NCBI GenBank assembly: GCA_963666365.2
Contig: CAXXNF010000002.1
Coordinates: 1,056,001-1,120,000, forward strand
Direction of reading: 5' to 3'
Length of the DNA: 64,000 nt
Source of the DNA: Syntrophales bacterium
Lineage (GTDB): Bacteria > Desulfobacterota > Syntrophia > Syntrophales > UBA2210
The translations under genes and the position numbers were made by a program. Under the pieces are notes generated by a model. The model made no database searches. It was not told the origin of the DNA and saw only the letters and a list, made by a program, of their open reading frames with translations. Below, piece by piece: positions 1-64,000 of this stretch (the first letter of the stretch is position 1; each line of letters starts with the position of its first letter).

Positions 1-514
1 TGGAATCGGGCCGGAGATATTCAATCACCTTCTCTTTGCGGAGACGGGTGAGTTCTTCCAGCAAGCTATGGGAAAACATGATTGGGGCAGGCATCATATG
101 AGGAGTTGCACAGGATGCATAGCCGAACATCATCCCCTGATCGCCTGCTCCCTGGCTCTCGAAATATTCACGATCCACGCCCATCTTAATATCCCGGGAC
201 TGTCCATGAATGGCACTGATATAGTTAAACGTGTCGTAGCTGAACCCTTCAGAGGGATCGTCATATCCGATGTCCTTTACAACTTCACGCGCGATTTCCT
301 GTGCATTTATTTTATCCCAGTTATTACAGGATATTTCGCCGAGATTGACGACAAGGTTTGGGCCGACAGCGGTCTCGCAACCAACGTGCGCCCTGGGATC
401 CTGGGCCAGACATTCATCCAGAATTGCGTCAGAGATCTGATCGCATACTTTATCGGGGTGTCCCTCAGAAACAGATTCCGAGGAGTAAATGTGGCGTGTC
501 GCTAATTTGCTCAT
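1..514 (-). CDS. metK: S-adenosylmethionine synthetase, 5' part (runs off the window)
   Basis: Manual translation from ATG 514 gives MSKLATRHIYSSESVSEGHPDKVCDQISDAILDECLAQDP; GHPDK is the MetK signature. Missing from the ORF track because it is truncated. Confidence 0.95.
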   Translation of the reverse strand, partial: MSKLATRHIYSSESVSEGHPDKVCDQISDAILDECLAQDPRAHVGCETAVGPNLVVNLGEISCNNWDKINAQEIAREVVKDIGYDDPSEGFSYDTFNYISAIHGQSRDIKMGVDREYFESQGAGDQGMMFGYASCATPHMMPAPIMFSHSLLEELTRLRKEKVIEYLRPDS

Positions 515-572
515 GTCATTTTTCCTTTGCTGGTAGTGTGTGTAACATCAATCTTGCGTTCCCGTTTTGCGC

Positions 573-604
573 AAAAAAAAGCCCGCGCCAAAAGGCAACG
601 GGCT
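573..604 (-). terminator. Intrinsic terminator in the metK leader
   Basis: Minus strand AGCCCG-TTGCCTTTTGGCG-CGGGCT followed by a T run (8 T in total), between the riboswitch and the metK start. Confidence 0.8.
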
Positions 605-620
605 CATTATCAAAATGCCG

Positions 621-674
621 CCGGCCTTTAGCACATTTATTAAGCGGAGCAATTAACCTTGTAAATCACCGCAT
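621..674 (-). ncRNA. SAM-II (SAM-alpha class) riboswitch
   Basis: Minus strand GCGG-UGAUUU-ACAAGGUUAA-UUGC-U-CCGC-UUAAU-AAAUGU-GCUAAA-GGCC matches the SAM-II core (UGAUUU...UUGC...AAAUGU.GCUAAA) and lies upstream of metK. Confidence 0.85.
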
Positions 675-682
675 ATGGGGCC

Positions 683-710
683 TATATACGAATGTAGTAT
701 AAAAAGTCAA
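683..710 (-). promoter_or_regulatory. sigma70-type promoter for the riboswitch-metK transcript
   Basis: TTGACT-N16-TATATA on the minus strand, directly upstream of the aptamer. Confidence 0.6.
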
Positions 711-770
711 TACTTTTATTGTACAGGCAAAGAAAACGGGACCGTCTTCCCCTGCACCGTCTAAAGCGGC

Positions 771-807
771 AAATAAAGAGTCCCTCCTTCGGAACAAAGG
801 AGGGACT
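771..807 (-). terminator. Intrinsic terminator of the 91-aa gene
   Basis: 11-bp stem AGTCCCTCCTT/AAGGAGGGACT followed by CTTTATTT on the minus strand. Confidence 0.65.
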
Positions 808-888
808 ATTGTCTTGATGTACCTTGTAGGTGAAGCCGGCGCCGCCGGCAGGGTCTAGTATTTTCCCCGTCTCATCCAGACTTTCTCT

Positions 889-1164
889 CTAGCTGACCAG
901 GGCCTTCAGCGCATCCACCACCGGGGCCGTGAAGAGCGCCACCAGCACCGCGTAGAGCGCGAAGGAACCGACGGCTTCGCTCATGTAGATCTTGGAGTAT
1001 TTATGCTTCAGCGAGGTGATGATCAGACCGCCCACCACCAGGCAGCCCAGCTGGAAGTAGGGGAAGTTCCCCGCCGTCGATGCCACATACTCGGCAAAGC
1101 TGAAGGATGCCGTAATCAGAACCACGAAGACCGCCATGATCAGTGTCTGAAGTGTCCGTTTCAT
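889..1164 (-). CDS. Small membrane protein of unknown function
   Basis: 91 aa with a signal peptide-like N-terminus and two hydrophobic segments, purine-rich RBS and strongly C/G-ending codons. Confidence 0.8.
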   Translation of the reverse strand: MKRTLQTLIMAVFVVLITASFSFAEYVASTAGNFPYFQLGCLVVGGLIITSLKHKYSKIYMSEAVGSFALYAVLVALFTAPVVDALKALVS

Positions 1165-1212
1165 ATCCTTTTCCTCCTTTTGGTGTGTTCGTTTGTCTTT
1201 GCCTTATGATAT

Positions 1213-1228
1213 AGGAAGAACCGTGCCA
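1213..1228 (-). promoter_or_regulatory. sigma54 (-24/-12) promoter
   Basis: TGGCACGGTTCTTCCT compared with the consensus TGGCACG-N4-TTGCW, about 50 bp upstream of the 91-aa gene. Confidence 0.6.
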
Positions 1229-1420
1229 AAGCGGGCATCCGTTCATAATATTTTTTATATGCTCGTTATTATTGATGATATTTGATTAAACCGGAACGGG
1301 GACGGACGCAAACTCGGGAGCGTTGCACACCCCCATTCGATGAAATGTGAAACACCGTTGAACGAAATGTCCAGAGGAAACCCTTCATTTTTTCACTCGC
1401 AGCATCATCGGCGACTGCCC

Positions 1421-2647
1421 CTACTGTGATTCCTTTCTTTTCTTCAGTTCCAGGGCGGACTTGAGCCCTTTTTGTCGTATCACTTTGATCTTCTGCCGCG
1501 TTTCATTGAGTTTGAAGAACCTCTTTCCGTATTTGCGAAGCAGCTTCTTGTTGATTTCAAATCCCAGGCCGGGTCTGGTGAACGGCGCGAGCATTGCGTT
1601 TTTATCCGGAAGAATCGGGTCGATGATCCCCTCTCGCTGTTCGGGCACCCAGGACGGCTCCTCCAGAGGGTACTCCAGTGGAAGCTGATTGCCCCGGTCG
1701 GCCAGTACCATGTTCCAGTTGATGTAAAACCCGATGCCGTTGGTCCACGTGTGGGGTGAGTATTCCCGGCCGTAGGCGTGACAGGCGTCAATCACCTTCT
1801 TCACCTGCGCGATCCCCCCGGCAAAGGTTGCATCCGGTTGATAAATGTGGAAGCAGTCCTTCTCCAGCATGATCTTTATTTCGTCCCACCCGTAGTTGAG
1901 CTCGGCGCCGGAGATCTTGACCTGCGAAAGTTTTTTCAACGCGGCGTTGCCGTCGTAGTCACGCGAATCCAGCGGTTCCTCAAGCCAGGCGATATTGTTT
2001 GCGGCGCAGACCCGGGCAAACTCACTGGCACGATTGAGATCCCATGGGGGGATTTTATCGACAATGGTCACCAGCCATCCCTGATTTGCGTCCATCCCCA
2101 GAGTGAGCGCGTCCCCCATCCCCTTTTTGATCACCTCGATATGACGAATGTCATCGGCAAGGGCCCGATTTTTCACCCGCAGCTTCGCCGTGCGGAATCC
2201 GCGCTCCTTCATTGCCAACAGTTCCTCCACTCGTTTTTCCGGCTCGTGCATCTCCCCGGTGGAGCAGTACACCTCGATGGTCTTGGCTTCACCGCCCAGG
2301 AGTTCGTACACGGGCTTGCCCTTGCTCTTGCCAATGATGTCCCAGCAGGCGGGTTCGATCCAGAAATTGCGCCATCCCAGGATGCCGGCCTGTCTGAGCA
2401 GATTCTGAACGGACTCGATATCCGTCGGATCCGCTCCCAGAAGGTACCCGCCGATCAGATCGCCCAGCCCCTCCCTCTCGAAACCGAGTGCGGTGCCCGC
2501 CGAATAGCCTTCAATCCCGTCATCAGTAACCAGCTTGATGAGTGTGAAACCGTTGTGGGTCTGAGGATAGCCGGGAATCCAGGTGGGCCAGAACGTCTGT
2601 TTTAATGGAACCTGTACGTGATAAAGTTCGATGGTTGAAATTTTCAT
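1421..2647 (-). CDS. Mandelate racemase/muconate lactonizing enzyme family (enolase superfamily)
   Basis: KxR motif (AKLRV), metal ligands DANQ, WLEEP and GAE, QPDA motif; AAGGAG RBS before MLMKISTIEL (start 2653 or 2647). Confidence 0.88.
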   Translation of the reverse strand: MKISTIELYHVQVPLKQTFWPTWIPGYPQTHNGFTLIKLVTDDGIEGYSAGTALGFEREGLGDLIGGYLLGADPTDIESVQNLLRQAGILGWRNFWIEPACWDIIGKSKGKPVYELLGGEAKTIEVYCSTGEMHEPEKRVEELLAMKERGFRTAKLRVKNRALADDIRHIEVIKKGMGDALTLGMDANQGWLVTIVDKIPPWDLNRASEFARVCAANNIAWLEEPLDSRDYDGNAALKKLSQVKISGAELNYGWDEIKIMLEKDCFHIYQPDATFAGGIAQVKKVIDACHAYGREYSPHTWTNGIGFYINWNMVLADRGNQLPLEYPLEEPSWVPEQREGIIDPILPDKNAMLAPFTRPGLGFEINKKLLRKYGKRFFKLNETRQKIKVIRQKGLKSALELKKRKESQ

Positions 2648-2660
2648 GAGCATGCTCCTT

Positions 2661-2819
2661 TCATTGACGTAACTCAGCCGCGACCGGAAGCGCATGAATA
2701 ACTTCGGCGATATCGACATGGCCGTCACCGTTGATATCCATTACCGATTCAATCCCGACGGAATTCAATCTTGCCGTCGCCTGCAATGCGACTATGGTTT
2801 TGGCATGTCTCTTGACTAA
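2661..2819 (-). pseudogene. Orphan dockerin/EF-hand-like C-terminal remnant
   Basis: Open frame with no start at its 5' end: ...IVALQATARLNSVGIESVMDINGDGHVDIAEVIHALPVAAELRQ*; contains a DxNGDGxVD calcium-loop motif. Confidence 0.45.
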
Positions 2820-3125
2820 TCATTCTATATTAGATTTTGCAGTTTTAACAGCGAGATCTCTGTCTTTAGTATACATCCACCATTGTGGTTGTGTCGTGTG
2901 CGGACCTGTCTCTTTTTTCTGCCCTCGACAATAATACCAATCGCCGAATCTCTCGACAGTAGCAAACGGGTGTTGGCCGGTGCAGATAATGCTGCATGTT
3001 CGAATCTGCTTGAAAAAAATTGTTTCTGCAGGATCTTCCTCGCTTGTCAGCTCATCGGGCACGACAATGTGTGAAACATCAATGCCTTCCGCTTCCTTAT
3101 CATCCAGCCATTCTGAAATCGTCAT
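2820..3125 (-). CDS. Hypothetical protein
   Basis: 101-aa ORF with a GGGGGA RBS; no recognised family. Confidence 0.7.
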   Translation of the reverse strand: MTISEWLDDKEAEGIDVSHIVVPDELTSEEDPAETIFFKQIRTCSIICTGQHPFATVERFGDWYYCRGQKKETGPHTTQPQWWMYTKDRDLAVKTAKSNIE

Positions 3126-3232
3126 TTATCCGTTCCCCCCTTCAGTGTTCCGCATTTTATTCCGATACCTACTATAGAACATTACAGGATAAAGTTTAAG
3201 TTTTGCTGGATTTCAGGACGATGACAGCAAAA

Positions 3233-6200
3233 CTACACTGGACTAAGCCGAATTGGCGCCACGATCACCTCTACGAAATGTTCGCTATGATCATCCACCA
3301 GAGGAATCGTATGCTCCCTTTGCACAACCCCGTCGAGGGTCATACTCCTCTCATCTTTGCCCACCTGTCCCTGCACAATCTTTATATGGTAGATGGTTTC
3401 TCGGTATCGGTAGTGCATTGTGTAGCCCTCCCAATCGGCAGGGAGACAGGGTTCGATATGCAGTGTATCTACTTCGAGCTTCAGCCCCAGAAGTGATTCC
3501 ACGATCAGCCGGTACATCCACCCGGCTGCTCCCGTGTACCACGTCCATCCGCCACGACCCATGTGGGGCGGGACTGCATAGACGTCAGCCGCAACAACGT
3601 AGGGCTCGACTTTGTACGTTCCCATACCTTTAGCTGATCCCCCATGATTCACAGGGTTTATCATGGTGAGGAGTTCCCATGACCGTCTGCTGTCACCCAT
3701 GGCAGCAAAAGCCATGGCGGCCCAGATGGCCCCATGGGTGTACTGCCCGCCGTTTTCCCGAACCCCGGGAACGTACCCCTTAATATAACCGGGATCTAAA
3801 TCCGACTTGTCGAAGGGCGGGTCAAGAAGCTGGATCAACTTGTAGTCCCTCCGCACGAGGTGCCTATCCACTGCGTCCATTGCCCGTTGTGAGCGCGTAA
3901 GACTCCCCGCCCCCGACAGAACAGACCAGCTTTGCGCAATAGAATCGACACGGCATTCAGGATTGACCGCTGAACCGAGGGGCGTGCCGTCATCGAAGAA
4001 GGCCCGGAGGTACCATTCACCATCCCAGCCATTTTTCTCGATGTTCCGCCTCAGGTTGCCTGCTTCTTTCTCACATCGCTCGGCGAAGGACGGATCTCCA
4101 TGCATACGTGCGATCTCAATGAATCTCATGAGCACTTCATAGAGAAAAAATGCGAGCCAGACACTTTCGCCTTTGCCGTCTTTACCCACCATGTTCATGC
4201 CGTCGTTCCAGTCCCCGGAACCGATGAGCGGCAGGCCATGTTCGCCAAATCTGAGGCCCCTCAGGATAGCCCGGACACAGTGATCGTAGAGACTTGCCGT
4301 TTCTTCAGAGCTGCCCGGCAGATCGTAATAGGAGTCCTCATCTGCGTTGACCGGACGTCCCTTAATGAAGTGGACGGGTTCGTCCAGCACCCCTTTATCT
4401 CCGCTGATCAGAACGTAGCGGTATGTCGCCAAAGGCAGCCAGAGAAAATCATCCGAGCAATGGGTGCGCACGCCCCGGCCCGAAGGTGGATGCCACCAAT
4501 GCTGGACATCTCCTTCAGGGAACTGGCGGGATGCACTGAGGAGGAGATGCTCCCGTACCAGGCGCGGTTCGGTATGGATGAGGGCCATCACATCCTGCAA
4601 CTGGTCACGGAAGCCGAAGGCGCCTCCTGACTGGTAGTAACCGCTTCGCCCCCAAAGACGGCACGCCAGAGTTTGATATAAAAGCCAGCCATTGGCCAGG
4701 ACATTAATTGACTGATCCGGCGTTGCCACCTGGACTGCGCCGAGGGTGTGATTCCAATACTCCCATACTGCCTCAAGCGCTTCGCGGGCCGCAGCAGGCC
4801 CCCGGAAGCGGTATGCCAGGTTGACGGCGTCATCTGCATCCCGGCCTGCACCCAAGGTGAAGACGATCTCGCGCTCTTCCCCTTCCGCCAGCTCAAAGGC
4901 CACCTGTAGTGCTCCGCATGGATCCAACGCGGCCCCCACCTTGCCGGAAAGCTTTGACCTCGCCATGGCAGCGGGATTGGCCAACGTTCCGTTGCGCCCG
5001 AGGAATTCCGTCCGGTCGCCGGTTATCGTCCGGGTTGCGTCGTCCACATTAAAAAAGGCCGTTCGGTTGCCGAACTCAGCGTGGTAAGGATTACGTGCAA
5101 AGAGGGCACCGCTTCGAGGGTTAATCTCGGTAATGACGTGCATGGCCGATTTGGGCCTCAAATCTCCCAGCACCCATTCCGCATATCCCGTGGCAGAGAG
5201 TTGTCGTGACCGGCCTGACTGATTACGGACTTTCAGCACCGTAAACTTGACGGCAGCGTCCAAGGCCACGTATACCCACACCTCTGTACTGATACCGCGC
5301 TCGGTGTGTTCGAAGACGCTGTAGCCGAATCCGTGACGGGTGACGTAGGGTGTGGGTCCGCGGCTTGGCAGCGGCATGGGAGACCAGTAGTGGCCGCGCT
5401 CTTCATCGCGAATATATAATGCTTCCCCGCGCGAGTCGCTGACAGGGTCGTTGTGCCAGGGAGTGAGGCGAAACTCGTGGGCATTTTCGCTCCAGGTATA
5501 GGCACAACCGCTCTCTGAGACAACGGTTCCGAAAAACCGGTTTGCAATCACATTCACCCATGGCGCCGGCGTCACCTGCCCTCGGGCGGTTGAAATGACG
5601 TACTCCCGGCCATCAGGAGTGAATCCTCCCAAGCCGTTCCCAAATATCAGATCCTTGCGAGGCTGTGCCGCTATTGCCGGGACATCGCCTCGTGTGGTCC
5701 TGGGTGGCACAGGGGCCGGCACCATTCCTTCCGTAAGGCCCTGCTGCTTAAATTGATCAGCGAGCGTTCCCCTTCGGTCCGTGATGATGACGCGAGCAAC
5801 CGCCTGGAACATGACGCGGTCCTCCTTCGATATCTGGTCGGAAGTTCTTACGAAAATTCCTCCCGGGCGATCGGTCACGTTGGCTTCCGTACCTGCCGCG
5901 ATGAGCCCCATGATCTGATCGTGCAGAAGTTGACGGTACCCGGCGTGGTCTTCGTTCCAGATTACCAGGTCAACCGCCAGTCCTTTGAGACGCCAGTACG
6001 CGTGAGCCTGAACGAGTTGCCGCACCAGGTTGATGTTGGCCGGATCTTCAATCTGCAGCAGCACGATAGGGAGATCGCCTGAAATCGAGTAGCCCCAGAG
6101 GCCGGATTGACCGCGACGGTTCTTGCTGAGGGTCCCCGGACCGGCACGCAGCGACGAATTCGCGTATATGATGGAGGCGGCAAGACGTCCATAAAGCTGG

Positions 6201-9200
6201 GCATCGGCTTCCGTGGCATTGATCTGCTGCAGCAGCACCTGGCTATGTGTCCACGCCAGATCAAAGACACGCTCGGCGATATGCCGGTCCTGGTATTTTC
6301 CGACAAGGTCCATGCAGGCATCGCGGGTTTCGGTGATACCGGTGACGACAATGATGGTTGCCGATTTTTCAGGATCGAGGGTTATGTGATATCGGATCGC
6401 TGCAATCGGATCGAGCACCGAGCCCTCACTGCCCGAGAGCCTAGTTGAACCGTTCATCGCTTCCGGATCGGCAATAGTGTTCCCTCTGCCGATGAACCGC
6501 ATCCGGTCAGTCTCGTAGGTTACCTCACCGATCTTGGCCCCGTGTACAGCCATGAGATGAAGCATCCATGGTGCTTGTTCTTCAAGGGAGCGGGGGCGTC
6601 GTGTGCAGAGTATTGCACTGCGCTCGCTGATGATCTCGGTCTGGACAAAGAGATTGCTGAAGGCCGGGTGCAGAACCTCTTGAGCGAGCGGTGCAAGAAC
6701 AACTTCGACGTAACTCGTCAGCTCGATCGTTCTACTCGTCTGCGCCTGGTTGGTGATAGTAATTCGGCGCAGTTCGATGTCATCCTCAGATGAAACCGCA
6801 ATTTCTGTATGGGTGTCGAAGTCCTGATCCCGGCGGCGAAACTCTGCCCGTCCTTCAGAGAAAATTGCCTCGTACTGCATCGAAGCCTTGAGTGTGGGTT
6901 GGTATGCCGTTGACCAGAAAGCACCTGTTGCGGGGTCTCGGATATAACAGAATGTGCCCCAGTTATCGCATGTGCTGTCTTCCCGCCACCGCGTCACCGC
7001 CAATTCTTTCCAGTGGGAGTAACCGCCGCCTGCATGTGTGATCATCACGTGGTATCTGCCGTTCGATAACAACTGTACTTCCGGCATGGGTGTGTCGGGC
7101 CTTGCATAGACGCGTATCGGCATCTCTTCTAAGGCATTTAAGACTGTATGAACATCGGCAAGATCGGTCGTGTGCGAATAGAAGGCCGTGGCCTTTGGCA
7201 CCCGCTCCTGAAGCAAAAGCATAATTGCCTGAAACGAGGGGTCAGACTCGAAGCGCCGCTGCATGGGGCGGTTGAGGAGCAAAGAAGCCAGAGCGAGGAG
7301 GCTCATGCCTTGATGATGGGCCATGAATGAACGAACCACCGCACTTGATTGACCGCGGGGCAGATGTGAAGGGGTGTAATCAATGGCTTCATAAAACCCA
7401 TATTTCCCCTCAAAGCCCTGAGCGGAAAGTTCCTCGAGATTTAGACAGGCCTCTTCAGGCGCCACCATGAGCGCCAGCGTCGAGGCATAGGGGGCTACAA
7501 CCAGATCCCCGGCGAGCCCCCGTTTAAGTCCCAGGCCGGGCACGCCGAAGGGGCCGTACTGGTAATTGAGGTGGCCGTCAATCGTGTTATGCCCTGATTC
7601 CGAAACGCCCCAGGGCACACCCCGCTTTTTTCCATATTCGATCTGTCGCGCCACCGCCGCCTTATAGGTCTCGTCGAGCAGCGTATGCTCATAGGTGGGC
7701 ATGACGAGGAGAGGCATGAGGTATTCGAACATGGAGCCGCTCCAGGAAAGGAGAATCGGCTCTCCGGCGATGGACGTAAGGAGTCGTCCCAAGGCAAACC
7801 AGCTTTCCTGCGGCAATTGTCCCTGAGCAATGGCGACAAAACTGGAGAGTCTCGCCTCAGATGCCAGCAAATCATAGTAACTCGCGTCCCGTCGGTTTTC
7901 GCTGACACTGTAGCCGATAGCCAATAGATGGCGGGTCTCGTCATAGAGGAAGTCATACTCGCTACGGGCAAGTTCACCGGATTGCGATACAAGGTCTTCA
8001 ATAACTCCGATTCTCGCCCTGGCACGGATGCGTGCCTCTGTAATGGCCCCGCGGAACTCGTCGAGCTGCCTTTGCTCCTCCGGCGACCCGTCGCGCGGCT
8101 CTGCCGCTTCAGTCAAGAACTCATTGTCAATATCGGCTAATGTGCGCAGCGTCGGCATTTCTCCTAGAATCGGGATGTTGTCCTGCGCCTTGCGAGAAAA
8201 CGGACACACGGTCCAGGGCGCCAGAAAGGTCAACTCATCGAGGGCGGCCCGGCACTGGCCGACAAAGGCCCGCGCCCACCATGCGGCCTGGCTTTCGGGA
8301 TCGGCGTCAACAACATAAAATCCCTGAACCATTTCCAGGGCAGACGTGGCGAGGTTGCTCAGGCTCGCCTGTGCAACCTCGAGCGTGGCCGGCTGGGAAA
8401 CACACAAAGACGCCAAATCGTCCTGCAATTGAATGAGCCGGACTGGGGCAGTTTCTCCGGCAACGTCCATGAGAACCCTCAGCGTATCGAGGAGGCCGTC
8501 AAATACCTTGGACCCCATTATTTTCTCGTCGGGGAGTGAGGTGAGCCCTGCCCGCAATGTCAACAGATGTGCCGCAAGATTTCCGCTGTCCACCGTCGAA
8601 ACATACATGGGCAGCAGCGGTTTCAGAGATTCCGTATCATACCAGTTATAGAAGTGTCCCTTGTGGCGCTCCATGGCGGCCATCGAACGGAAGGCGCTCG
8701 CCGTACGATCGAGAAGTTGTCCTGCTGAAATGTAGCCGAAATCCCAGGCTGATAAATTGGCAAGGAGTGCAAGCCCCATGTTGGTCGGCGACGTACGATG
8801 CCCAATTTTGGCAAGGGGATGTTCCTGAAAATTATCGGGCGGCAGCCAGTGATCCTCAGGACCGACGAAAGCCTCGAAGAAACTCCAGGTCTTTCGGGAA
8901 ATCTTTCTTAGAAAGGTGATCTGGTCTGAGCTGAGCCTGGCTTCGCGACTCGTAAGCGGTTCGCTGATCCACCACGCTATTAATGGGGAGATAATCCAGA
9001 GGCAGAGAACCGGCAGTGCAACAGCCAAAGTCTCAGGCCTTGAAAGTGCCAGATCTGTCGCCGTTGCAACGGCAATGACCGGGGATATCCACATGGTCCG
9101 GCAGGTACCGGCCAGACCTTTACGCCTTGAGCGATCGGAGTCGCCCGACGGGTTCCATTCGAGAAGCCGCTTGTTCCCGACGAGCATTCGCCAGAGGGTA

Positions 9201-11974
9201 CGGAGAATTGCGTCGGAGCTGAAAAATGCCTCATAGGGGAGACAGATGAGGGTAAATACACTCTGGCCAAGGCTCCTGCCGCTCCCCCGCAAAGCGGCAC
9301 GCACATGCTGACTGGGAAGGACATTGCCCGGCTTCTGAAAAAGATCCAGGAATGAGATAATCAGGGAAGGGATCAGGAGGACCCCCATCACCGACAGGGT
9401 CCAGAACCAGGGTGTGGGCAAAACCGTCCAACCCAGAAAGAGCAGCAGGGTCAACGCCAAAGGCGAGAGGCTGCGCCGCAGGTTGTCGAAAAGCTTCCAC
9501 CGGGAAAGCGGTGAGAGGGAATTCTTCTGAAATCGTGCATCCAGGCCGGGGACCCACGGAAGCACCCATCTGAGAATCTGCCAGTCCCCGCGAATCCAGC
9601 GGTGCCGTCGGCTTACGTCTGCGCTGTAGCGAGAGGGGTACTCCTCATATAGCTGCACATCGCTCAAAAAACCTGACCGTGCATAGCACCCTTCGATGAG
9701 GTCGTGACTTAAGATCCGGTTCTCAGGGAAGCGTCCCTTGAGGGCTCGCTCGAACGCATCAATCTCATAGATGCCCTTGCCGATAAAAGAACCTTCTCCG
9801 AAGAGGTCCTGGTATACATCCGAGATAACACGGGTATAGGGATCTATGCCTGCATCACTTCCCCACATGCGGGCATATCGTGACTTGTTCGTCCCCGGCA
9901 AACTGACGGCCACGCGGGGCTGAAGGATGCCGTACCCTGACGAGACACGACCCTTTTTTCCATCATAGTGCGGACAATTCAGCGGGTGTGCCATGGCTCC
10001 CACAAGCTGCCATGCCGCATCACGGGGGAGCTGTGTATCAGTGTCAAGAGTAATGACGTATTTCACCTTCTCTAATGCTTCCGTATTGCCGACTATGAGT
10101 GAGAAGGACTCTCTTCCGTCCCCACGGAGAAAAGAATTCAGCGCCGCAAGCTTTCCCCGCTTACGTTCATAACCCATCCAGACATGGTCCAGGAGATTGA
10201 AGCGGCGTGGACGATGGAAAAGGAAAAAGGGGTCGTTTTTTGAAGTTCTGTATTTTTCATTAAGCGCTTCGATTCTTCGCCGGGCCGTCAACAACAGCAG
10301 TGCATCATCGGGCAGTGTTTCCTCGCCGGCGTCCCGAAAATCAGTGATCAGGGCAAAACGAAGGTTTTCGTCTCTATTTGCGAGAAACCTGATCTCCAGC
10401 GCATCCATCAAATGCTCGATGTTTTCAGTGTCGCTGAGCATAGTAGGAACCACGACCAGAGTAAGCGATTCCGGAGGAATCCCTTTGGAAAAGTCCATTC
10501 TGGGGAGGGGGCGGGGTGTCACAAGTCGCGTTGTAAGCCAGTTCGTCAGAGCTATCGATAGCTGGCTTACACAGAGAAGCGAGAGTATGCCGATAAGCCA
10601 CAGCCAGGGGCCGTGCAACCCACTGGAATGGGCCTCTGCAAGCAACCACCCGGTAAAGATTACCGTCATCATACAGATCGTGCCAAGATAGAAGGACAGA
10701 GGAAATCGGTGAATTGCCCTTTGGACCCTCTCTGTGGAAGATACATGCACGCCGGCAAGCCCTTCGAGCTGAATCAGCCCCTTGTCCAGAAGGTAGAAGC
10801 CGACATGTTTTGCCCGATTATCGTCGTCATCCATGCTGCCTGCGCTCTCCCCGGCAAGGCGGATCGCCTCGCGTGCCACTTCGTCTTCGGATAATCGGCT
10901 GCTCTTCGCTATCTTCTCCACGACGTGACGGTATTGATCACGAGTCGCAAAATCCATTTTACCGTACACATCACTGGGGTCCTCGCAGAGAGTTTTTTCG
11001 ACAGCACTCATGGTTTCGACGAATTTACGCCAGTCCATGGCGCCCAGGAAACGGAGGCTGCCGATGCTGTTGCTTATGGAAAGCTGATCCGCCGCCTGTT
11101 GCTGGTTTTCCGACTGCACTAATTGTTCAATCGTCAGGCTTGACTCGGACAGTTGCTGCTCAATCCAGGTGAGCGGTAATGCGAGAGCAGAACCTCGGCC
11201 CTTCAGACGGCGCGTAAGCTCTGCAACAAAGGAACTGACCATGGGAGGCTTTGAGCGTGCCATGTCGGCGATGACCAGAATTAAATCCTTCGGGTTTTTC
11301 CCGGCGGTCTCAGTAATCCGGTCCCCCCAATAATCGGCATGGTTACGGTCGATCCTGCGGGCAGCAATCCGCGTTGCAATGCGCCGGAGATTCTCGATCA
11401 GTGCCAGGCGCAGCATGATGGGGATAGCCCATAATTCACCCAGTTGCAGCACGGTGACTGTCTGATAGGCTGCGACGAAATTGGTGAGACTCTCAGTATC
11501 CACCCAGCCATCGCCGTGAGAGATCGTCTCCAATGCAATGTCGTACACACGTGGAATCCCTTTTGAGGGATTCTTTTTCAAGCGGGGCAGCCCCCTGCTG
11601 TATCCCTTTGGCAGGTGTCTCTTGGCAGTGAGAATTTGTTCTTCCACGAGATAGAAGTTATCAAGGAGCCATTCTCCTGCAGGTGTAATCCTCCGGTTCC
11701 CTTTAACGGCCTCTTGGAGCAGGTCGCGAACTTCATGGAGGACGCCTTCATTCTCACTGAGCCGCGTCAGCAGTTGTTCGCGCGTATGGCCTGAGCTCAA
11801 AGTGTGGGCTTCGGCAAGGGCCTTGCCGTGGTGCTCCATCCGGGAGGCGCTGAACAACTCCGCTCGGAGGGGCGGCTCGTCGCCGGTGGGTATGCGCGCG
11901 GGACTCTTTCCACGGAGGCGCGCACGCAATTGGTGAAGGCCCCCGTTAATGGTTTCCAGGTTTATCATTTTCAT
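3233..11974 (-). CDS. ndvB: Cyclic beta-1,2-glucan synthase (Cgs/NdvB/ChvB type: GT84 + glycoamylase-like + GH94 phosphorylase domains)
   Basis: About 2900 aa with YVITLDTDT, SHDLIEG, RRHRWIRGDWQ, YYDLLASEAR, QSGGAFGFRDQLQD, GDWNDGMN and ENGGQYTH motifs. Start is uncertain; the ORF-track ATG at 12046 lies inside the predicted promoter. Confidence 0.95.
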   Translation of the reverse strand: MKMINLETINGGLHQLRARLRGKSPARIPTGDEPPLRAELFSASRMEHHGKALAEAHTLSSGHTREQLLTRLSENEGVLHEVRDLLQEAVKGNRRITPAGEWLLDNFYLVEEQILTAKRHLPKGYSRGLPRLKKNPSKGIPRVYDIALETISHGDGWVDTESLTNFVAAYQTVTVLQLGELWAIPIMLRLALIENLRRIATRIAARRIDRNHADYWGDRITETAGKNPKDLILVIADMARSKPPMVSSFVAELTRRLKGRGSALALPLTWIEQQLSESSLTIEQLVQSENQQQAADQLSISNSIGSLRFLGAMDWRKFVETMSAVEKTLCEDPSDVYGKMDFATRDQYRHVVEKIAKSSRLSEDEVAREAIRLAGESAGSMDDDDNRAKHVGFYLLDKGLIQLEGLAGVHVSSTERVQRAIHRFPLSFYLGTICMMTVIFTGWLLAEAHSSGLHGPWLWLIGILSLLCVSQLSIALTNWLTTRLVTPRPLPRMDFSKGIPPESLTLVVVPTMLSDTENIEHLMDALEIRFLANRDENLRFALITDFRDAGEETLPDDALLLLTARRRIEALNEKYRTSKNDPFFLFHRPRRFNLLDHVWMGYERKRGKLAALNSFLRGDGRESFSLIVGNTEALEKVKYVITLDTDTQLPRDAAWQLVGAMAHPLNCPHYDGKKGRVSSGYGILQPRVAVSLPGTNKSRYARMWGSDAGIDPYTRVISDVYQDLFGEGSFIGKGIYEIDAFERALKGRFPENRILSHDLIEGCYARSGFLSDVQLYEEYPSRYSADVSRRHRWIRGDWQILRWVLPWVPGLDARFQKNSLSPLSRWKLFDNLRRSLSPLALTLLLFLGWTVLPTPWFWTLSVMGVLLIPSLIISFLDLFQKPGNVLPSQHVRAALRGSGRSLGQSVFTLICLPYEAFFSSDAILRTLWRMLVGNKRLLEWNPSGDSDRSRRKGLAGTCRTMWISPVIAVATATDLALSRPETLAVALPVLCLWIISPLIAWWISEPLTSREARLSSDQITFLRKISRKTWSFFEAFVGPEDHWLPPDNFQEHPLAKIGHRTSPTNMGLALLANLSAWDFGYISAGQLLDRTASAFRSMAAMERHKGHFYNWYDTESLKPLLPMYVSTVDSGNLAAHLLTLRAGLTSLPDEKIMGSKVFDGLLDTLRVLMDVAGETAPVRLIQLQDDLASLCVSQPATLEVAQASLSNLATSALEMVQGFYVVDADPESQAAWWARAFVGQCRAALDELTFLAPWTVCPFSRKAQDNIPILGEMPTLRTLADIDNEFLTEAAEPRDGSPEEQRQLDEFRGAITEARIRARARIGVIEDLVSQSGELARSEYDFLYDETRHLLAIGYSVSENRRDASYYDLLASEARLSSFVAIAQGQLPQESWFALGRLLTSIAGEPILLSWSGSMFEYLMPLLVMPTYEHTLLDETYKAAVARQIEYGKKRGVPWGVSESGHNTIDGHLNYQYGPFGVPGLGLKRGLAGDLVVAPYASTLALMVAPEEACLNLEELSAQGFEGKYGFYEAIDYTPSHLPRGQSSAVVRSFMAHHQGMSLLALASLLLNRPMQRRFESDPSFQAIMLLLQERVPKATAFYSHTTDLADVHTVLNALEEMPIRVYARPDTPMPEVQLLSNGRYHVMITHAGGGYSHWKELAVTRWREDSTCDNWGTFCYIRDPATGAFWSTAYQPTLKASMQYEAIFSEGRAEFRRRDQDFDTHTEIAVSSEDDIELRRITITNQAQTSRTIELTSYVEVVLAPLAQEVLHPAFSNLFVQTEIISERSAILCTRRPRSLEEQAPWMLHLMAVHGAKIGEVTYETDRMRFIGRGNTIADPEAMNGSTRLSGSEGSVLDPIAAIRYHITLDPEKSATIIVVTGITETRDACMDLVGKYQDRHIAERVFDLAWTHSQVLLQQINATEADAQLYGRLAASIIYANSSLRAGPGTLSKNRRGQSGLWGYSISGDLPIVLLQIEDPANINLVRQLVQAHAYWRLKGLAVDLVIWNEDHAGYRQLLHDQIMGLIAAGTEANVTDRPGGIFVRTSDQISKEDRVMFQAVARVIITDRRGTLADQFKQQGLTEGMVPAPVPPRTTRGDVPAIAAQPRKDLIFGNGLGGFTPDGREYVISTARGQVTPAPWVNVIANRFFGTVVSESGCAYTWSENAHEFRLTPWHNDPVSDSRGEALYIRDEERGHYWSPMPLPSRGPTPYVTRHGFGYSVFEHTERGISTEVWVYVALDAAVKFTVLKVRNQSGRSRQLSATGYAEWVLGDLRPKSAMHVITEINPRSGALFARNPYHAEFGNRTAFFNVDDATRTITGDRTEFLGRNGTLANPAAMARSKLSGKVGAALDPCGALQVAFELAEGEEREIVFTLGAGRDADDAVNLAYRFRGPAAAREALEAVWEYWNHTLGAVQVATPDQSINVLANGWLLYQTLACRLWGRSGYYQSGGAFGFRDQLQDVMALIHTEPRLVREHLLLSASRQFPEGDVQHWWHPPSGRGVRTHCSDDFLWLPLATYRYVLISGDKGVLDEPVHFIKGRPVNADEDSYYDLPGSSEETASLYDHCVRAILRGLRFGEHGLPLIGSGDWNDGMNMVGKDGKGESVWLAFFLYEVLMRFIEIARMHGDPSFAERCEKEAGNLRRNIEKNGWDGEWYLRAFFDDGTPLGSAVNPECRVDSIAQSWSVLSGAGSLTRSQRAMDAVDRHLVRRDYKLIQLLDPPFDKSDLDPGYIKGYVPGVRENGGQYTHGAIWAAMAFAAMGDSRRSWELLTMINPVNHGGSAKGMGTYKVEPYVVAADVYAVPPHMGRGGWTWYTGAAGWMYRLIVESLLGLKLEVDTLHIEPCLPADWEGYTMHYRYRETIYHIKIVQGQVGKDERSMTLDGVVQREHTIPLVDDHSEHFVEVIVAPIRLSPV

Positions 11975-12034
11975 CTGTATCAGTGGTGACGATTTGCCAA
12001 TACGACTCATCCAGCCGTTATTCAGAAATTTTAC

Positions 12035-12050
12035 TTCAATCTTCATGCCA
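12035..12050 (-). promoter_or_regulatory. sigma54 promoter of cgs
   Basis: TGGCATGAAGATTGAA, nearly identical to the element at 27762-27777. Confidence 0.65.
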
Positions 12051-12149
12051 GTTTTTTAACGCTCGTCATCATGGCTTCATTGGTCTGTTTTTTCAGGATT
12101 AATCGGCAGAACGAAACGTACGAGGAACCCATTGGCGACCCATTAAAAA

Positions 12150-12180
12150 GGTCATATGCACCCAGTGGTCATATATGGCC
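12150..12180. promoter_or_regulatory. Tandem enhancer (UAS) sites for a sigma54 activator
   Basis: GGTCATATGCACCC (12150-12163) and GGTCATATATGGCC (12167-12180), 17 bp apart and 100-130 bp upstream of the -24 element. Confidence 0.65.
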
Positions 12181-12245
12181 CTTTTTGCGTTTTTCTACGC
12201 GCTGGAGGCAGTGAAGATACACGCGGCTTGAAATCGGAATGAGAT

Positions 12246-13664
12246 TTACGGTTTGTGGATATTGAGTTTGCGCATGCGGGCGCGCAAGGTGCTGCGGTCG
12301 AGGCCCAGGATTTCAGCCGCACTGTTTTTACCGCTTACTTTCCAGTCGGTCTGTTCAAGCACTTGCCTGATATAGTCTCGTTCGACATTCTCCAGGGTTT
12401 GTACGGATTTTGCGAGATTCTTGTACGGCTTTTTCAGTTCATCCACCAACCGCAGCTTGGGGCCCGAGGAGTTGATCACCGCACGTTCGAGTACATTTTC
12501 CAGTTCGCGCACATTGCCGGGCCAATGGTACTGTTGCAGTGCGTCCATCACGCCCACCGGAACCGTCTTGGTGTCTTTACCCAGTCTTCGTGAAATCCGG
12601 TTAATATAAAAATTGACCAGCAACGGTATGTCGTCCAGACGATCGCGCAGGGGCGGCATGGTTATCGGAAAGATATTCAGCCGGTACCACAAATCCTCCC
12701 GGAAAACGCCTTTTTGGACATCGGCTTGCAAATCGCGGTTGGTGGCGGCAATGATGCGCACATCCACTTTTCTGGTTTCCGAACTGCCCAGGCGTTCGAA
12801 CTCTCCGTCTTCTATCACCCGGAGCAGCTTGGGTTGCAGTTCCAGTGGCAATTCGCCGATTTCGTCCAAAAAAAGGGTTGCGCCGTCGGCAACTTCAAAG
12901 CGACCCAGCCGCCTGGATTGCGCTCCTGTGAAGGCGCCTTTCTCATGGCCGAAGAGTTCGCTTTCAATCAGGTTCGATGGCAGGGCGGCGCAATTTATTT
13001 TGACCAGGGCGCGATGCTTGCGCAGGCTTGTGCTATGGACGGCACGGGCAATCAATTCCTTGCCGGTTCCGGTTTCTCCGAGAATCAACACATTGTTGTC
13101 GGTGTCGGCGATTTGTTCCACCTTGAAAAACACATAATTGATGGCATCGCTCTTTCCGACGATGTTCTCGTGGTTGTAGACCAGTTTGATTTCTTCCTGA
13201 AGATAGGCTCTCTCGGCTTCGAGCTGCTCCTTGAGTGTTTTGATTTCGGCCGTTCGTTTTTCAACCAGCTCCTCAAGGTGCTTTTTGTAATATTCGCGCT
13301 CGGTCACATCCTCAATGGCCAATAGAATCAATCGGGTTTGGTTGCCTTGGTCGTAGATCCGCCGGGCATTCAGGTGCATGACTTTGCGGCCGATAGTTTC
13401 AAAGTCATGTTCCACCTCAAAATCGTGAAAATCGGTATTTTGAGGAAGGATATCTTCCAGCAGTTTTCTTAAGTCGGGGATGTCCCATTGCCGGTTGCCC
13501 AGATCGTATATCAGCGCGCCCTCGGTTTCGGCGGGCTTGACATTAAATGTCCGGTAAAAAGAAGTATTGGCCGTTACGACTTTCAAGTCCGAATCCAGAA
13601 GGATCAAGGGTTCGCGAATCGACCCAAGGATGCTGTTGTGAATATCCAGAAAGTTCTTGTTCAT
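12246..13664 (-). CDS. PAS-domain sigma54-dependent transcriptional activator (FhlA/NtrC family)
   Basis: N-terminal PAS, coiled coil, Walker A GETGTGKE, GAFTGA, LFLDEIGE, WPGNVRELEN and a C-terminal Fis-type HTH. Confidence 0.95.
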   Translation of the reverse strand: MNKNFLDIHNSILGSIREPLILLDSDLKVVTANTSFYRTFNVKPAETEGALIYDLGNRQWDIPDLRKLLEDILPQNTDFHDFEVEHDFETIGRKVMHLNARRIYDQGNQTRLILLAIEDVTEREYYKKHLEELVEKRTAEIKTLKEQLEAERAYLQEEIKLVYNHENIVGKSDAINYVFFKVEQIADTDNNVLILGETGTGKELIARAVHSTSLRKHRALVKINCAALPSNLIESELFGHEKGAFTGAQSRRLGRFEVADGATLFLDEIGELPLELQPKLLRVIEDGEFERLGSSETRKVDVRIIAATNRDLQADVQKGVFREDLWYRLNIFPITMPPLRDRLDDIPLLVNFYINRISRRLGKDTKTVPVGVMDALQQYHWPGNVRELENVLERAVINSSGPKLRLVDELKKPYKNLAKSVQTLENVERDYIRQVLEQTDWKVSGKNSAAEILGLDRSTLRARMRKLNIHKP

Positions 13665-13779
13665 TTGGTGATTCCATGTGAGTTGAGGTAAGGTCTCAAA
13701 CTGCTGTTACACTAACATATAATTCGGACGGCATCAATTTTTTTGGCGAAAAGGAACAGCATGGCCAGTCTTGATGTAC

Positions 13780-13880
13780 CCCCATTCATCCCGACCGCAG
13801 ACGGTCGGGATGAATGGGGCCGCGCCTATCGCCGCGTGCCGCCGCCTGTGGCGGATGAACACGCGGCCCCAATAAGCGGA
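13780..13880. repeat. Composite palindromic (REP/MITE-like) element
   Basis: Perfect 18-bp stem CCCCATTCATCCCGACCG/CGGTCGGGATGAATGGGG, followed by a nested GCCGCGTG...CACGCGGC hairpin. Confidence 0.55.
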
Positions 13881-15198
13881 GGCGCTCGAGTCAATTGATT
13901 TTTCATTGTCTTACTCCCTTGCTTTTTCGTTTCCCGCTGTTTCACGCCGGGCACGTGTTATGAAACTGCGGCCTTCCGGAAAAGGTTCATGAAAGGGAAC
14001 CTCCGCTTTTCTCCGGTCGCTCGGCGCATCAGACGATAAACTTTCTGTTCTGTTGCTCGGAATAAACCCGTGCCGGGGGCATTTGTCTCCGCACGCCGGG
14101 CGTGTGGGCCTATTGTGCAATTATTTCAAAAAGAACCCGCATGTTCGCCTTTGCTTCCTTTGAGTATATGTTCTCCGGAATGGGCTCATACATGGCCGGC
14201 CGCTTCTCGCCATATCCGACTCTGGTCAGTTGTTTTGCCGGACTCAGTCCTTCATTTGCGAGGTAGTCATAGACAGCCTTTGCTCGTCTTTCGCTCAACT
14301 TCTGGTTGTATTCTTCAGTGCCTTTAGCAGAGGTATATCCGGCTATACGGATTGTGGCTTTTGGGTTGTCTTCCAGAAGCTGGATCCTCCTTTTCAGTTT
14401 CGCCTGCGCTTCTTTTGTAAGGGTGGACTTATCGAAATCAAAATGTACGTCCTCAAACGCAAGGACAACTATCTTTCTTTCAGCCGGCGACTCATCCGCA
14501 ATGGTCTTTACCATCTCTTCGACCTTCGGTTCGGTCATGGGGACAAGGACTATTGCCTTTTCTTCAACTTTGGCACCAGATTTAGGTTCATACTTTATGC
14601 CCTGGGCCTTTGCTGGCTTTGCCTTGCCGCCGAACGAAAAGACGATTCCGAAGGTAGCTACAAGATTGTGGAAGGTCTCATCAAAAACCATATTATCCCT
14701 GAGATCCAGTCTTAAGCCGAAATTGTCGGTCAACCAGTATTTCGCGCCTACGCCAAAACTAACAAACGCCATGTCATGGTCGTTTATCTTCGGATCATAG
14801 TGGGCGAATCCATAACCGGCAGCAACGAAGGGGTTAAATTTTTTCTCGGGCATAAAGTGATAGAGAAGATCGAGATGATAAAAGGTAATATCAAATACAG
14901 GATTAGTCCCGAGTCGAGGAACGAGCGCTCGGAACTAATCCATGGTTCAAGAAGCCGCGGGCTATAGGGGAAAAGGTTCGATAATCCTGGGATGGTTTTG
15001 AAGATTGAATCAGGTAAAAGACCGGAAGAAGATCTTTGAAAACATGGTCAATCGAAAGTAAAGGGATTCATCGTCATGAGAAATCCTGATTAAAAGGGTT
15101 AAAAGCCTGCCTTTGGGCAGACGGGTGCTATAGAGCATTCCCTAGTATAGATCATCTCTCGTGGCCTGAAAAAAATCATTGTCTTGCAGATATATTTT

Positions 15199-16293
15199 CT
15201 ATCCCGAAGGACCCCATCGGGGCATAGGACTTACAAAGGCAATAAACCTTAACGCCTGTCCACAGCAGGGACATTTAATCCCTTCCCCTTTATGTTCGGG
15301 TGTGTTGGGTAAGAGATCACGGATGACATCGTGGATTAATGAAATGAGTTCACGCAGCTGTTCGATTGAGAAGGAACTGTTTGAATTGAGAAAGCCGTAG
15401 TATCGTATTTTCATAAGCCCTTTCGGCAGGACATGCTGAAGAAATCTTCGGATAAACTCCACGGCATCAAGCTTCATGGTTTTCCATGTCTTCTTCCGAC
15501 GATCTTTATATCGAAATGTAATGACGCCGTTTTCAATATTTTTAATGCGGTTATTAGAGATGGCGACGCGGAAGACATACCGTGAAAGGTAGCGCAGAGA
15601 GTTTTGCCCCGTTCCCACGGCCTGACTATCGACAACCCATTGTTGCGTCCAGAGGTCGGGATGAATGGTATCAAAGAGTCTGGCCTTTTTCATTGCATCC
15701 CGGAACTTGGCCCGAAAGATGATTGCCAGGGGTTGTGTGTGCACAAAGAGATCTTGTCTTGAGGATACCCATTGATCTCCTTTTTCGGATACTGCGCCGC
15801 CCGGAATAACCAGATGGAGATGAGGGTGATACTGAAGCATGTTTCCCCAGGTATGGAGCACGGCCAGATAACCGATTCGTGTTGAGCCGACAAACCGCTT
15901 GTCTTTCGCTAATTTCCTTAGCGCTGCATGAGCGCATGAGAACATGGCCGCATAAACGATCTTTTGATGGGATCTGGCAACTTCCCGAAGGCCTTGCGGC
16001 AGCGTTATGGTTAAGAGGAAATAATGGGTGGGCAAAAGCTGTTCCATCTGTTTGTGAAGCCATTGATCCCTTTTATCATGCTGACAGTTCGGACAGTGGC
16101 GATTCCCGCAGCAACAGGGAATGGAGTGTATGGCGCCACAGTCATGACAGCCATACACAATCGTTCCGAAAGAACCACTGCGGCAATCAGTGATATCCTG
16201 CATGGCTTTTTTATGAATGTGCGGCATTCGGTCGCCATGCAGCGCCAGATAGTGCGGCCCATATATCTGGAAGATTTTTTGAATAGCGCTCAT
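15199..16293 (-). CDS. IS91-family (Y2) rolling-circle transposase
   Basis: Zn-binding CHDCG...CCGNRHCPNC, HUH motif HPHLH, YLSRY Y2 motif, FIRRFLQHVLP and IRYYGFL. Confidence 0.93.
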   Translation of the reverse strand: MSAIQKIFQIYGPHYLALHGDRMPHIHKKAMQDITDCRSGSFGTIVYGCHDCGAIHSIPCCCGNRHCPNCQHDKRDQWLHKQMEQLLPTHYFLLTITLPQGLREVARSHQKIVYAAMFSCAHAALRKLAKDKRFVGSTRIGYLAVLHTWGNMLQYHPHLHLVIPGGAVSEKGDQWVSSRQDLFVHTQPLAIIFRAKFRDAMKKARLFDTIHPDLWTQQWVVDSQAVGTGQNSLRYLSRYVFRVAISNNRIKNIENGVITFRYKDRRKKTWKTMKLDAVEFIRRFLQHVLPKGLMKIRYYGFLNSNSSFSIEQLRELISLIHDVIRDLLPNTPEHKGEGIKCPCCGQALRFIAFVSPMPRWGPSG

Positions 16294-17165
16294 GACAACA
16301 CCCCCTGCATCACCTGTGAGACCCTAGTATGGGAATCGGTTTGGGCCTGAGTGGTCACATGCAGATACACCATGGTGCTTTGCAACGTTTTGTGGCCCAA
16401 TATTTTTTGGACATGCCGTATGGGGATATTGGCTTCCAGCAGGTGCGTTGCATAGGCATTGCGAAAGACATGGGGATGAATATGTTTTTTAAACCCCAGA
16501 CGCTTCAATGTGCGTTGCAGAACCCCTTGGACGCCGCTGTCGCTGACATGTGCATTTGCAAATTGAGCATCTTTGCCTCCGTTGTGACCCAGGGCGGGAA
16601 AGATCCATTTTGGATTGCGGTGGCTTTTATAGTACTCACGTAAAGCCAAGAGGGTGATTTTCGGTAAGGGGACTGTCCGATCCAGTGCCCCTTTCCCCGC
16701 ATGGATGTGAACCAGACCCCGATCGGAGAGAATGTCCCCGACTTGCAGCGTCGTTGCTTCCCTGAGACGAAGTCCCAGGGAATATAAGGTCAGGTAAAAG
16801 GTATGACTCTGTAACGTGGGAAGGGCATAAATGATCTTTCTCACTTCCTGAAGGCTTAAGATAGTGGGAAGCGTCTGGTCACGCTTCCACTTGATTTCAT
16901 TGAAAATGTTCCAGGACCGGACAAGCGTCCTGGTGAAAAAATGCTGGATTCCGGCGTAACTGATTCGTAACGATGCAGCGCTCCAGCCGAATTCACTTTG
17001 GCAACAAAGCCAATATTGACGCAGTTCCTCTTCGGTGATATCTTCTAGCGGCTTGTTGTAAAAGCGTTGCAAGCGCAATACGGAACTTACATACGACTGA
17101 ATACTTCTTTTTGCATAACCGGCTAACTGGAGATCCTCCTTGAAACGTTTGATCACATGGCTCAT
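16290..17165 (-). CDS. Tyrosine recombinase with N-terminal SAM-like domain
   Basis: Catalytic residues R (GLRLRE), K (GKG), HxxR (HVFR), H (LGH) and Y (TMVYLH); AAGGAAG RBS before MSHVIKRF. Confidence 0.93.
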   Translation of the reverse strand: MSHVIKRFKEDLQLAGYAKRSIQSYVSSVLRLQRFYNKPLEDITEEELRQYWLCCQSEFGWSAASLRISYAGIQHFFTRTLVRSWNIFNEIKWKRDQTLPTILSLQEVRKIIYALPTLQSHTFYLTLYSLGLRLREATTLQVGDILSDRGLVHIHAGKGALDRTVPLPKITLLALREYYKSHRNPKWIFPALGHNGGKDAQFANAHVSDSGVQGVLQRTLKRLGFKKHIHPHVFRNAYATHLLEANIPIRHVQKILGHKTLQSTMVYLHVTTQAQTDSHTRVSQVMQGVLS

Positions 17166-17721
17166 GGTATCTTCCTTTCTTCTTTTAACCTTGTCGGGTA
17201 GAAGATACCGACCTGCAAGCCGGTATGAAGATACCATGACTTATTTGATCAAACAATGATGGTTGAAAATCATTAATCTGCCGCGTAGCGGCTTACTTGA
17301 ACCACATCATCAATGGGACTTGTGAACTGCCCTTCTTTGGTCCACGGTATTGCGGTGTTATCGACACTTGTTTTGATATGTTCTCCAACGACTTCAATCC
17401 CGAGATTGCGGGTAAAATTATAGCCAAACCGTCCGCCGAATATGAAATCGTCTTCCAGATTCTGGTCGCGTTCGAAGAAATTGTATCCCGCGAACGGGCT
17501 CACCTCAAAGCTTCCTGCTCTTATCTGTGAGTGGGCAGGCAAGGGCAGGAGCAAAGTAAGGGCGAACAACACCATTGCTGTTTTTATAACAGGGATCATT
17601 AAAAAATTTTTTTTCATCTGAAATCTCCTTTTTCATAATAACTGTACCTTCACTCCTATATTGTGACCTTCCCCCGTGCTTAGCAGGGGAAGGTCGCCTT
17701 TTGAACCGCATAGTGCATTCT

Positions 17722-19574
17722 TTACGGCGCAGGCACGTTAATGAGGGTGTCCACCATGGTAACCGAAGCGTACAGGCCCAAGGCTCAACCGTCCAGCGTT
17801 GTTGTTCCCAGTGCGCCGGAAGTCGAGATCGTAACACCGGCGCTGGCAATGATGGTTCCCACCATGTGGCATTGATTTTCAATGCGCGCGGCGCTCCCCA
17901 CGTACCATAAGACGTTCTTGGCCTGGGCGCCGTTGATCAGGGTAATTCTGCGGACGTCTCCCGGGGCGCCGATAGTGAGTGACGCCGGCGCCTGGAAGAT
18001 CCAGACCGCATTCGCATCGCCCTGACCGTCGAGTGTCAGATCCGATCCCGTCAGGAGATAGTTGCCGGCCCCCGGTGCCAGGTAGATGCCCGGGGCAACC
18101 GTGAGCCCGCCCAGATTGTTGCCGATACTCGCACCTCCCGGCAGCGATCCGGGAGAGAGATTATTAAACGCAATGAGCGCATCGGCAGCGGCAGCGTCCG
18201 CAATTGTCTTTGTGACCGCATTTCCGCCCACAGCCGCGCCCCCCGGAGGCGGGGCATCCGTGTAGATCCTGCCGTTCACCATTCCGTCATTGAACGGCGT
18301 TGTCGTATAGATGTCGCCTACCGAATCCTGAAATCCGGTTACCGTAGTCGAAACACCTGTGGTCCCGAGATCCCCATTTACGATGGTAAGAATCCCCTGG
18401 TTGGTAACACCGGCCCCGCCTCCGAAACCTCCGAACGGTTGGCCCGCGCCGAGGGCTACCGGCTCGGCACATATCGTTGCGCCTGTCGTAAAGGTCCATA
18501 CTTTTTTAACTGCCAGGGCACTGCCGGCCAAATCTTTTGCCCCGGTGGTGATCGTGGCGGTATAGGAGGTATTACCCGCAAGATCGAAGGTCCGGTTAAG
18601 GGTCGCAACATTCGTCACCGGATCATAGGCGACCGTCCCTACCAATACCGGACCCAACGGGGGACCGCTTGCTTGCAGCGTAAAGATGGCATTGTTGAGC
18701 GTGAACGGATCCATCGGCTCGCTGAAGGTGGCGTTGATGGTCTTGTTGATACACACACCTGCGTCAAGATTAGCAGGGTTCGTCGAAATCACTGTGGGAG
18801 GGGTGCTGTCTGGGGCCGCACCGTGTCAAAGGTCCATACATAGTTCGTTGCCAATGCATTTCCGGCCAGATCCGTTGCCCCGGTGGTGATCGTGGCGGTA
18901 AATGTGGTAAAGCCCGCAAGACCAAGAACGCTCGCAGGCGTGAAGGTCGCGGTAGCGCCGGCGTAAACCACTGTGCCTGCCACGGGCGTTATGCCGGGTC
19001 CTGTCACCGTAAAGGATGTCGTGCTGATCGTTAAGGGGTCCATCGCTTCACTGAAGGTTGCGCTGATTTTCTTGTTGGTCGCGATACCAGTGGCAGCATT
19101 CGCAGGGTCTGTGAAAGTCACCGCGGGTGCGGTGATGTCTGGGGCCGCACCGGTGGTAAAGGTCCAGACATAGTCCGTTGCCAGTGGATTGCCGTACAGG
19201 TTTTTGGCCCCGGTCGTGATCGTGGCGGTATAGGGGGTGAGGGGTGCGAGAGCGATTAGCGGTGTAAAGACCGCAGTTACGCTGGAGTAGGCCACTGTGC
19301 CTGAAACAGGCGCTGCCCCTTGATATAAGGTAAACGTTGTCGTGTTGATCGTCGCGGGGTCCATCGCCCCACTAAAGGTTGCGGTGAGTTTGTTGCCGAT
19401 CGGCACACCTACGGCGCCATTAACAGGGACTGTTGAACTTACCGAGTCTACGACGGGTACGAAGGGTGTATTCCAAGTCCCTCATCCTCCGTCGCCTCCG
19501 CATCCTGTAACTAAAAAACCACCCAGAAGTAAGATAAATACAAGATACATTTTTTGAGCCTTAAGCTTTTTCAT
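17722..19574 (-). pseudogene. Lipoprotein with three Ig-like (Big_5/SbsA type) repeats and a DUF3494 ice-binding-like domain; three lesions
   Basis: Lipobox LVTGC; repeated ATFSEAMDP...TATITTGAxDLAGN units; DUF3494 motifs LTLDGQGDANAVWIFQ, AKNVLWYVGSAA. TGA at 19482-19484, 1-bp loss near 18824, TGA at 17785-17787, true stop at 17722. Confidence 0.85.
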
Positions 19575-19720
19575 AACTGCTCCTCCCTCTATACTTCAAT
19601 CTTTTGTTATTACTGCTATTGTTTTTAAAACCTAAACTAACCTTACCAAAGGTTCTTTTAAAAATCAGGGGTTCGGGTCTACGGCCGTCGCCGTAGACCA
19701 TTTGTGGGGGATAACGGCAC

Positions 19721-20038
19721 CTATTTTTTCACATTGAGATTATTCTTTACAGAATTGACGCCTCCGACGCTTCTTGCAATTTTAACCGCATTATCAACGG
19801 CCTTTTGGGAATCAACAAACCCGCTCAGCTGCACGACGCCCTTGTAAGTTTCCACCCCGATCTCGAATGACTTGAGAAAATCATCGGCGGCCAGCAGAGA
19901 CTTGACCTTGGTCGTGATGACCGAATCGTCGACATATTCCCCGGTGCTCGACTGTTTGGATGTCGATGCGCAGCTCACGAAGGTGAGCAGGGCGATGATA
20001 AGAACCAAACTTCCAATAATCATATGTTTCGTTTTCAT
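19721..20038 (-). CDS. BON-domain lipoprotein (OsmY-like)
   Basis: Lipobox FVSC; DDSVITTKVKS...VETYKGVVQLSGFV...VKNNL. Confidence 0.92.
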   Translation of the reverse strand: MKTKHMIIGSLVLIIALLTFVSCASTSKQSSTGEYVDDSVITTKVKSLLAADDFLKSFEIGVETYKGVVQLSGFVDSQKAVDNAVKIARSVGGVNSVKNNLNVKK

Positions 20039-20096
20039 GATTTATAGTCCTTTCTTTTTTAAGATGCGTAATTTTGAATGGCTTCGTATCGGCGGA

Positions 20097-20246
20097 TCAC
20101 ACCTGCCGGCGGCCTTGAATAACCTGGATCAGCACCACGATGATGGCAATCACCAGCAGGGCGTGAATGACGCCGCCCAGCGTGTAGCCGGTCATCAGTC
20201 CCAGGCCCCATAGAATCAAAAGTATCACGAATATTGTCCAAAGCAT
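20097..20246 (-). CDS. Small membrane protein, lmo0937/DUF5670-like (49 aa)
   Basis: Manual translation MLWTIFVILLILWGLGLMTGYTLGGVIHALLVIAIIVVLIQVIQGRRQV with an AGGAGG RBS; below the ORF-track cutoff. Confidence 0.88.
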   Translation of the reverse strand: MLWTIFVILLILWGLGLMTGYTLGGVIHALLVIAIIVVLIQVIQGRRQV

Positions 20247-20288
20247 GTTGACCTCCTTTGAGACGCCTTCAATTGTTGGCGTCTTTGA

Positions 20289-20468
20289 TTACTTATCGAA
20301 AACTTTCTCGATATCGCCGGCCTTCTCTTGAACTTTGCCGCCTGTGTTTTCATCTTTTCCTTCGGTTTCCAGTTCGGGACTATCGGTTATCTTGCCGACG
20401 ACCTCCTTGATCTTTCCCTTGAATTGGTGAAGCTTGCCTTGCACTTTGTCTCTTGTGCTTGATTTCAT
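20289..20468 (-). CDS. CsbD-family stress protein (59 aa)
   Basis: Manual translation MKSSTRDKVQGKLHQFKGKIKEVVGKITDSPELETEGKDENTGGKVQEKAGDIEKVFDK with an AAGGAG RBS. Confidence 0.9.
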   Translation of the reverse strand: MKSSTRDKVQGKLHQFKGKIKEVVGKITDSPELETEGKDENTGGKVQEKAGDIEKVFDK

Positions 20469-20487
20469 GGCATGTCTCCTTCTGACA

Positions 20488-20953
20488 TTAGGGTTTGTCG
20501 AATTCGGCTACCGCATTATTGTAGGCGCCGGCCAAATCCTTCATTGCGGCATCAATACCTGATTTAAATTGGTCCCATGCACTTCCACCGGAAGCACCCA
20601 GCTCCTTCATCTTTTCGGACACCGCGTCGCGTTTCTGGCGCAATGCGGCCAGTTGCTGCTCGGCCTTCACTTGAGCATCGCCGCCCAGCTTTTCAGCGCG
20701 TTCCTGCAGGTGATCAATTTTTTTGTCATACTCCCCGAGCCTGGTCTCCATGGCCTGCCGGAAGGCCTGAACCTGCTCCTGGGTGTAGGCCTTGGTGGCT
20801 TCATAGGCCTCCTTGGTCTCCTGTGTGACATCCTCCCTGGACACGCCTTCCGCCGCGCTCTGAGGCTTTTCTTTCTCACCACACCCGGTGACGGCTACCA
20901 AGGCCGCCATCAACAGAACTATCAATAATCTTTTTACACACATTTGTTTGATA

Positions 20954-20961
<8 letters not shown>
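20488..20961 (-). CDS. Coiled-coil lipoprotein of unknown function
   Basis: GGAGG RBS before MADIKQ; lipobox VTGC; helical repeat ending [13 protein letters not shown]. Confidence 0.8.
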
Positions 20962-22900
<1,939 letters not shown>

Positions 22901-22959
22901 GTTCTATCCTTTTCAACAAATTCTATCGATTTGGGTGTGCGTAAACTTAAAACACCGAC

Positions 22960-23310
22960 TCATTTTTTGATAAGAAGCTCAAGTCCATCGCAACATGCTC
23001 GTTTCACGGCATAGTCAGCCTCCTTTTGCCCGGGCATTTTATCCCATCCCCCTTTTTCGATGAATTCAGCTCTCTTCCATGAATCTATTGCTTTGAATTC
23101 CTTGAGTTTCTCTTCATGGTTCGGCTGCCTCATAAATTGGGCGACGCAGATTGCCGCCTGACTTGCCAAAACCGCTTCTTCGGTCATCGTTTTGGTCGTG
23201 GCGGACGTTGTCCAGCCTCCCCAGGCAAAACCGATGATCATTACGATGACGGCCCCGCAAATAAGACCCCAAACCCCATACTTAACTTTTCCCGCATTTT
23301 CCGGTTTCAT
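22960..23310 (-). CDS. Small membrane-anchored hypothetical protein
   Basis: GGAGG RBS before MKPENAG; one TM segment ending IIGFAWGGW; possible Cys pair. Confidence 0.75.
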   Translation of the reverse strand: MKPENAGKVKYGVWGLICGAVIVMIIGFAWGGWTTSATTKTMTEEAVLASQAAICVAQFMRQPNHEEKLKEFKAIDSWKRAEFIEKGGWDKMPGQKEADYAVKRACCDGLELLIKK

Positions 23311-23482
23311 TGATACTACCTCCGTGAATGATGTTGTGATATTTTTACCTGTGATGACCCCGTGACCCATAAATGAGATGTGGTCATCGCCCCTGCCTGC
23401 ACATTTGTTTTCTTTTTAACCATCACCGTTATTTTCCCCCGAGACCGCTTTAACGCCCTGTTTCCGCGATCCGGCCCTCTTG

Positions 23483-24463
23483 TTAATCTACCGCCACTGG
23501 CATCTGCGCCTGGTTTGGATTCGCGTTCTTGATGTATCGATAAAAGTCGCTGTCCGTGGTCAGGATCAACACCGAGTTCATGTTGGTCTTCTCCTTGTAG
23601 CTTTCAAGGGTGCGTAAAAAGGCATAGAATTCCGGATTTTTATTGTACGCTCGGCCGTATATGCGCGTAGCCTCGGCGTCGGCTCTACCCTGGACCTCCT
23701 GCACCTTGCGGTAAGCGGTTGAGCGGATCTGGCGCAGCTCTTTTTCCATTGTGCCCAGGATCTCTGCGCTGCGTCCCTCCCCTTCGGAGCGGAACTGCGC
23801 GGCGATGCGCTTGCGCTCGGAAATCATGCGCTCATAGACCTTTTCGCGGACGCTTTCCACGTAGTCGAGGCGCTTGATACGCACATCCACCAGTTCGATG
23901 CCGTATTGCGGAATGATCTTCTGTGCCTCAGTCAGTATCGTGCGGGTGATCTCCTCCCTGCCGCGGGCAATCTCCCTTTTAAGCTCTTCTTCGCGCTCCT
24001 TTGGGACCTCCTTCAAGGCCTCGTCCTCGGGCACTTCCCACGAGGCGCTGCGCACGAGCTCCACGAGTTCACTGCTCGACACCTGATCGCGCACCACTGA
24101 ATCAAGGATATCGTTCAAGCGTGACTGAGCGCCTTCTTCGCTGGCCACGTTCTCCAGGAATTTTTTCGCGTCGGCAATTCGCCATCTGGCGGTGGTGTCC
24201 ACCCAGATGAACTCGCGTCCCTTGGTGGGAACCTGATTCGGATCACCATCCCAGACCAGCAAGCGCTTTTCAAACCCGCGGACCTCCTGCACAAAGGGCA
24301 GTTTCATATGCAAGCCCGCCTCGGTTATCGGTTCCCCGACGGGACGGCCGAACTGCACGACGATCGCCTGCATTCCTTCTTCCAGAGTGTAAAGCGCGCT
24401 ATTGAGCACGATAATAACCACCACCGTCAGGCCGATGATCGCTGCTTTCAAGGTAAACTTCAT
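23483..24463 (-). CDS. hflC: FtsH modulator HflC
   Basis: SPFH domain; MISERKRIAAQFRSEG; PEFYAFLRTLESY. Confidence 0.95.
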   Translation of the reverse strand: MKFTLKAAIIGLTVVVIIVLNSALYTLEEGMQAIVVQFGRPVGEPITEAGLHMKLPFVQEVRGFEKRLLVWDGDPNQVPTKGREFIWVDTTARWRIADAKKFLENVASEEGAQSRLNDILDSVVRDQVSSSELVELVRSASWEVPEDEALKEVPKEREEELKREIARGREEITRTILTEAQKIIPQYGIELVDVRIKRLDYVESVREKVYERMISERKRIAAQFRSEGEGRSAEILGTMEKELRQIRSTAYRKVQEVQGRADAEATRIYGRAYNKNPEFYAFLRTLESYKEKTNMNSVLILTTDSDFYRYIKNANPNQAQMPVAVD

Positions 24464-25506
24464 GGCTTCCTCCCTTCCACTGATCGCTGCGCCCCGGATT
24501 CCAGTGAGAACCAGGGGACCATGGCCTGCTGATCTTTGTCCACGATATAGAGCCCTTTTATATCCGACAACAAACCGGTCATGGCCTCCAGGTACAGCCG
24601 CCGGCGTGTGACCTGTGGCGCTTCCAGATATTGTTTTAAAATGGACTCAAACCGGGTGGCCTCCCCTTCGGCCCGGTTTACGCGCTCCAGGGCATAGCCT
24701 TCGGCCTCACTGATGCTTTGCGCCGCTACGCCCCTTGCTTTGGGAATTTCGCGGTTGGCCTGCTCCTGAGCTTTATTGATGGTACGCTCTTTGTCCTGGC
24801 GCGACTCATTGACTTCATTGAAAGCCGGCTTGACCGTGTCCGGCGGGGTGACGTCCTGAAGTTCCACGGTCACCAGACGCACGCCGGTTTCATAGGCAGT
24901 CAGAATTTTCTGGATTTCGGTTTTGGCTTCACTGGCCACCGCCACTCGCCCTGTGGTCAGCACATCGCTGCCCAGACGGTTACCGACGGCGCGGCGCATC
25001 ACCGCCTCTGTGGTGTCGCGGATGGTTTTCGATGTATCGCGGACCTGAAACAGATAACGGATCGGGTCTTCTATGCGGTATTGGATAATCCACTGGACAT
25101 CGATGACGTTCAGGTCTCCGGTAAGCATGAGTGACTCATCCTTGTAGCCGCCGCGCGTATCATAACGGGTTTTTTCGCCGGGGACGGCGGACACCGTTCG
25201 AAAGCCAAATTCCTCTTTGAGTACACGGGCCGTGGGCAGCAAACGGACCTTTTCGATGCCGTAGGGCAATTTAAAATGCAGCCCCGGACCGGCCGTGCGC
25301 ATGACCCTGCCGAAGCGTTGCACGATACCCGTCTCCTCGGGTTGAACGGTGAACCATGCGGTCCATAAAACCACCACCGCCACCAACACCACGGCGAGAA
25401 TCAGGACCGGCCCGCCTTTAAATTTTTTAAATTGCTGCCGAACTATCTCCAACACTTCTTCCAGCGTCGGCGGCGCCCCCCCCGGGGGTTGATTCCATTC
25501 AGTCAT
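24460..25506 (-). CDS. hflK: FtsH modulator HflK
   Basis: SPFH domain; MLTGDLN; APQVTRRRLYLE; overlaps hflC. Confidence 0.95.
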   Translation of the reverse strand: MTEWNQPPGGAPPTLEEVLEIVRQQFKKFKGGPVLILAVVLVAVVVLWTAWFTVQPEETGIVQRFGRVMRTAGPGLHFKLPYGIEKVRLLPTARVLKEEFGFRTVSAVPGEKTRYDTRGGYKDESLMLTGDLNVIDVQWIIQYRIEDPIRYLFQVRDTSKTIRDTTEAVMRRAVGNRLGSDVLTTGRVAVASEAKTEIQKILTAYETGVRLVTVELQDVTPPDTVKPAFNEVNESRQDKERTINKAQEQANREIPKARGVAAQSISEAEGYALERVNRAEGEATRFESILKQYLEAPQVTRRRLYLEAMTGLLSDIKGLYIVDKDQQAMVPWFSLESGAQRSVEGRKP

Positions 25507-25590
25507 AACGTACCTCCTGATAATTTAGATCGATACTTGCGTGTTTAAAGTGAAGGTCATTCAGTCTCATTGAATTTTTACTCCCTTTGC

Positions 25591-27069
25591 TCAAAGAATA
25601 TGCAGCTCGCATACCCTCCGGTAATGGTAGCCGTAGATAGCCAGGGTAACCGCCAGGGGAAGCATCCTGGGCCTGCGCGCCAGGGTCCATGCCAACAGCC
25701 CCCAGTAGTAGAGTCTTTCCTTGCCCAGAATGCCCAGCCGCAGGCTTGCCCGCCAGAACGCGAGGATGCGCTGCCAATCAACGGGAGTGGTCGCCGCCGG
25801 CATCTTGAGTTCCTCCAAAATACGTCTGACGCGCTGGTAGTATTGGCGCGGCGAATAGATCTGTTGCATAACGGCGCGATACCCATCGATCAGCTTGTCC
25901 ATTCCCATGGCCGGGATAATATTGGTGCGGCCGTCCACGTTGTCGCCGGAAAACTCCTCCGATACGCGATGCTCTGATGCAAGGCGTTTGAACAAGCGGG
26001 TGCCCGGAGGGGCCTGAAGCATGCCCACCATGGCCGTCACGATGCCGCTTTGCTGAATGAAATCGATCTGACGCTGAAAAATCGAGGGCGGATCGCTGTC
26101 GAAGCCCACGATAAAGCCGCCCATCACCTGCAATCCGTAGCGGTGTATTTTTTTGATATCCTGGAGCAGATCCCTGTTTTTATTATGCGTCTTGCCGCAT
26201 TCAGTGAGACTGTTTGCATCCGGCGTCTCGATGCCGATAAAAACGGAATCGAAGCCGGCCGCGGCCATCATGTCCATGAGTTCAGGATCATCGGCGAGGT
26301 TGATCGATGCTTCCGTAAAAAATACGCATCCTTTTTTATCCTTGCGCCAGTGGATCAGGGCCGGCAGCAAATGCTCCTTAAGGGCTCGTTTGTTGCCGAT
26401 AAAATTGTCGTCCACAAAAAAGATATTGCCGTGCCAGCCTGTCTGGTACATTGCGTCCAGTTCAGCGACTATTTGCCGCGGCGTCTTGATGCGCGGCGTG
26501 CGTCCGAAAAGCGCCGTGATGTTGCAGAACTCACAATTGAAAGGACATCCTCTGGAGTACTGAATGTTCAACGAGGCATAGCGACGGGTATCGATCAAGC
26601 CCCACAACGGGATCGGGCTCTGGTGGATGTCGGGATATTCGTCGGCCTTGTACATTCTTTTGGGGCATCCCTTGGCCAAATCGGCGATAAAGTCCGGCAG
26701 CGTGGCCTCGGCTTCGTCTAAAACCAAGTGATCCACCTGCTCGAAATCATGGGGCTGCGCCGTGAAAAGCGGCCCCCCGGCCACAACTTTCAGGCCCCTG
26801 CCTTTGCACCGGTCGATGATATGAACGGCCGATGTACGCTGAACCGCCATTGCGCTGACAAAGGCCATGTCGGCCCATGCAAGATCGTCGTCGCCAAGAG
26901 TCTCCACGTTCAGGTCGACAAGGCGGATTTGAAATTGTTTCGGCAACATGGCCGCAACAGTAATCAGGCCCAGCGGCGGAAAGGCCGCTTTCTTTCCAAT
27001 GAAAGGCAGCGCATGCGAAAAGGACCAAAACGTATCGGGAAACTTTGGGTACGCAAGCAGAACGTTCAT
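25591..27069 (-). CDS. B12-binding domain radical SAM protein (DUF4070-type C-terminus)
   Basis: PPLGLITVAA N-terminal motif; RGCPFNCEFC cluster motif; FFVDDNFIG. Confidence 0.92.
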   Translation of the reverse strand: MNVLLAYPKFPDTFWSFSHALPFIGKKAAFPPLGLITVAAMLPKQFQIRLVDLNVETLGDDDLAWADMAFVSAMAVQRTSAVHIIDRCKGRGLKVVAGGPLFTAQPHDFEQVDHLVLDEAEATLPDFIADLAKGCPKRMYKADEYPDIHQSPIPLWGLIDTRRYASLNIQYSRGCPFNCEFCNITALFGRTPRIKTPRQIVAELDAMYQTGWHGNIFFVDDNFIGNKRALKEHLLPALIHWRKDKKGCVFFTEASINLADDPELMDMMAAAGFDSVFIGIETPDANSLTECGKTHNKNRDLLQDIKKIHRYGLQVMGGFIVGFDSDPPSIFQRQIDFIQQSGIVTAMVGMLQAPPGTRLFKRLASEHRVSEEFSGDNVDGRTNIIPAMGMDKLIDGYRAVMQQIYSPRQYYQRVRRILEELKMPAATTPVDWQRILAFWRASLRLGILGKERLYYWGLLAWTLARRPRMLPLAVTLAIYGYHYRRVCELHIL

Positions 27070-27434
27070 TTGACAAGCCTCCATTGTTCATCGATCGGGA
27101 ATAGCGTTGCGTTTTTCCCCCTGGCCACATGAATGGCATCCATTCCCTCCGAATGAGAAACCGTGTGAATCTGAATTTCCAATGGAGCTCTTAAAAGGGC
27201 CTTTGTTCCTAACAGGATGCCAAAACGATGAGATGCGATATGATGATCCAGATCTTTACGGGTTTTCCACTCCTCCAGCAGGCAAAAACGGTTTTTATCT
27301 TCGATATCGGCAAAAATGCTATAACTTATGCACCCCGTCTCCTTTGCCGTCGGCTCGATCAAGGCGATAAGTGTTTGCATCATTTCCAGGTGCTTGCCCG
27401 GAATTACGTTCATGGTGATTTTCATGGCGATCAT
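27066..27434 (-). CDS. Antibiotic biosynthesis monooxygenase (ABM) domain protein
   Basis: ETGCISY...LLEEW...HHIAS pattern of ABM folds; GGGAGG RBS. Confidence 0.8.
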   Translation of the reverse strand: MIAMKITMNVIPGKHLEMMQTLIALIEPTAKETGCISYSIFADIEDKNRFCLLEEWKTRKDLDHHIASHRFGILLGTKALLRAPLEIQIHTVSHSEGMDAIHVARGKNATLFPIDEQWRLVK

Positions 27435-27559
27435 TATGATACCCTCCCCGAAATGCCGGCATTTTCCATTAACTCACGATTGCGACCAAGGTTCGTTTCT
27501 TTTCCCTGGCCGAAAGGGCGTTCAACAGGGTCCGCAACGCACCGGCTGCTCGGCCCTGC

Positions 27560-27673
27560 TTACCGTTGACCTTGCCGATATCTGCTTTTATGAATGACGG
27601 TCCTTACATACAATCTATACCGAAGCCGACGCATACTGTTGGCCAGCTTCTGTGGAAATTTATTATCTCTCAT
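27560..27673 (-). CDS. Putative 37-aa basic peptide, first ORF of the stress gene run
   Basis: AAAAGGAG RBS 8 nt before ATG; MRDNKFPQKLANSMRRLRYRLYVRTVIHKSRYRQGQR. Confidence 0.4.
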   Translation of the reverse strand: MRDNKFPQKLANSMRRLRYRLYVRTVIHKSRYRQGQR

Positions 27674-27761
27674 GTCTAATTCTCCTTTTTCCCTGCAAAC
27701 GATCGCCTGGGTGAAAGCTATCCCAGGAAAAAAATTGGGGCTTCTATATGGTACTGTTAAG

Positions 27762-27777
27762 ATCAAACTTCATGCCA
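27762..27777 (-). promoter_or_regulatory. sigma54 promoter of the stress gene run
   Basis: TGGCATGAAGTTTGAT; matches the cgs element at 14 of 16 positions. Confidence 0.65.
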
Positions 27778-27874
27778 GATCTTAACTATTGGATATTTTT
27801 TGCATCATGCTGATTTATAAGGGGAACACGCAGAAAGAAGACTCACGGGCTGTTATAAACACTCATGGAAACTG

Positions 27875-27905
27875 TGTCACATTTAACCAATGGTCATATA
27901 TGACC
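27875..27905. promoter_or_regulatory. Tandem enhancer (UAS) sites
   Basis: Perfect palindrome GGTCATATATGACC (27892-27905) plus a degenerate copy TGTCACATTTAACC 17 bp earlier. Confidence 0.7.
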
Positions 27906-28176
27906 CTTCCCCAAAGAATTTCGAGGCGGGATAAAAAGACAACAGCATAAAAGAAACAAACGTCCACAAGCGTTCGTTTTCCCGGGTACGCGCACCTTTC
28001 ATACCGTACTCAATGGTTTTGCCCAAATGGTCGTGGTGCACATTGGTTTTTGTAATTAATGAATGCGAGCCATTTACATCGAAAGGGGAGATGCTCCATG
28101 GCAGCGATTGTATATCAGACCAGGAAGCAGACGGAAATTACCTGTGCCTATGAATCGCTATCCTAAGAGTGATGCT

Positions 28177-28524
28177 TCATTTAGCATTGTCTCTTATAAA
28201 TTTTTTTTGTTCCATGGGCGTTCCAGAATCTTCTTCATCTTCCGGAACATATTTGCCCCAGAGCGGGTCATTACCGTATTGCCGCCACCACCATCTGTCA
28301 AATTCGGTCCAGGGATCGCGCACACCGAACTCTTCTTTCATTAAAAACGTATAGGCCTTGTTTATATCCTGCATCTTGATATGGGCTTCCTGATCGGGAT
28401 TGACATCGGGATGCCACATTTTTGCGAGTTCCCGATATTTAATCTTGGCATCTTCGGCTGTTGCATGCCTGGAAATGCCCAATATTTTTCTTGCCCTCTC
28501 TACTTTAAGATTCCGATTTTCCAC
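28177..28524 (-). CDS. Small J-domain (DnaJ-like) protein, copy 1
   Basis: YRELAKMWHPD J-domain motif; Trp-rich C-terminal segment. Confidence 0.88.
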   Translation of the reverse strand: MENRNLKVERARKILGISRHATAEDAKIKYRELAKMWHPDVNPDQEAHIKMQDINKAYTFLMKEEFGVRDPWTEFDRWWWRQYGNDPLWGKYVPEDEEDSGTPMEQKKFIRDNAK

Positions 28525-28621
28525 TTTAACTCATTTCTCTCTCAATTCTTTTTTTCACCAATAGAGGAATCGGGATTTTTTGATCGTTCTTTATAAAATG
28601 CTGACTGTGGAAGGATAGATT

Positions 28622-29071
28622 TCATATTTTTCGTGCTCGTGCACCTACATCAGGGTTATTTTCACCAAAATCCTCCAGAAGAATAGCCACGACATTCTCC
28701 CTGGCATTGCCCTGTTCTTCCTGTGATTTAATCAATTGGTAGGCGGCAAACAGCGATGACGGTCCAATTTCAGACGCGAAATGGCCGGCGCCCTGATTCC
28801 AGACGAAAAGACTGAAGAGTTCGTCGAGTTCACGCACTGTTGTGCCTGCCGCATATGCTTTTACCAGTTCCCTCGTTGCCTGTCTGTATCGACCTCCGCC
28901 GACGGCATTGGCAAGTGAAAGAAGGTACTTCGTTTTCTGATCAATAGCCGGATTGTCGTTCCCCCAGATTAGATTCCAAAAATTACCAATAATATTTGAA
29001 AGTCGGCTGTCGGTCTTTCTAAAATTTACAAGGGCCATTGGTTTCAATGGCGGACTGTCTTCTCGTTTCAT
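28622..29071 (-). CDS. Carboxymuconolactone decarboxylase/AhpD-like fold protein
   Basis: AIDQKTKYLLSLANAV...AYAAGTTVRELDE pattern; no CxxC. Confidence 0.6.
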   Translation of the reverse strand: MKREDSPPLKPMALVNFRKTDSRLSNIIGNFWNLIWGNDNPAIDQKTKYLLSLANAVGGGRYRQATRELVKAYAAGTTVRELDELFSLFVWNQGAGHFASEIGPSSLFAAYQLIKSQEEQGNARENVVAILLEDFGENNPDVGARARKI

Positions 29072-29280
29072 TTCGGGTGCCCTTTCTTATGCACTACCCT
29101 GCTGATTGCAGTGACAAGATCGTTCAGATTGATGCCGTAGAGCTTGGCCGCATCTTCCAGTGTGTGAAAGGATTCCGCCGGACACCCAACGCAGAGCATC
29201 CTGCGCTTGATAAAAACGCCGGTCGCCTGCGGGCGCCGTTCCAACAGCTCTTTGATTGTCATTTTTGTATCCGCGTTCAT
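29068..29280 (-). CDS. DUF1858-domain protein
   Basis: MTIKELL..P....VF....MLCVGCP....HTLEDAAKLYGI pattern. Confidence 0.85.
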   Translation of the reverse strand: MNADTKMTIKELLERRPQATGVFIKRRMLCVGCPAESFHTLEDAAKLYGINLNDLVTAISRVVHKKGHPK

Positions 29281-29314
29281 TGTGTGCACACACCACCATC
29301 TTTACAATACATTG

Positions 29315-29334
29315 TCTTTGCGCCGGCGCAAAGA
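29315..29334. promoter_or_regulatory. NnrR-type CRP/FNR binding site
   Basis: Perfect palindrome TCTTTGCGCCGGCGCAAAGA matching CTTTGCG-N4-CGCAAAG, just upstream of the DUF1858 gene. Confidence 0.75.
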
Positions 29335-29472
29335 TAACGGCGGAACTTATAGATTCTCCAAAAAAATAACCAGGGCGTGGGGATCGGTGATAATAATCCG
29401 CTCACGTGTAGATTTTACCCAACCCTTTTTTTCCCAGGCGCTCAGCGTGCGGCTCACAGTATAAAGGGTAGT

Positions 29473-30871
29473 TGACAAGTGTCAGGACATAGGTAACCCA
29501 GTCTTAAAAGTAAAAAGTGTCATGACATAGGTTACCCACGGCCACATCGCGTGCCTAATCTTTAGGCATTTGATAATCAAAAACGTGCACACATTCATCA
29601 CCCAAATATACCTGGATGCGATGAATCGCCGTTACAATAGCTGCTCTCACGTATGAGTACACAAGCTCTTTGGAAAGCTCAAATTTTTCACCAAAGATGT
29701 CGAGCATCCGGTCACTGCGGATAAACCTGACGATGTGAATCGTCCCGTCAGGAATCCCATTGATCTTCGGCAGCTTGGTATTGGCTCCCAAGGTCACGGG
29801 TACAAAATTTTCGTCTGATATCATCTCTTCGAGCGTCTTTCCTTTGAGACAACTGTATCGGTGATGCTTGTTGTGAAAGCGCTGAAAATGTTTGCTCTGC
29901 TCTTTCAATGCGCCGTAACTGGCAAACCATTGTCTGCGAAAGAACTTTTTGTTGTAGGTGTCGTTAAAATTTTCTACGACGCCATTGCGCCACGGTTCGC
30001 CGATCGGAATAAACACCGGCTGTACTCCGTAGTGTAAACACAGTTTCAGCACAATTCCCAATGAGCGAGGATAGCGGTTGCTCCCACGGAAACTGAGCGC
30101 ATTATCAAACTGTAGAAAATCCGGCAGTCCAAGCGTCTTCCAGACCCTCATCAGGTTGGACGCCACCTGGCCGTCCTCTTTCGTTCTTTGAGATTCTATA
30201 CGTACCTTGTGACTGTAAATGTCGATCACGTTCATGGAGTAAAATTTGCCGTCTCCTTTGATATAGCGCGGTCCGACAAGATCCATCTGGTGTATGTTGT
30301 TGCAGCAGAGCGCCTCCCGGAAGTACGGATATTCGACATCTTTGGGAACGTAGGCAGTTTTTTTTAACGAGACCTTCTTGCGTGATTATTCGGGTAATTG
30401 TTCTATCAGATGGAAATTCTACCCCCAGTTTCGTCATCTCCCATTTGATCGCCGATACGCCAATCTGAGCGTAACGTTCGGATTCCAAACGTTTTCTGAT
30501 GGATACAATAAGCTCTCGTTCTTCTTCCCTCGTCTTGGTCGGCGTGGTAAGCGGAGACCTGGATCTGTCTTTGTACCAATCCTTGTCTCCAGAGTGATAC
30601 CGCTTCAACCATTTGAAAAACCACTTTTTTGAGCGCTTGATCTCTCGGTAAATTGCCTTCGGCTCTTCTCCTCCTGTGACGTGACGAAGTATCGCTTGTT
30701 TTCTGAGCTCTTCCTCCATCATTCAGTTCCATCTCCTTTCTTGTTTTTAAAAGGAGATACAGTATATAAAAAATAATCGTTCAGGGTAACCTATGTCCTG
30801 ACACCAAAATCGGCTTTAAAAGTAACCCATGTCATGACACTTTTGGGTAACCTATGTTATGACCTTTGACA
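29473..30871 (-). mobile_element. IS481-like DDE insertion sequence, 1399 bp
   Basis: 6-bp TSD GGTAGT (29467-29472 and 30872-30877); TG...CA ends; multiple subterminal TGTCA(G/T)GACATAGGT(A/T)ACCC repeats. Confidence 0.9.
29555..30722 (-). CDS. DDE (integrase-core) transposase split across two frames at an A8 run
   Basis: HTH ORF 30722-30105 and catalytic ORF 30286-29555 (HQMD, QFDN, NGVVE) fuse if one A is skipped at 30358-30365. Confidence 0.85.
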
Positions 30872-31607
30872 GGTAGTGCCTGTATAATCGGCCAGTTCTT
30901 GACTAGAAATCGGAAAATCAATAAGGAGCTCATCGCCTGAACGTCTACCCGATTGTTTCATAATCCTGAGCAGGGATCGCGCAATCCTCCGCTCCACCTG
31001 CTCGGCATACAGTTCCAAATATCTGTTTTGGAGATCTTCTAAGCGATAGAGCGAGTTACGGAGCATATTGCGATGAACCTCGGGATGCTCAGCCATAAGA
31101 GCGCACATCGCCGCCTTGTCCCAGCCGACGACCCTGGTTGTGCTTACCGCTTCAGCCGTAACGGGGTATTCCCGGTCATGCAACACCGCAATCATTACCG
31201 TCAGTTCGCCGGGGCCAATATAGCGGATCAAGACCTCCTTGCCCTGTTCGTGGAGTTTCCCGAGCTTAAGCCGTCCTTCCAGCACGAAAAACAAGCGCCG
31301 TGCCTGATCGCCTTGACGGAAAAGCACCACACCGGATTTTAAATCGCGCACAGTCCCTCGATTAACGATCTGATCACCCTGCTCTCCGGAAAGGCCGCGT
31401 AAAAAATCTGCCCTGAGGCTATCCCCTGTATCGATGAAACCATTATGTTCCAAGAGTCCCTGTCCCACTGTGCTCGGCTTTTCACCGCCATTCGGATGGA
31501 CATTCAATATTTTCAGCTTGATATCGCTACAATACATGAAGCATCGGAGTCTTTGCAAGCACCAATTCCGATGAATTTTGCGACAGCATTTCTTAAGATC
31601 CGTTCAG

Positions 31608-31841
31608 CTAATATCCAGCGGCTACACTCACCAGTTCGTCCGGTGTGAACTGGTGGTCGGGATCTGTGGCAAGGACGCAAAGCGGATAATTTCTGCCCGC
31701 ATATGAGGGTGACACGCAGGGAGCCGGCATCGTGTCGTAATTGTCGACGTCATAGACCCCCGCAGTGTGAGAAAGGAGCTGCCTGATGGCAATGATGATA
31801 ATGACAACCGGAAGAATGTGTAAATATTTGCTGATACGCAT
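31608..31841 (-). CDS. Hypothetical small membrane-anchored protein or gene fragment
   Basis: 77-aa ORF with an N-terminal hydrophobic stretch; weak RBS. Confidence 0.35.
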   Translation of the reverse strand: MRISKYLHILPVVIIIIAIRQLLSHTAGVYDVDNYDTMPAPCVSPSYAGRNYPLCVLATDPDHQFTPDELVSVAAGY

Positions 31842-31929
31842 AGGACATCTTCTTAAACAGGATCATCGGCAGGTATTGTGGTGCGGGATCAGAACCTGCG
31901 CCTAACGCATATATCATACACCTGCTGCT

Positions 31930-32277
31930 TCATTCAGCATGTTCTCGTGGTAATTTTTTTTGTTTCACGGGCATTTCAGAATCTTCTTCATCTTCAGGAA
32001 CATATTTGCCCCAGAGTGGGTCATTGCCAAATTGCCGCCACCACCATCTGTCAAATTCGGTCCAGGGATCGAGCACGCCGAACTCTTCTTTCATTAAAAA
32101 CGCATAGGCCTTGTTTATATCCTGCATCGTAATATGGGCTTCCTGATCGGGATTGACGTCGGGATGCCATATTTTTGCGAGTTCCCGATATTTGGTCTTG
32201 GCGTCCTCGGCTGTAGCCCGTCTGGTGATACCTAATGTTTTCCTTGCCTTCTCTACTTTGAGATTCCGATTTTCCAC
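31930..32277 (-). CDS. Small J-domain (DnaJ-like) protein, copy 2
   Basis: HPD motif; 96 of 115 residues identical to copy 1 by manual count. Confidence 0.88.
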   Translation of the reverse strand: MENRNLKVEKARKTLGITRRATAEDAKTKYRELAKIWHPDVNPDQEAHITMQDINKAYAFLMKEEFGVLDPWTEFDRWWWRQFGNDPLWGKYVPEDEEDSEMPVKQKKLPREHAE

Positions 32278-32283
32278 GTTAAC

Positions 32284-32730
32284 TCATTTCTCTCTCAAAT
32301 CTTTTTTTTTACCAATAATGCTATATAAGGCCGCGTCATAAGGGTCGTTACTGGCAAAGATTTCATCACCGGTGACACCAAGCATGTAGTCCGACTGGAC
32401 GGTAAAGTATTCAGCAACCGCACGTTCTATTTGTTCCAAATCCTTATGCTGCATCAAGTTCATATAGGAATCGCGATTTTTTGATCGTTCTTTATAAAAT
32501 GCTGACTGGGGATTGAGCAGCATGACAATAATCTTTCCCGAAGGACGTAATGCCGCAGCCGATTTTTGTAGGGCTTGCCGGTAATCTTCTATAAATTGCA
32601 GTGACGCCACATAGATAACCGCGTCAAAGGAGGACTGCGGAAAGGACATATCCTCCGCCCGTCCAACAACGGTTCTTACTGTGTCGGGCGCGCACTTCAA
32701 GGCTTCCTGCGAAATGTCCAGCCCCGTCAC
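32284..32730 (-). pseudogene. Class I SAM-dependent methyltransferase, 5'-truncated
   Basis: Begins at motif II (TGLDIS) and has FDAVI and LRPSG motifs but lacks the glycine-rich motif I. Confidence 0.7.
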
Positions 32731-33005
32731 ATGAAATCCATTTTCGAATCGGTCGTGAAAATCTTCACTATCAGCCTTTCAAAATATTTTCTTTCATTTT
32801 TTTTGGCTACGCCTATAGCCTTCTTGCATGATACTCACCCAGGATTTCCACTGTAAAAAACCAGCAGCCCTGACATTTTTTTCGGACTTCTTTACCGTAC
32901 CTTGGTTTATTTTTTCTAAGGTCCCACATATAGAAGACGGGATATCATATGTCAAGATAAAAGCGACCTTCAAGAGGGTGTTAATATATTGAATATATTT
33001 ATTAT

Positions 33006-33051
33006 TTGTCGGGTCGGCAGGATTTGCACCTGCGACATCCTGCTCCCCAAA
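33006..33051 (-). repeat. Degenerate copy of the tRNA-Pro 3' half (att site)
   Basis: TTGTCGGGTCGGCAGGATTTGCACCTGCGACATCCTGCTCCCCAAA aligns with 34101-34145 with about four differences. Confidence 0.88.
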
Positions 33052-33239
33052 AAGTTGTCCTTAGGGACTTTTAACTTTATATCTATCTAAATACATTAAG
33101 TATTTCCGTTCACCTGGTTTTAAGTAGCTCCTATACATAGTGTGAATAATATCATATGCTTGTGCATACCTTCGTTTGCTGAGGGGAGAAATAGGGGAGA
33201 AAATATATCCAATTGATATAATTACTTACAGATTTCAGT

Positions 33240-33268
33240 TTGACAAATTATTCCCTGTAGGCTATATT
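33240..33268 (+). promoter_or_regulatory. sigma70 promoter of the toxin-antitoxin operon
   Basis: TTGACA-N17-TATATT, ending 6 nt before the toxin ATG. Confidence 0.75.
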
Positions 33269-33274
33269 CCTCTC

Positions 33275-33637
33275 ATGGCATGGAATGTTGAATACACAGA
33301 TGAATTCGCAGAATGGTGGGATACTCTGGAAGAAGATGAACAAATCGATGTCGATGCCGTTGTGGGACTGTTAGAAGAAAAGGGGCCACATCTTTCATAT
33401 CCTTACAGTTCCGATATCAAGGGAAGTAAATATGGTTCATTAAGAGAATTACGGATTCAGCATAAAGGAATGCCTTACAGAGTGCTATACGTCTTTGATT
33501 CTCGAAGAACGGCAATTCTTCTCATAGGAGGCAAAAAGACCGGTGATGATAGATGGTATGCCAGCTATGTTCCGATTGCAGAAAAAATCTATGAGGATCA
33601 CATTCAAGCGCTTAAGAAAGAGAAAGGAAACAAATAA
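33275..33637 (+). CDS. Type II toxin, RelE/HigB (Gp49-like) family
   Basis: MAWNVEYTDEFAEWW...LRELRIQHKGMPYRVLYVFD..RTAILLIGGKK; toxin-first gene order. Confidence 0.9.
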   Translation: MAWNVEYTDEFAEWWDTLEEDEQIDVDAVVGLLEEKGPHLSYPYSSDIKGSKYGSLRELRIQHKGMPYRVLYVFDSRRTAILLIGGKKTGDDRWYASYVPIAEKIYEDHIQALKKEKGNK

Positions 33638-33951
33638 TGGCAAAGCCATATAAGACATTAAGAGATAGGATGTCTCCCGAGGCAAGAAAAAAGGCTGCCG
33701 AAAAAACAAAGAACATGCTTGAAGTGATGCCGCTTCAGGAACTTCGCAATGCACGACACCTAAGTCAGGAACAATTGGCGAAAACATTGTCTGTCAAACA
33801 GTCTTCGGTATCGAAACTTGAACAGCGGACCGACATGTATATCAGTACGTTGAGGAACTTCATAAAAGCAATGGGTGGAGATTTGGAAATAATCGCCCGG
33901 TTCCCGGATGGAGAAATTCTGATTAATCAGTTTGAAGACATTGAAAAATAG
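33637..33951 (+). CDS. XRE-family HTH antitoxin (HigA-like)
   Basis: LQELRNARHLSQEQLAKTLSVKQSSVSKLEQRTDMYISTL; overlaps the toxin stop. Confidence 0.9.
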   Translation: MAKPYKTLRDRMSPEARKKAAEKTKNMLEVMPLQELRNARHLSQEQLAKTLSVKQSSVSKLEQRTDMYISTLRNFIKAMGGDLEIIARFPDGEILINQFEDIEK

Positions 33952-34100
33952 TCCGGGAAAATGAAATGATAATCTCCCCTTGCCCCTCTTTTTCAAAGAG
34001 AGGTATTACTGCAACTTTCCCCCAGGACTCCCGCACCAAATTCGCACCACTTTTCCGAGGCAAAATATTTTTATAAGTAATTAATATTATAATATAAAAC

Positions 34101-34177
34101 TGGTCGGGGCGGCAGGATTTGAACCTGCGACATCCTGCTCCCAAAGCAGGCGCGCTACCAGGCTGCGCTACGCCCCG
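34101..34177 (-). tRNA. tRNA-Pro(TGG)
   Basis: CGGGGCGTAGCGCAGCCTGGTAGCGCGCCTGCTTTGGGAGCAGGATGTCGCAGGTTCAAATCCTGCCGCCCCGACCA folds as a cloverleaf with anticodon TGG and encoded CCA. Confidence 0.97.
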
Positions 34178-34196
34178 ACAGGGTGCATCTAGTTGA

Positions 34197-34790
34197 TTAC
34201 AGGTCGGATTGCAAGCTTTTTTTCAGTTTTTCGAAGGCTTTTCCTCGATGGCTGATCTTGTTTTTTATGCGCGGATCAAGTTCGGCCACGGTCTTATTGC
34301 ACTCAGGCACCACAAAGACGGGATCGTAGCCGAAGCCCTCGGTACCTTGGGGGGTGAGATCGATATACCCTTCCAGGCTTCCCTCATATGATTTGTAATC
34401 TCCGTCGGGATTGTACAGGACGAGTACACATTTAAAGGCTGCGGTTCTCTTCTCTTTCGGAACGCCCGCAAGATCCATGAGCAGTTTTTCGATATTGCGT
34501 TCATCCGTCGCGTTCGGTCCGGAATAGCGTGCAGAATAGACCCCCGGCCGACCTTCGAGATAATCGACCGCCAGGCCGGAATCGTCGGCAATGGTCACAA
34601 AACCGGTGTATTCGGAGATAGTCCTGGCTTTTTTCAGAGCATTTTCGAAGAAACTGTCTCCGTCTTCAATGACATCGGGGGCATCAGGATAATCGTTCAT
34701 CGAGAGAAGATCGATACCGGCATTCTTAAGCAGCGCCTTGACTTCTCTTATTTTTCCTTTGTTTTTAGAGGCAAAAACAATCTTCTTCAG
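34197..34790 (-). CDS. rdgB: XTP/dITP diphosphatase (Ham1 family)
   Basis: [24 protein letters not shown] and KISHR motifs; the N-terminal [15 protein letters not shown] lies upstream of the first ATG, implying a CTG start at 34790. Confidence 0.93.
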
Positions 34791-35512
34791 CGTAATTCTC
34801 CCAAAATTTCCCGCTGCCTGTCGATCAGTTCTTCGATTCCCTTCATTGCCAGATCGATCATCCTGTCCAGGATCTCTCTCTCGAAAGGTGTCTGCTCGGC
34901 CGTCCCCTGAATCTCGACTATCTTGCCCTCCCCTGTGATGACAAAATTCGCGTCGACCCCGGCCTGAGAATCTTCTTTGTAATCCAGATCGAGCAATATT
35001 TGGTTCTCCACTACCCCCACACTGACGGCGGCCACAAAATCCCTGAGGGGGTTTTTTTCGAGCCGCCCTTCCCTCAACAGACTCTTGAAAAGTTCCGCCA
35101 CCGCGATAAGTCCGCCTGTAATCGATGCCGTCCGCGTACCGCCGTCCGCCTGAATCACATCGCAGTCGACATAGACCGTTCGTTCTCCAAGGGCTTCAAG
35201 ATCGGTCACTGCGCGCAGCGATCGTCCGATGAGTCTCTGTATCTCAAGGGTACGCCCGCCCTGCTTGCCCCGTGCCGATTCGCGTGTATTTCTCGTGGGC
35301 GTCGACATGGGAAGCATCGAATACTCCGCCGTGAGCCAGCCTTGTCCGCTTTCCGCGAGAAAAGGAGGCACGCGGTCTTCGATCGAAGCGGCGCAGAGTA
35401 CCCTGGTGTTACCCATCTCGATCACTACCGATCCCGCCGTAGTAGTCAGAAAGCCGTTGGCAAGGGTCAGCGGCCTCAATTCATCGTGAGTTCTGTTATA
35501 TGATCGACTCAT
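34787..35512 (-). CDS. rph: Ribonuclease PH
   Basis: [29 protein letters not shown]. Confidence 0.97.
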
Positions 35513-36219
35513 AATGATCCCGCCGATGAAAAATATTCTTCGATGCTTTTGGAAATGGCTTTGGCGATGTCCTTTTGTGTATCTTTTTCCAACAGCATGT
35601 TGCGGTTTTTGACATTGGTGGCAAAGCCCAATTCAATCAACACTGCCGGCATTTGAATATCCTGCAGTACGGCAACGGGGGCGCCTCTCAGCCCTCGTCC
35701 CTGCCTGACAAAGACTTTTCCCAATTCCCTTTGCACAATGTTGGAAAAGCGAATGCTGTCGTTTAGACACTTGGTTTCAATCATGTCGTTCACGACATTC
35801 TTTGAGGTGTGCTTCTCCGACTTTGCCGAATCGAAACCCCTGAAATATACTTCGTATCCCAAAGATTTAGTTCCAAACCCCGCATTGACATGGAGACTGA
35901 CAAAAAGGTCGGCTTTTGCCGACTGCGCCGCCTTTTTTCGGTCTTTAACGGCAACCGAACGGTCATCTGACCGGGTCAGTACCACCTTTATTGCCTTTTG
36001 GGGGGAAAGAATTTCCTCTATCCTCTTTCCGATGGAGAGAACAACCATCGCCTCGGTGACACTTTTCGATAATTCAATGCCCTGTTCCTGTCCCCCATGG
36101 CCGGGATCTATCATAACGCAATATTCGGCGGCCCATGCCGAAAAGAAACTTCCCATCCCTAAAAGCCCGATAAGAATCACGAGCCCGGTCCACAGCAATA
36201 ATAGTTTTTCTCTGTTCAT
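35509..36219 (-). CDS. N-acetylmuramoyl-L-alanine amidase (Amidase_3)
   Basis: IDPGHGG, SLHVNA and PAVLIELGF motifs; signal peptide. Confidence 0.9.
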
Positions 36220-36316
36220 TGTGCCCTGTTTCATAAAAAATGGATTCAATCTCAAGGTGCGCTTAATACCGCACACACCTTCGTGCTGTCAATGTCTGCC
36301 CTGTGAAATTTTCTCT

Positions 36317-38503
36317 TTAATGTGCCCGCCGCCCCGCTTTTTCAAAAGGTTCCCGCAGTCTTTCAATGGAAAGAACGCTGTTGAGCTTCTTCAGCTGCGC
36401 CACAAGCCTGTTGTATTGATTCAGGTCACTTACATTTAACTGAAAGTCCAGATTTGCCCTGTTGTCAGGAAAGGTGTTTACGTCGGCATAGCTTATATTA
36501 ATACCGAGCGCGGATATCACATTGCTCAATTCAGCAAGAAGCCCCTTTTTGTCCTTGCATGCTATGCGAATATTCACGGGGTAGGTCTGCCCTACTTCAA
36601 CCTCCCACTTTACGTCCAGCATGCGATCGGGATCCATTCCCTTCACCTGAGGACAGCTCGCCTGATGTACGCTCACGCCCCTTCCCCGCGTGATATATCC
36701 CACAATGTCATCACCGGGGAGCGGGCTGCAGCATCTTGCAAATCGGACAAGCATGTCATCGACGCCCTTGACCGATATGCCGGCGCCGGAGGTTTTTTTA
36801 AACCTCTTCTTCAGTTTATCGAGGATGCCTGCTTCAACGTCTTCTTCATTTTCGCGCTCCTCTTCTTCGAAAACCTTATTGAGCACATAGTGCGCCGACA
36901 TTTTGCCGTAGCCGATAAGGGCAAGCAGATCATCCAGCGTCGACAGTGACTGATCTTCCAGCAGGAGCTTGAATCCTTCCGATTTTACCACCTTGTTGAG
37001 CGCTATACGTCGTTTTTTCAGCTCCCGCTCGAAAATATCCCTGCCAAGTGCAACGCTGCGTTCTTTTTCTTCTGTTTTGATCCACTGCTTTATCTTTGAG
37101 ATCGCCCTGGAGGTAACGGCATACTTCAGCCAGTCTTTACTGGGAAAATGACCGGGTTGCGTCATAATCTGTATGGTGTCGCCGTTTTGCAGCTGATATT
37201 TCAGGGGCACAATGGCCCTGTTTACCTTGGCGCCCACGCACCTGTTTCCCACATCTGTATGAATACTGTAGGCAAAATCGATGGGGGTCGCCCCTTTCGG
37301 AAAAGATTTGACGTCTCCCGTCGGGGTAAATACGTAGACCTCGTCGGGATAGAGGGCGAGTTTAAGGTTTCTCATAAACTCGCGGGCATCTTTATATTCC
37401 TGCTGTGCGTCCAGTAATTCCCTCAGTTGCTGTATCTGCCTGTCTTCATCCTGCGAATAAGGTTCCCCCTCTTTGTAGCGCCAGTGGGCGGCGATGCCGT
37501 TTTCCGCCCATCCGTCCATCTCTTTTGTACGTATCTGGATTTCTACGCGTTCTCCATAGGGACCGATCACCGTGGTATGAAGTGACCGGTAGTTGTTCGC
37601 CTTGGGCATGGCAATGTAATCTTTGAATCTCCCGGGCACCGGTTTCCACAGCGCGTGTACCACGCTGAGCGCCTCATAGCACCCCCTCTCCTTGTCCGTA
37701 TCGAGGATGATTCGAAAGGCGCTGAGATCATAGACTTCGTCAAAATTGATGTGCTGTTCACGCATTTTTTTATAGATGCTGTAAAAATGCTTCGCCCTTC
37801 CCTTGACGGTGCCTTTCAGGCCATATTCTGACATCCTTTTTCGAATGATATCTATAACCTCTTTCGTGTAGGTTTCGCGCTCTGTCTTTTTCTTTGCGAC
37901 GCGATCGATCAGATCGTTATATCCTTCAGGGTGGAGATATTTGAAAGCCAGGTCTTCCAGCTCGATCTTTATCCAGTTGATTCCAAGGCGACTTGCCAGA
38001 GGTGCATATACTTCAAGCGTTTCCCGCGAAATGTAGACCTGTTTTTCCTGTGTGTGATATTCAAGTGTGCGCATGTTGTGCATGCGGTCAGCAAGCCTTA
38101 CCAGCAGAATACGTATATCGGCCGACATGGCCATAATCATTTTTCTGAAATTTTCCGCCTGCTGTTCGACTTGACTTTCAAACACAATCTTACTTAATTT
38201 TGTCAGCCCATCGACAAGGAAGGCCACCTCCTTGCCGAAAAACTCTTCGATCTGTTCCAGGGACGTCAGCGTATCTTCCACCGTGTCATGAAGGAGCCCC
38301 GTGATAATGGTGGCAACATCAAGCCTCATCTTTACCAGTGTCCAGGTGACTTCCAGCGGATGAATCAGGTAGGGCTCTCCGGACAAACGCACCTGACCCT
38401 GGTGAACCGATGCGGAAAAGATGTAGGCCTTCTCTATCATCTCCACTTCAGCCTGGGGGATGTATTTCTGGGCTTCATCGATTATGTCCGTTATTCGTAT
38501 CAT
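36317..38503 (-). CDS. spoT: Bifunctional (p)ppGpp synthetase/hydrolase (RelA/SpoT)
   Basis: LHDTVED HD motif, YRSLHT, EIQIRT, TGS and ACT domains. Confidence 0.95.
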   Translation of the reverse strand: MIRITDIIDEAQKYIPQAEVEMIEKAYIFSASVHQGQVRLSGEPYLIHPLEVTWTLVKMRLDVATIITGLLHDTVEDTLTSLEQIEEFFGKEVAFLVDGLTKLSKIVFESQVEQQAENFRKMIMAMSADIRILLVRLADRMHNMRTLEYHTQEKQVYISRETLEVYAPLASRLGINWIKIELEDLAFKYLHPEGYNDLIDRVAKKKTERETYTKEVIDIIRKRMSEYGLKGTVKGRAKHFYSIYKKMREQHINFDEVYDLSAFRIILDTDKERGCYEALSVVHALWKPVPGRFKDYIAMPKANNYRSLHTTVIGPYGERVEIQIRTKEMDGWAENGIAAHWRYKEGEPYSQDEDRQIQQLRELLDAQQEYKDAREFMRNLKLALYPDEVYVFTPTGDVKSFPKGATPIDFAYSIHTDVGNRCVGAKVNRAIVPLKYQLQNGDTIQIMTQPGHFPSKDWLKYAVTSRAISKIKQWIKTEEKERSVALGRDIFERELKKRRIALNKVVKSEGFKLLLEDQSLSTLDDLLALIGYGKMSAHYVLNKVFEEEERENEEDVEAGILDKLKKRFKKTSGAGISVKGVDDMLVRFARCCSPLPGDDIVGYITRGRGVSVHQASCPQVKGMDPDRMLDVKWEVEVGQTYPVNIRIACKDKKGLLAELSNVISALGINISYADVNTFPDNRANLDFQLNVSDLNQYNRLVAQLKKLNSVLSIERLREPFEKAGRRAH

Positions 38504-38546
38504 ACACCGTCGTCCTTACGACTGCGGCGACAATAGTGCGGCTCAA

Positions 38547-40274
38547 TCACGCTTCACATTCCTTCATCAGTCCATTCACCGCATTTACAACAAAATCCTC
38601 CGCGTCTTTAAGAGGAACGACTACCATATCTCCCGATTTTCTGAATTGTACCTCCAGCGACCCTTCCGCTAACCGTTTTGCACCGATGGTAACCCGCAGG
38701 GGTATTCCTATCAGATCGGCATCCTTGAACTTTACACCTGCCCGCTCGTCTCTGTCGTCCAGTACCACCTCCAAACCGCGATCCATCAGTTTCTTATAGA
38801 GGTCTTCAGCTGCCTGGGACAGTCTGTCGTCCCCCACGTGTACCGGCGTAATAATCACCTGGAAGGGTGCTATCGACAGGGGCCATATAATGCCGTTATC
38901 ATCGTGACTCTGTTCAATGCAGGCTGCGGCGGTTCTGTTGACTCCTATGCCATAGCATCCCATGATCATTGGTTTTTCTTTGCCGTCGCTGTCGAGAAAT
39001 GCCGCATTCATGGCCTTGCTGTATTTTGTCCCCAGCTTGAACACGTGTCCCACCTCAATGCCGCGGGCAAAGTTAATTCCCCCGCCACATCGGGGACAGC
39101 AGTCCGTTTCCGTGACGACCTTAAGGTCGGCATAGTCGGTAATGGTAAAATCCCTTTTGGCATTGCAGTGCTTCATGTGATAGTTCTCTTTATTGGCGCC
39201 TACCACAAAATTTTTCATGTTGATCAGCGAATAGTCCGCAACGATCCGGCACTTGATCCCTACAGGACCGGCAAATCCCCGGGGTGATCCCGTCGCTTCA
39301 AGGATTACGTCGTCCATTGCAAGCTCAAGGCTTTCGGCGCCGAGATAATTGTTGAGCTTGATCTCGTTGACTTCTTCGTCTCCTCGAATAAGAACTGCCA
39401 CAGGGGTTCCGTCCGCCACGAATATCAGGGTCTTTACGACCTGGGCAGGAGTGACCTTAAAAAAAGCACACACCTCTTCGATGGTTCTCACATCGGGCGT
39501 ATGCACTTCTTCGAGCAGAAGGAGATCCGCCTCGTTTACAGGATGTGTTTCCGGTTTGGCCACCTCGGCTTTTTCCAGATTCGCCGCATAGGTACAGGCG
39601 GTGCAATAGACCATCGCATCTTCTCCCGTATCGGCGGTTACCATGAATTCATGGGAAAAGCTTCCCCCTATGTTGCCGCTGTCCGCCTCTACCGCTCTAA
39701 AATGAAGCCCGCACCGCGTAAATATGCGTTCATAGGCCTTGAACATTTTCTGATAGCTGATCCCCGCACCATCTTCGTCGCAATCGAAGCTGTAGGCGTC
39801 TTTCATGCTGAATTCTCTGCTTCGCATGACACCGAAGCGAGGACGTATCTCGTCTCTGAACTTGGTCTGAATCTGATAGAGGTTTACAGGCAACTGCCGG
39901 TAGGTTTGTATCTCATTTCGCACTATTTCCGTGATCACCTCTTCATGAGTCGGTCCTATGCAGTAATCCCTGTTGTGACGATCCTTGAACCGCAGCAGTT
40001 CCTTTCCGTATTTGTTCCATCGCCCCGACTCCTGCCACAGCTCTGCAGGCTGCACTGCCGGCATGAACACCTCCTGTGCCCCGGCACGGTCCATCTCCTC
40101 GCGAATAATCTCTTCAATTTTCTTTATCGTACGATAGCCGAGGGGAAGATAGGAATAGATCCCACCGGCCAATTTCCGTATCATGCCCGCCCTCAGCATC
40201 AACTGATGACTGACAATTTCCGCATCTGCAGGCGTTTCCTTTGTCGTAGGCAAAAACATCTCCGAATAGCGCAT
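38547..40274 (-). CDS. proS: Prolyl-tRNA synthetase (bacterial type with editing domain)
   Basis: GPTHEE, FRDEIRPRFGVMR, GIEVGHVFKLG and MGCYGIG motifs. Confidence 0.98.
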   Translation of the reverse strand: MRYSEMFLPTTKETPADAEIVSHQLMLRAGMIRKLAGGIYSYLPLGYRTIKKIEEIIREEMDRAGAQEVFMPAVQPAELWQESGRWNKYGKELLRFKDRHNRDYCIGPTHEEVITEIVRNEIQTYRQLPVNLYQIQTKFRDEIRPRFGVMRSREFSMKDAYSFDCDEDGAGISYQKMFKAYERIFTRCGLHFRAVEADSGNIGGSFSHEFMVTADTGEDAMVYCTACTYAANLEKAEVAKPETHPVNEADLLLLEEVHTPDVRTIEEVCAFFKVTPAQVVKTLIFVADGTPVAVLIRGDEEVNEIKLNNYLGAESLELAMDDVILEATGSPRGFAGPVGIKCRIVADYSLINMKNFVVGANKENYHMKHCNAKRDFTITDYADLKVVTETDCCPRCGGGINFARGIEVGHVFKLGTKYSKAMNAAFLDSDGKEKPMIMGCYGIGVNRTAAACIEQSHDDNGIIWPLSIAPFQVIITPVHVGDDRLSQAAEDLYKKLMDRGLEVVLDDRDERAGVKFKDADLIGIPLRVTIGAKRLAEGSLEVQFRKSGDMVVVPLKDAEDFVVNAVNGLMKECEA

Positions 40275-40357
40275 TACTCCTCCTGTATATGCAAAAGGGC
40301 CGAGAGCTCAAGAATTCGAGGATTCGAGTAGCGGGGGGTTCACTTGAATCGCCGGAC

Positions 40358-41443
40358 TTAAACGCCCTTTGCTCCTTTCAGCATGGCATCAATTTCGTCC
40401 ATCAGGACGTGCACAAAATCTTTTTCCTCTATCTTTTTGGTAATTTTACCCTTTTTAAAAAGCACTCCCGAGTGCCGACCGCCGGCAATGCCGATATCCG
40501 CCTCCGCGGCCTCGCCGGGCCCATTGACCACACATCCCATGAGAGCGATCTTGATGTGTTCCTTCATGCCGAAAAGGCGCCGTTCCACTTCATCGACCAG
40601 TGCAGGGAGATCTATCTCACAACGGCCGCAGGTCGGACATGAAATGATATCGGGTCCCACTTTGCGCATATTCAGGGCGCCCAGAATTCCGTACGCAACG
40701 GAGACTTCATTTACGGGATCGCCGGTAATCGATACACGGATGGTATCGCCGATTCCTTCATAGAGAAGCGCTCCCAGACCAATGGAAGATTTTATGGTGG
40801 AACGCAGCAATCCGCCGGCCTCGGTCACTCCCAGATGAAGCGGATAGTCCGTTTTTTGCGAAATTTCGCGGTAGGCCTCAATCATTGTGGCAACATCGGA
40901 AGATTTAAGTGAGAGCTTGATCGCATCAAAATCCTGTTCCTCGAAAAACGCAATGTTTCGAAGCGCACTTTCCACCAACGCCGAAGCAGTGGGGCCTCCG
41001 TGCCTTTTCAGGATATCTTTTTCCAGAGAACCTGCATTGACGCCGATCCTGATGGCGGCATCCCGTTCCCGGGCTGCCTCGATGACCGATCGCAGGTGTT
41101 CCCTGGGCGTGTTTCCCGGATTAATTCTGATCGCATCCACCCCCTGCTCCAGGGCTCTCAAGGCAAGACGATGATTGAAATGGATATCCGCGATCAGTGG
41201 AATATGTATCTGTTTTTTTATCTCGGCCAAAGCTTCTGCAGCAACTATATCGGGAACAGCAAGTCGCACGACTTCGCAGCCTGCCTCTTCCAATCGAACG
41301 ATCTGTGCCACCGTTGCATTGACATCCCTCGTATCGGTACAGGTCATAGATTGTACCACCACAGGGGCGTTACCACCGATTTTTACAGAACCGACTGAAA
41401 TTTCTTTTGTTTTATTTCTCTTATGCGTCATACAACCTGTCAC
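40358..41443 (-). CDS. ispG: (E)-4-hydroxy-3-methylbut-2-enyl diphosphate synthase
   Basis: QSMT, ADIHF, RINPGN, CPTCGR and GCVVNGPGE motifs. Confidence 0.97.
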   Translation of the reverse strand: MTGCMTHKRNKTKEISVGSVKIGGNAPVVVQSMTCTDTRDVNATVAQIVRLEEAGCEVVRLAVPDIVAAEALAEIKKQIHIPLIADIHFNHRLALRALEQGVDAIRINPGNTPREHLRSVIEAARERDAAIRIGVNAGSLEKDILKRHGGPTASALVESALRNIAFFEEQDFDAIKLSLKSSDVATMIEAYREISQKTDYPLHLGVTEAGGLLRSTIKSSIGLGALLYEGIGDTIRVSITGDPVNEVSVAYGILGALNMRKVGPDIISCPTCGRCEIDLPALVDEVERRLFGMKEHIKIALMGCVVNGPGEAAEADIGIAGGRHSGVLFKKGKITKKIEEKDFVHVLMDEIDAMLKGAKGV

Positions 41444-41523
41444 ATGCGCCTTTGTATCGCTTCAGATATAGCATGAATATAAAAGACCGATCAATGATTA
41501 AATATTCAACGCTTTCGTACAGA

Positions 41524-42936
41524 TCACCTCTCTGCCTTCAATGAGCCTTCGAAGCGACCATCCCGCAGACAGGTCAACACCTCTTTGCGATATTCTCTTG
41601 AGAAAGGCCGCGGCTCGCGCAGTATCTCGGGCACATCCGAATTCATCAGGGACAGCAGTCTATTGAGTGCGCAGTACATATCCACGGGCGGGCACACATG
41701 CCTCGTCATGTATCTGACGAGTTTAAACGTTTTGAGCGCGTCAAACCAGCTATGGATGTGCCGCAGCATCACCACATCACGTGTGCTGTTGTTTCCCAGT
41801 TTCCGCCACACCGGCGCAATGCCTTCTCTCACAAGAAAATCCGCAAGGGCAGGATGAATTTCCCTTGCCTGTTCCACTATATGTTCTTCATTACTCATTA
41901 CATTGTGCCTTATGCATTGAAGCCACTGCTTCAGGATATGAAACACTTCGGGATCATAGGTCACATAGTGAACAGGACGTCCATCGCCCAGTCGCGCCAT
42001 CGTCTTTCCCGTGCCGAAGGGGACGCGCATCGACACCCGCGCAGAGGGGCGCACGCGAGTATCGGTGATAATTGAAAGGGCCGTCGTTTTCTCCAGTTTA
42101 TTGAGAAAGTAAAAGTCTTCTCCCGCATCCCTGACACTCATTCCCCTGACCGACAGATACCCTTCCGCCGTGCAGACGATAGTTGAGCCGATGGAGTGAT
42201 AGGCGTAGGGAGACCCGGCATATTGCAGACCCAGAGTGTAATACCGTATAAATGTTTCATACCAGCATATCGCATCATCCGTCTTTTCGTCTTCTCCCTG
42301 CTGATGCGAAAAGGCAACGACAGCAGCGTTCAGTGCGCGACTCTTAAAGTGTGAGCGGATGCTTTTCAGATAGTTGGGTTCGACCAGGGCATCGGCATCA
42401 AGAGAAAAAATCAATCGCTGCCCCTGCGCATTATAATCAAACACCTTTAACGCCGCATCCATGCCGATTTTTCTCGCAAGACCCACGCCACCTCTTTTGC
42501 GCGGCAGTTCAAGGCCCGGCGACGATGCATCGATATAGGCAAGAGGAAGCCCGGCATCTATAATTTCCCTTGCTTCAGAACCGTCTTCCGGCAAGGGACG
42601 CCTGTCCATAATCCGGCGTACTGCATCGATGGTTGCGCGATTATCTGCGATATCGGCGTTCGCTGCATCTCCTTCCTCCCTGTTGTTTATCACACAGAGG
42701 GCAAGAGTTTTTTTGATCTGTGCACGATCATTTCTGGAAAGCGATGCAAGGGTTCTAAAAAGGTGCGCCGATTCCGCCAGTGCAGGAATGACGACCACAC
42801 TCTCGATACCGCCGAGAACCGGTTTTGTAATGCGCCACTTCCTGTCAGCCCCGTAACACCTCAGATACTTTTGAACCTTTGGGGGAACTGCCGCCCTTTC
42901 ATCGGCTGTATCATCGCAACTTTGTAATTTCTTCAT
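41524..42936 (-). CDS. Glycosyltransferase family 2-like protein of unknown function
   Basis: VVIPA, GVGLARKIGMD, SLDAD (DxD) and AGEDFYFLNK motifs. Confidence 0.7.
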   Translation of the reverse strand: MKKLQSCDDTADERAAVPPKVQKYLRCYGADRKWRITKPVLGGIESVVVIPALAESAHLFRTLASLSRNDRAQIKKTLALCVINNREEGDAANADIADNRATIDAVRRIMDRRPLPEDGSEAREIIDAGLPLAYIDASSPGLELPRKRGGVGLARKIGMDAALKVFDYNAQGQRLIFSLDADALVEPNYLKSIRSHFKSRALNAAVVAFSHQQGEDEKTDDAICWYETFIRYYTLGLQYAGSPYAYHSIGSTIVCTAEGYLSVRGMSVRDAGEDFYFLNKLEKTTALSIITDTRVRPSARVSMRVPFGTGKTMARLGDGRPVHYVTYDPEVFHILKQWLQCIRHNVMSNEEHIVEQAREIHPALADFLVREGIAPVWRKLGNNSTRDVVMLRHIHSWFDALKTFKLVRYMTRHVCPPVDMYCALNRLLSLMNSDVPEILREPRPFSREYRKEVLTCLRDGRFEGSLKAER

Positions 42937-43877
42937 ACCCCTCCCATGCGCGCTTCTACCAGGGATTTGAGAGAAAAATAGTCATCGAATTCGAACCAGT
43001 GTATGCCTATTCCCTTCCGCTCCATCCGCCTGAACCAGGTTTCCTGCCTTTTTGCAAACTGCCTGATCCGTGCAGTAAGAACAGTTACCATTTCGTCATA
43101 GGTAAGTTCACCTTGAAGGTACCTGCCCACATATCGATATTCGAGACCGAAGGAGTCCAGCTTTTCCCAGCTTAGCCCCCCCAGATGAAGTTCTTTCACT
43201 TCTTCCACCATCCCCATCTTCAAACGATCCCGCAGACGCAGTTCTATGCGCTTGTGCAGCAGTGATCGTTCAATGCGTATGCCTGTTACAAGAGGGATAA
43301 CGTCCGGTTTTTTAACCATTGTATCCGATGGGGCGCAGACACTCCGCTCTTCTATTTCTATGGCTCTGATCAGACGGCTTTTATCAAGAAGATCGGTGGT
43401 GTTGTGGAGCGCGGGATTGAGATCATGCAAGCGCTTCCGAAGCGTTTCCATGTCATGCCCTTCGAGTTCCTCATGCATCTGCGGATCTGGAGGAACCCGC
43501 GCCATGTCGTACCCCTCTATAACCGATTCGAGATAGAGGCCTGTGCCGCCGACAAGAATCGGGATTGCCCGACGCTGATGCACTTCCTCAAAGACACGGT
43601 AGAATTGCTGCTGATATTCGAAGAGATTGAACTCATACTCGGGATCGACAATGTCAATCAGGTGGTACGGAATCGATCGACCTTTTTTTGAAAATTCCCC
43701 GTAATCCTTTCCCGTTCCAAGATCCATGCCGCGATACACCTGCCGCGAGTCGGCAGAAATGATTTCTCCGCCTGTATCTAAGGCAAGGTCAACCGCCAGG
43801 CTGGTTTTTCCCGACGCCGTGGGGCCAAGGATGACAACAAGATTATATGGCTTTCTATGGTCTCTGCAATCGGACAT
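42933..43877 (-). CDS. miaA: tRNA dimethylallyltransferase
   Basis: GPTASGKT, ADSRQVY, VGGTGLY and FAKRQETWF motifs. Confidence 0.96.
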   Translation of the reverse strand: MSDCRDHRKPYNLVVILGPTASGKTSLAVDLALDTGGEIISADSRQVYRGMDLGTGKDYGEFSKKGRSIPYHLIDIVDPEYEFNLFEYQQQFYRVFEEVHQRRAIPILVGGTGLYLESVIEGYDMARVPPDPQMHEELEGHDMETLRKRLHDLNPALHNTTDLLDKSRLIRAIEIEERSVCAPSDTMVKKPDVIPLVTGIRIERSLLHKRIELRLRDRLKMGMVEEVKELHLGGLSWEKLDSFGLEYRYVGRYLQGELTYDEMVTVLTARIRQFAKRQETWFRRMERKGIGIHWFEFDDYFSLKSLVEARMGGV

Positions 43878-44031
43878 GGATTAGAACGTCTCGTACCTCG
43901 GGTTCCATTCCGTATATCAGAATTTTCGAGATGCGAAAACCATATGTGTCACAATACGGCGGGAGGTGTGTTATGAAGTAATCGAGAGGGGAAATCCTTT
44001 ATGTAAAGAAAATCCCCCCGCTTGTTTCGAG

Positions 44032-44427
44032 TTACAGTTTCACTGTGAGTACCGGACATGGAGAGTTCAGAATAACGTACTGGGCATTTGAGCCGAGCAG
44101 AAATTTTCCTACTTTCGATCTCATCTTCACTCCCACTATCACTAATTCAGCTTTTTGCTCCGCGGCAAACTCGACAATATCCTCACCGGGAGTGAGACCA
44201 TGAATCAGAAGATGGGCTTCACATTCAAGGCCCTCTTTTTTCACTGCTTCTTCCGCGTATTGAAGTCCTTTTCTCGCATTGTCTATGTCGTCAACCTTCT
44301 CATTTCGACCGCCTTCGAGAGAAGTAATCACTATCACCTTTGCCCCAAGAATCTTTGCATACTTTTTTGCGAGATCCAGTGCCATCTGAGACATTCTCGA
44401 CCCTTCATACCCTACAATTATTTTCAT
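44032..44427 (-). CDS. Universal stress protein
   Basis: KIIVGYEGS N-terminus; LLGSNAQYVILNSPCPVLTV C-terminus. Confidence 0.92.
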   Translation of the reverse strand: MKIIVGYEGSRMSQMALDLAKKYAKILGAKVIVITSLEGGRNEKVDDIDNARKGLQYAEEAVKKEGLECEAHLLIHGLTPGEDIVEFAAEQKAELVIVGVKMRSKVGKFLLGSNAQYVILNSPCPVLTVKL

Positions 44428-44522
44428 GCCTTCCTCCTTTTTCTCGAAGCCTCAAAGATTTTATTACATCCTAAAATTATGAATGAATTTTGGCAATGTT
44501 TTTTTTCATAATGAATATAGTG

Positions 44523-45764
44523 TCAATCCAGGCGGTGAACGAAAAGGCCGCTACGGAGTTTCGGCTCGAACCACGTGGATTTGGGAGGCATAATATGCCC
44601 CGAATCGGAAACCGCCATCAACTGGTTCATATCGGTGGGATACAACGAAATTGCCAGTTCATATTCACCGGAATCCACACGCTGTTCGAGTTCTTTTGTT
44701 CCCCGTATACCCCCTACGAAATCAATTCTTGGATCATGTCTCATGTCGGCAATGCCGAGAATAGGCGTAAGCAGGGTATTTTCGAGCAGCGATACATCAA
44801 GGGACTCCACAATCCCCATATCCGCAGGCAATGGACCTCTGAGCGAAAGTTTGTACCAGCATCCCTTCATATACATTCCGAATTCACGTGAATTCCGCGG
44901 CGCTTTTTCCTTGAAAGGACTGAAAAGGTAAAAATGTTTTTCAACAGTCGTCATGAAATGTTCCGCACTCATGCCGCCGAGATCCTTTACGATTCTGTGG
45001 TAGGGAAGAATTTTAAGCTGGTCATGGGGAAAGATAACGGCCATTATTCGATTGTACGATTCGTTGCCCCTGTGGGCCGGGTTTCTTTCACGGCGCAGCT
45101 TTGCCACCGTCGCTGCCGATGCGGCACGGTGATGACCGTCCGCGATGTACAGGGCGTCTACCGCCGCAAACTTCTCTGTGAGCGCCCCTATCAAATCATC
45201 ACGGTCAATAACCCAGACCGTATGAACGATTCCATCATCGGCGGTGAAATGATACTCCGGTTCACCCTCGACAACCTTCTTTACTATAGCATCGATGGAG
45301 GTCCGGCTTTTATAGGTCATAAATACGGGGCCCGTTTGCGCCCCCACGATGTCTATGTGGCGTGTTCGGTCCATCTCCTTGTCGGCGCGGGTTAATTCGT
45401 GCCGCTTTATTGTTCCTGCCTCATATTCTTCTGTATCGACAAGTGCCACGACGCCATGCTGCACGTGATCGCCCATTTGTTGACGGTATATGTATAATCT
45501 GGGGGTTTGATCCTGCATGAAAATCCCCTCACCTATCATAGCGGCAAATGTATCCCGCGCCTTGTCATAGACGATTGCGTCATAACTATCCGTCGCATCG
45601 GGTAAGTCAATTTCCGATTTGATTACATGTAAAAAACTTTTTGAATTCCCCCGGGCAATACTTCGGGCCTCTTGACGATTCACCACATCGTAGGCGCAGG
45701 AGGCCACATCCTTTGCGTACTCTTTTTTTGGCCTGAAGGCCTTAAACGGTTCTATTACACTCAT
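44523..45764 (-). CDS. DUF1015 family protein
   Basis: HELT, YIADGHHR and MPPKSTWFEPKLRSGL motifs. Confidence 0.92.
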   Translation of the reverse strand: MSVIEPFKAFRPKKEYAKDVASCAYDVVNRQEARSIARGNSKSFLHVIKSEIDLPDATDSYDAIVYDKARDTFAAMIGEGIFMQDQTPRLYIYRQQMGDHVQHGVVALVDTEEYEAGTIKRHELTRADKEMDRTRHIDIVGAQTGPVFMTYKSRTSIDAIVKKVVEGEPEYHFTADDGIVHTVWVIDRDDLIGALTEKFAAVDALYIADGHHRAASAATVAKLRRERNPAHRGNESYNRIMAVIFPHDQLKILPYHRIVKDLGGMSAEHFMTTVEKHFYLFSPFKEKAPRNSREFGMYMKGCWYKLSLRGPLPADMGIVESLDVSLLENTLLTPILGIADMRHDPRIDFVGGIRGTKELEQRVDSGEYELAISLYPTDMNQLMAVSDSGHIMPPKSTWFEPKLRSGLFVHRLD

Positions 45765-45980
45765 TAATCTCTACAACTCCCTTTAAATTCGTGTAGTTCT
45801 AGCATAAATGCGCTCCTAAGATCAACAGAATTACATCGCAGGTCCCTCTTTATCGGTCTGTCACTTGCAAAATTTCACGCTGAGTAGTAAGGAAAGTGGA
45901 AAAGTAGGAAGAGTGGGAAGAGGGGTTTTATTTTTCAGACGTCTCATCCCACTCCTTAATGATGCGAAGGGAAGAATCCG

Positions 45981-46463
45981 ATGAGCGATGTAACGAGGGT
46001 GTTTATCCACGGACTCGAAAGCAGCGGGAAGGGCACGAAAGGCCTGTTTTTCAGTGAACATTACCCTGACATGATTATTGAAGATTATTATGGCCCGCTC
46101 GGCGCAAGAATGGATACGCTGCAAAAGGTCCTTGAAGGGAAGGATGCGCTCATTCTCGTGGGTTCCAGTTATGGTGGATTGATGGCGGTGTTGTTTGCCT
46201 GCGCCAACCCGGAGAGGGTGAAAAAACTGATCCTGCTGGCGCCGGCTCTCGAACTGCAGGAGTGTGCCGAGTTCAAAGACAGGCGGCTCGATATCCCTGC
46301 AATCGTCTATCACGGGCGGCATGATGACGTTGTGCCTGTAGAGCCGGTACGAAAAATTGCCGCCGACATGTTTCCAAACCTCGAGCACCACATTATTGAT
46401 GACAACCATTCCATAGAAAAAAACTTCAAATTGCTGGATTGGAAACGTCTCCTGTGCTATTGA
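45981..46463 (+). CDS. Small alpha/beta hydrolase (YqiA-like)
   Basis: FIHGLES, GSSYGG nucleophile elbow, HGRHDDVVP and catalytic His. Confidence 0.88.
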   Translation: MSDVTRVFIHGLESSGKGTKGLFFSEHYPDMIIEDYYGPLGARMDTLQKVLEGKDALILVGSSYGGLMAVLFACANPERVKKLILLAPALELQECAEFKDRRLDIPAIVYHGRHDDVVPVEPVRKIAADMFPNLEHHIIDDNHSIEKNFKLLDWKRLLCY

Positions 46464-46535
46464 CAATCAGTTGCGCTGTTGTATATTCATTCTTGACGCA
46501 TCATATGCGAGTGAAGTGATAGAAGGACCGATCAA

Positions 46536-46955
46536 ATGGAAGCATCATTTTCACAAAAAATTGTGATTCGGTATACTGCAGAGAACGTGAGTCAACCTGT
46601 GGTGTGCAGGCTCGCCCGGGATTATGACCTGGATTTCAACATCCTCCATGCCCGGGTCCTTCCCAAGCGCGAGGGGGTGCTGGCGCTCGATCTGTCAGGG
46701 ACAAAGGAAAATTTCGACCGGGGCATTCGATATCTGAAAGAGGCGGGACTCAGGGTAGAACCGCTGTCGAAAAGCGTCACCCGCAATGTTGAGCGGTGTG
46801 TCCACTGTGGATCATGCACGGCGTTCTGTTCCACCGGCGCCCTTTCCATCGATCCCGTAACCATGGAGGTTATCTTCGATTCCGATCGCTGCAGCGGCTG
46901 TTCGATCTGTGTCAAGGCGTGCCCGGCGCGGGCCATGGAAATCAATCTTCTCTGA
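46536..46955 (+). CDS. NIL domain + 2x[4Fe-4S] ferredoxin protein
   Basis: DFNIL motif and two CxxCxxCxxxC motifs. Confidence 0.92.
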   Translation: MEASFSQKIVIRYTAENVSQPVVCRLARDYDLDFNILHARVLPKREGVLALDLSGTKENFDRGIRYLKEAGLRVEPLSKSVTRNVERCVHCGSCTAFCSTGALSIDPVTMEVIFDSDRCSGCSICVKACPARAMEINLL

Positions 46956-46959
46956 GGAA

Positions 46960-47310
46960 TTATTTTTTATCTGCGAAGAATTCACTCCCCTTCTCGACGA
47001 TTCTGTCTACTTTTTCTGTAAAGACTTTGCCTTTTTCGATCGCACCTCTGCCCTTTTCCATGATGTCGCCTGTATGAGTCCTGACGTCCTCTATGGTGGT
47101 TTGAATTTTGTCGGAAAATTCATTCGGCGCCTTGTAGTAGAGGTACCCGGCAATGCACAAAAGCACTATCCCGAGTATTAAAACCAGTTTGATGATTTTT
47201 TTCATCAGGAAGTAGAAAATTAAAAGCGCCAGAAGCGCCATCGCCATCAGAGCGACCGGGTTGGCAGACAGATACTGCAATAAATCGTCCAACGGGAATA
47301 CCTCCTGCAA
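46960..47310 (-). CDS. Small membrane protein, hypothetical
   Basis: Two hydrophobic segments followed by an amphipathic tail; start uncertain. Confidence 0.7.
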   Translation of the reverse strand: MQEVFPLDDLLQYLSANPVALMAMALLALLIFYFLMKKIIKLVLILGIVLLCIAGYLYYKAPNEFSDKIQTTIEDVRTHTGDIMEKGRGAIEKGKVFTEKVDRIVEKGSEFFADKK

Positions 47311-47315
47311 CGGCG

Positions 47316-47729
47316 TTAGAGGGTGATAACCGGTCTAAACAGAGGAATGGCGACCTCTTCGGTTCTGTCATCCCAGACCACTTCAACCGGCATGTTGCAC
47401 CGCACCTCATCGGGCCGGCATCCGATTATATTTGTGATGAGATGAGGCCCTTCATCAAGTTCCACTATCGCCGCCACATAGGGAACCTCTCCGGTGAATG
47501 CGGGATGAAAGGCCTTGTGATACACGACATAGCTGTACACTCGTCCCCTCCCTGACGCAACAGTCCATTCCGAGTTTCTTGAGCAGCACTTCGGGCAGAG
47601 AAACGAAGGCGGCATACGAAAGGCGCCACAGTTGCGGCACTGCTGGATTTTCAGCTGGTGTGTTCCACAGGCGTCCCAGAACGGCTTTGTATCGGCATTG
47701 ATGCCCGGCAAAGGTTTAATATCGCTCAT
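47316..47729 (-). CDS. Zn-ribbon/OB-fold DUF35 protein (thiolase partner)
   Basis: PFWDAC, CRNC...CPKC, SGRGRVYSY and VELDEGP motifs. Confidence 0.93.
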   Translation of the reverse strand: MSDIKPLPGINADTKPFWDACGTHQLKIQQCRNCGAFRMPPSFLCPKCCSRNSEWTVASGRGRVYSYVVYHKAFHPAFTGEVPYVAAIVELDEGPHLITNIIGCRPDEVRCNMPVEVVWDDRTEEVAIPLFRPVITL

Positions 47730-47733
47730 GATA

Positions 47734-48888
47734 TTACCACCTCCTCAGTATGTAACAGGCATGGGTTTGCAATATGCCCCCATTATCGCTGCACAGAATT
47801 ATTTCCGGTTCTCTTGTGTCGGTGGCGGGACCCAGTTGCCGACCGCCGCAACGACCCATGAGCTGCATGACTGCTTCCGTAAGCGGCGTCAGTCCCATAT
47901 GATAGGCTTCCGAAAGCTGTCCCCCTGAGGTATTGACCGGCATGGCGCCTCCCGGTTCGATTGTTCCGCCGGCAAACCATCCCTCTCCTTCGCCGGGACC
48001 GAAAAATCCATAATCCTGAAGAGTTATTTCAACCGTGTAGGTAAAACAGTCGTAAATTTCACAGGCATCTATATCGGAAAGGGCAATTCCCGCCATATGA
48101 AGGGCGTCCGCACCCGCTCTCACGGCGCCGGTGGGGCCGGCAAGATGGAGGGCCGTCTGAAGATCAGCCGACGGGTTGTGCTGCCCCATCCCCATAATCG
48201 TGACAAGATTGTGTTTGAGGTCGCGGGCGCGTTCAACCGTTGTTACTATGCAGGCCCTTCCTCCATCATTGATCAGGCAGTTATCGGGAAGGCGGAATGG
48301 TTCGACCAGCCATTTTGAATTGAGATACTCTTCCTCGGTCATCGTGCGATCATGCATTATGGCCCGTGGATTGAGGTTCGCCCACTTTCGCTGCCCTACG
48401 GCGATGTGTTTCCATGTATCGGGACCGGTATGAAATTCATGCATCGCCCTGCGTGCGGCCATTGCATATCCCCCCGTTGCACCAAAAAGACCCCATATCG
48501 CTTCGTCACCGCTCATTTCCGTGAGCATTTTTACCATGCTGTCGCCAGAATGAGCGTACGAGAGAAGCACATAGTTACAAAGACCCGATTCAAGCGCGCC
48601 AACTGCGTGCAGTAAATGACTGCGCGATCAATTCGCGTCCTGCGCCATAAATGTGGGAGATAATCCCAGCTGCTGCGCCACAAGATAGGGCGTCACATCC
48701 CTTTCACCGGTCGGTGCAATAAAATGTCTGTAGAGAATAAGCCCGTCGATGTCCCGGGGGTTTAACCCCGCATCTTCAATCGCCTGCGCGCATGCCTCCA
48801 GATGAAAACTGAGCGTTGTTCTATCCGACACGTTCCCCTGAGGGGTATATCCTACCCCGACTATGGCATATTTGTCCTTCACACTCAT
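47734..48888 (-). CDS. Thiolase-fold protein (SCP2/Ltp2-like) with in-frame TGA at codon 87 (candidate selenocysteine, otherwise pseudogene)
   Basis: The two track ORFs 48930-48628 and 48570-47734 share one frame; read-through gives 384 aa with AIVGVG, EIYDCFT and NTSGGQLSEAY motifs. Confidence 0.85.
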
Positions 48889-48945
48889 AGGGCCCTCCTT
48901 TTCGACTGCAGTATTTCCGTTTATATGCACACGACTCGAATTCCC

Positions 48946-49494
48946 CTAGAGAGAGGCATTCAGCTCGTCCCCTGATTCATTGATTTCATTGTCCCCCGTG
49001 AGCTGTTTTTTCAGTTTTTCGATTTCCTTACGCGCCCTTACAAGATCATCCGTGGTAATTTTCAGGCGTTCGACAAGAATTTCCGAGAAAATACGATAGA
49101 GCATACAGGAAAATACAAGCTTATCTTTTCCCGCTAACTTCTCCAAAGCTGCCACATCCGTTGCAATACACACCGTCTCGCTTACCGCATAGGCGGAGGC
49201 CGAGCGGGGCGCCCCTCCCGCCGCCGCCATCTCACCGAAAATATCGCCCCTTCGCTTAATAAGCGTGACCTCTCTATTGTCTTTCACGATCCTGACAGAT
49301 CCCGATAAGAGCAGATAGAGGAGAGTATCGCGGTTTCCCTCATCAATGATATATTCCCCGGCGTCATATCGATTGATTGTGCTCAACTTCAGAGCGCCTT
49401 GAAACTCTTCTTCCGAGAAGGATTTTAAAATCGGCAGCTCTCGAACTTGTGACATCAACTCCTGACTCAGCTCGACAAAGTTCGATTGAAGCAT
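48946..49494 (-). CDS. Cyclic nucleotide-binding domain protein
   Basis: GDIFGEMA...PRSASA phosphate-binding cassette; no HTH. Confidence 0.88.
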   Translation of the reverse strand: MLQSNFVELSQELMSQVRELPILKSFSEEEFQGALKLSTINRYDAGEYIIDEGNRDTLLYLLLSGSVRIVKDNREVTLIKRRGDIFGEMAAAGGAPRSASAYAVSETVCIATDVAALEKLAGKDKLVFSCMLYRIFSEILVERLKITTDDLVRARKEIEKLKKQLTGDNEINESGDELNASL

Positions 49495-49611
49495 CGTTTT
49501 ATTCCACCTTTCTTCTGCCGTATATAGTGAACTCTATTACACCAAAAAGGGCATCTATATCAATAAGTGAGGCGAAGCGACACTATGATCTTGCCTGTTC
49601 CCCCTTCAGTC

Positions 49612-50439
49612 TCATAGCTCGATGCTGTCAAAAGGGCGTAGAATTCTGATGGTCGCCTTCGGCACCGATGCCCCTATGCGCTCTATAAAGGACTTCATTT
49701 TTAAAAAAGGAAGTGAAGCTACGTACCCGTCTTTTCCAACCGGAAGGGTAAAATCATCAAAGTGGAAGGGGATGATAAGCGACGGCTTCAACATCTGCAG
49801 GAGGGATGTCGTGTATTCTGCTGCATATTCCCATCCGGGAACACACAGGCACAGCACGTCACACCATCGCCCTTCAAGTTCCGATTCGATAAAGTTCGCA
49901 CTCCCCACATGAATAAAGGAAATCCCGTCGATTTCAAGATGCGGCATAAACATCCCGCCCAATCGATACTCTTTCGCCTTCAAGGGAAGACGGGCTGAGG
50001 GATCTATTTCACCGGGGTAGGGCACCTTTCCCATAAGCACCCTCCCGTGACAGGAAGGAATCATGGTCACGGCGGCGGCGCTGATTTGAATACGTTCATT
50101 ACCCTTACATACGATGACGCGTTCCTCTTCACCATAGAACCCCATGAGCGTCTGAAGACTTTCGCTTCCAATGACCGGTCCTTCGCAATACTTTGCCATC
50201 AGCGGTATGTCCAGGGCATGGTCAAAATGCGTATGTCCGACAATGATCGCTGCGCAGGGCGCCGAGAGGGATTCGGCATAGGCGCCGACGCTGTCTTCGC
50301 GGGGGGTGAGGAATCCGAGAAAAATCTCTCGCTTCGACGGCCGGGAAAGATAGGGATCGATCAGCATCGTCCTTCCCTTCGCAGTGATTTCGCAGCCCGC
50401 CGTACCCAGCCATCGGAATGTCACCATTGCGCAGCTCAC
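49612..50439 (-). CDS. Metallo-beta-lactamase fold hydrolase
   Basis: WLGTAG, IDPYLSR, GHTHFDH and IPFHFD motifs. Confidence 0.9.
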   Translation of the reverse strand: MSCAMVTFRWLGTAGCEITAKGRTMLIDPYLSRPSKREIFLGFLTPREDSVGAYAESLSAPCAAIIVGHTHFDHALDIPLMAKYCEGPVIGSESLQTLMGFYGEEERVIVCKGNERIQISAAAVTMIPSCHGRVLMGKVPYPGEIDPSARLPLKAKEYRLGGMFMPHLEIDGISFIHVGSANFIESELEGRWCDVLCLCVPGWEYAAEYTTSLLQMLKPSLIIPFHFDDFTLPVGKDGYVASLPFLKMKSFIERIGASVPKATIRILRPFDSIEL

Positions 50440-50446
50440 TCCCTTT

Positions 50447-52366
50447 TTAACTGGATCTCAAAAACCAGATCGTTGCCGCCGATTCGTCAAATAAGGCGGA
50501 CCCATCCTCAATTGCATTGAGTGCCTCCCAACTGCGCGCAATCATTTCAGACGTTGGATACAGGGAATCGGAAGAGATTCTCAATCCCTTCCCGACCATG
50601 ACCTCGGCCCTGTTGAAAGCGCCGGCCGAGGCATTAATAATCAGTCCCGTTTCACTGCATGCGTCCGATGCAAGGTAGAGCACCATGGCCGATACCATCC
50701 GCGGGTCCATCTTCTCCGCCTGCCCCTCCGGCATGACATCCGCGTTCATGCGCGTCGCCGCGAGGGGCGCAATGGTATTCACGGTGATGCCATAGGGTGT
50801 TGCCTCGCGGGAAAGCGCCCTCATAAGACCAATGAGTCCCATTTTTGCGGCGCCGTAGTTTGACTGCCCGAAATTACCGTAAAGACCTCCCACTGAAGTG
50901 GTCATAATGATTCTTCCGTATCCCTGAGCTGCCATATGCTCAAAGGCCGCCTGCGTGACATGAAAGGCGCCGTTCAGGTGCACATCGAATACGGCACGCC
51001 AGTTTTCGATGGTCATCTTTACGAAACTCTTGTCCCGTATGATTCCTGCGTTATTTATCAGAATATCGACTTTGCCGAAGGCATCGAGCGCCCTTTTTAC
51101 AATCGCCCGTCCTCCCGCAACCGTCGCGACGGAATCGCACTGGGCTACAGCCGTTCCTCCGAAGGCTCGTATTTCCTGCACCACTCGCTCCGCCGCGGTT
51201 CCAGTGCCTTCTCCCGCCCCGTCTCTGGGCACCCCGTAATCATTTACCACGACAAAGGCGCCTCGCCGGGCGAGTTCCAGGGCATACACCCTGCCCAGCC
51301 CTTCTCCGGCGCCGGTGACAATTGCCACCCGGCCGTCGAAGCGGATGTCATCTTTCGGTAAGCGTTGTGTGGGTAAATTCCCGGAGGCCTCAATCGATGG
51401 TGTGGAAAAATCCACTATCTTTTCGAAAAGTTCACCGATCATGCCGTCCTGATCCCAGTAAGGGACCGCATTATCAAGTCGTGAAATTTCCGCCCATGCC
51501 TGTGCAACATCTTCCACGTCTACAGAAGCGCCATTAATTTCCGGGACATGACTTTTCCCTGTCAAAACGGCGGCCCTGGCATAGGTTCCCGCCCCGGCTG
51601 CATATATCTTTCCCGATTCGGCGCATTCTTGTGATGAAAGACAGACCGCCATGGGAGAAACATAGGCCGGATCAATATCCCGTCGGTCGTTCCCGGCATG
51701 CGGCACACCCATTGTGGAAGGTAAGATCAGCGGAATGAGAACATTGACCCCGATATTGTATTTTCTTCCCTCAAGCTTGATCACGTTCATAAGACCGACA
51801 CAGGCCATGGACGCGGCACTTCGCATCGCACCCCCCGATGACCCAAACAGTATGGTCTCGGGTAAAACAAACACTATTCTTCCAAAATTATTTTCACGCA
51901 TCGCTCTGAATGCGGGTCGGCACAGAAAAAATGCTTCTTCAATAGGTTCGATCGTGCCGGTATGCCAGGACACTGGCGTAATATCGGTGAAGGAACCGCC
52001 GGATCGGGACACATCGGGCATATGGATCAGAATTTGAAGGGTTCCGGAATGTGTGAGCGCACCGGCGATCAGGGCCTCCCCCCCCTCATTCGACGCCTCG
52101 TACAGGACGGAATCGTATGTGCCATGCATTCCTTCAGCCCTGCTGATCATCTCGCTGTCCCGGCGTTCTGATCCTTTCTTCATGCCACGCACCACATAAC
52201 AGCCACGACTTTCCAGTTCCATCGCGATCCTATGGCCCAGATCCCCGCCTCCCGTGATCAGGGCCGTCTGCCCCTCAAAACGGATTGAATGGTTCATGTC
52301 GTTATTCGAAACCATTGCCTGACCTTTCTCAGTATTTATAGCTGGCAGTAAGAATAATACATTCAT
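50447..52366 (-). CDS. Tandem SDR oxidoreductase (MFE-2 hydroxyacyl-CoA dehydrogenase-like)
   Basis: Second domain has TGAGEGLG, NNAGI and YGAAK; first domain is a degenerate copy. Confidence 0.88.
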   Translation of the reverse strand: MNVLFLLPAINTEKGQAMVSNNDMNHSIRFEGQTALITGGGDLGHRIAMELESRGCYVVRGMKKGSERRDSEMISRAEGMHGTYDSVLYEASNEGGEALIAGALTHSGTLQILIHMPDVSRSGGSFTDITPVSWHTGTIEPIEEAFFLCRPAFRAMRENNFGRIVFVLPETILFGSSGGAMRSAASMACVGLMNVIKLEGRKYNIGVNVLIPLILPSTMGVPHAGNDRRDIDPAYVSPMAVCLSSQECAESGKIYAAGAGTYARAAVLTGKSHVPEINGASVDVEDVAQAWAEISRLDNAVPYWDQDGMIGELFEKIVDFSTPSIEASGNLPTQRLPKDDIRFDGRVAIVTGAGEGLGRVYALELARRGAFVVVNDYGVPRDGAGEGTGTAAERVVQEIRAFGGTAVAQCDSVATVAGGRAIVKRALDAFGKVDILINNAGIIRDKSFVKMTIENWRAVFDVHLNGAFHVTQAAFEHMAAQGYGRIIMTTSVGGLYGNFGQSNYGAAKMGLIGLMRALSREATPYGITVNTIAPLAATRMNADVMPEGQAEKMDPRMVSAMVLYLASDACSETGLIINASAGAFNRAEVMVGKGLRISSDSLYPTSEMIARSWEALNAIEDGSALFDESAATIWFLRSS

Positions 52367-52527
52367 CCTATAAAACCAAGCGGTATATTCATCACGCTGA
52401 TTTAACAGACCCTGAACTCACACCACGTGATCATCGTGAACTCTTGAAGCGAGAGAGAGCAAATTCATCTTTCAATAGCGCTTTCAATATGGCAGTATCG
52501 TGCACAAGGACATATGGGTGCTGCGCG

Positions 52528-54279
52528 ATGTACGGCTGGTGCGGAAAAATTCTGAGGATCGACCTGACAACCAGGCATTTCTGCGCCGAAGAACCGGACG
52601 GCAAACTTCTGCATACCTGCATCGGCGGCAGAGGACTCGCGGGCCACTATCTTTCTCAGGAGACTGCCGGAAACTGGCACGATCCCTCCATGCCCCTCCT
52701 CTTATTTGCCGGACCGCTCGTCGATACGGCTTCTCCCACGTCGGGACGAATGACGATCATGGCGCGCTCGCCATTAACGGGGACAGTCGGAGACGCATCG
52801 GTAGGGGGAAATCTTGGAACGTTTATCAAAAAGGCGGGGTGGGACGGCGTAATCATCACAGGGAGGAGCGACTCTCTCTGTGGTATAGAAATCGATGATG
52901 GCACTGTATCCATTGTGGATGCCTCACATCTTGCCGGAATGAAAATCGGCGCCCTGTCACAACATCTGAAGGGAAAAGGAGCCGTTGCCGCCATCGGTCC
53001 CGCGGCGGAGAAGGGCGTACTTTTTTCGAGTGTAATTATAGACGGCCACTTTGCGGCGGGACGAAACGGCATCGGGTGCGTCTGTGCGTCAAAAAACATC
53101 AAGTACCTGCGCATAAGAGGTTCCGGCAGGACAGAGGTCTTTGATCAGAAAGAACTCATAAAGGCTCGCGAAGATATCACCCGCCTGATTGCCGCCTCCC
53201 CTGCCCTTCTCGGCGAACTTGGTCTTGGCCGTTACGGAACACCGGCGCTGTACGATTTGATGCACACACGGCGCATGATGCCCACCGATAATTTCAGAAA
53301 GACCCGTTTCGATCACGCGTCCTCCATGAATGCCTGTGCGCTGCACAGAACCTACCGCCCCCGCAGGGCTGGATGCCGTGGCTGTCACATCAATTGCAAG
53401 AAAATATCGCCTGAAGGAACGGTGATTCCGGAATTTGAATCACTTTCTCATTTCAGCGCCCTTCTGAGCAATCGGGATCTGTCGTCCGTCGTTGAAGCGA
53501 ACAGGATCTGCAATGAGCTCGGCATGGACACGATTTCGGCTGCCTCGACGCTTGCCTGCTACGCCGAAATTGAAGAAAGAGCCCTTGCGCCCGAAGAGAT
53601 CCTTGGTCTTTTACAGGATATCGGCCTGGGAAGAGGCATCGGCATCGCTCTGGGACAGGGATCGGCCCGCTATGCGGAATCGCAGGGCCGTCCGGAATGC
53701 TCCATGTCGGTAAAAGGACAGGAATTACCCGCCTACGATCCGAGGGGCGCCTACGGAATGGCACTTGCCTATGCCACGTCGACGCGTGGCGGATGTCACC
53801 TGCGCGCCTACCCGATCTCGCATGAGATTCTCAGAAAACCGGTGGCAACCGACCGATTCACCTTCAGCGGCAAGGCCCGCGTCATCAAAATCGCCGAGGA
53901 TCTCAACGCGGCCGTCGATTCTCTTACGGCCTGCAAATTCGTATTTTTTGCGGCTTCGCTGGAAGAATATGCACGCGTCTTTTCCGCCGTGACCGGGGTT
54001 TCTACGTCCGCCCAGGATCTTCTTAAGGCAGGAGAGCGGATATGCTACCGGGAACGAATCATGAATGCCGCACAGGGTTTTTCGGCAGATGACGACGATT
54101 TGCCCGACCGGTTCTTCACTAAAGAAGGATCGAGCGGAAACAATATTTCAATACCGCCCCTTGACCGAAAGGATTTTCTGGAAGCACGATCGAATTATTA
54201 TAAGATTCGAGGGCTCAGTAACAGGGGGATGCCTACGGAAGAAAAGGCAAAGGAGCTGGGGCTTTCGTGGAATCAATGA
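52528..54279 (+). CDS. Aldehyde:ferredoxin oxidoreductase family (W/Mo-pterin)
   Basis: SPLTG, AAGRNG, CRGCHINC, LGMDTIS, PAYDPRG and RGGCH motifs. Confidence 0.92.
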   Translation: MYGWCGKILRIDLTTRHFCAEEPDGKLLHTCIGGRGLAGHYLSQETAGNWHDPSMPLLLFAGPLVDTASPTSGRMTIMARSPLTGTVGDASVGGNLGTFIKKAGWDGVIITGRSDSLCGIEIDDGTVSIVDASHLAGMKIGALSQHLKGKGAVAAIGPAAEKGVLFSSVIIDGHFAAGRNGIGCVCASKNIKYLRIRGSGRTEVFDQKELIKAREDITRLIAASPALLGELGLGRYGTPALYDLMHTRRMMPTDNFRKTRFDHASSMNACALHRTYRPRRAGCRGCHINCKKISPEGTVIPEFESLSHFSALLSNRDLSSVVEANRICNELGMDTISAASTLACYAEIEERALAPEEILGLLQDIGLGRGIGIALGQGSARYAESQGRPECSMSVKGQELPAYDPRGAYGMALAYATSTRGGCHLRAYPISHEILRKPVATDRFTFSGKARVIKIAEDLNAAVDSLTACKFVFFAASLEEYARVFSAVTGVSTSAQDLLKAGERICYRERIMNAAQGFSADDDDLPDRFFTKEGSSGNNISIPPLDRKDFLEARSNYYKIRGLSNRGMPTEEKAKELGLSWNQ

Positions 54280-55424
54280 TGTACAAATATGAGCAAAAGC
54301 TGAGTGAGGCGGGCCTTACCGAAGAGGGAGCGCCCCTCATGGGGGTGCTCGATGCGGAACTTCTGTGGAGCAGGCGCAATCGACACACCCCGTTTCTTGA
54401 AAGACTCTTTAAGGAACTGAATATCAGTTCTCTTCTGTTTTCCGAACCCAGAGAGCCCTATCGCACGATTATCGATCACCTCTGCCGCACTTCGGACGGA
54501 ACGATCTTTCCGGAAGACTGTGAAACGCGCACATTTCTACATGATCTCCCCGTGGCCGGGACACTCAGTGCTGCAGAGATCGCGGCCTTTCTCAAACACC
54601 GCAAGTGCGTTCTGATTCCGGGACATGGCATTATCACCTTTGGGACGGTCAGTCCCGAACAGGCGTTTATCACGTACAGTTCCGTCTGTTTTGCCGTCTT
54701 TGTAAAATTTTTTTCGGACATGCTCTACAGAAAAAAGCGGGGCACGATTTCCCTTGAAGAATTAAAGATTTTCAGACGGGTGCGCACTATGCTCGATGCA
54801 CCTGTTTCCAATGCTCCCCTGCTCGCCCAGTCCCCTTTCTCCGACGAAAAAGAAGTGCTGCGTGTTATTGAGGAAGCAGGGAAAGAAGTGGTGCGGTACG
54901 GTCTCGTGGATTCTTACTTCGGCAATATCTCTTACTGTTTCCAGGGTACGCTCTATATAAGTCAGACCAGCAGTTCCCTCGACGACCTTGCCGGGTGCAT
55001 CGATCCCTGTCCTCTCGACGGATCATCCTGTGCAGGCATCACTGCCTCGAGCGAACTCCCGACCCACCTGGAAATCGTTAATAATTCCAACTCAAGGGCA
55101 ATCCTTCACGGACACCCGAAATTTTCTGTGATTATCTCGATGGACTGCGACCGTGACGACTGCCTGGCTCGAGGTCTCTGCCATCGGCGCTGCCCCGAAA
55201 GACGGCTTCTCGACGACATTCCTATTGTACCGGGCGAGGTGGGTACGGGTCCCTTCGGCCTCTGCACCACCGTCCCCGATGCCGTCCTTGAGGCCTGCGG
55301 CGCCATCGTCTATGGCCACGGGGTTTTCACCACAAGCAAATCCGACTTCAACGAGGCCTTTTCCCGTCTGCTGAATATAGAAAACAGGTCCCGAGAAGAA
55401 TACTTTCGGCGATTCGACGAATAA
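54267..55424 (+). CDS. Class II aldolase/adducin-domain protein with a Cys-rich insert
   Basis: GNIS, ASSELPTH, LHGHP and YGHGV motifs; overlaps the AOR stop. Confidence 0.8.
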   Translation: MESMMYKYEQKLSEAGLTEEGAPLMGVLDAELLWSRRNRHTPFLERLFKELNISSLLFSEPREPYRTIIDHLCRTSDGTIFPEDCETRTFLHDLPVAGTLSAAEIAAFLKHRKCVLIPGHGIITFGTVSPEQAFITYSSVCFAVFVKFFSDMLYRKKRGTISLEELKIFRRVRTMLDAPVSNAPLLAQSPFSDEKEVLRVIEEAGKEVVRYGLVDSYFGNISYCFQGTLYISQTSSSLDDLAGCIDPCPLDGSSCAGITASSELPTHLEIVNNSNSRAILHGHPKFSVIISMDCDRDDCLARGLCHRRCPERRLLDDIPIVPGEVGTGPFGLCTTVPDAVLEACGAIVYGHGVFTTSKSDFNEAFSRLLNIENRSREEYFRRFDE

Positions 55425-55436
55425 TGATCGGATCTT

Positions 55437-56216
55437 TTACAGAACGATCGTCCCTTTGAGATACAGCACCGCCTCGCCTGCAATCGAAACCCGTTCTCCC
55501 TGATCGCGGCAGAACAGCTCTCCTCCTCGTTTTGACAACTGTCGTGCGTGAAGCTCTTTTTTCCCCAGCCTTTCAGACCAGTACGGAATGAGGGTGCAAT
55601 GGGACGAGCCCGTCACAGGATCTTCCGGAACACCGACCCTGGGTGCAAAAAACCGCGAGACAAAGTCACAGCTCGACCCCGGCGCCGTGGCGATGATGCC
55701 GACGCATTCGAGCGCGGCAAGCCTCATAATATCGGGCTTCATAGTGTGTATCACCGCTTCCGATTCAAACACAGCCAGATAGTCTCGTGCACACCGAACT
55801 TCCAGGGGCCGTTCCCCCAAACCCTCGGTCAATGCTGCGGGGATATCGCAGGGAGATGCCGGTCTGGCGGGAAAATTCATCGCCAGACGGGCACCTGTTT
55901 TTTCTACGCTGAGCAATCCGCTTCTCGTTTCGAAATCGATCCTGTCGAGCTCAGGTTCATAAAAATTGAAAATTACAAAGGCGCTTGCCAGCGTTGCATG
56001 ACCACACAGATCAATTTCAATTTCCGGCGTAAACCAGCGAAGCTCGTAGGTGGTGGTACTCTTGACCAGAAAGGCCGTTTCGGCCAGGTTGTTCTCCGCG
56101 GCAATGGCCTGCATTGTCTCGTCGGGAAGCCTTGAATCGAGCATGCAGACTCCTGCCGGATTTCCCCGGAATATGATTCCCGTAAAGGCGTCTATCTGAT
56201 AAAAAGACACTTTCAT
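55437..56216 (-). CDS. PhzF-family epimerase/isomerase
   Basis: DAFT, GNPAGV, ETAF, LCGHATLA and EDPVTGS motifs. Confidence 0.93.
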   Translation of the reverse strand: MKVSFYQIDAFTGIIFRGNPAGVCMLDSRLPDETMQAIAAENNLAETAFLVKSTTTYELRWFTPEIEIDLCGHATLASAFVIFNFYEPELDRIDFETRSGLLSVEKTGARLAMNFPARPASPCDIPAALTEGLGERPLEVRCARDYLAVFESEAVIHTMKPDIMRLAALECVGIIATAPGSSCDFVSRFFAPRVGVPEDPVTGSSHCTLIPYWSERLGKKELHARQLSKRGGELFCRDQGERVSIAGEAVLYLKGTIVL

Positions 56217-56322
56217 GATCAGTGTTTTTCTCCTCTCACAGCTATAGGGTTGTTGCAGCAAATCGGAAAATAAGGTAATGTACTTGCTACACTTTTTTGT
56301 TTCTAGTACAGGACCGCGAATT

Positions 56323-57135
56323 ATGACATGTTCAAAACTTTATATAATAGTTGTTGTTATCGTTCTATCTCTTTGTATCGTATCATGTGCCACCGTCCCC
56401 ATTACGGGAAGACAGCAACTCAGCCTCGTTCCCGCGTCAAACATGCTGTCCATGAGCCTGCAGCAGTACGATGATTTTCTGAAAAAAAACAAAGTCAGCA
56501 CCAATGCCGCACAGGTCCGGATGGTGAAACGGACGGGCGGACGGATTCAGCAGGCGGTCGAACGGTTTTTTACCGAAAGGGGAATGTCACAGGAACTTCG
56601 AAACTACGAATGGGAATTCAACCTTATTGAAAGTGACGAAGTGAACGCCTGGTGCATGCCCGGTGGAAAAGTCGCGGTCTATACAGGAATTATGCCGCTC
56701 GCACGCGATGAAAATGGACTGGCGGTGATCATGGGGCACGAGATTGCCCACGCCGTCGCCGGTCATGGCGGGGAACGCATGAGTCATCTGCTTGTCGTCC
56801 AGATGGGCGGTATCGCCCTCTCAGCAGCGCTCTCCCAAAGTCCTCAGCTCACACAGCAATTGTGGTCAACCGCCTTCGGTCTGGGCGCCCAGGTCGGGTT
56901 GATCCTTCCCTACAGCCGTCTGCAGGAACATGAAGCGGATCGTCTCGGCTTGATATTCATGGCTATGGCCGGTTATGCACCCGATGTCGCCGTACCCCTC
57001 TGGGAGCGTCTGGCTGCCCAGAAAAGCGGAAGCGCGACGCCGGCATTTCTGAGCACCCACCCCACCGACGCCTCGAGGATCGCCGAGATCAGGTCCAGCC
57101 TTCCCGAGGCGTGGCGTTATTACAGAAAACCGTGA
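56323..57135 (+). CDS. M48-family metallopeptidase lipoprotein
   Basis: Lipobox IVSC, NAWCMPGGK, HEIAH, EHEAD and STHP motifs. Confidence 0.93.
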   Translation: MTCSKLYIIVVVIVLSLCIVSCATVPITGRQQLSLVPASNMLSMSLQQYDDFLKKNKVSTNAAQVRMVKRTGGRIQQAVERFFTERGMSQELRNYEWEFNLIESDEVNAWCMPGGKVAVYTGIMPLARDENGLAVIMGHEIAHAVAGHGGERMSHLLVVQMGGIALSAALSQSPQLTQQLWSTAFGLGAQVGLILPYSRLQEHEADRLGLIFMAMAGYAPDVAVPLWERLAAQKSGSATPAFLSTHPTDASRIAEIRSSLPEAWRYYRKP

Positions 57136-57156
57136 GTCTTGCATTACCATTAAAAC

Positions 57157-57915
57157 CTATCGTCCGAAGACCTTTTTTAATAGCTCCGTGGTCCGTTTGG
57201 CCGGGTTTTGACGGATCGCCGCTTCTTCCTTCGCCAGGTAATAAAAGATGCCGTCCATGCCCTTTTCAATCACATGTCCGGTGAGATCGGCCCTGACATC
57301 GGGCGCGAAGGGAATTGACTTATACTGGCCCACTGCCGCGTCATAGGCCGCAATCGCCCCGACATCGGAAAGACTGTCTTCCACCACGGGCCTCATCTCT
57401 GCAGCAAGCGAATCGGACATTTTTTCTTTGAAATACTGCGTGGCCGCATCATCGGGTCCTTTATAAATGCCCATGACATCATCCAGCGTCATTTCCTTTA
57501 TGGAAGCAATAAAAAGCGCTTTCGCCCTGGGCGCGGCTTCTTCGGCAGCCCTGTTCAGCCGCAGTTCCAGATCGTCAAGCATCGACGACATGCCGATTTT
57601 ACTCAACGCCGACTGAACCGTCCGGAAGCTCTGTGGAAGCGGTATATGAATGAAGCTGTCGGCATTGAAGCCGTCCTTTGCGCCCAGCTGCTTCACTACC
57701 CGTGATGTGCCTACTGCAAGGGCCTCTTTGAGACCGGAGGCAATGTCACTCTCTGTGAGGCTGCGTTCTTTCGGCGCTGCCCTGTTCACTTCTTCCAGCA
57801 TACTCTTTGCCTTGCCGAACCAATCGATCGCCTCTGTCGCCGACACACAACAGAGCAGCACAATACTGAGGGTCAGCACGAATGCAACGGCCCATGCGCG
57901 CACGGTATCTTTCAT
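57157..57915 (-). CDS. DUF4197 family exported protein
   Basis: GLKEAL, LNRAAEEA, DAATQYF and EEAAIRQNP...LLKKVFG motifs; AAGGAG RBS. Confidence 0.9.
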   Translation of the reverse strand: MKDTVRAWAVAFVLTLSIVLLCCVSATEAIDWFGKAKSMLEEVNRAAPKERSLTESDIASGLKEALAVGTSRVVKQLGAKDGFNADSFIHIPLPQSFRTVQSALSKIGMSSMLDDLELRLNRAAEEAAPRAKALFIASIKEMTLDDVMGIYKGPDDAATQYFKEKMSDSLAAEMRPVVEDSLSDVGAIAAYDAAVGQYKSIPFAPDVRADLTGHVIEKGMDGIFYYLAKEEAAIRQNPAKRTTELLKKVFGR

Positions 57916-57955
57916 TTTCGCTCCTTGGTTCATGGATCCCGATCGTCGATTGTTC

Positions 57956-58381
57956 CTAATCGGTAAATCCTTTTTTCTGCATCTCCCTCTGCTTTTTGAA
58001 AAGCGCCATGCCGGTCCGGAGTCTCCTGAATCCGAAATGTTCGTAGAATCCTTCTTTCCCCGGCGATGAATAAAGCATAATATTCTGACCGGAAATTCGT
58101 TCCAGAAGAGACTCCATGATCTGCCTCCCGATGCCTCTTCCCTGCCACTCCGGCAGAACTGCCACATCGTAGATGACCGATTGATAGGCGCCGTCCGACA
58201 GGGCACGTCCCGTTGCAATTACTCCCGAATCGTTAAGCACAAAAATGACTGCACGACTTCCCTCAAAGGCCCTTTTAAGCAGGTCGGGCGGATAGGCGGT
58301 GAGACCGGCCTTGTAAATTACCCTATGTATCCTGAGCCAGTCAATGCCCTCACAATCAAATTTCAGCGTAATATCATCCAT
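57956..58381 (-). CDS. GNAT-family acetyltransferase
   Basis: GRALSDG, VAVLPEWQGRGIG and FYEHFGF motifs. Confidence 0.9.
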   Translation of the reverse strand: MDDITLKFDCEGIDWLRIHRVIYKAGLTAYPPDLLKRAFEGSRAVIFVLNDSGVIATGRALSDGAYQSVIYDVAVLPEWQGRGIGRQIMESLLERISGQNIMLYSSPGKEGFYEHFGFRRLRTGMALFKKQREMQKKGFTD

Positions 58382-58678
58382 CTGCCTGTCTGAATCCTTC
58401 GGCTGTTTGACTGCGCCATGAATTTCCCGTACAAAGAAATAGTCGTGGGCGCTTCCAAGAGGTGAAAGGTACGATCGGTTTTCCCTTGGGAGCTGAAATG
58501 TATGATACCGCAACGAAGGAAAAGAGGCAATCTTCCTTTTATGGGTGATGGGTGCATGGCTGCAGCTCATGAAAACTACAAAGCCCTTCGACGGTATCTA
58601 TAATATTTTATTGACAATCACACTGCAGAGGGGTAGAAACCTTTTTCTTCCGATCCTGCTGCCGTTAAAAGGAATCCT

Positions 58679-59746
58679 ATGGATAGAAAAAGCGTCTTAG
58701 TAGGGGTAAGCGGCGGTGTTGACAGCACCGTTGCCGCCTGTCAGCTCAAAACTGAAGGGTATCATGTGGAGGGGCTGTATATTGATAACGGATTTCCCGG
58801 CTGTGCCTCATCAGATGCAGCCGACGCATGTAATAAAATTAATATTCCTCTCCATACAGTATACGTCGCCCATGCGTTCAGGAAAGGCATCGTGGATTAC
58901 TTTGTGGCGGAGTATGCAGCGGGAAGAACGCCCAACCCCTGCGCAATATGCAATAAAGTGATTAAATTCAAATACCTTATTGAGGAAGCCGACAGACGCG
59001 GACTTCCCTACATCGCCACCGGTCACTATTGCCGAATCGAACATGACGACCTGCGGGGGATATTCAGCCTGCTCTGCGGCATCGATGCGAAAAAAGATCA
59101 GTCCTATTTTCTGTTTTGCCTGGGGCAGGAGGAATTATCACGCCTTATCTTTCCCAACGGCGGCACAACAAAAGAAGCAGTAAGGGCAACGTCCATTGCA
59201 GAAGGATTCGGCAGCGCATCGCCAAGGGAAAGCCAGGAGATCTGTTTTATTCCGGACAACGATTATCGCCGGTTTATCGAATCTTTTGCGACTGATATTC
59301 CCTTCAGACAGGGGGACATCGTGACCCTTCAGGGAGATATTGTGGGACGCCACCGTGGAATTCATACGGTTACAATCGGTCAGCGCAGGGGGCTCAATAT
59401 CGCGTCGGAACGGCCCTATTACGTGCTTTCGATTGACAAAGATCACAACAGAGTCATCGTCGGTCGGGATGAAGAGCAGTGGTGCAGTGGTCTTTCGGTA
59501 TCAGGCGTCTCCTGGATCGACCCCGGTTTCTCGAAAAACACTCCCCAGCGCGCATTTACCCGCATCCGCTATCGTCACAGAGGCGTCCTATCGTCAATCA
59601 CGCCCCTCACTGAAGATGGGCGTCGTGTAGCCGTCACCTTCGACTCGCCGCAGAAGGCGGCGGCGCCCGGTCAGGCCGCCGTCTTCTACGATGGCGACAG
59701 AGTGCTCGGCGGAGGTTGGATCGAGGAGGTAATCCCCAATGACTAG
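58679..59746 (+). CDS. mnmA: tRNA 2-thiouridylase
   Basis: SGGVDS, TPNPC, ATGHY, KDQSYFL, ESQEICF and PGQAAVFY motifs. Confidence 0.96.
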   Translation: MDRKSVLVGVSGGVDSTVAACQLKTEGYHVEGLYIDNGFPGCASSDAADACNKINIPLHTVYVAHAFRKGIVDYFVAEYAAGRTPNPCAICNKVIKFKYLIEEADRRGLPYIATGHYCRIEHDDLRGIFSLLCGIDAKKDQSYFLFCLGQEELSRLIFPNGGTTKEAVRATSIAEGFGSASPRESQEICFIPDNDYRRFIESFATDIPFRQGDIVTLQGDIVGRHRGIHTVTIGQRRGLNIASERPYYVLSIDKDHNRVIVGRDEEQWCSGLSVSGVSWIDPGFSKNTPQRAFTRIRYRHRGVLSSITPLTEDGRRVAVTFDSPQKAAAPGQAAVFYDGDRVLGGGWIEEVIPND

Positions 59747-61058
59747 CGTTGCCGTTGCGACACTGGGCTGCAAAGTCAACTACTACGAATCGGCGGGAAT
59801 TATCGAAAGGCTGGCTGAACAAGGATATACCATAGTGCCATTTTCATCGGAAGCCGACATCTATATCGTCAATACCTGCACCGTGACGGCAAAAACCGAC
59901 TACCAGTCACGGCAGCTTGTGCGAAGAGCCGGGAAACGTAATCCCGAATCATCGATTATTGTTACCGGTTGTTATGCTCAGATTGCGCCGCAGGCGCTGG
60001 CGGAGCTTCCCGGCGTTGTCCTCGTGGCGGGGACGGAGGCAAAAGAACGGATTCCCGAGATTATAGGGACTCTTCGACATTCCGAGGCGGCACACAACAT
60101 TATTACTAGTGATATCAGTCAGGTGCGGAGGTTTTCGGGACTTCCCGTCACGGGATTTCACGGCCGGACGCGGGCCTATCTCAAGATTCAGGACGGCTGC
60201 AATGCCTTTTGCAGTTACTGCATTATTCCCTACGCCCGCGGACCGAGTCGCAGCCTGCCGCCGGATCGGGTGATCGAAGCGGTCCATTCTTTACAGCATG
60301 CGGGCTATCGTGAAGTGATTCTTACAGGCATTCATCTCGGACTCTATGGGAATGATCTCGATCCCCGACTTACTCTTGCTTCGTTGATCCGAAGAATTGA
60401 GGGAGAAACATCGCTGGAGAGATTACGTATAAGTTCAATAGAGCCGATGGAGGTAACGAATTCTTTAATCGACACCATTGCAACTTCTTCTATTACCTGC
60501 CATCATCTTCACATCCCGCTGCAAAGCGGCGATGAACGCGTGCTCGCACGCATGAAGCGCACCTATACTGCTGAGGATTTTCGCGGGCATGTTATGAATA
60601 TCATGGAACGAATGCCGGATGTGGCCGTGGGCACCGACGTGATTACTGGGTTTCCCGGAGAAAGCGAAGAAGAATTTTGCAGGACCCTGTCCTTCATCGA
60701 CGCGTTGCCCCTTGCGTATCTTCACGTATTCCCCTATTCCACACGTCCCGGCACCCACGCCGCTGAAATGGCTGGGCAGATAAAGGAGTCCGTTAAAAAG
60801 AAACGGGCGAAAATCCTTCGGGAAAGAGGCATGGAAAAAAGACGAGCCTTTATTGCCCGCTTTATCGGTAATGAACTATCGGTTCTGGTGGAGGCAAAAA
60901 GCGACGGCGCCGGCGGAGGGCTGAAAGGTTTTTCCGACAACTATATTCCCACGCACATTGCCAACGGGGACAGGACACTTGTAAACCGGATCATTTCCGT
61001 AACGGCGGAACATTGTGAAGGAGAAATTCTCGTGGGAAGGATCAGGACACATGGATAA
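59739..61058 (+). CDS. mtaB: tRNA t6A37 methylthiotransferase
   Basis: TLGCKVNYYES, NTCTVT, KIQDGCNAFCSYC and RISSIEP motifs. Confidence 0.93.
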   Translation: MTSVAVATLGCKVNYYESAGIIERLAEQGYTIVPFSSEADIYIVNTCTVTAKTDYQSRQLVRRAGKRNPESSIIVTGCYAQIAPQALAELPGVVLVAGTEAKERIPEIIGTLRHSEAAHNIITSDISQVRRFSGLPVTGFHGRTRAYLKIQDGCNAFCSYCIIPYARGPSRSLPPDRVIEAVHSLQHAGYREVILTGIHLGLYGNDLDPRLTLASLIRRIEGETSLERLRISSIEPMEVTNSLIDTIATSSITCHHLHIPLQSGDERVLARMKRTYTAEDFRGHVMNIMERMPDVAVGTDVITGFPGESEEEFCRTLSFIDALPLAYLHVFPYSTRPGTHAAEMAGQIKESVKKKRAKILRERGMEKRRAFIARFIGNELSVLVEAKSDGAGGGLKGFSDNYIPTHIANGDRTLVNRIISVTAEHCEGEILVGRIRTHG

Positions 61059-61773
61059 AGAACGGAACGACGAGCTCAGAGCGCTTCAGGAGCGTATAGG
61101 ATATCTCTTTTCGGATGTCGCGCTCCTCGACACCGCGCTCACCCACACCTCTTTTGTGAATGAAAATCAGGGTCTTGGATATGCTGACAACGAACGACTT
61201 GAGTTTCTGGGCGATTCCGTGCTGCAGCTTTCCATAAGCGAGCTCCTCTTCGAGAGGTTCCCCGCTGCCCATGAAGGCACCCTCTCAAAGATCAGGGCAT
61301 CCCTGGTCACGGAACAGTCGCTCGCCGAAGTTGCCCTTTCATTCGGCATCGGACAGTGGCTCCTTCTCGGAAAGGGTGAAGATGGGTCGGGAGGAAGAGA
61401 AAAGCCATCCATCCTTGCCAATGCCTTCGAGGCAATTATCGCGGCGATCTTTCTCGACGGCGGGTATCAAAAAGTCAGGTCTGTCATGGCGACAATATTT
61501 GGTCCTCTCGTCGAACATTCCGAGGAAGAGCGCTTCTACCGCGATGCGAAATCCCATCTTCAGGAAATCTCTCAGGCGCGCTTTAAATTGATCCCGCATT
61601 ATGCACTCATTGAAGAGTACGGCCCTGATCACGACAAGACCTTTGAAATTGAAGTGACCATAGGATGCATTGCAAAAGAACGCGGTCTCGGAAAAAGCAA
61701 AAAGGAGGCCGAGCAGAAAGCGGCAACAAAGGCACTGGAATCACTTGCCGACGAAGGCTGCACAACCGGATGA
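61051..61773 (+). CDS. rnc: Ribonuclease III
   Basis: NERLEFLGDSVL signature and a C-terminal dsRNA-binding domain. Confidence 0.97.
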   Translation: MDKERNDELRALQERIGYLFSDVALLDTALTHTSFVNENQGLGYADNERLEFLGDSVLQLSISELLFERFPAAHEGTLSKIRASLVTEQSLAEVALSFGIGQWLLLGKGEDGSGGREKPSILANAFEAIIAAIFLDGGYQKVRSVMATIFGPLVEHSEEERFYRDAKSHLQEISQARFKLIPHYALIEEYGPDHDKTFEIEVTIGCIAKERGLGKSKKEAEQKAATKALESLADEGCTTG

Positions 61774-62825
61774 AACGACTCATTGTACCCATATTCGTCA
61801 TGAACAGCGGCTGCCCGAATCGATGTGTCTTTTGCAACGAGCGGATTACCGCCGGTGATTTTCCCGACATGGTTACCCGGGATGAATTGAACGCTACCGT
61901 GGAAAGGTATCTCGCCGGCGCCAGGAAGGAACGCTACGACACAGTACAAATTGCCTTTTACGGCGGCAATTTTACCGGCATGACATATTCCTCCCAGGAA
62001 AGGCTCCTCCGGTATGCCCTCCCCTACATCGAAAAGGGGATTGTCTCTTCAATCAGAATATCAACACGGCCCGACTGGATCGATGCTCGCTGTCTCAATT
62101 TTCTCAAGGCCCATCATGTACGCACCGTTGAAATCGGCGCACAGTCCCTTGACGATGAAGTCCTTGCACTATCAAAGCGGGGGCATACTGCGTCCCAGGT
62201 AAAAAGCGCGGTTGCCCTGCTCAAGTCCGGGGGATTTGAAACGGGCGTACACCTGATGGCGGGCCTTCCCGGTGACTCGAAAGACCGTTTTTACCGAACC
62301 GTTTCCGAGACAATCGCCTTTCGCCCCGACACGGTACGAATTCATCCAACCCTTGTATTAAGGGGCACCGTCCTCGCCGACCGGTATGAGCGCGGTCTCT
62401 ATCGGACGCTCTCTCTCAACGAGGCAGTCGACTGGTGCAAGGATGCCCTCCGTCGCTTCAAAGCGGCGGGCATTCTCGTGATAAGAGTCGGGCTCCACCC
62501 CACCGATGAGATGGTCCGGGGTGAAAATGTCATTGCCGGTCCTTTCCACCCCGCCTTTCGATCGCTCGTCGAAAGCGCCCTTTTCCTCGATATGGCCTTA
62601 CAGCTCCTTAAGCATATGACACCTCGAATCAAATCAGTGTGTTTCTCAATTTCTCCGCACGACAGCTCCTACTTTCGGGGCATCAGAAACGTGAACATAG
62701 CCGCACTGGAAACACGCCTCCCCGGCACATCCCTTACCGTCAGAGAAGACCCTCTTCAGAAGAGAGACACCATAGCGATGTCGGCAGATGGAAGACGCTA
62801 TGAAACTGATTGTACGACGGCATAA
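61770..62825 (+). CDS. Radical SAM protein (Elp3/HemN-like), rnc-linked
   Basis: GCPNRCVFC, AFYGGNFT, STRPD and AGPFHPAF motifs. Confidence 0.9.
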   Translation: MKRLIVPIFVMNSGCPNRCVFCNERITAGDFPDMVTRDELNATVERYLAGARKERYDTVQIAFYGGNFTGMTYSSQERLLRYALPYIEKGIVSSIRISTRPDWIDARCLNFLKAHHVRTVEIGAQSLDDEVLALSKRGHTASQVKSAVALLKSGGFETGVHLMAGLPGDSKDRFYRTVSETIAFRPDTVRIHPTLVLRGTVLADRYERGLYRTLSLNEAVDWCKDALRRFKAAGILVIRVGLHPTDEMVRGENVIAGPFHPAFRSLVESALFLDMALQLLKHMTPRIKSVCFSISPHDSSYFRGIRNVNIAALETRLPGTSLTVREDPLQKRDTIAMSADGRRYETDCTTA

Positions 62826-63034
62826 TGAGATTTCTCAACCACCGTCTGCAGCAGATGAAATCTCTCTTGTACACGGCGTTTCCGGTTGGGTCCGCACATG
62901 ACGGGATGTCAGAAATGACTATGTAATATAATTAGTTATTATATAGATATAATATAATGCTTGACAGGCGGCACTCATCCAATTAGTAGACATAACTCAC
63001 TACATTTCATCAAATCAGAAAAAGGAGAACTATC

Positions 63035-63910
63035 ATGACTATGGAAACGCATAAAATCACTGTATCCAGAGGGACATTCAACCTCCGGGACCGGGGTAAT
63101 CAGGACGGATACCCCGTCATCATGCTCCATGGATGGCCTGAGAGTTCTTATTGCTGGGAGGGTGTGACCTCCTTTCTGGATAAGTATCTGCGTGTCATCG
63201 CCCCCGATTTGCGAGGCCTGGGCGAAAGCGAGCGTACACTGGACGTCAAGGCCTATCAAAAATTGGAACTGGCCAAGGACATAATCGAAGTCATAGATTC
63301 TCTTGGGATTAGCGATTTCTACCTTGTCGGCCATGACTGGGGCGGCATCGTGGCCCAGGAGCTGGCGTTTCTTATTCCCGATCGGGTAAAGAAATTCGTC
63401 ATAATGAATATTCCCATCCTGACCAATGCCAAGGGCGCCGCTGAAGTTGAAAAGGCAATGATCGCCATGCGATTCATCCCGTACTGGTATCAATATTTTC
63501 AGATGCAGCCGGGGCTTCCGGAAGCCATGATCAAAGGCAACGAACGCACGTGGATAAGTTATTTTTATGGAAAAAAAGGCAAGGAGGGCGCCATTCCGAA
63601 AGAGGCCATTGAGGAACATATCCGTTGTTACCGCATTGAAAATACACCGGCCACAGGCGCATCCTACTATAGGGCAATGTTCACCCTGGACGCTCCGCAC
63701 TGGGCGACACTTGCCGGAAAGAGATTTTCGATGCCTTCGCTCTATATCTACGGGAATGAAGATTCTGTTATTATTCCTGCAAACATCACCTACCTGGAAG
63801 ATTGCTTTGATTCGATCAGGGTAGAACAAGTAAAGGCGGCTCATTTTCTTCAGGAAGAAAAGCCCCGCGAGGTCGCCGAATTGATGAACGCATTTTTAAG
63901 GGAGAAATAA
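63035..63910 (+). CDS. Alpha/beta hydrolase (epoxide hydrolase-like)
   Basis: HGWPE, GHDWGG (Asp nucleophile), YYRA and catalytic His. Confidence 0.92.
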   Translation: MTMETHKITVSRGTFNLRDRGNQDGYPVIMLHGWPESSYCWEGVTSFLDKYLRVIAPDLRGLGESERTLDVKAYQKLELAKDIIEVIDSLGISDFYLVGHDWGGIVAQELAFLIPDRVKKFVIMNIPILTNAKGAAEVEKAMIAMRFIPYWYQYFQMQPGLPEAMIKGNERTWISYFYGKKGKEGAIPKEAIEEHIRCYRIENTPATGASYYRAMFTLDAPHWATLAGKRFSMPSLYIYGNEDSVIIPANITYLEDCFDSIRVEQVKAAHFLQEEKPREVAELMNAFLREK

Positions 63911-63912
63911 TC

Positions 63913-64000
63913 ATGTCCGGTATTGAGTCGAATAAAGATCAATTTAAAAAATTGGAAGCCAACCCCAACGAAGAGCCCTTTGTTATGTTAAATCTTCTGA
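63913..64000 (+). CDS. DUF1330-like protein, 5' part only
   Basis: GGAG RBS; MSGIESNKDQFKKLEANPNEEPFVMLNLL...; PFVMLNLL resembles DUF1330 N-termini. Confidence 0.55.
   Translation, partial: MSGIESNKDQFKKLEANPNEEPFVMLNLL

Follow-up and report, generated by a model that had tools for sequence, protein, structure and literature searches.

Why part of the IS91 family carries a tyrosine recombinase is not explained in the literature searched. The question is posed by a 2410-bp insertion sequence that splits an ompA-like gene, without target duplication according to flank and empty-site alignments, in the window (the whole stretch of DNA analysed, 64,000 nt from a Syntrophales bacterium). An earlier note on this DNA had proposed that the Y2/HUH transposase of the element supplies single-stranded DNA and that its recombinase integrates this DNA through a hairpin of the joined ends, by an integron-like rather than an IS91-like route. 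The end structure, the joint fold and the target rule of recombinase-bearing IS91 elements are undescribed in the literature searched (ISfinder and TnPedia lay outside the search).

Boundaries and genes of the element

The two ompA-like parts (Table 1) are in frame after removal of the 2410 nt. Uninterrupted G057 homologues align without a gap across the joined flanks, L016 with 80% and L013 with 72% identity, and in sequencing run X20 a contig omits exactly 2410 nt (14892-17301, with a 1-nt ambiguity). This contig is from a relative and not from this strain, as 11 of its 76 letters differ. Both observations bear out the earlier claim of an insertion without duplication. An excision product of this strain was not found among the sequencing-run contigs, the sole element-skipping contig being that of the relative; the comparison used contigs, not reads, and its conclusions are limited to stretches with contig cover.

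The interior of a second copy (G000:C2:2178160-2180569) was 100% identical to that of the window copy in the initial comparison. Position 14898 is the sole internal difference between the two copies, with C in the window copy and T in copy 2. The ends had earlier been placed at 14895-17304. At the last two bases of that interval the two copies part ways (CCA vs. CAA), and TCCAC stands in each of the three uninterrupted homologues at the place of TCAAC in the empty site of the earlier note. The element is therefore 14893-17302 or, given a 1-nt ambiguity, 14892-17301; the former boundaries, which lay 2 nt too far to the right, were discarded. The empty site on the minus strand reads ...GTG^GAT..., and the target triplet at this locus is therefore GAT, not GTT. 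Apart from the target triplet, the flanks of the two copies have no repeat in common. A cut after CTTG, three bases further in, was suggested by the IS91 terIS alignment and rejected because the empty site would then change an Asp conserved in the G057 homologues to Val. A 3-bp GTT target duplication was also rejected, because the 5' GTT is present despite the GAT target and covaries with the internal repeat copy.

Table 1. Coordinates of the insertion sequence, its parts and the interrupted gene, in window positions
Feature	Position	Strand	Basis or remark
ompA-like gene, downstream (C-terminal) part with OmpA domain	14110..14892	-	PF00691 (4.4e-23)
Target triplet ATC (GAT on gene strand)	14890..14892	+	adjoins hairpin end; off-consensus
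Insertion sequence, 2410 bp	14893..17302	-	extent shared with second copy; gapless empty-site alignments; ends of relatives
Unpaired 7-nt tail between joint and inner hairpin	14893..14899	+	fold; tails in relatives
Inner hairpin, oriIS-like end	14900..14941		fold; covaries in relatives
Subterminal inverted-repeat copy, GTTCAAG + AAGCCGC	14945..14958		pairs with other terminus after joining
IS91-family Y2/HUH transposase, 364 aa	15199..16293	-	NF033538; PF04986 (7.8e-58); PF14319 (4.3e-25)
Tyrosine recombinase, 291 aa from ATG at 17165	16290..17165	-	PF00589; PF13495
Small palindrome (5-bp arms, 3-nt loop), terIS-like end	17280..17292		layout as in IS91/IS1294-like left ends
Terminal inverted repeat ending ...CTTGAAC	17288..17302		comparison with second copy and relatives
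ompA-like gene, upstream (N-terminal) part: signal peptide, beta-barrel start	17303..17617	-	reading frame; PF13505 (1.9e-5, under cut-off)

The element belongs to the IS91 family, in a clade with its own tyrosine recombinase. The transposase is a full IS91 equivalog (366.8 bits with NF033538, cut-off 125), and all 15 sequences compared share its residues H158, H160, Y235 and Y239. The recombinase gene lies inside the insertion sequence and not, as an IntI gene does, beside an attI site and cassette array in divergent orientation; it is located upstream of the transposase gene and translationally coupled to it, the recombinase stop overlapping the transposase start (ATGA). Of 80 metagenome loci 74 have an upstream recombinase, as do 30 of 33 loci from genomes; four of the six recombinase-less metagenome loci have less than 310 nt upstream. 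L081 and L106 have enough upstream space with no evident recombinase, and their status is ambiguous. A contig scan with a single protein yielded just 3 loci.

How the recombinase relates to IntI and XerCD had been asked earlier: it is IntI/XerA-like, and its catalytic residues are intact (R133, K158, R235, H258 and Y267, invariant in 27 of 27). It scores equally well with the IntI and XerA models, under the cut-off with all four models used (XerA, IntI, XerC and XerD); for the IntI model TIGR02249 the value is 138 bits vs. a cut-off of 265. The IntI-specific insertion is absent, 10 residues standing against 43 in IntI4; the alignment to IntI4 (2a3v) is in two pieces, with recombinase residues 177-188 opposite chain residues 179-222. 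The preprint by Smyshlyaev et al. places IS91-borne recombinases in an integron-like subgroup without the IntI insertion. The predicted complex of recombinase and transposase had a score of 0.00, which is uninformative either way. Orf121 of IS91 was considered as a recombinase remnant and rejected (hhalign probability 0.05; no Pfam family above cut-off).

Fold of the joined ends

The arms of the inner hairpin (14900-14913 and 14928-14941) enclose a loop of 14 nt; their single mismatch, C.A when the + strand is read, becomes a G.T pair when the gene strand is read. At the other end, bases 17280-17302 consist of the 5-bp palindrome, 3 nt and CTTGAAC, and the final triplet AAC of the terminal repeat is the preferred target triplet. 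With the revised ends the outer stem of the joined form comprises 7+7 bp with one bulged base, and the joint falls between this stem and the unpaired 7-nt tail. Under DNA parameters the folding energy of the joined ends is -26.1 kcal/mol for the + strand and -27.8 for the gene strand, compared with a mean of about -12 for dinucleotide shuffles (z -6.2 and -7.7, respectively), in agreement with the hairpin that the earlier note had read from the joined ends.

A conserved, covarying junction hairpin, for which a check had been proposed, is predicted for every one of 10 diverse relatives (z -2.2 to -9.7). In the inner stem 237 of 280 cells are paired (85%), vs. 35-49% with the partner slid, and 35 distinct inner stems occur among 39 relatives; in the outer stem 85 of 91 are paired vs. 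20-47%. Tails of the relatives measure 5-8 nt (mode 6). Among 40 elements the two spacers are 5-8 nt and 0-6 nt long, the inner stem has 8-31 bp and the loop 3-18 nt, whereas the side of the bulge in the inner stem was not consistent (5' arm 11, 3' arm 13, equal 16). In 25 of 40 elements the terminal 7-mer agrees with the core-site consensus of integrons, and the inner copy with the inverse core (consensus letters RYYYAAC/GTTRRRY taken from published passages); these fits come down to just two 7-mers and hence to few independent events. The boxes of the window element, CTTGAAC/GTTCAAG, match this consensus solely at AAC/GTT.

The predicted joint is borne by a circular contig of 2446 nt (L043), an indirect hint of rolling-circle transposition by way of a circle. 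In L089 two different elements abut, tail to terminus. L136 and this genome's second family have partial tandem copies of the hairpin end, and short derivatives in the sequencing runs retain just the hairpin and repeat parts.

Target sites and the inserting enzyme

The G^TT target proposed earlier holds as the preferred flank of the family, with GAT used at this locus: AAC (+ strand; GTT on the gene strand) flanks 6 of 7 hairpin-end sites of this genome, and GTT flanks 28 of 30 GTT-type relatives. In these 28 the terminal triplet, its complement within the inner repeat and the flank triplet all agree, as they do in 3 of 11 non-GTT elements (ATA, ATT and CTT); CAT in L146 is a candidate fourth, by manual reading of the output. 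The 7-mer at the insertion point matches the inverse-core consensus in 15 of 28 relatives vs. 1 in 16 expected. An attC-like hairpin beginning at the insertion point is clear in 5 of 21 loci with enough flank, and in three of these five an ORF on the same strand stops 1-44 nt ahead of it, which marks the R'' box of a cassette. Judged from their sequences, some relatives are inserted at the first (R'') box of integron attC hairpins. According to a passage in PMC2727003, recombination of the attC top strand moves the crossover point to the R'' box. The empty ompA site has a fold of just -8.4, and insertion occurred there without a hairpin. No integron integrase above cut-off was found in this genome, and a crude and strict home-made scan of six regions around its copies and remnants yielded no attC-like sites. 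The crossover position is ambiguous: since both partners end in C, a cut at AAC^ (HUH) is as compatible with the joint as one at AA^C (recombinase), the step at which integrases recombine a folded single-stranded attC.

The attC-like joined ends suggest that the additional recombinase inserts the element. The ends obey IS91 logic too, and sequence alone therefore cannot assign the inserting enzyme. In the route that is favoured, with confidence somewhat short of even, the transposase would make a single-stranded circle and the recombinase would integrate it. By analogy with IS91, the transposase would nick the + strand at the oriIS-like end, just after the flanking triplet; rolling-circle replication would displace this strand, which after a second cut behind the terminal ...GAAC would be closed into a circle. 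The joined ends would then adopt the predicted, covarying attC-like fold of 7+7-bp outer stem, unpaired spacer at the joint, inner hairpin and variable loop. The recombinase might exchange one strand between the AAC of the fold and an AAC (GTT) of the target, and replication would complete the insertion. The best targets would be the first boxes of attC hairpins, as in the relatives; the window copy would have used a degenerate ATC within ompA, and would since then have lacked a hairpin partner and had a poor flank. A stronger version appears unlikely: a cassette-like transposon, in which the HUH enzyme makes the circle and an IntI-like recombinase joins a true attC analogue to the AAC of a hairpin or degenerate site.

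The description of the route as integron-like rather than IS91-like is thus upheld in part: the attC-like hairpin, the GTT preference, the IntI/XerA-like recombinase and the relatives at attC hairpins agree with it, but the contrast with IS91 is not shown, given the IS91 equivalog transposase, the IS91 logic of the ends and a crossover that fits either enzyme. Further points stand against a two-enzyme route. The IS91 transposase alone inserts the circle, and the HUH motif and both tyrosines are kept here; the cleavage motif at the terminus and the target motif are identical, as the IS91 rule demands; the recombinase has no IntI-specific insertion, the bulges have no consistent side, and the element's own boxes fit solely at AAC/GTT; and neither integron integrase above cut-off nor, in the crude six-region scan, attC-like sites were found in this genome.

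A serious competitor, although it is considered somewhat doubtful, is that the Y2 transposase does everything: it would nick oriIS, terminate at terIS and insert the circle at AAC^, with the recombinase as an accessory that aids end recognition or regulation in the place of Orf121. In IS200/IS605 elements guide sequences pair with the cleavage sites; here, the GTT within the subterminal repeat may likewise guide cleavage by pairing with the AAC at the cut. The transposase would recognise the inner hairpin together with the repeats, and attC hairpins would be targeted because they resemble the element's own joint. The equivalog match and the invariant catalytic residues are in line with this, as are the terIS layout of palindrome, 3 nt and cleavage motif shared with IS91 and an IS1294-like element, the joint behaviour of terminal, inner-complement and flank triplets (28/30 GTT; 3/11 non-GTT) and the insertions at hairpin-less sites such as ompA. 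The passages of PMC13181058 report insertion of single-stranded circles by IS91 TnpA alone, and published descriptions of IS91 place Orf121 upstream with overlapping stop and start, like the recombinase here. However, transposase-only insertion gives no cause for the clade-wide retention of a catalytically intact recombinase, to which Orf121 is unrelated (hhalign, see above), the end layout departs from canonical IS91, and R''-box precision at attC hairpins that are diverse in sequence but alike in structure is what would be expected of a structure-reading, IntI-like enzyme.

A division of labour in time, in which the transposase inserts and the recombinase acts later, is judged decidedly improbable. 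The recombinase would excise a circle, cassette-like, from hybrid sites, or resolve multimers and tandem copies arising from rolling-circle read-through. By deduction, an element inserted into an attC would be bordered by a directly ordered pair of attC-like hybrid sites; circular and head-to-tail forms exist (the circular contig L043 and the abutting elements of L089), as do the partial tandem copies mentioned above. Against this, the contigs yielded no excision product of this strain, the element-skipping one being from a relative, and copies at non-hairpin sites, the window copy included, would not benefit. Hardly credible is a hairpin without a role in recombination, as the by-product of terminal inverted repeats and a terminator of the transposase gene. 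Such a reading is in line with the position of the inner hairpin downstream of that gene and with the frequency of inverted repeats among transposons, but the hairpin keeps a fixed distance to the end (5-8 nt) and to the repeat (0-6 nt) across 40 elements and is not followed by a T run, the outer stem covaries too, and the short derivatives preserve exactly these parts.

The joint is a conserved, covarying look-alike of attC in which the crossover falls on the outer-box AAC/GTT, and relatives are found at the R'' box of attC hairpins; the hypothesis that an HUH enzyme supplies single-stranded DNA which an IntI-like enzyme integrates is therefore directly testable. If this two-enzyme hypothesis is true, rolling-circle insertion sequences and integrons would be linked as routes of gene mobility, with a bearing on the origin of attC recombination and a further class of invaders of cassette arrays. 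If the cassette-like transposon is real, integron cassette recombination and this clade would share ancestry, and a concrete model for the origin of attC sites and of IntI single-strand recombination would be at hand. Should the transposase alone suffice, these elements would still stand apart within IS91 by the build of their ends and by their target rule.

Comparison with known systems

With the canonical members of the family (IS91, IS801, IS1294 and IS1294b) the element shares a Y2/HUH transposase with an N-terminal zinc domain, the lack of a target duplication, an upstream end with one small palindrome adjoining the cleavage motif, a downstream end with palindrome(s) that abuts a short conserved target resembling the terminal motif, and a small gene upstream, the stop codon of which overlaps the start of the transposase gene. 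The single-stranded circle intermediate is that of IS91 itself, as stated in a passage of PMC13181058. In contrast to the canonical elements, the 291-aa tyrosine recombinase replaces the unrelated Orf121, and the motif on the transferred strand is NAAC instead of GTTC or CTTG (on the gene strand, IS91 copies have GAAC or CAAG and the recombinase-bearing clade GTTN). The downstream repeat is subterminal here, with a hairpin of 13-31 bp and a tail of 5-8 nt outside it, whereas in canonical IS91 the repeat is terminal and a hairpin between repeat and end is absent.

In IS200/IS605 elements (Y1 HUH), subterminal hairpins are read on single-stranded DNA and short target motifs match the element end, but transposase class and geometry differ from those found here. 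Folded single-stranded phage DNA integrates in an Xer-dependent manner, by one strand exchange of an Xer-type recombinase; host Xer proteins act there, whereas the enzyme is element-borne here. IS91-family elements with an upstream 'phage integrase' gene are reportedly catalogued in ISfinder. These elements, and the integron-like subgroup in the preprint by Smyshlyaev et al., have the same two-gene layout.

Like integron attC sites, the joint is predicted to fold as a single strand: its two boxes pair, the spacer stays unpaired, and the inner stem carries a loop of variable length. Further points of likeness are a crossover at or beside the AAC/GTT of the outer box, outer boxes that are complete in the circle only, and, in 25 of 40 relatives, boxes that fit the core and inverse-core consensus. 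Unlike in attC, where extrahelical bases on one arm set the choice of strand, the bulged bases have no consistent side, and the insertion point in relatives is the R'' box, not R'. Unlike IntI integrases, the recombinase is without the IntI-specific domain, and unlike an integron, the element has no attI, Pc promoter or cassette array of its own but its own HUH transposase. PMC9229058 names IS1111-attC and group IIC-attC parasites together with an IS91-like element adjoining an attC. IS1111-attC elements and group IIC-attC introns use other enzymes, and the window copy lies outside attC; like them, however, the relatives of this element occupy one fixed position of the attC hairpin.

Gene content, insertion site and copies

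The element, an IS91-family insertion sequence that splits an ompA-like gene (Table), carries a tyrosine recombinase gene followed by a transposase gene, the stop codon of the first and the start codon of the second overlapping in ATGA. The HUH histidines and both tyrosines of the transposase are invariant in 15 of 15 transposases; R133, K158, R235, H258 and Y267 of the recombinase are invariant in 27 of 27 sequences and H232 is conserved in at least 90%. The two enzymes of the element are intact and coupled, and its ends are its sole conserved non-coding features.

Features of the element, its flanks and its joined ends (window coordinates)
Feature	Position	Strand	Remarks
Element	14893-17302		2410 bp; both genes on the minus strand
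IS91-family Y2/HUH transposase	15199-16293	-	downstream gene; NF033538 366.8 bits (cut-off 125), PF04986, PF14319
Tyrosine recombinase	16290-17165	-	upstream gene; PF00589, PF13495
ompA-like gene, N-terminal barrel part	17303-17617		split by the element
ompA-like gene, C-terminal OmpA domain	14110-14892		split by the element
Outer stem of the joint	17288-17302 (terminal repeat) and 14945-14958 (subterminal copy)		7+7 bp, one bulged base
Unpaired tail			7 nt, exactly at the joint
Inner hairpin	14900-14941		14 bp
Spacer			3 nt

The pairing of a recombinase gene with an IS91-transposase gene is catalogued in ISfinder. No description of the end structure, the fold of the joined ends or the target rule was found in the literature searched (ISfinder, TnPedia and most subscription papers lay outside the search). 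The pair is already known from a preprint (Smyshlyaev et al.), which places recombinases 'found in IS91' in an integron-like subgroup and states that they lack the IntI insertion; the remark on IS91 is gone from the published version. The XerA, IntI, XerC and XerD models all matched 27 of 27 recombinases, below cut-off (best E 1e-67, 1e-66, 2e-55 and 1e-53, respectively). Among solved structures the top matches were an archaeal XerA-type protein and IntI4, and the alignment with IntI4 is interrupted at the position of the extra domain of IntI.

When the flanks were joined and compared with two uninterrupted homologues (80% and 72% identity; from a genome of the same order), no gap was found at the joint, and a contig of a relative from sequencing run X20 (11 of 76 letters differ) omits exactly 2410 nt (14892-17301, with an ambiguity of 1 nt); the element was therefore inserted without target duplication, as the earlier note had claimed. 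The ends proposed there, 14895-17304, had to be shifted by 2 nt. A second copy in the same genome (contig C2, 2178160-2180569) is 100% identical inside and differs at the last two bases of the proposed element, and the proposed empty site has TCAAC at a place where the three uninterrupted homologues all have TCCAC. With ends set at 14893 and 17302, ...CTTGAAC terminates both copies and the differences are confined to the flanks. Within the newly bounded copies the single difference is position 14898, in the unpaired tail of the plus strand (C in the window copy, T in the second copy, A in two old remnants); speculatively, from this one case, deamination of a single-stranded intermediate would yield such a change.

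Insertion at GTT, also proposed earlier, failed at the window copy, where the gene-strand target triplet is GAT, and held at the six other hairpin ends of the genome (that of the second copy and those of five truncated remnants, 29-175 nt long), all of which are flanked by GTT, that is, AAC on the plus strand. The five remnants (C2:432637, 433209, 1677950, 1835974 and 2229260) keep the hairpin end alone, each with an AAC flank, and two of them, 570 bp apart, point the same way. The two shortest break off in or just past a GAAC of the hairpin loop, and these break points might be footprints of cuts at a second GAAC. In the right flank of the second copy (C2:2180570-2180640), 3 nt past the insertion point, lies an isolated imperfect hairpin of 60 nt (-23.7 kcal/mol); the ompA site lacks one (fold -8.4). 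CATCAA occurs 6-11 nt beyond the joint at both insertion sites.

The genome also holds a second recombinase-plus-IS91 family in two copies 99% alike (C2:438262-440780 and C2:1855358-1857875), with the same end layout, a different hairpin sequence and AAC at the end of its flanks; in its second copy the hairpin end is duplicated in tandem (108 nt). In contigs of runs X17, X19, X20 (and X1), 14892-14957 (~65 nt, the outermost part of the hairpin end) is joined to 17277-17302 (the final 26 nt at the opposite end); the depth of these contigs is 161-358, compared with about 7-10 inside the element. The joined form resembles a short non-autonomous derivative and is missing from the genome assembly, which has just two right ends. 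The runs were compared as contigs, which are uninformative on joint reads or strands.

Predicted fold of the joined ends

The ends were joined by script and folded with DNA parameters, with shuffled sequences as control. The predicted fold of the joint has a free energy of -26.1 kcal/mol on the plus strand and -27.8 kcal/mol on the gene strand (shuffle mean about -12; z -6.2 and -7.7). The earlier description of a hairpin at the joint holds, except that two flank bases had wrongly been included in the stem.

Of 401 genomes sampled within the phylum, 48 contain transposase relatives (E <= 1e-30), with a recombinase homologue directly upstream in 30 of 33 fetched loci; a metagenome profile scan yielded 80 loci, 74 of them with a same-strand recombinase upstream (four of the other six have less than 310 nt upstream). 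Counts across relatives do not represent independent events. The same joint fold was predicted in 10 of 10 diverse elements (transposases 33-46% identical to that of the window copy) and in the second family of the genome (z -2.2 to -9.7). By script, the layout of terminus plus repeat was recognized in 49 of 98 loci, many others being cut by contig ends; a few spurious hits were dropped by rule. In the 39 elements kept, the inner stem shows, over its first 8 bp, 35 distinct sequences with 4-5 pair types per position, and 237 of 280 cells are paired (35-49% once the partner is shifted by 1-2 columns); the outer stem, 7 bp long, occurs in 13 distinct versions, and 85 of its 91 cells are paired (20-47% after the shift). 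The stems thus remain paired despite sequence diversity, which bears out the suggestion of a conserved, covarying hairpin. The tail usually measures 5-8 nt (mode 6), the spacer 0-6 nt, the stem 8-31 bp and the loop 3-18 nt; no preferred arm for bulged bases was found in 40 elements (11, 13 and 16).

One whole contig (L043, G368:C118) of 2580 nt has a terminal overlap of 134 nt, giving a 2446-nt circle that consists of one element with its tail joined to its terminus and the predicted joint present; either a free circle or a tandem array would account for it. At locus L136 (3380-3506) a partial tandem copy of the hairpin end begins at a GTT inside the hairpin.

Target rule and attC-like layout

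On the gene strand, 28 of 30 elements with a GTT terminus have a flank that begins with GTT, 5-10 nt past the hairpin, so that the proposed preference for GTT is borne out among homologues; one of the two exceptions is, judged by eye, a folding artefact. Among 11 elements with other terminal triplets the flank triplet is the same in three (ATA, ATT, CTT), and a fourth, CAT in L146, rests on manual reading. The triplet is the element's at the upstream end and the target's at the downstream end, since the upstream triplet is GTT even with a GAT target (window copy) and covaries with the internal repeat copy; the same observations rule out a 3-bp duplication of the triplet. With C as the last base of both element and target, AAC^ (HUH, 5' link) and AA^C (recombinase, 3' link) give the same product and the crossover base cannot be placed from sequence. 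At locus L089 (3100-3220) two different elements meet, the tail of the first against the terminus of the second; the terminus itself therefore serves as target.

According to the integron literature, attC has a core site GTTRRRY and an inverse core RYYYAAC, with crossover between the first and second core base, and folded attC strands have R and L boxes, an unpaired central spacer, extrahelical bases and a variable terminal structure (PMC2727003). The joint shares with attC the topology of box, spacer, inner stem, loop, spacer and box, and lies at the inner edge of the outer box. In 25 of 40 relatives the two attC consensus words are matched by the terminal 7-mer, which is GTTGAAC or GTTGGAC, and its inner copy, a count behind which stand few independent events because just two 7-mers are involved; the window's element matches the consensus at AAC/GTT only.

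In 15 of 28 loci (two of them at another element's terminus) the 7-mer whose last base adjoins the insertion point matches the inverse core, as against 1 in 16 expected. A clear hairpin (-17.6 to -28.2 kcal/mol) is present in five (L086, L024, L128, L105 and L100) of the 21 loci whose flank extends for at least 45 nt, its first box ending at the insertion point and pairing with a GTT box that lies 58-95 nt further along. An ORF on the same strand stops 44 nt (L024), 33 nt (L086) and 1 nt (L105) short of the first box, an arrangement like that of a gene cassette; the other two loci are uninformative. In attC top-strand recombination the point moves to the R'' box (PMC2727003). In the window's own genome no integron integrase above cut-off was found, nor any attC-like site in a strict scan of six regions.

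Inserting enzyme and comparison with IS91

A route involving both enzymes is tentatively favoured, because it explains the kept catalytic recombinase, the attC-like layout (absent in canonical IS91), the box consensus and the R'' targeting of relatives. Insertion by the transposase alone is somewhat less probable, though a serious contender: it has the precedent of IS91, with which the terminus/target rule is shared, and the subterminal GTT, pairing with the AAC to be cut, could then act as a guide. That the recombinase serves in excision or resolution only is unlikely.

In IS91 (PMC13181058), orf121-tnpA is preceded by terIS (the upstream end), where a single palindrome adjoins the cleavage motif; oriIS (the downstream end) lies next to the target tetranucleotide, and no duplication arises. 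The functional intermediate is the single-stranded circle of the bottom strand, which TnpA inserts unaided. E. coli plasmids supplied the end sequences of IS91 and an IS1294-like element. In both, the upstream end is laid out as in the present element (palindrome, 3 nt, cleavage motif), whereas the downstream repeat of IS91 is terminal, with no hairpin outside it. The gene-strand flank is GAAC or CAAG in IS91 and GTTN in the element's clade, and Orf121 is unrelated to the recombinase. The element agrees with IS91 in most family traits, but lacks the canonical tetranucleotide and has a distinct downstream end.

What the first reader, a model, noticed from the sequence alone, without database searches (positions are those of the whole stretch)
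47734..48888. Candidate selenocysteine-containing thiolase-fold enzyme paired with DUF35
Seen: a single in-frame TGA (48628-48630, codon 87, context FMAQDAN*SRSHLLHA) splits an otherwise intact 384-codon gene. It is followed directly by a possible hairpin: CGCGC(48626-48622) pairs with GCGCG(48599-48595), with an upper stem ACUG/CAGU whose loop begins about 18 nt after the UGA. The DUF35 partner is intact. Established: the thiolase nucleophilic Cys lies near residue 85-90; bacterial SECIS elements sit just 3' of the UGA; many Desulfobacterota are rich in selenoproteins. The C-terminal YDCF and EAY motifs resemble the Tyr pair of Ltp2-type aldolases, not the His/Cys of classical thiolases. Inference: Sec at or near the active-site loop of a family I do not know as a selenoprotein. 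By eye the register against the canonical Cys could be off by about two residues.
Basis: partly seen in the sequence, partly recalled or inferred. Interest (0 to 1): 0.8.

Follow-up and report, generated by a model that had tools for sequence, protein, structure and literature searches.

The report
Selenocysteine-containing thiolase-fold enzyme gene
The "stop codon" inside this thiolase-like gene almost certainly encodes selenocysteine at the enzyme's catalytic position, in a protein family that the selenoprotein papers I checked do not list.

Summary
The in-frame TGA (48628-48630, codon 87 of a 384-codon gene) is real and is very probably decoded as selenocysteine.

- **Sec/Cys column.** In 80 related loci from other genomes this column holds only TGA (55) or Cys codons (25).
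- **Hairpin.** All 56 TGA-bearing genes (55 loci plus this window), but only 4 of 25 Cys-bearing ones, carry a near-invariant hairpin, GCACGC-NGUNN-GCGYGC, whose stem starts 17 nt after the UGA. Synonymous sites are frozen over exactly those codons, in the TGA group only.
- **Machinery.** The genome has selA, selB, a Sec-containing selD and tRNA-Sec.
- **Position.** Residue 87 aligns with the nucleophilic Cys of solved archaeal thiolases (Cys85 of 6esq).
- **Active site.** The rest of the site is aldolase-like: YDCF and EAY replace the two His motifs. The chemistry is therefore open. A thiolase using an acyl-selenoester is my preferred reading. An Ltp2/Sal-type retro-aldolase is the main rival.
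It exists in this sequence but is not the conserved element.
- **Context.** The only conserved neighbour is the DUF35 partner gene.
- **Novelty.** I found no thiolase among published selenoprotein families. This scan has already noted the same family in at least three other genomes.

The parts
47734..48888 (-). Thiolase-fold gene, 384 codons plus TAA, with Sec at codon 87
   Evidence: Translation with TGA=U. Pfam Thiolase_C_1, 3.4e-38. PDB 4u4e 2.1e-63 and 6ok1 6.1e-45. AF2 model with pLDDT 80.7; Foldseek top hits are 4u4e, 6ok1, 9myr, 7yvy and 6et9.
48628..48630 (-). UGA codon 87, read as selenocysteine
   Evidence: The same column holds 55 TGA, 13 TGT and 12 TGC in 80 loci. It aligns with the Cys of EAACASG in 7yvy and with Cys85 of 6esq.
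48594..48610 (-). Candidate SECIS hairpin: 5' arm GCACGC 48610-48605, loop AGUUG 48604-48600, 3' arm GCGCGC 48599-48594 (one A.C mismatch in this genome)
   Evidence: RNAalifold consensus. 92.0% of cells pair in 56 sequences. At least 5 of 6 pairs plus loop GU occur in 55 of 55 TGA loci against 4 of 25 Cys loci. Third-position identity over codons 93-98 is 0.89 in the TGA group against 0.33 in the Cys group.
48043..48054 (-). YDCF motif, codons 279-282. It is the counterpart of HDCF in SCP2 thiolases, YDHF in TcLtp2 and YDCY in CtSal.
   Evidence: Invariant in the 40 rows of A2 and in 120 of 120 database homologues. Motif roles come from PMC12329534 passages.
47902..47910 (-). EAY, codons 327-329. 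Tyr329 stands where thiolases have the His of the G-H-P motif and where TcLtp2 has Tyr344.
   Evidence: Alignments to 7yvy and 6ok1. E327 and Y329 are invariant. This loop has low confidence in the model: residues 321-331 have pLDDT below 50.
48894..48900 (-). Shine-Dalgarno-like AAGGAGG, 5 nt upstream of the ATG at 48888
   Evidence: Read directly from the sequence.
47316..47729 (-). DUF35 partner gene (137 aa). It has a C-x2-C-x10-C-x2-C zinc ribbon plus an OB fold, and its start lies 4 nt after the thiolase stop.
   Evidence: Pfam OB_ChsH2_C 1e-23 and zf-ChsH2 4.7e-08. A DUF35 ORF lies directly downstream in 59 of 80 related loci.

Best explanation
This is one intact gene for a selenoprotein. 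The bicistronic mRNA encodes the thiolase-fold enzyme and its DUF35 partner. When the ribosome reaches UGA87, the hairpin GCACGC-AGUUG-GCGCGC recruits SelB carrying Sec-tRNA(Sec), and selenocysteine is inserted instead of terminating. The stem of that hairpin begins 17 nt after the UGA, and the loop G-U lies 25-26 nt after it. The 384-residue product carries Sec at the position of the thiolase nucleophilic Cys. It probably works as a complex with the zinc-ribbon/OB DUF35 protein, as its solved relatives do. These steps are shown by comparative sequence evidence only. The chemistry below is inferred, and I give it about 45%. The selenolate of Sec87 attacks a 3-oxoacyl-CoA. The C-C bond breaks, and Cys281 of YDCF protonates the leaving acetyl-CoA enolate. 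An acyl-selenoester forms and CoA resolves it. Tyr279 and Tyr329 take the hydrogen-bonding roles of the two His residues of classical thiolases. A Sec, which is largely ionised at neutral pH (recalled), would not need those His residues for activation. The confidence figure refers to the recoding and to the position of the Sec, not to the chemistry.
For: (1) The frame is open except for one TGA. (2) In 18 orthologous places of 69% identity or more among 61 related genomes, 15 have TGA at codon 87 and 3 have Cys. In 80 loci from genome contigs the column holds 55 TGA, 13 TGT and 12 TGC, and nothing else. The two sets overlap in genomes. (3) Of the best 120 database proteins, 119 have Cys there and one is a 267-aa fragment that starts after the TGA. 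(4) The hairpin pairs in 92.0% of cells, against 16-63% when the partners are slid. It occurs in 55 of 55 TGA loci and in 4 of 25 Cys loci. Those four lie inside Sec clades of the tree. (5) Third-codon-position identity over codons 93-98 is 0.89 in the TGA group, the highest 6-codon window of the whole gene (gene mean 0.44). In the Cys group it is 0.33 (gene mean 0.41). (6) selB scores 361.5 bits, selA 608 bits, selD 382.8 bits with its own in-frame TGA, and tRNA-Sec 76.3 bits. Four Fdh-alpha-like genes each have one TGA. Two of them carry a 5-nt loop GGUCU closed by a C-G pair. The loop here is AGUUG, also closed by C-G and with G-U at the same loop positions. (7) U87 aligns with the Cys of EAACASG in 7yvy and 6esq, both in pairwise and in profile searches. 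Counting along the 6esq chain gives residue 85. PMC6392133 names Cys85 as the active Cys of that thiolase. (8) The fold is thiolase-like.
Against: The hairpin stem is nearly invariant, so it shows no compensatory changes: 0 pairs changed on both sides and the covariation term is 0. In this genome the stem has an A.C mismatch. Rfam gives no match. The single-sequence fold is unremarkable. The loop G-U lies 5 nt further from the UGA than in this genome's two clear FDH hairpins. Against the thiolase chemistry, both His motifs are Tyr here. The closest characterised relatives are retro-aldolases (6ok1 at 2.2e-61, 9myr at 7.4e-57), while the thiolases score 1.4e-38 and 9.2e-35. The model puts residue 87 in a coil four residues before helix 91-101, with block pLDDT 73. 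Structural equivalence to the nucleophile is therefore aligned, not shown. A 55%-identical sister cluster (P0124) has its Cys in an ambiguous register. Cys-form orthologues work with the same Tyr residues, so the idea that Sec needs no activating His cannot be the whole story.
Confidence: 0.88

Rival explanations
1. The gene is a genuine selenoprotein, but the enzyme is an Ltp2/Sal-type retro-aldolase that cleaves a 3-hydroxyacyl-CoA. Tyr279 is the base, and Cys281 or Tyr329 is the acid. Sec87 never carries an acyl group. It serves instead as an extra acid/base, binds the aldehyde product, or tunes the site.
For: The nearest characterised structures are aldolases: 6ok1 at 2.2e-61 and 9myr at 7.4e-57, ranked 2-4 by Foldseek. 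The catalytic sets of both aldolases are present and invariant: Tyr and Cys of YDC as in CtSal, and the second Tyr as in TcLtp2 (PMC12329534 passages). The His residues of thiolases are absent. Most of the nearest 150 cluster representatives have G, A, S or T in column 87.
Against: Column 87 is exclusively Sec or Cys in 81 of 81 genes and in 119 of 119 full-length proteins. According to PMC12329534, CtSal has Gly at this position and needs no nucleophile. Keeping a costly Sec points to a direct catalytic role. No hydratase (MaoC) or steroid-type context surrounds the gene.
Confidence: 0.3
2. Sec87 is a redox or regulatory residue. It might form a selenylsulfide switch with Cys281 or another conserved Cys, or protect the site from irreversible oxidation. 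It would not be the chemical nucleophile.
For: By recollection, nearly all known selenoproteins use Sec in redox chemistry. Several Cys residues are invariant or nearly so: C104, C204, C276 and C281.
Against: The column is the thiolase nucleophile by alignment. No redox partner genes are conserved nearby. Nothing here tests this reading directly.
Confidence: 0.1
3. The gene is split or truncated. UGA terminates translation, giving an 86-residue peptide, and a separate 278-residue product starts at the internal GTG (48570).
For: Table 11 lists exactly these ORFs. Gene callers produce such fragments; P0116 (267 aa) and P0125 (267 aa) are examples.
Against: The 20 codons between the TGA and the GTG, and the 86 codons before the TGA, are conserved in frame in all orthologues. 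The N-terminal half of the thiolase fold would be lost. Cys forms are single 382-404-aa proteins. A hairpin specific to the TGA genes sits inside the supposed gap.
Confidence: 0.02
4. The TGA is a fresh nonsense mutation (pseudogene) or an assembly or sequencing error.
For: None beyond the stop codon itself. Raw reads could not be examined.
Against: The same codon is TGA in 55 of 80 independent assemblies that differ by 17-35% in protein sequence. No other stop or frameshift is present. Synonymous constraint appears only downstream of the TGA.
Confidence: 0.01

Closest known systems
Putative thiolase of Sphaerobacter thermophilus (PDB 4u4e, function unknown)
   Same: It is the best sequence and fold match: 6e-79 with the profile, Foldseek 8.6e-37, TM 0.81-0.86, 35% identity. 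It has a YD-x-F motif (YDSF).
   Different: It has Gly/Ser (GGSS) where this protein has N-U-S-R, so there is no Cys or Sec in the nucleophile column. It has Ser in place of Cys281.
TcLtp2-ChsH2(DUF35) steroid side-chain retro-aldolase (PDB 6ok1)
   Same: It has the thiolase fold, a DUF35 partner, the Tyr of YD-x-F and the second Tyr (EAY, Tyr344) (PMC12329534 passages).
   Different: Its motif is YDHF, not YDCF. Its DUF35 is the C-terminal domain of a MaoC hydratase in a steroid operon, whereas here DUF35 is a free 137-aa protein with no such context. It has no Sec. Its Cys near this column is in a different register.
CtSal-Shy(DUF35) bile-acid aldolase (PDB 9myr)
   Same: The Tyr and Cys of its YDC motif are catalytic (Tyr302 base, Cys304 acid), and both are conserved here as Y279 and C281. 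It forms a DUF35 complex.
   Different: Sal has Gly at the nucleophile position and Gln where this protein has Tyr329. Here that column is strictly Sec or Cys.
Archaeal acetoacetyl-CoA thiolases with a DUF35 partner (6esq/6et9 of M. thermolithotrophicus; 7yvy of P. furiosus), the BbsAB benzoylsuccinyl-CoA thiolase (7pxp), and SCP2 thiolases
   Same: The nucleophile column matches (U87 to Cys85 of 6esq). The acid/base Cys of the H/Y-D-C-F motif is shared, as are the DUF35 partnership and the fold.
   Different: They have His in HDCF/HDAF and His in G-H-P where this family has Tyr. They use Cys, never Sec. The helix after the nucleophile is 2 residues longer.
Established bacterial selenoprotein genes with Sec/Cys homologue pairs and an in-ORF SECIS (this genome's own Fdh-alpha-like genes and selD)
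   Same: They share an in-frame UGA, Cys homologues, a hairpin just downstream with G-U in a 5-nt loop closed by C-G, and dependence on selABCD.
   Different: The protein family differs. The loop G-U lies 5 nt further from the UGA than in the two clear FDH hairpins. The presumed chemistry is acyl transfer or C-C cleavage, not redox.

Membership tests
Bacterial selenoprotein gene (SelB/SECIS-dependent UGA recoding) | A single in-frame UGA with conserved coding sequence on both sides | tested here: met
   the 384-codon frame is conserved in 81 genes before and after codon 87.
Bacterial selenoprotein gene (SelB/SECIS-dependent UGA recoding) | Homologues carry Cys in the UGA column | tested here: met
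   55 TGA and 25 Cys codons of 80 loci, nothing else. Cys in 119 of the 120 best database proteins; the other is a fragment.
Bacterial selenoprotein gene (SelB/SECIS-dependent UGA recoding) | Stem-loop shortly 3' of the UGA with a conserved G(U) in the apical loop | tested here: met
   The hairpin pairs in 92.0% of cells. It is in 55 of 55 TGA loci against 4 of 25 Cys loci. Synonymous sites are frozen only in the TGA group. Caveats: no compensatory changes, no Rfam match. The accepted distance range is recalled, not checked.
Bacterial selenoprotein gene (SelB/SECIS-dependent UGA recoding) | selA, selB, selD and tRNA-Sec in the genome | tested here: met
   All four score over their curated cut-offs, and selD itself has one in-frame TGA.
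Bacterial selenoprotein gene (SelB/SECIS-dependent UGA recoding) | Selenium is actually incorporated at the UGA | not testable with these tools
   This needs 75Se labelling or mass spectrometry.
Thiolase (SCP2/archaeal type, thiolytic C-C cleavage) | Nucleophilic Cys in the N-terminal domain (C-A-S-G-type elbow) | tested here: met
   U87 (Cys in the Cys forms) aligns with the Cys of EAACASG in 7yvy and with Cys85 of 6esq. This rests on sequence alignment only. The model places it in a coil before helix 91-101.
Thiolase (SCP2/archaeal type, thiolytic C-C cleavage) | H-D-C-F motif: the His, and the acid/base Cys | tested here: not met
   The motif here is YDCF. Cys281 is present and invariant, but the His is replaced by an invariant Tyr279.
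Thiolase (SCP2/archaeal type, thiolytic C-C cleavage) | His of the G-H-P motif | tested here: not met
   Tyr329 (EAY) aligns with that His in 7yvy.
Thiolase (SCP2/archaeal type, thiolytic C-C cleavage) | Thiolase fold | tested here: met
   Model pTM 0.85. Every Foldseek hit shown in the listing is a thiolase-fold protein.
Ltp2-type retro-aldolase (TcLtp2) | Catalytic Tyr pair: Tyr of YDHF plus Tyr344 | tested here: met
   Y279 and Y329 align with them and are invariant (roles from PMC12329534). The His of YDHF is Cys here.
Ltp2-type retro-aldolase (TcLtp2) | Partnered with the DUF35 domain of a MaoC hydratase, in a steroid side-chain operon | tested here: not met
   DUF35 is a free-standing 137-aa protein. 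No MaoC hydratase or steroid genes were seen among the 18 window ORFs annotated with Pfam. No such gene was recognised among the largest neighbour clusters; those clusters were not annotated with Pfam.
Sal-type retro-aldolase (CtSal) | Tyr and Cys of YDC catalytic, with Gly at the thiolase nucleophile position | tested here: not met
   Tyr and Cys are present, but the nucleophile column is strictly Sec or Cys. The Gln352 equivalent is Tyr here.

The most novel reading that the evidence does not exclude
A natural enzyme family uses selenocysteine as a non-redox, covalent acyl-carrying nucleophile. It would form an acyl-selenoester intermediate in a thiolase-fold active site whose two activating His residues have been replaced by Tyr. 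It would make or break C-C bonds of CoA thioesters in anaerobic Desulfobacterota. On the outgroup-rooted tree the deepest branches are Cys forms from Dehalococcoidia. That fits Sec arising from a Cys ancestor and then being lost several times.
Probability: 0.4. Interest if true: 0.85.

Novelty: new variant of a known kind. Interest (0 to 1): 0.74.

Why it matters
By recollection, almost all known selenoproteins are oxidoreductases. A Sec at the acyl-accepting position of a thiolase-fold enzyme would extend biological selenium chemistry to acyl transfer and C-C bond cleavage. It would also offer a natural Sec/Cys pair for measuring what selenium adds to that chemistry.

There is a practical consequence too. 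Gene callers cut these genes at the TGA. In the protein databases the Sec forms appear as fragments of about 267 aa (P0116 in the top-120 listing, P0125), while only the Cys forms are full length. Metabolic reconstructions of Syntrophales, Desulfobacterales and related anaerobes therefore mis-score the gene as broken.

The active site is a hybrid: the thiolase nucleophile and acid/base Cys together with both aldolase Tyr residues. That raises a concrete question about how thiolases turned into aldolases.

Tried and rejected
- **Rfam.** A permissive scan of 48450-48750 gave no match.
- **Single-sequence folding.** The result is not better than shuffles, so folding energy alone is no evidence.
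- **Covariation.** The stem is too invariant to give any signal. I used two other measures instead: the association of the hairpin with TGA, and synonymous-site conservation.
I rejected it as the functional element.
- **NCBIfam.** None of the 25 families shown (of 27 matched) reaches its cut-off. The best is PRK06158 at 245.8 bits against a cut-off of 421.
- **Close neighbours.** Among the 80 loci with flanks of up to 3 kb, only DUF35 recurs (59 loci). The next clusters are a crotonase-like ORF in 6 loci and others in 4 or fewer. I did not inspect the other 21 loci one by one, and several end at a contig edge.
- **Wider synteny.** In 15 stretches of up to 20 kb, synteny is shared only among close relatives and suggests no pathway. 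Pfam annotation of 18 window ORFs likewise gave no pathway.
- **Other selenoprotein controls.** The single FlpD/MvhD match in the genome has no stop, so it gave no extra SECIS example.
- **Sequencing runs.** No read support or expression data were obtained.
- **Model coordinates.** They are not available to scripts, so I could not measure distances between residue 87, Cys281 and the Tyr residues.
- **Complex prediction.** I ran none. The DUF35 interaction is inferred from solved homologous complexes.
- **Literature searches.** Searches for a Sec thiolase found nothing relevant, and neither did a search for a function of this family in Syntrophus or Desulfobacter.
Full report
**1. The observation**

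On the minus strand an ATG at 48888 follows an AAGGAGG. It opens a frame that runs to TAA at 47736-47734 and is interrupted only by TGA at 48630-48628, which is codon 87. Under table 11 the frame falls into ORFs 48628-48930 and 47734-48570. Four bases after the stop begins a 137-residue gene with the zf-ChsH2 zinc ribbon and the OB_ChsH2_C domain, that is, DUF35. Its four Cys are spaced C-x2-C-x10-C-x2-C. PMC12329534 (passages seen) gives this as the canonical DUF35 zinc finger.

The read-through protein matches Pfam Thiolase_C_1 at 3.4e-38. None of the 25 NCBIfam families shown (of 27 matched) reaches its cut-off. Among solved structures the matches are:

| Structure | E-value |
|---|---|
| 4u4e | 2.1e-63 |
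| 6ok1 | 6.1e-45 |
| 9myr | 5e-40 |
| 7yvy | 3.1e-23 |
| 6esq | 1.1e-17 |

**2. Is the TGA a selenocysteine codon?**

The window's genome (4.0 Mb, 2 contigs) encodes the full Sec machinery, all over the curated cut-offs:
- selB scores 361.5 bits.
- selA scores 608 bits.
- selD scores 382.8 bits. It contains one in-frame TGA in the context RGAG-U-ACK.
- tRNA-Sec scores 76.3 bits.

Four Fdh-alpha-like genes also each have one in-frame TGA.

A six-frame search of 61 genomes (the window's own plus 60 relatives) found the gene in 18 at E <= 1e-40. Among the 18 places with at least 69% identity, 15 have TGA at codon 87 and 3 have Cys. Three paralogues of 33-40% identity have neither.

A scan of one genome per species gave 147 related stretches, of which the best 80 were kept. 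In these the column holds 55 TGA, 13 TGT and 12 TGC, and nothing else. The two sets overlap in genomes.

In the protein database the best 120 homologues (of 1501 at E <= 1e-50) are called "thiolase family protein" or "acetyl-CoA acetyltransferase". Of these, 119 have Cys in the column. The remaining one is a 267-residue fragment, 94% identical, that begins after the TGA.

This strict Sec/Cys alternation across 65-83% identical orthologues rules out a pseudogene or a sequencing error.

**3. The RNA element**

I aligned 63 nt starting at the TGA for all 56 TGA-bearing genes (A1). RNAalifold finds one hairpin, with columns 21-26 pairing with columns 32-37. In the window this is:
- 5' arm GCACGC, 48610-48605
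- loop AGUUG, 48604-48600
- 3' arm GCGCGC, 48599-48594

92.0% of cells pair, against 16-63% when the partners are slid by 1-3 columns. The third pair is A-U in 30 sequences and A.C in 26, including this window.

The stem hardly varies, so there is no compensatory change. This is a weakness. Conservation has to be judged in other ways, and two measures do so.

*Synonymous-site constraint.* Third-codon-position pairwise identity over codons 93-98 is 0.89 in the 56 TGA genes. This is the highest 6-codon window in the whole gene, whose mean is 0.44. In the 25 Cys genes the same window scores 0.33 (gene mean 0.41).

*Association with TGA.* At least 5 of 6 stem pairs together with G-U at loop positions 2-3 occur in 55 of 55 TGA loci, and in this window as well. 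They occur in only 4 of 25 Cys loci. Those four (L049, L051, L067, L087) sit inside Sec clades in the tree. They look like recent Sec-to-Cys replacements that still carry a fossil hairpin.

*Comparison with this genome's other SECIS elements.* Two Fdh-alpha-like genes have a 5-nt loop GGUCU closed by a C-G pair, with G-U at nucleotides 23-24 counted from the U of UGA. The thiolase loop AGUUG is also closed by C-G and has G-U at the same loop positions, but at nucleotides 28-29. That G and U in the loop contact SelB in E. coli fdhF is recalled, not checked here.

It is the minimum-energy fold of this one sequence. Only 70.2% of its cells pair across the family, so it is not the conserved element. 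Rfam has no match.

**4. Where the Sec sits**

Both the single sequence and a 40-row family profile place column 87 on the Cys of EAACASG in the P. furiosus thiolase 7yvy and the M. thermolithotrophicus thiolase 6esq. The profile, A2, comprises the window's protein plus every second one of the 78 full-length loci. A two-residue deletion follows the aligned Cys.

Counting along the 6esq chain gives residue 85. PMC6392133 (passages seen) names Cys85 as the active Cys of that thiolase, equivalent to the acetylated Cys88 of PhlC.

The rest of the site is not thiolase-like. The motif that is HDCF in SCP2 thiolases is an invariant YDCF here. The His of the G-H-P motif is an invariant Tyr (EAY).

According to PMC12329534 (abstract and passages):
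- TcLtp2 uses the Tyr of YDHF as base and Tyr344 as acid.
- CtSal uses Tyr302 and Cys304 of YDCY, and has Gly at the thiolase nucleophile position.
- TbSLP has YDCF.

This family therefore combines the thiolase nucleophile (as Sec or Cys) and the acid/base Cys with both aldolase Tyr residues.

The AlphaFold model built from A2 has pLDDT 80.7 and pTM 0.85. Its best Foldseek matches are 4u4e, 6ok1, 9myr, 7yvy and 6et9. The model puts residue 87 in a coil before helix 91-101, and the EAY loop has pLDDT below 50. Structural equivalence is therefore not shown.

Among the nearest 150 representatives of clusters at 50% identity, only the few top clusters share the N/F-C-x-R motif. Most others have G, A, S or T in the column. 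One 55%-identical cluster, P0124, has a Cys in an ambiguous register.

**5. Context and distribution**

The only conserved neighbour is the DUF35 gene, which lies directly downstream in 59 of 80 loci. Other neighbours vary. No pathway can be read from the context.

By record titles, carriers are Syntrophales (Smithella, Syntrophus, Syntrophaceae), Desulfobacterales, Desulfatiglandales, Desulfarculaceae and Dehalococcoidia.

I built a quick maximum-likelihood tree of all 81 proteins plus two paralogues as outgroup (LG+G4, SH-aLRT support only). No rows were left out. Column 87 was not removed; it reads as a gap in Sec rows and as C in Cys rows. The results:
- The Dehalococcoidia Cys forms branch deepest.
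- A 99%-supported clade holds all 56 Sec forms and 13 Cys forms.
- At least 8 Sec/Cys changes are needed, and 5 of these are forced by well-supported branches.

With this rooting, one gain of Sec followed by several reversions to Cys fits best. Direction rests on the outgroup root.

**6. Mechanism**

*Shown by comparative evidence:* UGA87 is recoded as Sec with the help of the hairpin, and the Sec occupies the thiolase nucleophile column.

*Inferred from solved homologous complexes (6ok1, 9myr, 6esq, 7pxp):* the enzyme works with its DUF35 partner.

*Inferred, about 45%:* Sec87 is the covalent nucleophile of a thiolase-type reaction and forms an acyl-selenoester. Cys281 is the acid/base. The two Tyr residues replace the His residues as hydrogen-bond donors.

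*Main rival, about 30%:* an Ltp2/Sal-type retro-aldolase in which Sec plays another catalytic role.

A redox-switch role is possible, at about 10%.

**7. Novelty**

The terms thiolase, acetyltransferase, acyltransferase, lipid-transfer, DUF35 and ketoacyl do not occur in the main text of five selenoproteome papers:
- PMC13188914
- PMC12013277
- PMC13326102
- PMC9312934
- PMC1976440

For the supplements I searched the terms thiolase, acetyl-CoA acetyltransferase, lipid-transfer and DUF35. They do not occur in the four supplementary files of PMC12013277, or in the one file held for PMC13326102 (about 4.0 million characters; I cannot tell whether it is complete). The supplements of PMC13188914 could not be read and might list further families.

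Three full-text searches gave no relevant paper. PMC5109826 lists five selenoprotein genes of Desulfococcus multivorans, none of them a thiolase (passages). A selenium-containing thiolase of Clostridium kluyveri with selenomethionine is recalled from older literature. I did not see that paper, and the case is unrelated to UGA recoding.

This scan has already reported the same family in other genomes (e1-2421919, e1-3359974, e1-1228244) and a Cys-form relative (e1-3620105). I re-derived the main points independently here.

**8. Verdict**

This is a genuine selenoprotein gene, and the family appears to be undescribed in print. Its chemistry is open and testable.

Noticed in passing
L010 (G000:C1:483557-484486): The genome's selD is itself a selenoprotein gene. 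It has one in-frame TGA in the context TETVRGAG-U-ACKIGPGD.
   Followed up: partly
L138, L139, L141, L142 (G000:C2:981096-983102, C1:230207-232216, C2:1988696-1989448, C2:586647-587405): Four Fdh-alpha-like genes each carry one in-frame TGA (contexts CARL-U-HS, CART-U-HA, QARI-U-HS, QARV-U-HS). Two of them have a clear GGUCU-loop hairpin.
   Followed up: partly
L049, L051, L067, L087 (63 nt from codon 87): Four Cys-codon orthologues still carry the hairpin otherwise specific to the TGA genes. They lie inside Sec clades and are apparent recent Sec-to-Cys replacements with a fossil SECIS.
   Followed up: partly
L072:1390-2451 and L051:2572-2904; cluster c6 in L124, L125, L126, L137: In a few relatives the gene pair lies just downstream of a 356-aa membrane protein containing NVWCAAGKGTF. 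In three loci there is also a small two-[4Fe-4S] ferredoxin ending in CC. By recollection these look like the mercury-methylation pair hgcA/hgcB. They were not checked against any family library and are absent from this window.
   Followed up: no
window 52444-55424 (+) and 50447-52366 (-): An aldehyde:ferredoxin oxidoreductase gene and a class II aldolase-like gene lie divergently from a 639-aa short-chain dehydrogenase protein, 1.5-3.5 kb upstream of the thiolase gene. An aldehyde-oxidising enzyme near a possible aldolase is suggestive. It did not appear among the recurring neighbour clusters in the wider stretches.
   Followed up: partly
window 46960-47310 (-): A 116-codon ORF lies directly after the DUF35 gene. 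It has a TTG start, a hydrophobic N-terminal half and no Pfam match. It may be a third gene of the unit or may not be a gene at all.
   Followed up: no
P0124 (database protein, 390 aa): A sister cluster is 55% identical and has YDCY in place of YDCF. Its loop ATAGC-MVFHA carries a Cys in an ambiguous register relative to column 87. It may be an intermediate between the aldolase-like and nucleophile-bearing forms.
   Followed up: partly
L122, L057, L084: The record titles name Chthoniobacter flavus, Bacteriovoracaceae and Pseudomonadota. The genes, however, nest among Syntrophus and Desulfobacterota sequences (L122 is 0.04 substitutions per site from a Syntrophus MAG). This suggests binning or labelling errors rather than gene transfer.
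   Followed up: no
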